NCBI GenBank assembly: GCA_963924565.1
Contig: OZ004610.1
Location: forward strand, 28,334,001 to 28,398,000
Direction: 5' to 3'
Source: Ascidiella aspersa
Lineage: Eukaryota
DNA: 64,000 bases
Shown here: piece after piece, positions 1-64,000 of the stretch
Layout: each line of letters opens with the position of its first letter
How positions within the stretch are numbered: the stretch's first letter is position 1
Made by a program: the position numbers and the translations under genes
Notes under the pieces: model-generated
The model's database searches: none
What the model was told of the DNA's origin: nothing
The model's input: only the letters and a program-made list of their open reading frames with translations

Positions 1-605
1 ATTTCAGCCATTGTTCAACACAACTTGTAGGATCATTTATTTTCGAAAATGCTAGACTAGATTAAAAGTGCATAAAGCAACGGTATACCGGTATCTTTCC
101 CAAACAAATGCAAAATTATTTTCACCAAAGTTTCTTTTAAAAATAGCCAAGTTGGACTCCTGATGCCAGGAATTACTAGTTGAAATATTTGGAATTATCT
201 GGAAAATTCTTTTTCCTGCGATTGTTTTAATAGCTGTGTTAAGTTAAACAAGCTTTAGCGTTATTTTTAAAGAGATGTGATTGCGTTTTTTTGAAAGGTA
301 CTTTCAGCCGCGAAAATTTTAAAGTCAGTTAAAAAAAATAAACTGGCAAAAGCGTACATTGGAAATATTTCATTTATTTTACCACTACAAAGCTCAGTTT
401 ATAAACTTATAGGGTAACATGTGTTTTAGTGTTTTAATTTTACACCTACTACCTTTTCTCTAAGGTTTTTGAAAGGTAGTATTTTTCCTACAGAATTTGG
501 CATCTATTTTACGACTCCCAAGCTCAGTTTATAGACTCACAGGTTAAAACTTGTTTTAGTGTTTCAATTTACAGCTACTAACCTTACTCGCCTTTTGATT
601 GACAG

Positions 606-3600
606 CTACAAGGGCGACCAGTGCCAGATTGACATTCGCGAGTGCAACTCCAACCCGTGCCAGAACGGTGGCAGGTGCTACGAACCCGAACCTGCCATGT
701 ACAGGTGCCAGTGCCCACGTGGCTACGAAGGAGATAACTGCGAAATCGGTAAGATTTGAGATGACTTGCTTTAATTTTGAAACATCACACTTTTATCAAC
801 CTTTGGTTAAATAATCGCGGTTGCCAAAATATCGGAGCAGGTTTTGCAGCTTTGGGGTCTAAACCCTCATCAGATAACTCTGAATCAGGGCTGAGGAATC
901 GGAGTCGGACTCGGGACTCGTGACTCGACGGAGTCGGTTTTGTTTTGCCGAAGACGGACGGGACTCGAGTAAGACCGCGTAAAACTACCCGAGTCTGTAC
1001 TCGGGACTCGACAAAATCTTACATTTGGTCGGAGTCGGACTCGGGACTCGGGAGTCGGACTCGGGTATATTTTTTTGGTCGGAGTCGGACTCGAGTTGTT
1101 TTAACCGACTTCGCAGCACAGCTCTGAATAGCTTTAAACATCGCACTTTTGTTTTTCAATCTATAGGTAAATTTTTGCCAACTACGAAACAACCGACCCA
1201 GGTTCATCAAAATAGGGGGTGTTTAGCTTGTGCGGCCCTCTCATTATGACGTAACACAGGCAAACAAAGGGCGGCCAGTGGTGCAATTAAACGACGAGCG
1301 GTCATTATTACGCGCGATGCTTAACGCCGTGTTTGTGCTTCTGGAGGGAAAAGGTGCAGTTGCCTTTTCGTATTTTGGCATTTTTTCACTATCGTCAAAT
1401 AAATCGTTGACTAACTTTGGTTGGCTATTGCAGTTTTATCTTTTAAAATTCTAAACTGTAAGTCTTGTACCACTGTTTGCATTCTTCAACTTTTATCTGA
1501 TCAAGCATAATTGTACGAAAGCTTGTCGAATTTCGTAAGGCAATACGTCTTTCAGCAGCGCCACCAAATTCATATGTCAAGGAATTTTTTTGTTGAGTTT
1601 ATAAACTAGCGGACAACTAAATTTGACTAGAAATAAAACAAATTGAGTTTTGAGCAGGTGTTCGTTTTTTAGCCGAAAACCGTTATGATTATGGCTATAG
1701 GGTAATCACTCAGTATTGCACCAAATTTTTGTTTTAAGGAATTTCGTGTTTTTGTTTGGCACACATGCTTGCTTGTACCATGCGAGTCTATAAACACCCC
1801 GATAAATTCGAAAAAAAATTAGATTTTAGTAGTGCATCAAAGTTTTGAAACAGTTTTCTTACTTTGGAAGCCACATGAGCGTGAATATTCATGTGGTAAC
1901 TATAAATACACCTAAAGTAAGAATAGTATTATAAATTTTACAAAAGTGTTAGTTTACATATACGAAGCCATGCTATTTCTCAAGATTGTTAAGCTGGCTT
2001 CTCTACAATCCAGGTGTAACCAACTTATGTTGATTGCCATCTACAGAAATATTTTTAAAAACTCTCGATCGAATGGTTTGGTAAAAAAGTCACAAGAACA
2101 CTAATTAAACACTTTGAGCGTTAATTGCATTCCAAGCCAGCGATGGAGGTTAATTTGTTATGTCAAAGAACTCGTTATTAAGCTTGTCCAGACAACAATA
2201 GGTCATTTTAATGTTCCGCTTGTGTGCGACAGCTACTATAATGACGTAACACATGTTTGACGCGGTAGACCAGGTGTAATGTGGCGATCGACGTGTTAGC
2301 TTCCCCTGTAATAAGAGGCGCCCACAGAAAATTATCCATTGGGGCAGCAATATGAATATATACACATAATTTAACTTTAGTACCAGTACCTATAATATTA
2401 ATATGTACATACGATTTCATATCAGTGGAAATTTATATACAAATCAACGTTATTCCATTAGTAACTTAGTAAAACTGATATACATTTGGACAGTCAAAAA
2501 CAAATTGAACTTTTCCCATTTGTTAATCTTTCTTTTCCACAAAGTCGACAACCCACTTCATACTTTTTTTTAAATATTTCGCAGGCGACGGAGTCCAAGA
2601 AGAAGAAGAAGAAGACAAAGAGGAAGCCAAAGACGAAGGAGCAAAAGATGAAGAGGAGGGAGCGGCAGGAGGAAGCAAGCAGGAGCAGTCGGCTCCTCCC
2701 AACCCGTGCGACTCGCATCCGTGCAAGAACGGGGGAACTTGCATCTCGGGAAGCGGGGAAGATGAGTACGACTGCCAATGCAAGGAGTTCTACGAAGGAG
2801 ACAACTGCGAGATTGGTAGGAAGCGGTCGATGATTTAATTATGTGCATGTTGCTATTGCGGGAAAAGTATGTGGTCAGCCCAAAAACATTCTCCATATCT
2901 TATATTGCTTTTTTAACACTTGAATTCGTCTTTGGTACAGAAATTCTGCAATGGTAGAGCTAGAATTCGGATATTGTAGAAGCCAGTGTTACCAATTTAG
3001 CTTTTAACACAGTGCTGTGTTACGTATTTGCAATATGTCAAGCACAGCTGCCGACAATAGAAGATCTTTCTGTTTACTTTTTTTTATTGCTTTTACTTAT
3101 TATTATATATATTGAATCTCAAGTTGCGTTTTACGGCTTAATTCTAAGATTGTTAGTTTAAGCTACAAAACAAATAATACGACACCATGCCTTCAGCGAT
3201 AAATGTACAAACAATAGAACAGTTTTTACCAATTTTTTATATGCATTTACTGGTACATTCATGACCGAATTTCTTTCTGTTTACATTAAACTGTTTTATG
3301 TGCGCTTAAGTTTTAATGGGCCTTTACCAGTTGAGACCCACGGCTCTACAAATCAAGAAAAATAAATGTGAGCATAATGCTAACGCCCTTAGTTTAATCT
3401 GAAGAAATGGGTCTTTATACTCACCCCTAAATCGTGGTAGACCGCGGGTAACACATATACTGCATCTGTGTTGGGCAGGGCTGCGGAGTCGGAATAGGGA
3501 CTCGGGACTCGGGACTCGGTGGAGTCGGTTTATATTGCTGGATTTGGATCCGGGACTTATACTATATAAGTACTATATTTTGGATCCGGGACAATACTAT

Positions 3601-6185
3601 ATAAGTCCAAATGCCGACGTACGTACGCGCGCCGCCGAGTTTCAAAACTGACAAGGCCGTAAACTGTAAATTGGAAATATGGCATAGCATATGATGGAAT
3701 TTTTCCCATTCATGTTTCGTGTGTGGTAGATTTATATAACAGCCCTATGAATGAATTGTTGTATATTCACCCTATTGTAATAACAAAAATGGGTGAGATA
3801 AAGGCTGTAAAGTCGAAGACGGGGCGTTAGACTCGATAAACACGGCCGAAAAGTCGAACTCGGTACTCGAAAGTCGCACTCCGGTTATTGTTAATCGACT
3901 CCACGGCCCTGACTGTAGGCATGTAACAAAACACCAAGAAAATCGAATATCTTCTCTTAGAAACCGGGTGCAAGAATCCGGGTATTCCCCAAATCGACGA
4001 AAGCAAGCGTTTCGCGTCGAGGTCAAGAGTTCAGATCTCGTGCGACGATGGTTTTAACTTGGAAGGCGAGGACGTGCTGACTTGCCACGACGATGGATCG
4101 TGGTCCCACGACATGCCGGAGTGCGTCGGTGAGTGTGAAGAAGTTGGGTGAAAGTGGGGTAAGCACCTACTCAGGGGGTTACAGGTTTCACGTGAGGTCG
4201 TGAACTGGTTAAATACCTTTTTCCTGCGTTGTTTTGTTTTATTTCGAAACGATATGAAGTCGTTTGGTTTAAAACGTTATTTACAAATTCGGAACAATTT
4301 TAGATTACTGTTTATGAAAAAATTGGGGTGAAGGTAGGGGAAGCAACTAATCAGGGGGTGATAGGGTTTCACGTGAGGTAGTGAACCCATTAAAAGGATC
4401 ACTACTCGTCCGATACTAGGGTGGTATTGGTGCCGTAACCAAATTTATGCATAAATTTCAGGCACGATTTTTAATTCAACGTAGCAATTTGTGCCTTAAA
4501 ATTTAGAATATAGAAGATACTATAGTTTAACAACATGGTAACTAAACTTCTTAACTTTAAAGCAAATTCTAGCCCAATAACCTGAAAAAACTACATTTGA
4601 ACGGTTCAATTCACATATTTTGCTTGTCAGGGCACTGTAGTGACGTAATTTGGTATCGTATCGCGATATCGGGCGAGTAACGGTACTAACACTTAGCATC
4701 TGGTATCGGCGCCAACGTTATATCATCGGTCATCCTTAATCATAAGCCCTATATTTTGCGAAAAATCAGAAATGAAAATATAAAAATTGTACACTCCGTA
4801 AAGATGATTATAAAATACTTGTCTGGAACCCTAATATGAAGAGTGAGGCCCATTTGTTTTTTGCCAGAAAATTTTTCCATAGCTATCTATATTCTGATAT
4901 TGGTCATTATATGGCTTAACGTTTACTGGAGGGCATTTGTGAAATATATGCGGTATCGATCTCGGTATGGGATATCCCTGCTAATAATGGTTGAAACACT
5001 TTGCAAAACGTTTGCAATTGAAATACGTTTACAATTTAATTTGGCTTTCCAACAGTTTAAATCACTTTCCGTGTTTATAGTAAAATATGGGATTATTTTT
5101 CAGGCGATCCCGCTTCCGCCGCGGCAAGGCAGAAACAGGAAGGCGGAAATTCCAGTTGGCAAACCGCAGTGGTCGGCCTCGGGGTGGCGCTAGGGATCGT
5201 TGCCACGCTCTACGGAGTTTGGCTCATCCAGGATAAGTAAGTACATGCTGAATTATTATATTTGACTTCAATTTTGTGTCATATTGATGTTTTAAGTGGG
5301 TTTAAGGCAGGAATTTAATTAAAAAGTAATACCATTTTAATTATCACATTGAGATGTTAATTCAGCCTTCATATATTTCATATAACTTTAAGTTACGAGC
5401 CCTAACGGGGTCCCCAGGTTTAGAATCCCTGGTTCAAGGGTTAATCTTTTTCTTTGACGTTACTGACCATTCGTTCAATCGTATCTTTGTGACATACAAC
5501 TAAGTACGATAGATTAAGTTTTTTGTTTTAGAGTAATAAAGAGTTAGGGGTCTAAAAAAATCAATGGCTTGTAAACCATGAACCCCCCCTCCCCCCCCTA
5601 AAAATGATAAAAATTAAAAACAGGAAAAATAAAAATCCTGTAAAAATAAAAATAAACATAAATAGATTAAACAAAATGCTTTCAATTTTAAGCCATTTCA
5701 TTATTTATGCTCACAGCCCACTATATTCCAGCTACATTCATTTTAGTTTCTTCTAAAAAAACACCACAAAAATAGCAACACACTTTTTTTAAAGCCTCGT
5801 GGTAGCTTAATATATTAATACACGCTATAGGATATCAGCAATACACGCTATAGGATATACTTTTCCAATATTTTTTTCAGCTCTGTAACTTTCTTTTACC
5901 AATTTTAGTAGAGATGTTCCTATACCCTCACCTTTTTTGCTTAAGTATAAACTGTCCAAAACTTCACTCGTGACCCGCGCGTTATATGTCTTCTCACCGT
6001 AATGTGCTTCAAGGCCCTGGTTGCAAGTGGGCTCGGGCGGAACGGCGCCGGGTGCAGGTCTCAAGGCCAACATGAACAAGGCCGACACGATATCGATCAG
6101 CACTTACAACATATCAAGTGACGAATCAGACGAAGACGAACGACCGACAAAGTACTCCTCCAATAACTACATTGACGTGCCTTGA
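606..6185 (+). CDS. 3' part of a type I membrane protein: EGF - acidic linker - EGF - sushi/CCP - TM - Tyr-containing tail (5' exons lie upstream of the window)
   Basis: Phase-compatible GT-AG exons: 606-748 ([36 protein letters not shown]), 2585-2815 (E-rich linker + [25 protein letters not shown]), 3961-4128 (sushi, [36 protein letters not shown]), 5104-5236 ([24 protein letters not shown]), 6014-6185 (tail ending [19 protein letters not shown]). Confidence 0.88.
886..1121. mobile_element. hAT-type MITE with internal (gactcg)n repeats
   Basis: Perfect 8-bp TSD ctctgaat (878-885 and 1122-1129); imperfect TIRs related to cagggctgcggagtcgg. Second copy at 3476-3911. Confidence 0.8.
3476..3911. 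mobile_element. hAT-type MITE, same family as 886-1121
   Basis: Begins cagggctgcggagtcgg, ends cgactccacggccctg; gactcg repeats; internal ~30-bp duplication at 3543-3606. Confidence 0.7.
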
Positions 6186-9100
6186 CCGGGAAACGATTTA
6201 ACTTGGAAATTCGGCTTCGTGGAAGTCGACTTATATTGAGCTTGTTTCTATTTCGCGTTTTCTTGTACATATTTTATATATATGTTGGGCGTTTTTTCAG
6301 TTCTGCAGAGTATAAGGTGTACAGCATGATTTTAGAAAGCTCTTAAATGTGTTTTTTCACAACACGGGACCATTTTAATGCACAATATATTGCAAGGAGT
6401 TTAAGAAGGATGAAGTATTTTCCATGCTTTAATGTTCAATGGGTCTCAGGGCATCAACCCACTGTACATTTTTGTTCATGGTTCGGGGGATTGGTCCATA
6501 TTAAACTTCTACAAACTTAATAACCCGAAAAACGTTATATGACATTTGTAGGTGCACGGTATTACGCGATAGGTGAGGCCAAATGTAACCTCATCATATT
6601 TTTGTGTGTAGACTTACAAACTTAGTACCACGAACCCCTATGATTAGCTTTGTTATTTTACGTTTATTGTACAAGTAGCTGCAACGCGATGTTTTTTCAT
6701 TTAAATCGACTTTTCGTAGCAGATTTAGAAAGTTTATAACGACGTTACAGATTTTTAAAGTATTTACCAAAGATTCACATACTGCTATCTTTTCCACTTT
6801 AACAAGCGTGATTGCCTTGTCAAAAACCATAACCATTAACCATATAACGCAAAAAGTATAGCGAGAACAAATACCATTGGTTTGATATGCTAAAGTGTTA
6901 TTTTGACCTCGTAAATTTGTACTACATTGCTTACAAAATCGAGTCGGATTAAAAACGCTGCATTTAAACATTATACCAACCCCGTGTAGGGCGAGATATC
7001 TATGATAAAACATTTGTTATCGTCTCGGTGTTACGTAGTGTTAAACATCTTTATGCTTAAAGGAACTAATCAAAACGTGGGAGTAGCGCTGTTTGCACAA
7101 CCGCGAATCTTATATTAAGATGACACTGGTGTTTAATTAATTTTAACGGGTTACGTTCTAAAATAATAGACTTATCATTGCCTTTTTCTCGCCTTGAAGT
7201 TGTGAGACAATTATATAGAATCATCACATTTTAATTTGGATTGTTTCAGCTATGGAATCACAAAGTTGGTAAGCTGTTGGATGAACTAAGGAAAATTGCC
7301 TACAAGCACTACAACCAGTAAAATACTTTTCATCCGATGTAGCAATATAAACATCACATGTTAACGGTGTAAGATGAACACTGAACATGGTAAAGACAAC
7401 AGAGACCGCAAAACTTGAAGTAGATAACCAGAAAGTGCTTACGGGACTCAGTGAATGAGTGGTTGACGCACGAACACGTTAGTGAATTGGGGAAAACGTA
7501 AACATATTTACTCGGATGGGCTTCGTACTTCTTTAAGACAGTTACCCTACGCCATATTTAAATTGAAGCTAATCGTTAAAAATGTTCACTGGTTTTTGTG
7601 ACAAATTTCCTGAATTGGACGAACCGAAATCATTAGTTGTTCTACAACCTTAAATTATTGGTCAATATTTAATTATATAGCTTCAATTCACGATAGCCGA
7701 TCGTTAACATGAAAAGAAAATATAGCTAATGAAGTAATACAACTTGCAAAATATTACAAATTGATCAATGACAATAACTTCATAACAAATAAGTTGAAAT
7801 TTCCCCTATGCAGGAGCCGAAACGAGTTTTGTTCCCTTTAAGAAATAATTACATTATTGCTTTACAGTATGTTTTACGACATATGAAATGCATGCTATCC
7901 GTAAAAGAAATGTATACTATTTTTATGAATTTTACCTTCGGAAACCACATAATAGGTTTATGTAACCTAACCATTGGTTTTAGTCCACCATTTGTATTTG
8001 TCAACACCATACCGTGGGATGTTATTTTGTTCAAAATATGATTAATTTTATTGTGTACTATACATTTACAAAGCAGATCCTATTATTTTAACTGTATAAT
8101 TATGATTATGAATGTACTTCTCGGGTGAACGGAATCAATTGCACAACATTGCGCAAGGCTAAATGCCTAAAAGAGGTTTATTTCTTCCAAAAGTGAATTG
8201 TGCGAAAGCGCTGATTGTTGATCGAAGCGCCACTCGCTTTAAACGAAATCAAATCGCGCCTCAATCAAAGAGATGTCCGTGCGTTTGTTTCGCGAGGATT
8301 TTCAAAGGGCCAAGATTCGGCAACATTCTGGAAAGCTCTCATGTAACCTCTAACCGCGGGCCTGCTCGGTCAGCGCCTTCCCAAATCAAGGATCACTCGA
8401 CGACGGACTCGCTTTGTTCGCCGCTAACTGGTCACCTTCTCGACTTGGGACTTCAGCTGGATGTTTTCGACTTGTAACAGGCCACTTCGAGATTGCGAGA
8501 AAGCGAGAAAGCGGTTGGCCCCAATTACGCTAGCAAACAAGGCGAGGGGCACACAGGAGAGGCCAAAACGTGTGATTGAATATTTTCAAGTTAAGAAACA
8601 ACCACAAACAAAGAGGAGTTTGGCGACCTGGCGAGCAAAGCGCTCTCAAAAGTGAGAGTTTCAGTTCCGGAGTTTGTTTGGAGGTTGTCGTTGGAAAAAA
8701 AACGTTAATTATATAGACAGATATTCGTGGGAAGTTAATCCTTGGTCGTATGTCATGCAGTAGGCGGCGTTTTAGGCCCGATCTGTGATGTTTTAGCAAT
8801 AAAAGTTGTGATGTACTAGCAACAAAAGGTGTTTTGTTTTATAGAGAGAATAAGTTTGGGGCGTTTTACAGCGAAATATTTACCAAATTATTTTATACTT
8901 CCAGTAAACAAATAGTTTGCACCTGCCGAATTTGCTAAGATTTGCAACTTTAACCTACATTAAGGACAAGTCGAATAATTTAACTCGTTAGCGCTAAGGG
9001 TTATGTTAAATTTCCGTTAAAAGGCTACATTATTGATTAACGGCATATTTTTACAACGCTGAATGTTGCATATCAGCAAGTTTTATTTGCTTTTGTAGAA

Positions 9101-9193
9101 CATCGAATTGTTTAGTATTTGCCTACATGGCAAAAAGATAAAAATATAGAAAGTCTTTAAAATGTTCGTTTACTTGTTGATGCAAAGAATATC

Positions 9194-12100
9194 ATGAAAC
9201 GGAAAACAGTCTCTCATTATTTGTTGCCACTTGCCTTTCTTCTGTGCATTCGCATCTTCGTGGGTAAGTAGAAAATTTGGTTTTAATTACTCATACTGGA
9301 TAGGATAGGGCGTTACAATACGTCCGTTCTCCTTTATTGACAAACATTCTGGCTTCATTTTAACATTCTAAATTTGTATTACATTTAGAAATTAATACTC
9401 GGAGTTTGTTTTCAATTCTGGCTATTTACGATCGCCAGAACTCGTAACACATAGGTACAATAAACACACTTACCCTCATTGGACTAATTGGCATGCATAA
9501 AATTTTAAATTGTTATTAGACCAAAGACCAATACTGGGACGATAATATCGGGTATCTCATTCGGTACATTTGTATAAAAAGTGTATAAAAACGGCGCTTT
9601 TGTTTGTAAAAGTGAAATGTTTCGTATTTTGGGGTAACCTGTTTATAGTTATAACCTTATAAAGGGCAATCCAGCATCATTGATGTCTCGCAAAAGCGAA
9701 AATGTGCAAAAAGATAAGTTGACCACCTTTCGTGTTTTAAAGGGGTTGTTCCACCTATCAACGACCTTTCCTGGCCATGTATAACTTTTTTTGAAAATAA
9801 ACTATTTTGTTGAAATTAAGTTATTTATCAATTTATAATGTCAAAGATTATATTAACCAAAAAAATAAAACCTAGCGCAAACTATTGATTTTTACGTATA
9901 GGGTGATTAAACATATAATAATCCAAGAAAGACGCAATAATACTACACTTGTATTAAATATTCTAAACTCAACATAACGTCAGAAATCTGCTCGGGTATA
10001 CCTCCCGAAATACTTATACGCGACCTTGGTGGAACGTGTCTCAAGTTTCGAACAACTGCTGGTTTAACGCAATTCCCAACATTATACTTTTAATGTAGTT
10101 CATCTTCTTAGTTGTAAATTTTACAAACTAAACAAAATTAATGACACCAATGATCTGGTTCCTAAGTGACATTACTATTATGCTTAAACAAGCAAAATAG
10201 ATAGAATTGAAACGTTCAAAGGTAACTTGATACGCATCTCCAGTTGTTTCCTACTATTTGGAGCATGATGGTTGGAGATTGTAGTAAGACGTAATAAGAA
10301 TATCAAAGCCCATACAGAAGTAGGTATCATTTTTAGCCTCTATGTTGAAAATGAATAAAGAGTTATTCGCAACGTTCAAAATGATACCTACTTCTCTTTT
10401 GATAAACTTTTAGTTCCCATCCTTACGCTTTAACGTTTTTGTCTCCAAATGACAGGCAAAGCTCAGGAAGACTGTGGTGGGGTCCTTACAGCGACCTGGG
10501 GCTACATAATGAGCCCGGGGTACCCTGTGAATGGCCAGGAGGACGCCAGGTACCCCCCAAGTGTTGACTGCACTTGGACCGTCCCTGGGGAATCGGATAC
10601 TTTACAAAGGGTGAGGTTAAATTATAAAATATATTTTTTTTCACGTTGCAACGAAACTAGATGTGGTAGCCTTGTTTGCCAACATGAAACTAAATGTCAT
10701 GAAAGTCAAACCCAGTCCATAAGGCAGTTGTTTTCACAACAATTTGAATGTCACAACACTACTTACGCTGCAAATAAGTCATTTTAAATGACCTAAAAAG
10801 TCCCAGTCAAGTTGTTAAAGTCTAAATTAATTCAAGTCATTTGTAAAATCAAGTATTTTGTGACAAAGTCAAGTCTCAGTCAAGTCATAATTGGAGCAAG
10901 AAAAGTCATTAACTCCGTTTCATACAAAATTAAAAATTAAACTAAAAAAATGAAAGTTCAATTATGAGCAATAACATACATACAACAAAAAGGCAACATT
11001 TAGCACGAAAAATGTAGGCCTATTATGGGCAAAAATAATGATAAACAACCCAATTTATAAAATAATGCGTAAATTTGTGTTTTTTATGTTACTTTTAAGA
11101 AAAAATATCAAAGCCTTTATATTTCGAAAAAAGGTCCTTTATACTTCGCCTTCTTTCCTTTACTTTTGTTCTCTTTTCTAGTTTTTTTTATCGCTTTTAT
11201 CATCACTTGAACTCTTACACTGATAATGGCATGGGATATTGCCGAAACATTTTTGAACAACGAAATGTCGATTTTATCTAACATTATTGCTTTTGATATT
11301 TTTATTGAAACTAATAAGAACGCCTGTATATTGTGTTCCAAAATAAGGTTACATTTTTTTATTGTAAATGCGCTTTTTTGATTTCCACATTGAGATATAA
11401 CCGTTGTAACAAATTGAAACAACTTATATTTGAAAACTTTGAAACATAAAGGTTGGAGGTTGGAGTAAGACGTAACAAGAATATCAAAGCCCATACAGAA
11501 GTATAGGTAGCATTTTAAATAACATTTCATTTGTTTTCAACATCAAGATAGTTTGAATACATCACGATGTTAAAAATGAACAAAGAGTCATTCGAAATTT
11601 CAAAAAGATAGCTACTCTTGCATGAGCTTTTATATTCTTATTACGTACATTTATAAAGTTGCGTTTCTTCGACCTTTCCATCGAACCTGGTGAAAACAAC
11701 TCCAACATAACGTGCGATTACGACTATCTCAACGTTAGTCTGCCCTCCATCGGGTGGACAAAGTATTGCGGGTAAGTCCTGAGTTACTCAGTTAATTGTA
11801 TTTACTTGGGTACACGATCTGTAATGTAGCTTGGTAATAAATTGCAAAGTGTCAAATCTACTCAACATTTTTGGATTTGCAATTTATCATCAAGCTAATT
11901 GTATTTACGTTTTAAACTTTTATTTCATTTGTTCTGTGGTTCAAACGGCGCCTGTCCTTGTCGTTTTATGCAAGCTCTAAAAAGGGGTTGGTAATAGTGA
12001 AGACATATGAAAGTATGTAGAAAACTATTGTGTTGACACTTTCAATAAATCTTTTTTCTACTTTTTTTAAATGTTACAAAAGCTCTGGCGAAATGTACTG

Positions 12101-15100
12101 ATAATTCTTTTTTAAACCATTCGGTCTGATTGATCTACGCGCCAAAATCAAAGCGTCTTAACGATTTCCGGAATATCATTAATCAGGCAAAGCCAAGTGA
12201 GCGTTTTCCCACTTAGATTTACTCTTCACACGCATCTTAAACGAGAAGAAACGCCAAAGAATTTGTTACTTTGTATCGTCTAGTAGGCCTGCCAACTCTT
12301 AAGTAGGCTTGTTTTTGCAGCTGGGTGCTTGTTTCTTGGCCTGAGTGCTTCGATGGCGTTAGGTACAACGACAACTTGTCGCTCATTTGGTTGAGGGATA
12401 AATTCAGGGGTGAACGTTGAATAATTTTCTTACTGTAGCGCATTACTTTTTTAAGAGATGACGTCACAACGTTGCGTCATAACAGGACGCTTAAAACATG
12501 TTACCTTTGTAAACTTTAGGTTCTCGTTCTATGTATAGTGCACAAATACATGCAACTGAAATCTTTGTTTAAATACATTGAAGGAGATGGCGTAAAATGT
12601 AATGGTCTGGTAAAAAACGAACAAAACAAAAAACATTTTTTAGCAGTACGACGTACATGAAAATTATATTTATACAAAACAGTCTGGCATACTTTCATCA
12701 CTGTCAATATTTGTCTAGTGACGCAACCTTCAGCGTCTTTAAGTTATATTTTAACTTTTATCGAAATGTTTAACAACGATTTACAAAAATCTGGCCCGAA
12801 ATCATTTAGAATCTAGATTAACGCATTTGCTTAAACGGCGCTTGGTCCAAATGTATTAAACACAATTTGCTTCGATGGGCCTGACAAAAAAAGAAAAAAA
12901 AAACATTAGGATAAATTTAATCTGTGAGCTTTTTTCTCGATTTCAATTAAGTTTACGTTAATTAAAAAAATGCTTTTTTCGTGTATGTTTTTCAGACTTA
13001 AATGATTGAGAATTTGCTTTTAAATCATAGAAACCTAACTTACTCTTTGGTGTTTACTCACGGTAAACTTTACGGTTTTAAACCGGCAACACTATATCTG
13101 AGCGCCAAATATTTTGAAAACATTTTTCGTAATGTTGACATCTTCGAACGTCCTTGTTTTAATGTGTCAAATCAACCGATTAAAAAAACTGGAAGTTGTG
13201 TTTTTGCTATCGTTACCAATTTTCTTACTACTTGTCAGACTATTACGTAAAACAATTGCCTTCATCAGTGTTTCTCGGACTTTTATGGTTAGGGGCACCT
13301 TTCAGAAATAACAAATATATTATCATAATAAATGTTAACTGGAACAACTCACATCAACTCTACACAGCGTGGAAAGTTATAATTGAATTTATTCTACTCT
13401 AATCTTTCACAACAAGTTGCAAGAGTTAAGCAAAAATAAGACTCTTAACGATTTCCAAATATCTCTCGGCACCCTCGAGGCTTCGAAATGGGTACTGCGT
13501 CACCCGGTTGAGAACCACTGGCCTATATATTTAACCCTAGCAGCAACTATGCTTACCGTTTTATCGCTGTTACTATTTGCATCCCAGCTCATTCAGGCCC
13601 CCTATGGTCTCGGGTTTGGGAGAGCTGACCCTCCATTTCCACAGCGACGAGTCGGTAAACTACCGAGGATTCCGGCTTGGATACCAAAGTACGTGATTTT
13701 ATTTTTTTTTTCGGTTCAATGTATAGTGGAGTGTCCAAGGTTGTAGGTATCTTCTATTGATATAAGTTAGGTTGATCCCCTGTGGACCGAATTCGGGTAG
13801 AATCCTACATTTTTTCCCCTAATTACATAAAAAATGTTAGTAATTACATTCAGCTCCCGAGCATAGTGGTTGGAGATTGTAGTAAGACGTAATAAGAATA
13901 ACACAGCCCATAAATTACATAAGTAGGTATGTTGAAAATGAATAAAGTGTTATTCGAAACGTCAAATGATATCTACTTCTGTATGGGCTTTGATACTCTT
14001 ATTACATTCAACTCAATTACAAACTAAATATGTAAAAAAGAAGATATCTCCTCGCCCCAATGCACGTTAATGACGACAATGACTTCGAATGGTAGGAAAA
14101 ATATTCGTTTTTTAGATTCGTTTTTTGGACACTGATGATGCCGTGATTGGCGAAATATATTTCTCTTTTATAAACTAGAACCTATAGTGACTGATTTTGA
14201 CTGAGACAAGAAAGTCTATACTGTTTTACATTCAACTCAATTACAAATTACAGTTGATTTATGTGGGCAGCATAACTTAAGCCAACAAATACCATCATTC
14301 ACAAACCTTTTACCGCCACTGGTTGAAAGAGTTCTAATAGCGTTTGAACAAAACGTTTTTCCGCATTTAAAAAAAAGGCTTTTAAATGAAAATAAATACA
14401 CCTGGATAATCATATTTCTGATACAGAGCAAGACAAATACAATCCATGCGCGGCACTGCCCTGCAAACAAAATGGAGATTGTTCGGCCAGCCAGGATGGC
14501 ATCAATTACATCTGCAGCTGCCATGCTGGGTCTGTATAGTAATTATTACTGATTTTAGCCTTGTTTTCGCTTCTTTTGACGAGTTCTTTTGAAGAGTTGT
14601 CTTTGTATCCTGAAACGTATTTCGTCGAGGTTTACCCATGAGTTTTACTCAGGGGTGTCCAACAAGCGGCACGCGTGCCAAATGTGACACGCGACCTAAT
14701 AAAAAATGGCACGCAAGCCCTCCCCCAAAAACTAAAATTGTTATTTAGCCAATTGCAAAAAAGCTCAATTTGCTATTCAGCTAATTGTCAGAAAATTCTA
14801 AGTTTGTCATTCAGCCAATTGTCATTGTTTGTTCACAATATAAAACAATCGCGGCAATCACGAAAACCAACAATTACTTTTGATATAGTAACATTGTACT
14901 GTGTGGAGGCTAGCATTCACATAACTATATAGCTTGGTGTGAAGAAACAAAAGTTAGCTCACCGAGAGACACTTTGATGTAGTGATGCGCATTTCTACTA
15001 GACGGTTTGTTTTTTTAAGTTGAAATAAACGTTCTTATTTTTTGTAAAAAAGCGCTTTTATGATTAAAAAGAATTGGTTCGGTTACGAAACTTTGGCACG

Positions 15101-18100
15101 GGAAGAAGTTATAAGATAAAAATTGGCACGCCGGCATGTTTGAGTTGGACACCCCTGGTTTAACTTAGACAAACTATATTTGTATACGGCCGTATTTGTC
15201 TAATTCTAAATAGAGGAATCAGGTGGCACTACGTACAGACAAATTTTATTGAATTCTCGACAAGCTTTCGCACAACCGTGCTTCATCAGGTCAACAATAG
15301 GGTGTATCTTTATAGAATCCAAAACCATCGGCGGCAGGTTTTTAGATCACTGCTCCGCTGACGCGTATATTAACAAGTAAAACTCATAGTTAAAAACATG
15401 AGTAAAAACAGGATCAGACGTTCTGTTTAAAAGGAAAATATATTAAGTGGCATCATCAGTTCCTGTAAGAGTACAAATAAATAAAATCAGAGCGCCATCA
15501 GGTCAAAGTATGAAGGATTTTAAATTTGTTTTTTCTACAGTGCCACCTGATTCCTCTATTTAAACAAATTAAAATCTTAGTATAGTGAAGGTATACCATA
15601 CCAGCGGCAGCTACAATACTACACGTAAAATCACAAAGGAATGCATATTTATATTAAACGTCGCGATCAGACATGAAGTTGCATTTTTGAGTAAAACATA
15701 TTAGTGAAAAATGGATAAAAACAGCCAAAGTTTTGTGCCTTTTTCTGGATTCACAACACAGAACCTCAAAATGTGATCAGCTCATCTTATTGTCAATTGG
15801 TCCTTTGTGCATAGATGGACCGGGCCGACGTGCGAAATCGACATTGCAGAATGTGACTCGAATCCTTGTCAGAACGGCGCGATCTGTAGCGAAGCCGAGG
15901 GACCCAATATGTACAAGTGCCAGTGCGCTGTACAATGGGAGGGCGTCAACTGCGAAACGAGTAAGAAAAAAAAGGATTTTATTATTATGTGTCCACCAAA
16001 AAAATGTTTGGACACACGTTGTTTTTGTTATTTATTATTTTTTCTCCAGTTTATTTCTTGTTGTTTTTTCAGGCTTAACGTAATTTTGTTTAACGCCTTA
16101 TTGGGCAAAGTATATACAAATTGTTGAAGTTTGTTGCATTACTTAACTTACAAAAGAAAATCGCTTTTTTTCTTTTAAAACGTTACGCAATTTTCATTGC
16201 TATTTTTCCAAGGTTTGTTTTCAGTTATACAGATTTTAACCGCTTTCCCCCCAAAATGGTCTAAATACTACATGTTAAAAAATGGTTTGACATTTGTTTA
16301 GACTTTTTATTTGTCTATTTTTTACTTTTATGCCCCACATAAAAACGGTATGGTTAACATGTTCGTTCTTCGAGTTAGATATAGATATACACGAACGAGA
16401 CGTACGCTTTTTGAGGATCATTATTACATGCAATTTAACCGTTTCAGGGCGAAGTCCTCCTTGCGATCCAAGCCCCTGTAAGCACGGAGCAACTTGCATT
16501 CCGGTCGGAGATTTCGAGCGAGAGTGCGAATGCGCACCTGGTTATTTGGGCGAACTGTGCGACGAAGGTATGTGAACTTAAATACGTAATTTTGAATGTT
16601 ACGTGCGGTGCTTCTATTAGCAGATATAACAGTGTTGTAAACAAGTCATTTTGAAACATCAGGTCAATTTCAAATCAGCTTCTTGTCAAAAAATTATGAA
16701 CAATAAATACCTTATTTAAAAATAACGCTAAACGCCACAAATAGCAAGAAATTTGTTTTATGCGCAAAACTTAACATCAATAACCCTTAGTAAAAACATT
16801 TGAACCTAACTCATTTGTCCAAAAGACTTAATTTAAGTCAAGTCATTTTATTCAAAAGAGCTAATTCAGGGCAGGTCATTTGAAAACAGTGACGTAAGTC
16901 ATTACAACACTGGCAGATAAGGGAATTTTTCGTTGTCTTGTTACATTCAGGTCCAGATTGCAGCAAAAATGTTGAATCATAATGCAAAGACGAGATCTTA
17001 TTTTCGAGCTTGACTGCGGGCTTAACTTCACAGTTGCTAAATTTGTTTGGCAAAATAATTTTTGTACTGGAAACTTATCATGTAATAATGCTAAAAACAA
17101 ACGATAATAAAAAATGGCGTAGAATATCTTATAATCAACTATATGTCCTTGTGTGATCATACTGTCATAGTAAAAAAAAACGGCCAAACCATTTATTTGC
17201 CAACAATAAAACCATATGTGTTGCAACAAAATATTAATATTTGCTTAATGAAAACAAAGGCTATAACCACACCTAAGGGTCTAAAATTAAACGCATTAAT
17301 ACAATACTAAAAACTATATACTTTTTAATTTAAATTGCTAAATGATTTGAGGTGACACTGTGACAAATCGCTTAAGAATCTTCGAGATTGTTTTGAATTA
17401 TTAACTGTCTAAGAATTACAGTCAAATCAGATTGGTAACTTACGCACAATTGTGTCGGTGAAAATTCGAAAACACTATAAAGGCAAGTTTTTAATTTCCT
17501 ATGGCTTTCACTTTGTTCTAAAGAGACCGGTTGCGGCAACCCAGGAATTCCCTACCTGAACAAAGACAGGAGATTTGACTTTGACACCGTTCTGCAATTT
17601 TCGTGCAAAGAAGGTTACATCATTATTGGACTCACCGTGTCCAAATGTCATTTGAATGGCTCCTGGTCTGTGGCCATGCCGGGATGCCGGGGTAAGTGGT
17701 TATTTTGTTGCATGTCACATTACATATTAGAATATAATTTACCAAAGACACTGCAAAAAACAGTCAAACTAATCTAATGTCAGACAACAATTAATCTTCG
17801 AACACGTTTTTACCCTATCGCACACAAATGTAATGCTTACAGTTCCACTGAAGTTTAGAATTTATTAGGCGGATTTCAATTTTAACTTACAAATTTCTCA
17901 GCCCACAGTACACCTTAAAACATAATTACCCGACATATTTTACAGTTTCTCGTTATTAAAAAAAATGAAATCACAATAAGACAAATAGAGCAACTATGCG
18001 TAAAGCGAAATTATCTATAAAACTTTAGTATTTAGGTCAACGGCATCATAAAATTAATACGCAGTATAGCGACGGAATAAAAATGCTCGAAATAAGCTCT

Positions 18101-19244
18101 AACACGGTCGGAATAATTCCTAAATCCATCGAAATACGATCAAAAATAAAGTCGTATACTGTAAGAAAATGCTATGAGTCAATTGAACACATTTGTTCTG
18201 ACATTGTCATTTTGGGTCTGTAGTTTAAACGTCGCTGCTTTGCACTGAACTAATGGCCTCTGTTTGAAGTTAGGACTAATGGGTGTGGTTAAAATTTGGA
18301 TCAATTGCTTTTACTGACGAAGTTAGTGATAAAGTTAGCGGTTGACTTCGGGGTTAGGCAAAAGGTCGTAATTTTTTTCTTCAGAACGTTTAGGTCTTCC
18401 GCAACTGTGTTTTATTTCAATGATAATGTTGATCTAGTTTCGGTCTTATTGCAGAAATCCATTGAAACATAAAATAAAAAGAGCTCACAAATAATGTTTT
18501 AATTTTAACCATTTTAGAAAATGGAACGTCTACTGAAAAAGAAACAGGCGTCAGTCCCTGGGCTAAGGCTATGATCGGTCTTGGAACCCTATTCACCGTT
18601 AACGTTGTTGTGATGGTGTCTTACTTGGTCTACAAAAGGTTATTGAAAAACATGAAACAACGCAATAATATACTTTATTTTATTTTATATTTTTACTACA
18701 TATTTGTTGTTGGGTATTTACTTAGCATAATGTTAAAAATTCTTAATCGTGTCAAACGTAATTAACCGCAAACTGTAGACTGTAGAGCTATTGGAAGCAC
18801 TACCATGCCTATACCTAATGACAGTACGTGTGTATAACAAAATTAAAACTTTGGAGCATAATGGTTGGAGGTTGGAGTAAGTAATAAGAATATCAAAGCC
18901 CATAAAGAAATGGGTATCGTTTTGAACGTTTCGAATAACTCAATTTATTTCTTTTCAACAAAATTAAAACTGGTATTCAACATACTGGAATAACATAACA
19001 CTGTAGACCTCAGTTCCTTAGGCATGATTTACATTTTTGTGTCCGTAATCGCTAACTATTAGGGTTGTATTACTTTTTATTTTGCAGTCCTGTGTCTGTG
19101 TTGGAAAAACTGAGAAGTCTAACATCAACGGAATTCAATTTGCAAAAGACAACCACACCTGCTCAAATCAGGAAGGAAGTTTCGTGTGTTTCGGCAACTC
19201 AAAGCGAAGATGTAGTCTCATTCGGATCAAGTTATCTTTCATGA
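9194..19244 (+). CDS. Signal peptide-CUB-EGF-EGF-EGF-sushi-TM type I membrane protein (~417 aa), tandem paralogue of the upstream gene
   Basis: Exons 9194-9263 (MKRKTVSHYLLPLAFLLCIRIFV), 10456-10610, 11659-11771 and 13588-13688 (CUB: CGG..GYIMSPGYP..DCTW..CDYDYL..YCG..LHFHSDESVNYRGFRLGY), 14427-14529, 15815-15960 and 16448-16567 (three EGFs), 17524-17691 (sushi), 18518-18638 (TM), 19088-19244 (tail, TGA). Total 1254 nt = 418 codons with an open frame. A possible extra 51-nt exon lies at 14041-14091. Confidence 0.88.
10260..10395. mobile_element. F1 foldback repeat copy (~110-bp arm ggagcataatggttggaggttgtagtaagacg...tgttgaaaatgaataaagagttattcgaaacgttc)
   Basis: Same sequence recurs at ~11451-11646, 13859-14005, 18851-18963, 35231-35370, 36010-36125, 39903-39976, 43288-43415, 45045-45112, 53841-54022 and 54322-54430, as single arms or head-to-head inverted pairs. 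Confidence 0.85.
13859..14005. mobile_element. F1 foldback repeat copy with hammerhead-like core at 13932-13963
   Basis: Antisense arm followed by a sense arm beginning gttgaaaatgaataaagtgttattcgaaacgtc. Confidence 0.8.
14127..14164 (+). ncRNA. Minimal hammerhead ribozyme (family F4)
   Basis: GGACA-CUGAUGA-U-GCCG(UGAU)UGGC-GAA-AUAU-A-UUUCU; palindromic AUAU; helix I pairs at 4 of 5 positions. A deleted antisense homologue lies at 15421-15463. Confidence 0.65.
14650..15157. mobile_element. hAT (Buster/Charlie-like) MITE
   Basis: TIR caggggtgtccaac / gttggacacccctg; TSD gttttact / gtttaact. Confidence 0.85.
15257..15294 (-). ncRNA. Minimal hammerhead ribozyme (family F2), followed by AATAAA
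   Basis: Reverse complement reads UUGAC-CUGAUGA-A-GCAC(GGUU)GUGC-GAAAGCUU-GUCGA, then gaattcAATAAA; nearly identical to 56836-56871. Confidence 0.8.
18851..18963 (-). mobile_element. F1 repeat single arm with U3-A8 hammerhead-like head (18920-18963)
   Basis: Reverse complement UUUUG-UUGAAAA-G-AAAUAA(AUUGAG)UUAUUC-GAAACGUU-CAAAA, then the F1 body ending ccattatgctccaa. Confidence 0.75.
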
Positions 19245-20439
19245 TAATCAGCCGCATCTCGGGTGAAACATAAAATAACTGAACGAAGAAATGGCATCAA
19301 CTAAACGAAACCCTACTCGCTTTGGTAAAATATAAGATTTCATTAGGTGCCATTATAATTTTTAGCCTATTAAACAGAAATCTCCTTCCTTAAGTTTATA
19401 CGCCCTTCTTGTGAGTTAAAAACGTCAACACTTTAGCTTACAAACATGTAAAAAAAAAAAACAACAGTTGCCCAAATAAGCAGTTTGTTTCTATGTTCAG
19501 CACAGGGATTTCTAATGTTTTTTGTTGTTCTACCTCTTGAATATTTTTGCGTTTTGCTAATATGTTATTTATAAAAAGTAAACAATTAATGCTTTTTTTT
19601 TCACCATGTTGAAATGGTTACCTTGCTCGAAATAAGGTGTTAATGATGATTGTAGTATAAATGTGTTTGCTATTTGTCGAATGATTTTATCAGAAGTAGC
19701 CTACACATTGTACTTACTTGTTCTGTAAGTTGCTAACTGAATTGTACCGTAATTTACGTAGATTGTAGAAGCGTCTATTTTGGTATAATAAATCTTTTCT
19801 ATCGTGAATGTGTAGCGTCTATAATGCTAGCCTATCTTACGGATTAATATATTCAAAGTCGGTGATATAAAACGTGGTCAAGCTAGAGTAAACGCAGATC
19901 CAGGATTATTGTTTGGTTGTCAAAAACAAAAAAATCAGAGATAAATTGACTCCACAAACTTACGCAAAACCGGACGGCGTGAATAAGCAGCCTAACTTTG
20001 AGAATACCACACAATTCGTTGATTTTGTTTGAGTTTTAGGTTCGGTGCATGTATGGTCACTGGCCTATACATGTGTACATCTGATATGCAAAATCTGGAA
20101 ATATTTTCTAAACTCAACTATAAAACAAAGTTTAGGACTTCTAGGTAAATGTTAGGGGTGTTTAAATATTTTTAATTTATTTTTTTTATTTTAAGAACAT
20201 TTAATTTTAAAATCCTGGATTGGTTTAAAAAATATGCAGATCCTGTTTCCAATCATAAGAGAAATATTGCCGTTTGATAGCAATGAAGTACCCTACATTG
20301 TGCTACATTTTTGCCTTCTGTAATATTTGATTATTTTTAAGCCCTGATTTTTGTAAATATTTTAGCAAAACATAGTGGTTTAAAATGTTAGCATAGTTAT
20401 AACCTTAAATTTAACCACGTCCGTACACAACACCTTACG

Positions 20440-20853
20440 GGGGTAAAATCTAAACATCGTCGCTTTTAGACTGAATGAAAATATACATGTGGTAAACACG
20501 CACGAAATCGACCCCGAATGGCGAAAATAAAATCACAAAGAAAAAAATATGCGACGGTATCCGGTCGCGCCATAGAAGTCGACTCATTTTGACGGCGACC
20601 GCGGCGGAGAGCGGACCAAGCACTTGCCTTTTCAATTTACAGCTCTTTCCAGGCGTGCATTTTCGGAGCAAACTGCATTCCGTAAGCATTTGGTTGTTAT
20701 AGCGACGTTTGGCCGTCGTCTTGGCGCGTTTCTGTCGGGTAAACACCCCGAAAATGCAGTCTCTCGGCCGCCAGCCAATCGAAGGTTTCTGAGGGTTTTT
20801 ACACTTACAACACCAACAAATCGAACGAAAAACACCGATTCTAATGTTGACAA
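20440..20853 (+). promoter_or_regulatory. Putative CHD1 promoter and non-coding first exon (CpG-rich island)
   Basis: CpG/GC-rich island in an AT-rich background ~1 kb upstream of the first coding exon, ending at a possible donor caa|gtaatg at 20854. Confidence 0.5.
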
Positions 20854-21749
20854 GTAATGTGCTTTTGGTAAATTTGTGAATAAACTCGAGTTTGTACATT
20901 AAAACACTTGATTCCATTCGTCCTTGACCACACCCTTTTTTCAAAAAGTTGCTTTTCCTGGCTTTTTCACCTTTATAAAGCTCAAATAACATGTACTTTT
21001 AGCAAAACAAGCACCAGATTTAAGTTACTTGCATTTGTTTTCTAATAATTTACAACTTTTTAAATTTTTAAAATACCCTTGATTCTTCATTTAATCATAC
21101 AAAACAGTGTTTTATGGTCACTTTGCAAACATAAATAGGAAAGTTAGAGAAAATACAAAGATTTTTAGAAACTATAAACACTGCTTAAAACCTATATTTT
21201 AATGTTACAGAGACTGAATGCATTATAAAACATGCAATGATCATTTTGTTGTACATCTTACAAAACTATAAATTGTAGAAAGCATACATTTTATCAGTTT
21301 TAGCTAAAAAAATGTGCACATTGAAACATTCACTACCAAAAGTGTTTTGCAACATGTGTATACAGTATATTGCTCTGTAAATACATTTTAACTGCAAATG
21401 TCAGTTTCTCTATACTATACTTGGCTAATTTACTAGTAAAATATATAGTATTTTTATCTAATTCTACAAAGTTTGTATCATTGCAGGCCACTCTTAGAAA
21501 ACCTTTACTGACAATTTCCCACAAATTTATTCCTGATCTTACCGCACTGGGAGACAAGTTTTAAAATTTATTTTGATGTAGATATGAGTGGAAACAGCAT
21601 AGACCTTTTCCAGTTTAAAACTAACATTATTTTGTTAATTTTGTGTGTTTATCCAAAAAATTAAATTTTATGTTTGGTTTCAGATTTAGCGATAGGGATC
21701 TTTCGCTCTAGGTACTATGTAAGTTTAGACAAGAGCTACTTATGATTTG

Positions 21750-62471
<40,722 letters not shown>

Positions 62472-64000
62472 TAGAACGCAGTACAAAGAAAATTGCAGTC
62501 GTTTATTCCAGGGTGCAGCGAAAGACCGTAAGGTACATCGAGTCAACTGCACCCTGTTTGCGAAAATGTTTGTTAGAAAAAAAAAACATTTACCCAGCAA
62601 AAATATTGTCTCGTTGAAAATTTGTTTTCCGAAATTGTGCGACTGTTTCAATACATTTAAAGCGACCATTCCTTTGTTTAAAAAGCATTTGTTTAGAACA
62701 ACAAGCTACTTTTGCATTTAATACGAAGGGCAGAAGATGCTTCACACACTGACGCACATCCGACCTTACCTTTGTTTTTAAACCTAAGTGGTGGTAAAAT
62801 CGACAAATTGCTGTAAAGCTATAAAAAGAATTTCCATATAGTAGAGTCGTTATGTTTATGAAGGGAGATTTATGATAATTTCTTGAGAAATAGATATAAA
62901 ATTTATTCAGCTCGACGCCGCCTATAAATTAAATTCCAAGCACATGATTTGATTTTCATGTCGATTGCCGCAAGTAAAGTTGCAGCACCATCATTCGATC
63001 CGTCTATTCGCGGGACGTTTCCTAATCACGCAACGAACGATCAGCAAATATAACCTATAAAGCGTGCGTTTTTTGATGGCCTGGCTTGATCAGGATGTGC
63101 CGCGAACTGCCATTAGTTTGTGATAGCGTTTCCTTCTCATGAGCGACGTTTTCCTAACAAGCGTTTCTAAATTTAACGCCACTTTTCTTTTCGTTGATCT
63201 GTCTTTGACGCGACGAAACGTCTTTTCTGTGTTAACGTGCTGACTGCATCCGATGCTAAGACCTTTAATAGGTCTTCGGCATTCTTCCTTGTGAAAGGAC
63301 ACAGCGTGCCGCCCTTTTGCGATCGAGGAAAAACGCGTTTGACATTGAAACGCGTAAAATGGATGCCTGGTCAATGTTTGACAAACTCGGGATACGGTTC
63401 TTCCAAATCGCATTTTCAAAAGGCCGACCACCAAATTTAACGCAAACGTCAATTCTACGAAAAAAGCGCATCTGTAAACAATGTTTACGCGCAACCGTGC
63501 ACATTTTTTTACGAAAATCGTCTAACTAATCGCAGTGGTGAGAAAGGTTTATGCAATCAGGTGAGCTGAGGTGATCTATTTTATGTTTAAAAAGTGTTAA
63601 ATGTGTTTAATTTTTGTAAAATCTGTTAAATTTGCCTGCGGTAAGATATACAGCAGTATTGCACAACCATTCTGTGCCTAATACGCGTTCTTGCAAAACT
63701 GCGTGTCCTGTTCACAGTCACTTTTACTTAGTATTTACACTTTTCGTTTGTTTTTCTACCGACACAGACATATGGATCCTGTTAATTAATTAAAATAGCT
63801 TGTAAGCTGATTATTTTTTCTTCTCCAACACAACATTTTATATAATGTATGTATCTTGCATGGGGCGTGTTTATCTAACCACACGCTTTGGTCCGTTTAC
63901 ACGTCTAAACGGACGTGCATTTTTTTTTCATGTTCAGATTTTGACATGTGGTTAACTCGTACTCAGGCAGGTTTATATAAAAAAGCTTTTTCGTCCGAAT

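Follow-up and report, generated by a model that had tools for sequence, protein, structure and literature searches.

Minimal type-I hammerhead ribozymes have been described by Cervera and de la Peña (2014, PMC4209133) in the Penelope-like elements (PLEs) of metazoans, where they form consensus families rich in compensatory changes, with a G10.1-C11.1 pair and a palindromic 15.2-16.2 or loop 3. The extra nucleotide, the palindrome, a U3:A8 variant and pairs of motifs on opposite strands were all reported in that study, in which the U3:A8 variant gave about 1,300 matches in Schistosoma mansoni and a variant of Drosophila virilis had a helix I of only 2 bp. Most copies were single and truncated, opposite-strand pairs lay 100-700 bp apart, and cleavage in vitro was weak and was obtained with dimeric or trimeric constructs only (PMC4209133). 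PLE insertions show 5' truncation, an adjoining inverted 5'-truncated copy and a one-sided tail of 30-40 bp (Craig et al. 2021, PMC8557442). In the work of Frangieh et al. (2024, PMC11167929), a PLE protein was seen to nick both strands, to extend them and to initiate reverse transcription internally, and hammerhead cleavage was dispensable in vitro for the anole PLE. Non-LTR retrozymes occur in tandem arrays, carry canonical, efficiently cleaving hammerheads and give rise to abundant circRNAs (Cervera and de la Peña 2020, PMC7229834); a 2026 preprint derives retrozymes from the pLTRs of PLEs (bioRxiv 10.64898/2026.07.22.740005).

In the stretch of 64,000 nucleotides of Ascidiella aspersa DNA analysed here (the window), hammerhead-bearing repeats are scattered which we interpret, with a probability of about 90%, as insertions of several PLE families and of their short derivatives. 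Five families, F1 to F5, had been listed in a first-pass annotation, and all proved to be real, high-copy families: BLAST searches with majority consensuses, made only for the short non-coding repeat units, confirmed the coordinates in the window and provided the inventory given below. Relatives were fetched from the whole genome (assembly of 308.6 Mb in 75 contigs) by sequence similarity to the window copies, with no structure presupposed, and the first-look candidates numbered 1460 for F1, 933 for F2, 1815 for F3, 332 for F4 and 587 for F5. Three extra families were met by chance in sequence flanking the loci retrieved: L029, L059 and L065, the last with the palindrome AUGCAU. The window also contains an adhesion-GPCR exon (7tm_2 and GPS; 37600-38913, minus strand) as well as a weak CUB-like ORF, and an intronic location of most copies is plausible. 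Marine metagenomes are among the sequencing runs in which this DNA occurs.

The F2 family is the one that was directly associated with a coding element. Its consensus reads UUUGAC (helix I), CUGAUGA, extra A, GCAC/GUGC (helix II), GAA, AGCU, U17 and GUCGAG, and the window bears three copies:

56826-56881, plus strand: F2 copy with an intact hammerhead at 56836-56871 (helix I, CUGAUGA, extra A, helix II GCAC/GUGC, GAA, AGCU, U17).
15178-15294, minus strand: F2 copy, 95% identical to the consensus, whose hammerhead (15257-15294) is intact and precedes the 3' region.
1474-1571, plus strand: old F2 relic, 73% identical, with the core CUGAUCA and a broken helix II.

A genome scan for GIY-YIG matched inside one F2 locus (L105), where an ORF of 488 aa contains RVT_1 at residues 27-174 and then GIY-YIG at residues 387-471. 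An ORF of this type was found with the F2 hammerhead about 185 nt downstream of it in five loci, L105 itself and four that carry fragments of the same ORF (L106, L030, L010 and L005), so that the link to a Penelope RT/GIY-YIG ORF which the first-pass annotation had proposed to look for was indeed found. The nearest Atlas clusters of this RT-EN ORF were animal RVT_1/GIY-YIG proteins, and a PDB sequence search with it gave no match. In these five copies the hammerhead is known at the downstream side of the ORF; pLTR elements carry it in repeats on both sides. GIY-YIG matches on one contig (C2, 30628752-30640503) formed a tandem array with a period of 3,422 bp and an inverted copy at one end. The F2-type PLE ORF had no match in the window, in agreement with the initial statement that no RT/GIY-YIG partner is present there.

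The coverage of F2 upstream of the motif decreased steeply, from 30 copies at the motif itself to 25 at -50, 13 at -100, 9 at -150 and 2-3 at -200 to -350, and the 3' end was situated 100-150 nt past the core. The F2 copies are 5'-truncated pieces of an autonomous PLE (RT-EN) and not a separate non-autonomous element. A 5'-truncation profile was also obtained for F5, which reached at most about -300.

The consensuses of F3, F4a and F5 showed the same organisation with other helices. That of F3 comprised AUUAA, CUGAAGA, an extra U, GAUAC/GUAUC, GAA, ACGU, C and UUAAU; that of F4a, AGAGA, CUGAUGA, an extra U, GCC/GGC, GAA, AUAUAU, U and UCUCU; and that of F5, UUACA, CUGAUGA, an extra U, GGCA/UGCC, GAA, ACGU, U and UGUAA. 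The copies of these families in the window were the following:

62033-62183, plus strand: F3 insertion, with an inverted 5'-truncated arm at 62033-62075 (minus), a direct arm at 62085-62183 (plus) and a hammerhead at 62085-62129 with G12 changed to A.
59088-59197, minus strand: F3 relic that has lost G12 and the 3' strand of helix II by deletion.
11820-11897, no strand assigned: F3 insertion of two short opposed arms lacking a hammerhead, flanked by a direct duplication of 13 bp.
14024-14227, plus strand: F4a insertion, with a tail-carrying inverted arm followed by a direct arm, and a hammerhead at 14125-14164 with a mutated helix I.
15426-15466, minus strand: F4b relic (sister subfamily) that has lost GAA and the 3' strand of helix II by deletion.
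11159-11343, plus strand: F5 copy, 79% identical, with a hammerhead at 11213-11258 in which G8 is changed to A and ACGU to ACAU.
60370-60576, minus strand: F5 insertion, with a hammerhead at 60395-60438 (G8 changed to A) and an opposed tail-bearing arm at 60518-60576 (plus); the BLAST span was 60370-60490 (minus).

The loss of G12 in the F3 copy at 62087 falls at a CpG. BLAST of the F4 consensus matched the window at 14110-14227 (plus), and an intact F4b copy found elsewhere (L066:2531-2572) had a different helix I, AAGGAA/UUCCUU. Because the F5 consensus has G8, the change of G8 to A in both window copies is a later mutation. The only intact hammerheads of the window were the two F2 copies, the remaining copies being mutated relics.

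The F1 family departs from this scheme. Its motif was always UUGAAAA, U, GAAUAA/UUAUUC, GAA, ACGU and C, with U3:A8 replacing C3:G8, in a unit of about 120 nt which starts 3 nt ahead of the core. F1 aligned column by column with F3 and F5, including a shared 3' block around GGCUUU. Missing from F1 are five nucleotides which in F3 and F5 make up the 3' strand of helix I, and no more than two pairs of this helix remain. The architecture first proposed for all families (CUGANGA, GAA, palindrome and helix I) holds for the consensuses of F2 to F5 and fails for F1, with its UUGAAAA and no real helix I, while the idea that the families were mutually unrelated had to be abandoned for F1, F3 and F5, which align along their length. 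About 11 copies of the F1 motif were recognised in the window, at 10342 (plus), 11544 (minus), 11565 (plus), 13929 (plus), 18960 (minus), 35291 (minus), 43386 (minus), 43389 (plus, partial), 45042 (plus, partial), 53930 (minus) and 54324 (plus), distributed over these features:

10257-10395, plus strand: F1 insertion, with an inverted tail-bearing arm, a variable junction and a direct arm starting 3 nt before UUGAAAA.
11434-11648, no strand assigned: F1 insertion with the U3:A8 motif on both opposed arms.
13848-14005, plus strand: F1 insertion, motif at 13928-13970, with a flanking duplication of about 9-14 bp; older than the adjoining F4a insertion.
18846-18960, minus strand: single F1 arm with tail, with a direct duplication of 15 bp at its flanks.
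35212-35358, no strand assigned: F1 insertion of opposed arms, motif on the minus strand.
43283-43415, no strand assigned: F1 insertion of opposed arms.
45042-45115, plus strand: F1 arm with the first part of the core missing.
53834-54032, no strand assigned: F1 insertion of opposed arms.
54324-54441, plus strand: F1 arm with motif and tail.

F1 probably outnumbers the other families. The contig depth summed over it was four orders of magnitude above that of single-copy sequence, a value that gives a rough indication and should not be read as a copy number. The surroundings of F1 and F5 showed no PLE ORF in 30 loci of each family, and F1, F3 and F5 appear to exist solely as short non-coding units. 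The description of the repeats as non-autonomous elements was wrong for F2, whose copies derive from an autonomous PLE. Somewhat favoured is the possibility that F1, F3, F4 and F5 are short units which the enzymes of PLEs mobilise in trans, as opposed to families whose long masters were missed by our sampling. For F1 and F5, it is from the anatomy of the insertions that we infer mobilisation by PLEs.

Short hammerhead-bearing units could also be non-LTR retrozymes, that is, tandem units of 150-450 nt that are transcribed, self-cleaved, circularised and copied by an autonomous element, and this label had been attached to the repeats from the start. The reported relation of retrozymes to the pLTRs of PLEs, the small size of the F1, F3 and F5 units (about 120-425 nt), the lack of an ORF near F1 and F5 in the 30 loci searched for each and one F2 locus (L028) with two direct hammerheads 223 nt apart are all in line with such an origin. 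However, no head-to-tail motifs of the same family occurred in the window, where the pairs were either opposed or belonged to separate insertions, and the hammerheads of retrozymes are canonical ones of type I in which the loops contact each other, the minimal variants being assigned to PLEs (PMC7229834). We consequently regard retrozymes as an improbable identity for these repeats, and the label was dropped.

The anatomy of the insertions agreed with that of PLEs. An F1 insertion consisted of an inverted arm that always ended at the same outer position, a copy-specific junction and a direct arm, whose outer end was about 33 nt short of the end of the other arm, leaving a one-sided tail of about 33 nt. 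Flanking duplications of at least 8 bp were detected in 22 of 27 F1 insertions (median 12, range 10-15), as against 3% of mismatched controls. The F4a insertion was bordered by a target duplication of 20 bp (14004-14023 and 14228-14247), had its tail on the inverted arm only, and had landed on the target duplication of the neighbouring, older F1 insertion. Opposed pairs about 150-250 bp apart were frequent genome-wide. The variable duplications of 10-15 bp, together with the 5' truncation, the inverted arms and the one-sided tail, indicate retroposition and not a cut-and-paste process, and the window copies are retroposed, with the insertion anatomy of PLEs. F1, with its opposed arms of about 75 nt, does resemble a foldback element, and the repeats might be taken for relics of MITE or foldback DNA transposons whose centre looks like a hammerhead by coincidence. 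But the F1 arms are unequal, only one of them having the tail, the inner junction is variable, as is the length of the duplications, F2, with its linked RT-EN ORF, has the same architecture, and the F1 motif can be aligned column for column with the canonical F3 and F5 hammerheads, all of which makes a DNA-transposon origin very improbable.

The motif itself was evaluated with a strict descriptor demanding CUGANGA, no or one extra nucleotide, three or more pairs in helix II, GAA, an A...U palindrome of 4 or 6 nt, a position 17 other than G and four or more pairs in helix I. Exactly two matches were obtained in the window, both of them F2 (56836, plus; 15294, minus), against a mean of 0.005 in 200 dinucleotide-preserving shuffles of the window, an excess that the first-pass annotation had proposed to verify. 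When helix I was not demanded, there were three matches against 0.055 in shuffled sequence, and a descriptor for the U3:A8 core gave four against 0.245. Every family had one extra U or A and a helix II that opened with G and closed with C, and the palindromes AGCU, ACGU, AUAUAU and AUGCAU replaced a stable helix III in the different families.

Covariation was evaluated in a register-correct alignment (A3) of F5, F3 and two further families. Pairing was found in 93.7% of its cells, compared with 18-49% with slid partners, a percentage that is inflated since the rows were partly picked by a descriptor demanding pairing; across the four families, eight of the nine pairs changed on both sides, which bears out the expected covariation of helices I and II with the same reservation on the rows. 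The consensuses of F2, F3, F4a and F5, retrieved by similarity and free of structural assumptions, likewise pair. Two MAFFT alignments (A1 and A2), in which F2 and the families with a 6-nt palindrome were out of structural register, were excluded from the pair counts.

A covariance model (R1) built solely from F5, F3 and the two further families ranked in its top seven places of the window sites that had been annotated at first (F5, F5, F3, F3, F1, F4a and F2). It scored F2 weakly, with E values of 0.3-2.5, and, being devoid of F2-type rows, is unfit as a census. In the genome, all 150 places scored with R1 matched (from 71,618 rough first-look candidates), and about 100 of them shared one score, which suggests recent bursts. 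An Rfam scan of the window, both at the gathering threshold and at E<=10, detected no hammerhead, nor did Hammerhead_1 (RF00163) match anywhere in the whole genome; as the Rfam models expect a real helix III, we read this as a limit of the models and not as absence. Comparison of monomer and dimer with RNAcofold predicted domain-swapped helix II or extended palindrome duplexes, which leaves activity undecided.

A singleton at 847-873, initially considered a degenerate hammerhead, has AAA in place of GAA, was missed by R1 at E<=10 and was rejected as a hammerhead; like a U3:A8-type match at 24027, it does not rise above chance. That all the motifs are chance hammerhead-like strings in AT-rich repeats, with no common ribozyme ancestry, would fit these two matches and the broken core of most window copies, but is hardly credible, and is already contradicted for the five families, in view of the excess of strict matches over shuffled sequence, the frequent compensatory changes and the existence of at least eight families with different helices and a common core, extra nucleotide, G-C closure and palindrome.

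Under the reading of the repeats as insertions of PLEs and of their short derivatives, the minimal type-I hammerhead would sit close to the 3' end of the unit, which would explain why heavily 5'-truncated copies retain the motif and look hammerhead-headed. The units would spread by target-primed reverse transcription, using the RT/GIY-YIG protein of a PLE encoded elsewhere in the genome, and priming on both DNA strands may generate the inverted 5'-truncated arm, the variable junction and the one-ended tail of 30-50 nt. The extension of both strands and the internal initiation reported for the PLE protein (PMC11167929) offer an explanation for the one-sidedness of the tail. The hammerhead is effectively devoid of a helix III of its own; its palindrome of 4-6 nt would pair only between two ribozyme copies, so that any cleavage would need tandem copies or two RNAs. 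By analogy, cleavage may be dimeric and the hammerhead may take part in the processing of the transcript. Most copies in the window are single and mutated, and presumably inert; in an opposed pair, moreover, one arm is antisense and thus contributes no ribozyme.

The F1 family, which loses helix I and keeps helix II, G12-A14, the palindrome and U3:A8, raises the doubtful but conceivable notion of a module kept for a role other than cleavage, with RNA dimerisation or recognition by the RT as candidate roles. If true, this would bear on what PLE hammerheads are for. The families form a compact natural series, with canonical cores at one end and a U3:A8 core devoid of helix I at the other, that suits the question of whether PLE hammerheads cleave in vivo. 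They also supply the correct label for a large share of the 'unknown' or MITE-like repeats of this genome, roughly 10^4-10^5 motif copies, whose hammerheads standard Rfam scans miss. What is known of the class of PLE hammerheads is unchanged by them.

Compared with known systems, the repeats share with the minimal hammerheads of PLEs the type-I topology, a palindrome in the place of helix III, the U3:A8 variant, the single truncated copies, the opposed pairs and the position of the motif in a terminal region of an RT/GIY-YIG element (here in F2, at the 3' side of the ORF), and the first assignment to the minimal PLE type was right, since these traits match those of PMC4209133 point by point and F2 is linked to an ORF with RT and GIY-YIG. 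The families found here have new sequences and a helix II of 3-6 bp, unlike the 7-8 bp of Schistosoma, and F1, unlike the PLE hammerheads described, has both U3:A8 and a helix I no longer than 2 bp, within a unit of only about 120 nt. The insertions resemble those of PLEs (PMC8557442; PMC11167929) in their 5' truncation, the inverted copy on the 5' side, the tail at one end and the variable duplications, and differ from those described in that F1, F3 and F5 appear as short non-coding units only. Like retrozymes, they are short non-coding retroelements that bear hammerheads and probably depend on PLE enzymes; unlike retrozymes, the copies in the window lie dispersed, have minimal hammerheads and are for the most part mutated. 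One unpaired nucleotide between A9 and the first pair of helix II is also a property of viroid hammerheads which, as the work of De la Peña and Flores (2001) is relayed in PMC4209133, are of type III with a stable helix III, unlike the families here. From MITEs the repeats are set apart by unequal termini, with no equal terminal inverted repeats, and by target duplications of no fixed length. Taken together, the repeats add one more case to a kind already known, and they are ordinary for an animal genome of the invertebrate type.

About 100 of the 150 genome places scored with R1, a covariance model of the hammerhead built from families F3, F5 and two others, shared one and the same score of 59.7 bits, implying that their hammerhead sequences are identical and that one family has been amplified very recently. 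Two F2 hammerheads lying in the same direction and 223 nt apart were found in one genome locus retrieved for comparison (L028:1500-1800, minus strand), and this pair was the only tandem-like arrangement among the fetched loci. In another of them (L030), a truncated copy of the F2 Penelope-like element (PLE) was bordered on both sides by long open frames of a different retroelement (428-1381 and 2238-2945, plus strand), in which an integrase-like HFGIQR motif was recognised by eye, indicating nested insertions.

The genome-wide domain scan for GIY-YIG detected four minus-strand matches with a period of exactly 3,422 bp at G000:C2:30628752-30640503, as well as one plus-strand match at the upstream end of this region, an arrangement resembling PLE units arrayed in tandem, together with an inverted copy. 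The top match of the genome was carried by contig G000:C35. A complete UvrC, with the GIY-YIG and UvrC RNase H domains, was encoded in the small 25 kb contig C11 (locus L107, G000:C11:1-6500), suggesting the presence of bacterial sequence within the assembly.

Within the window, another highly repeated stretch was localised between the F4a and F2 copies (14544-15086), where the summed contig depth, a rough indicator that gives no copy number, was about 1000 times that of the adjoining single-copy sequence. The sequence at 3249-3331 (plus strand) weakly resembled the C/D-box RNA SNORD87 and had a terminal stem (26 bits, E 0.78, gathering score 50); it may be an intronic snoRNA or a chance match. 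A lone UUGAAAA ... GAA + AAGCUU string at 24027 (plus strand) matched the relaxed descriptor for the U3:A8 core variant (UUGAAAA, as in F1), had no family support and did not rise above chance (mean of 0.245 hits per shuffle). Further features of the window were the following:

22537-22850 and 24424-24740, local duplication of about 300 bp, spacing 1.89 kb, 78-82% identity
28019-28204, tandem array, units of about 28 nt, at least 5 copies, 63-81% identity
37600-38913, minus strand, GPS and 7tm_2 domains (adhesion GPCR) in one large exon

This last exon is contained in the sole GC-rich part of the window (36-40 kb, 47% GC).
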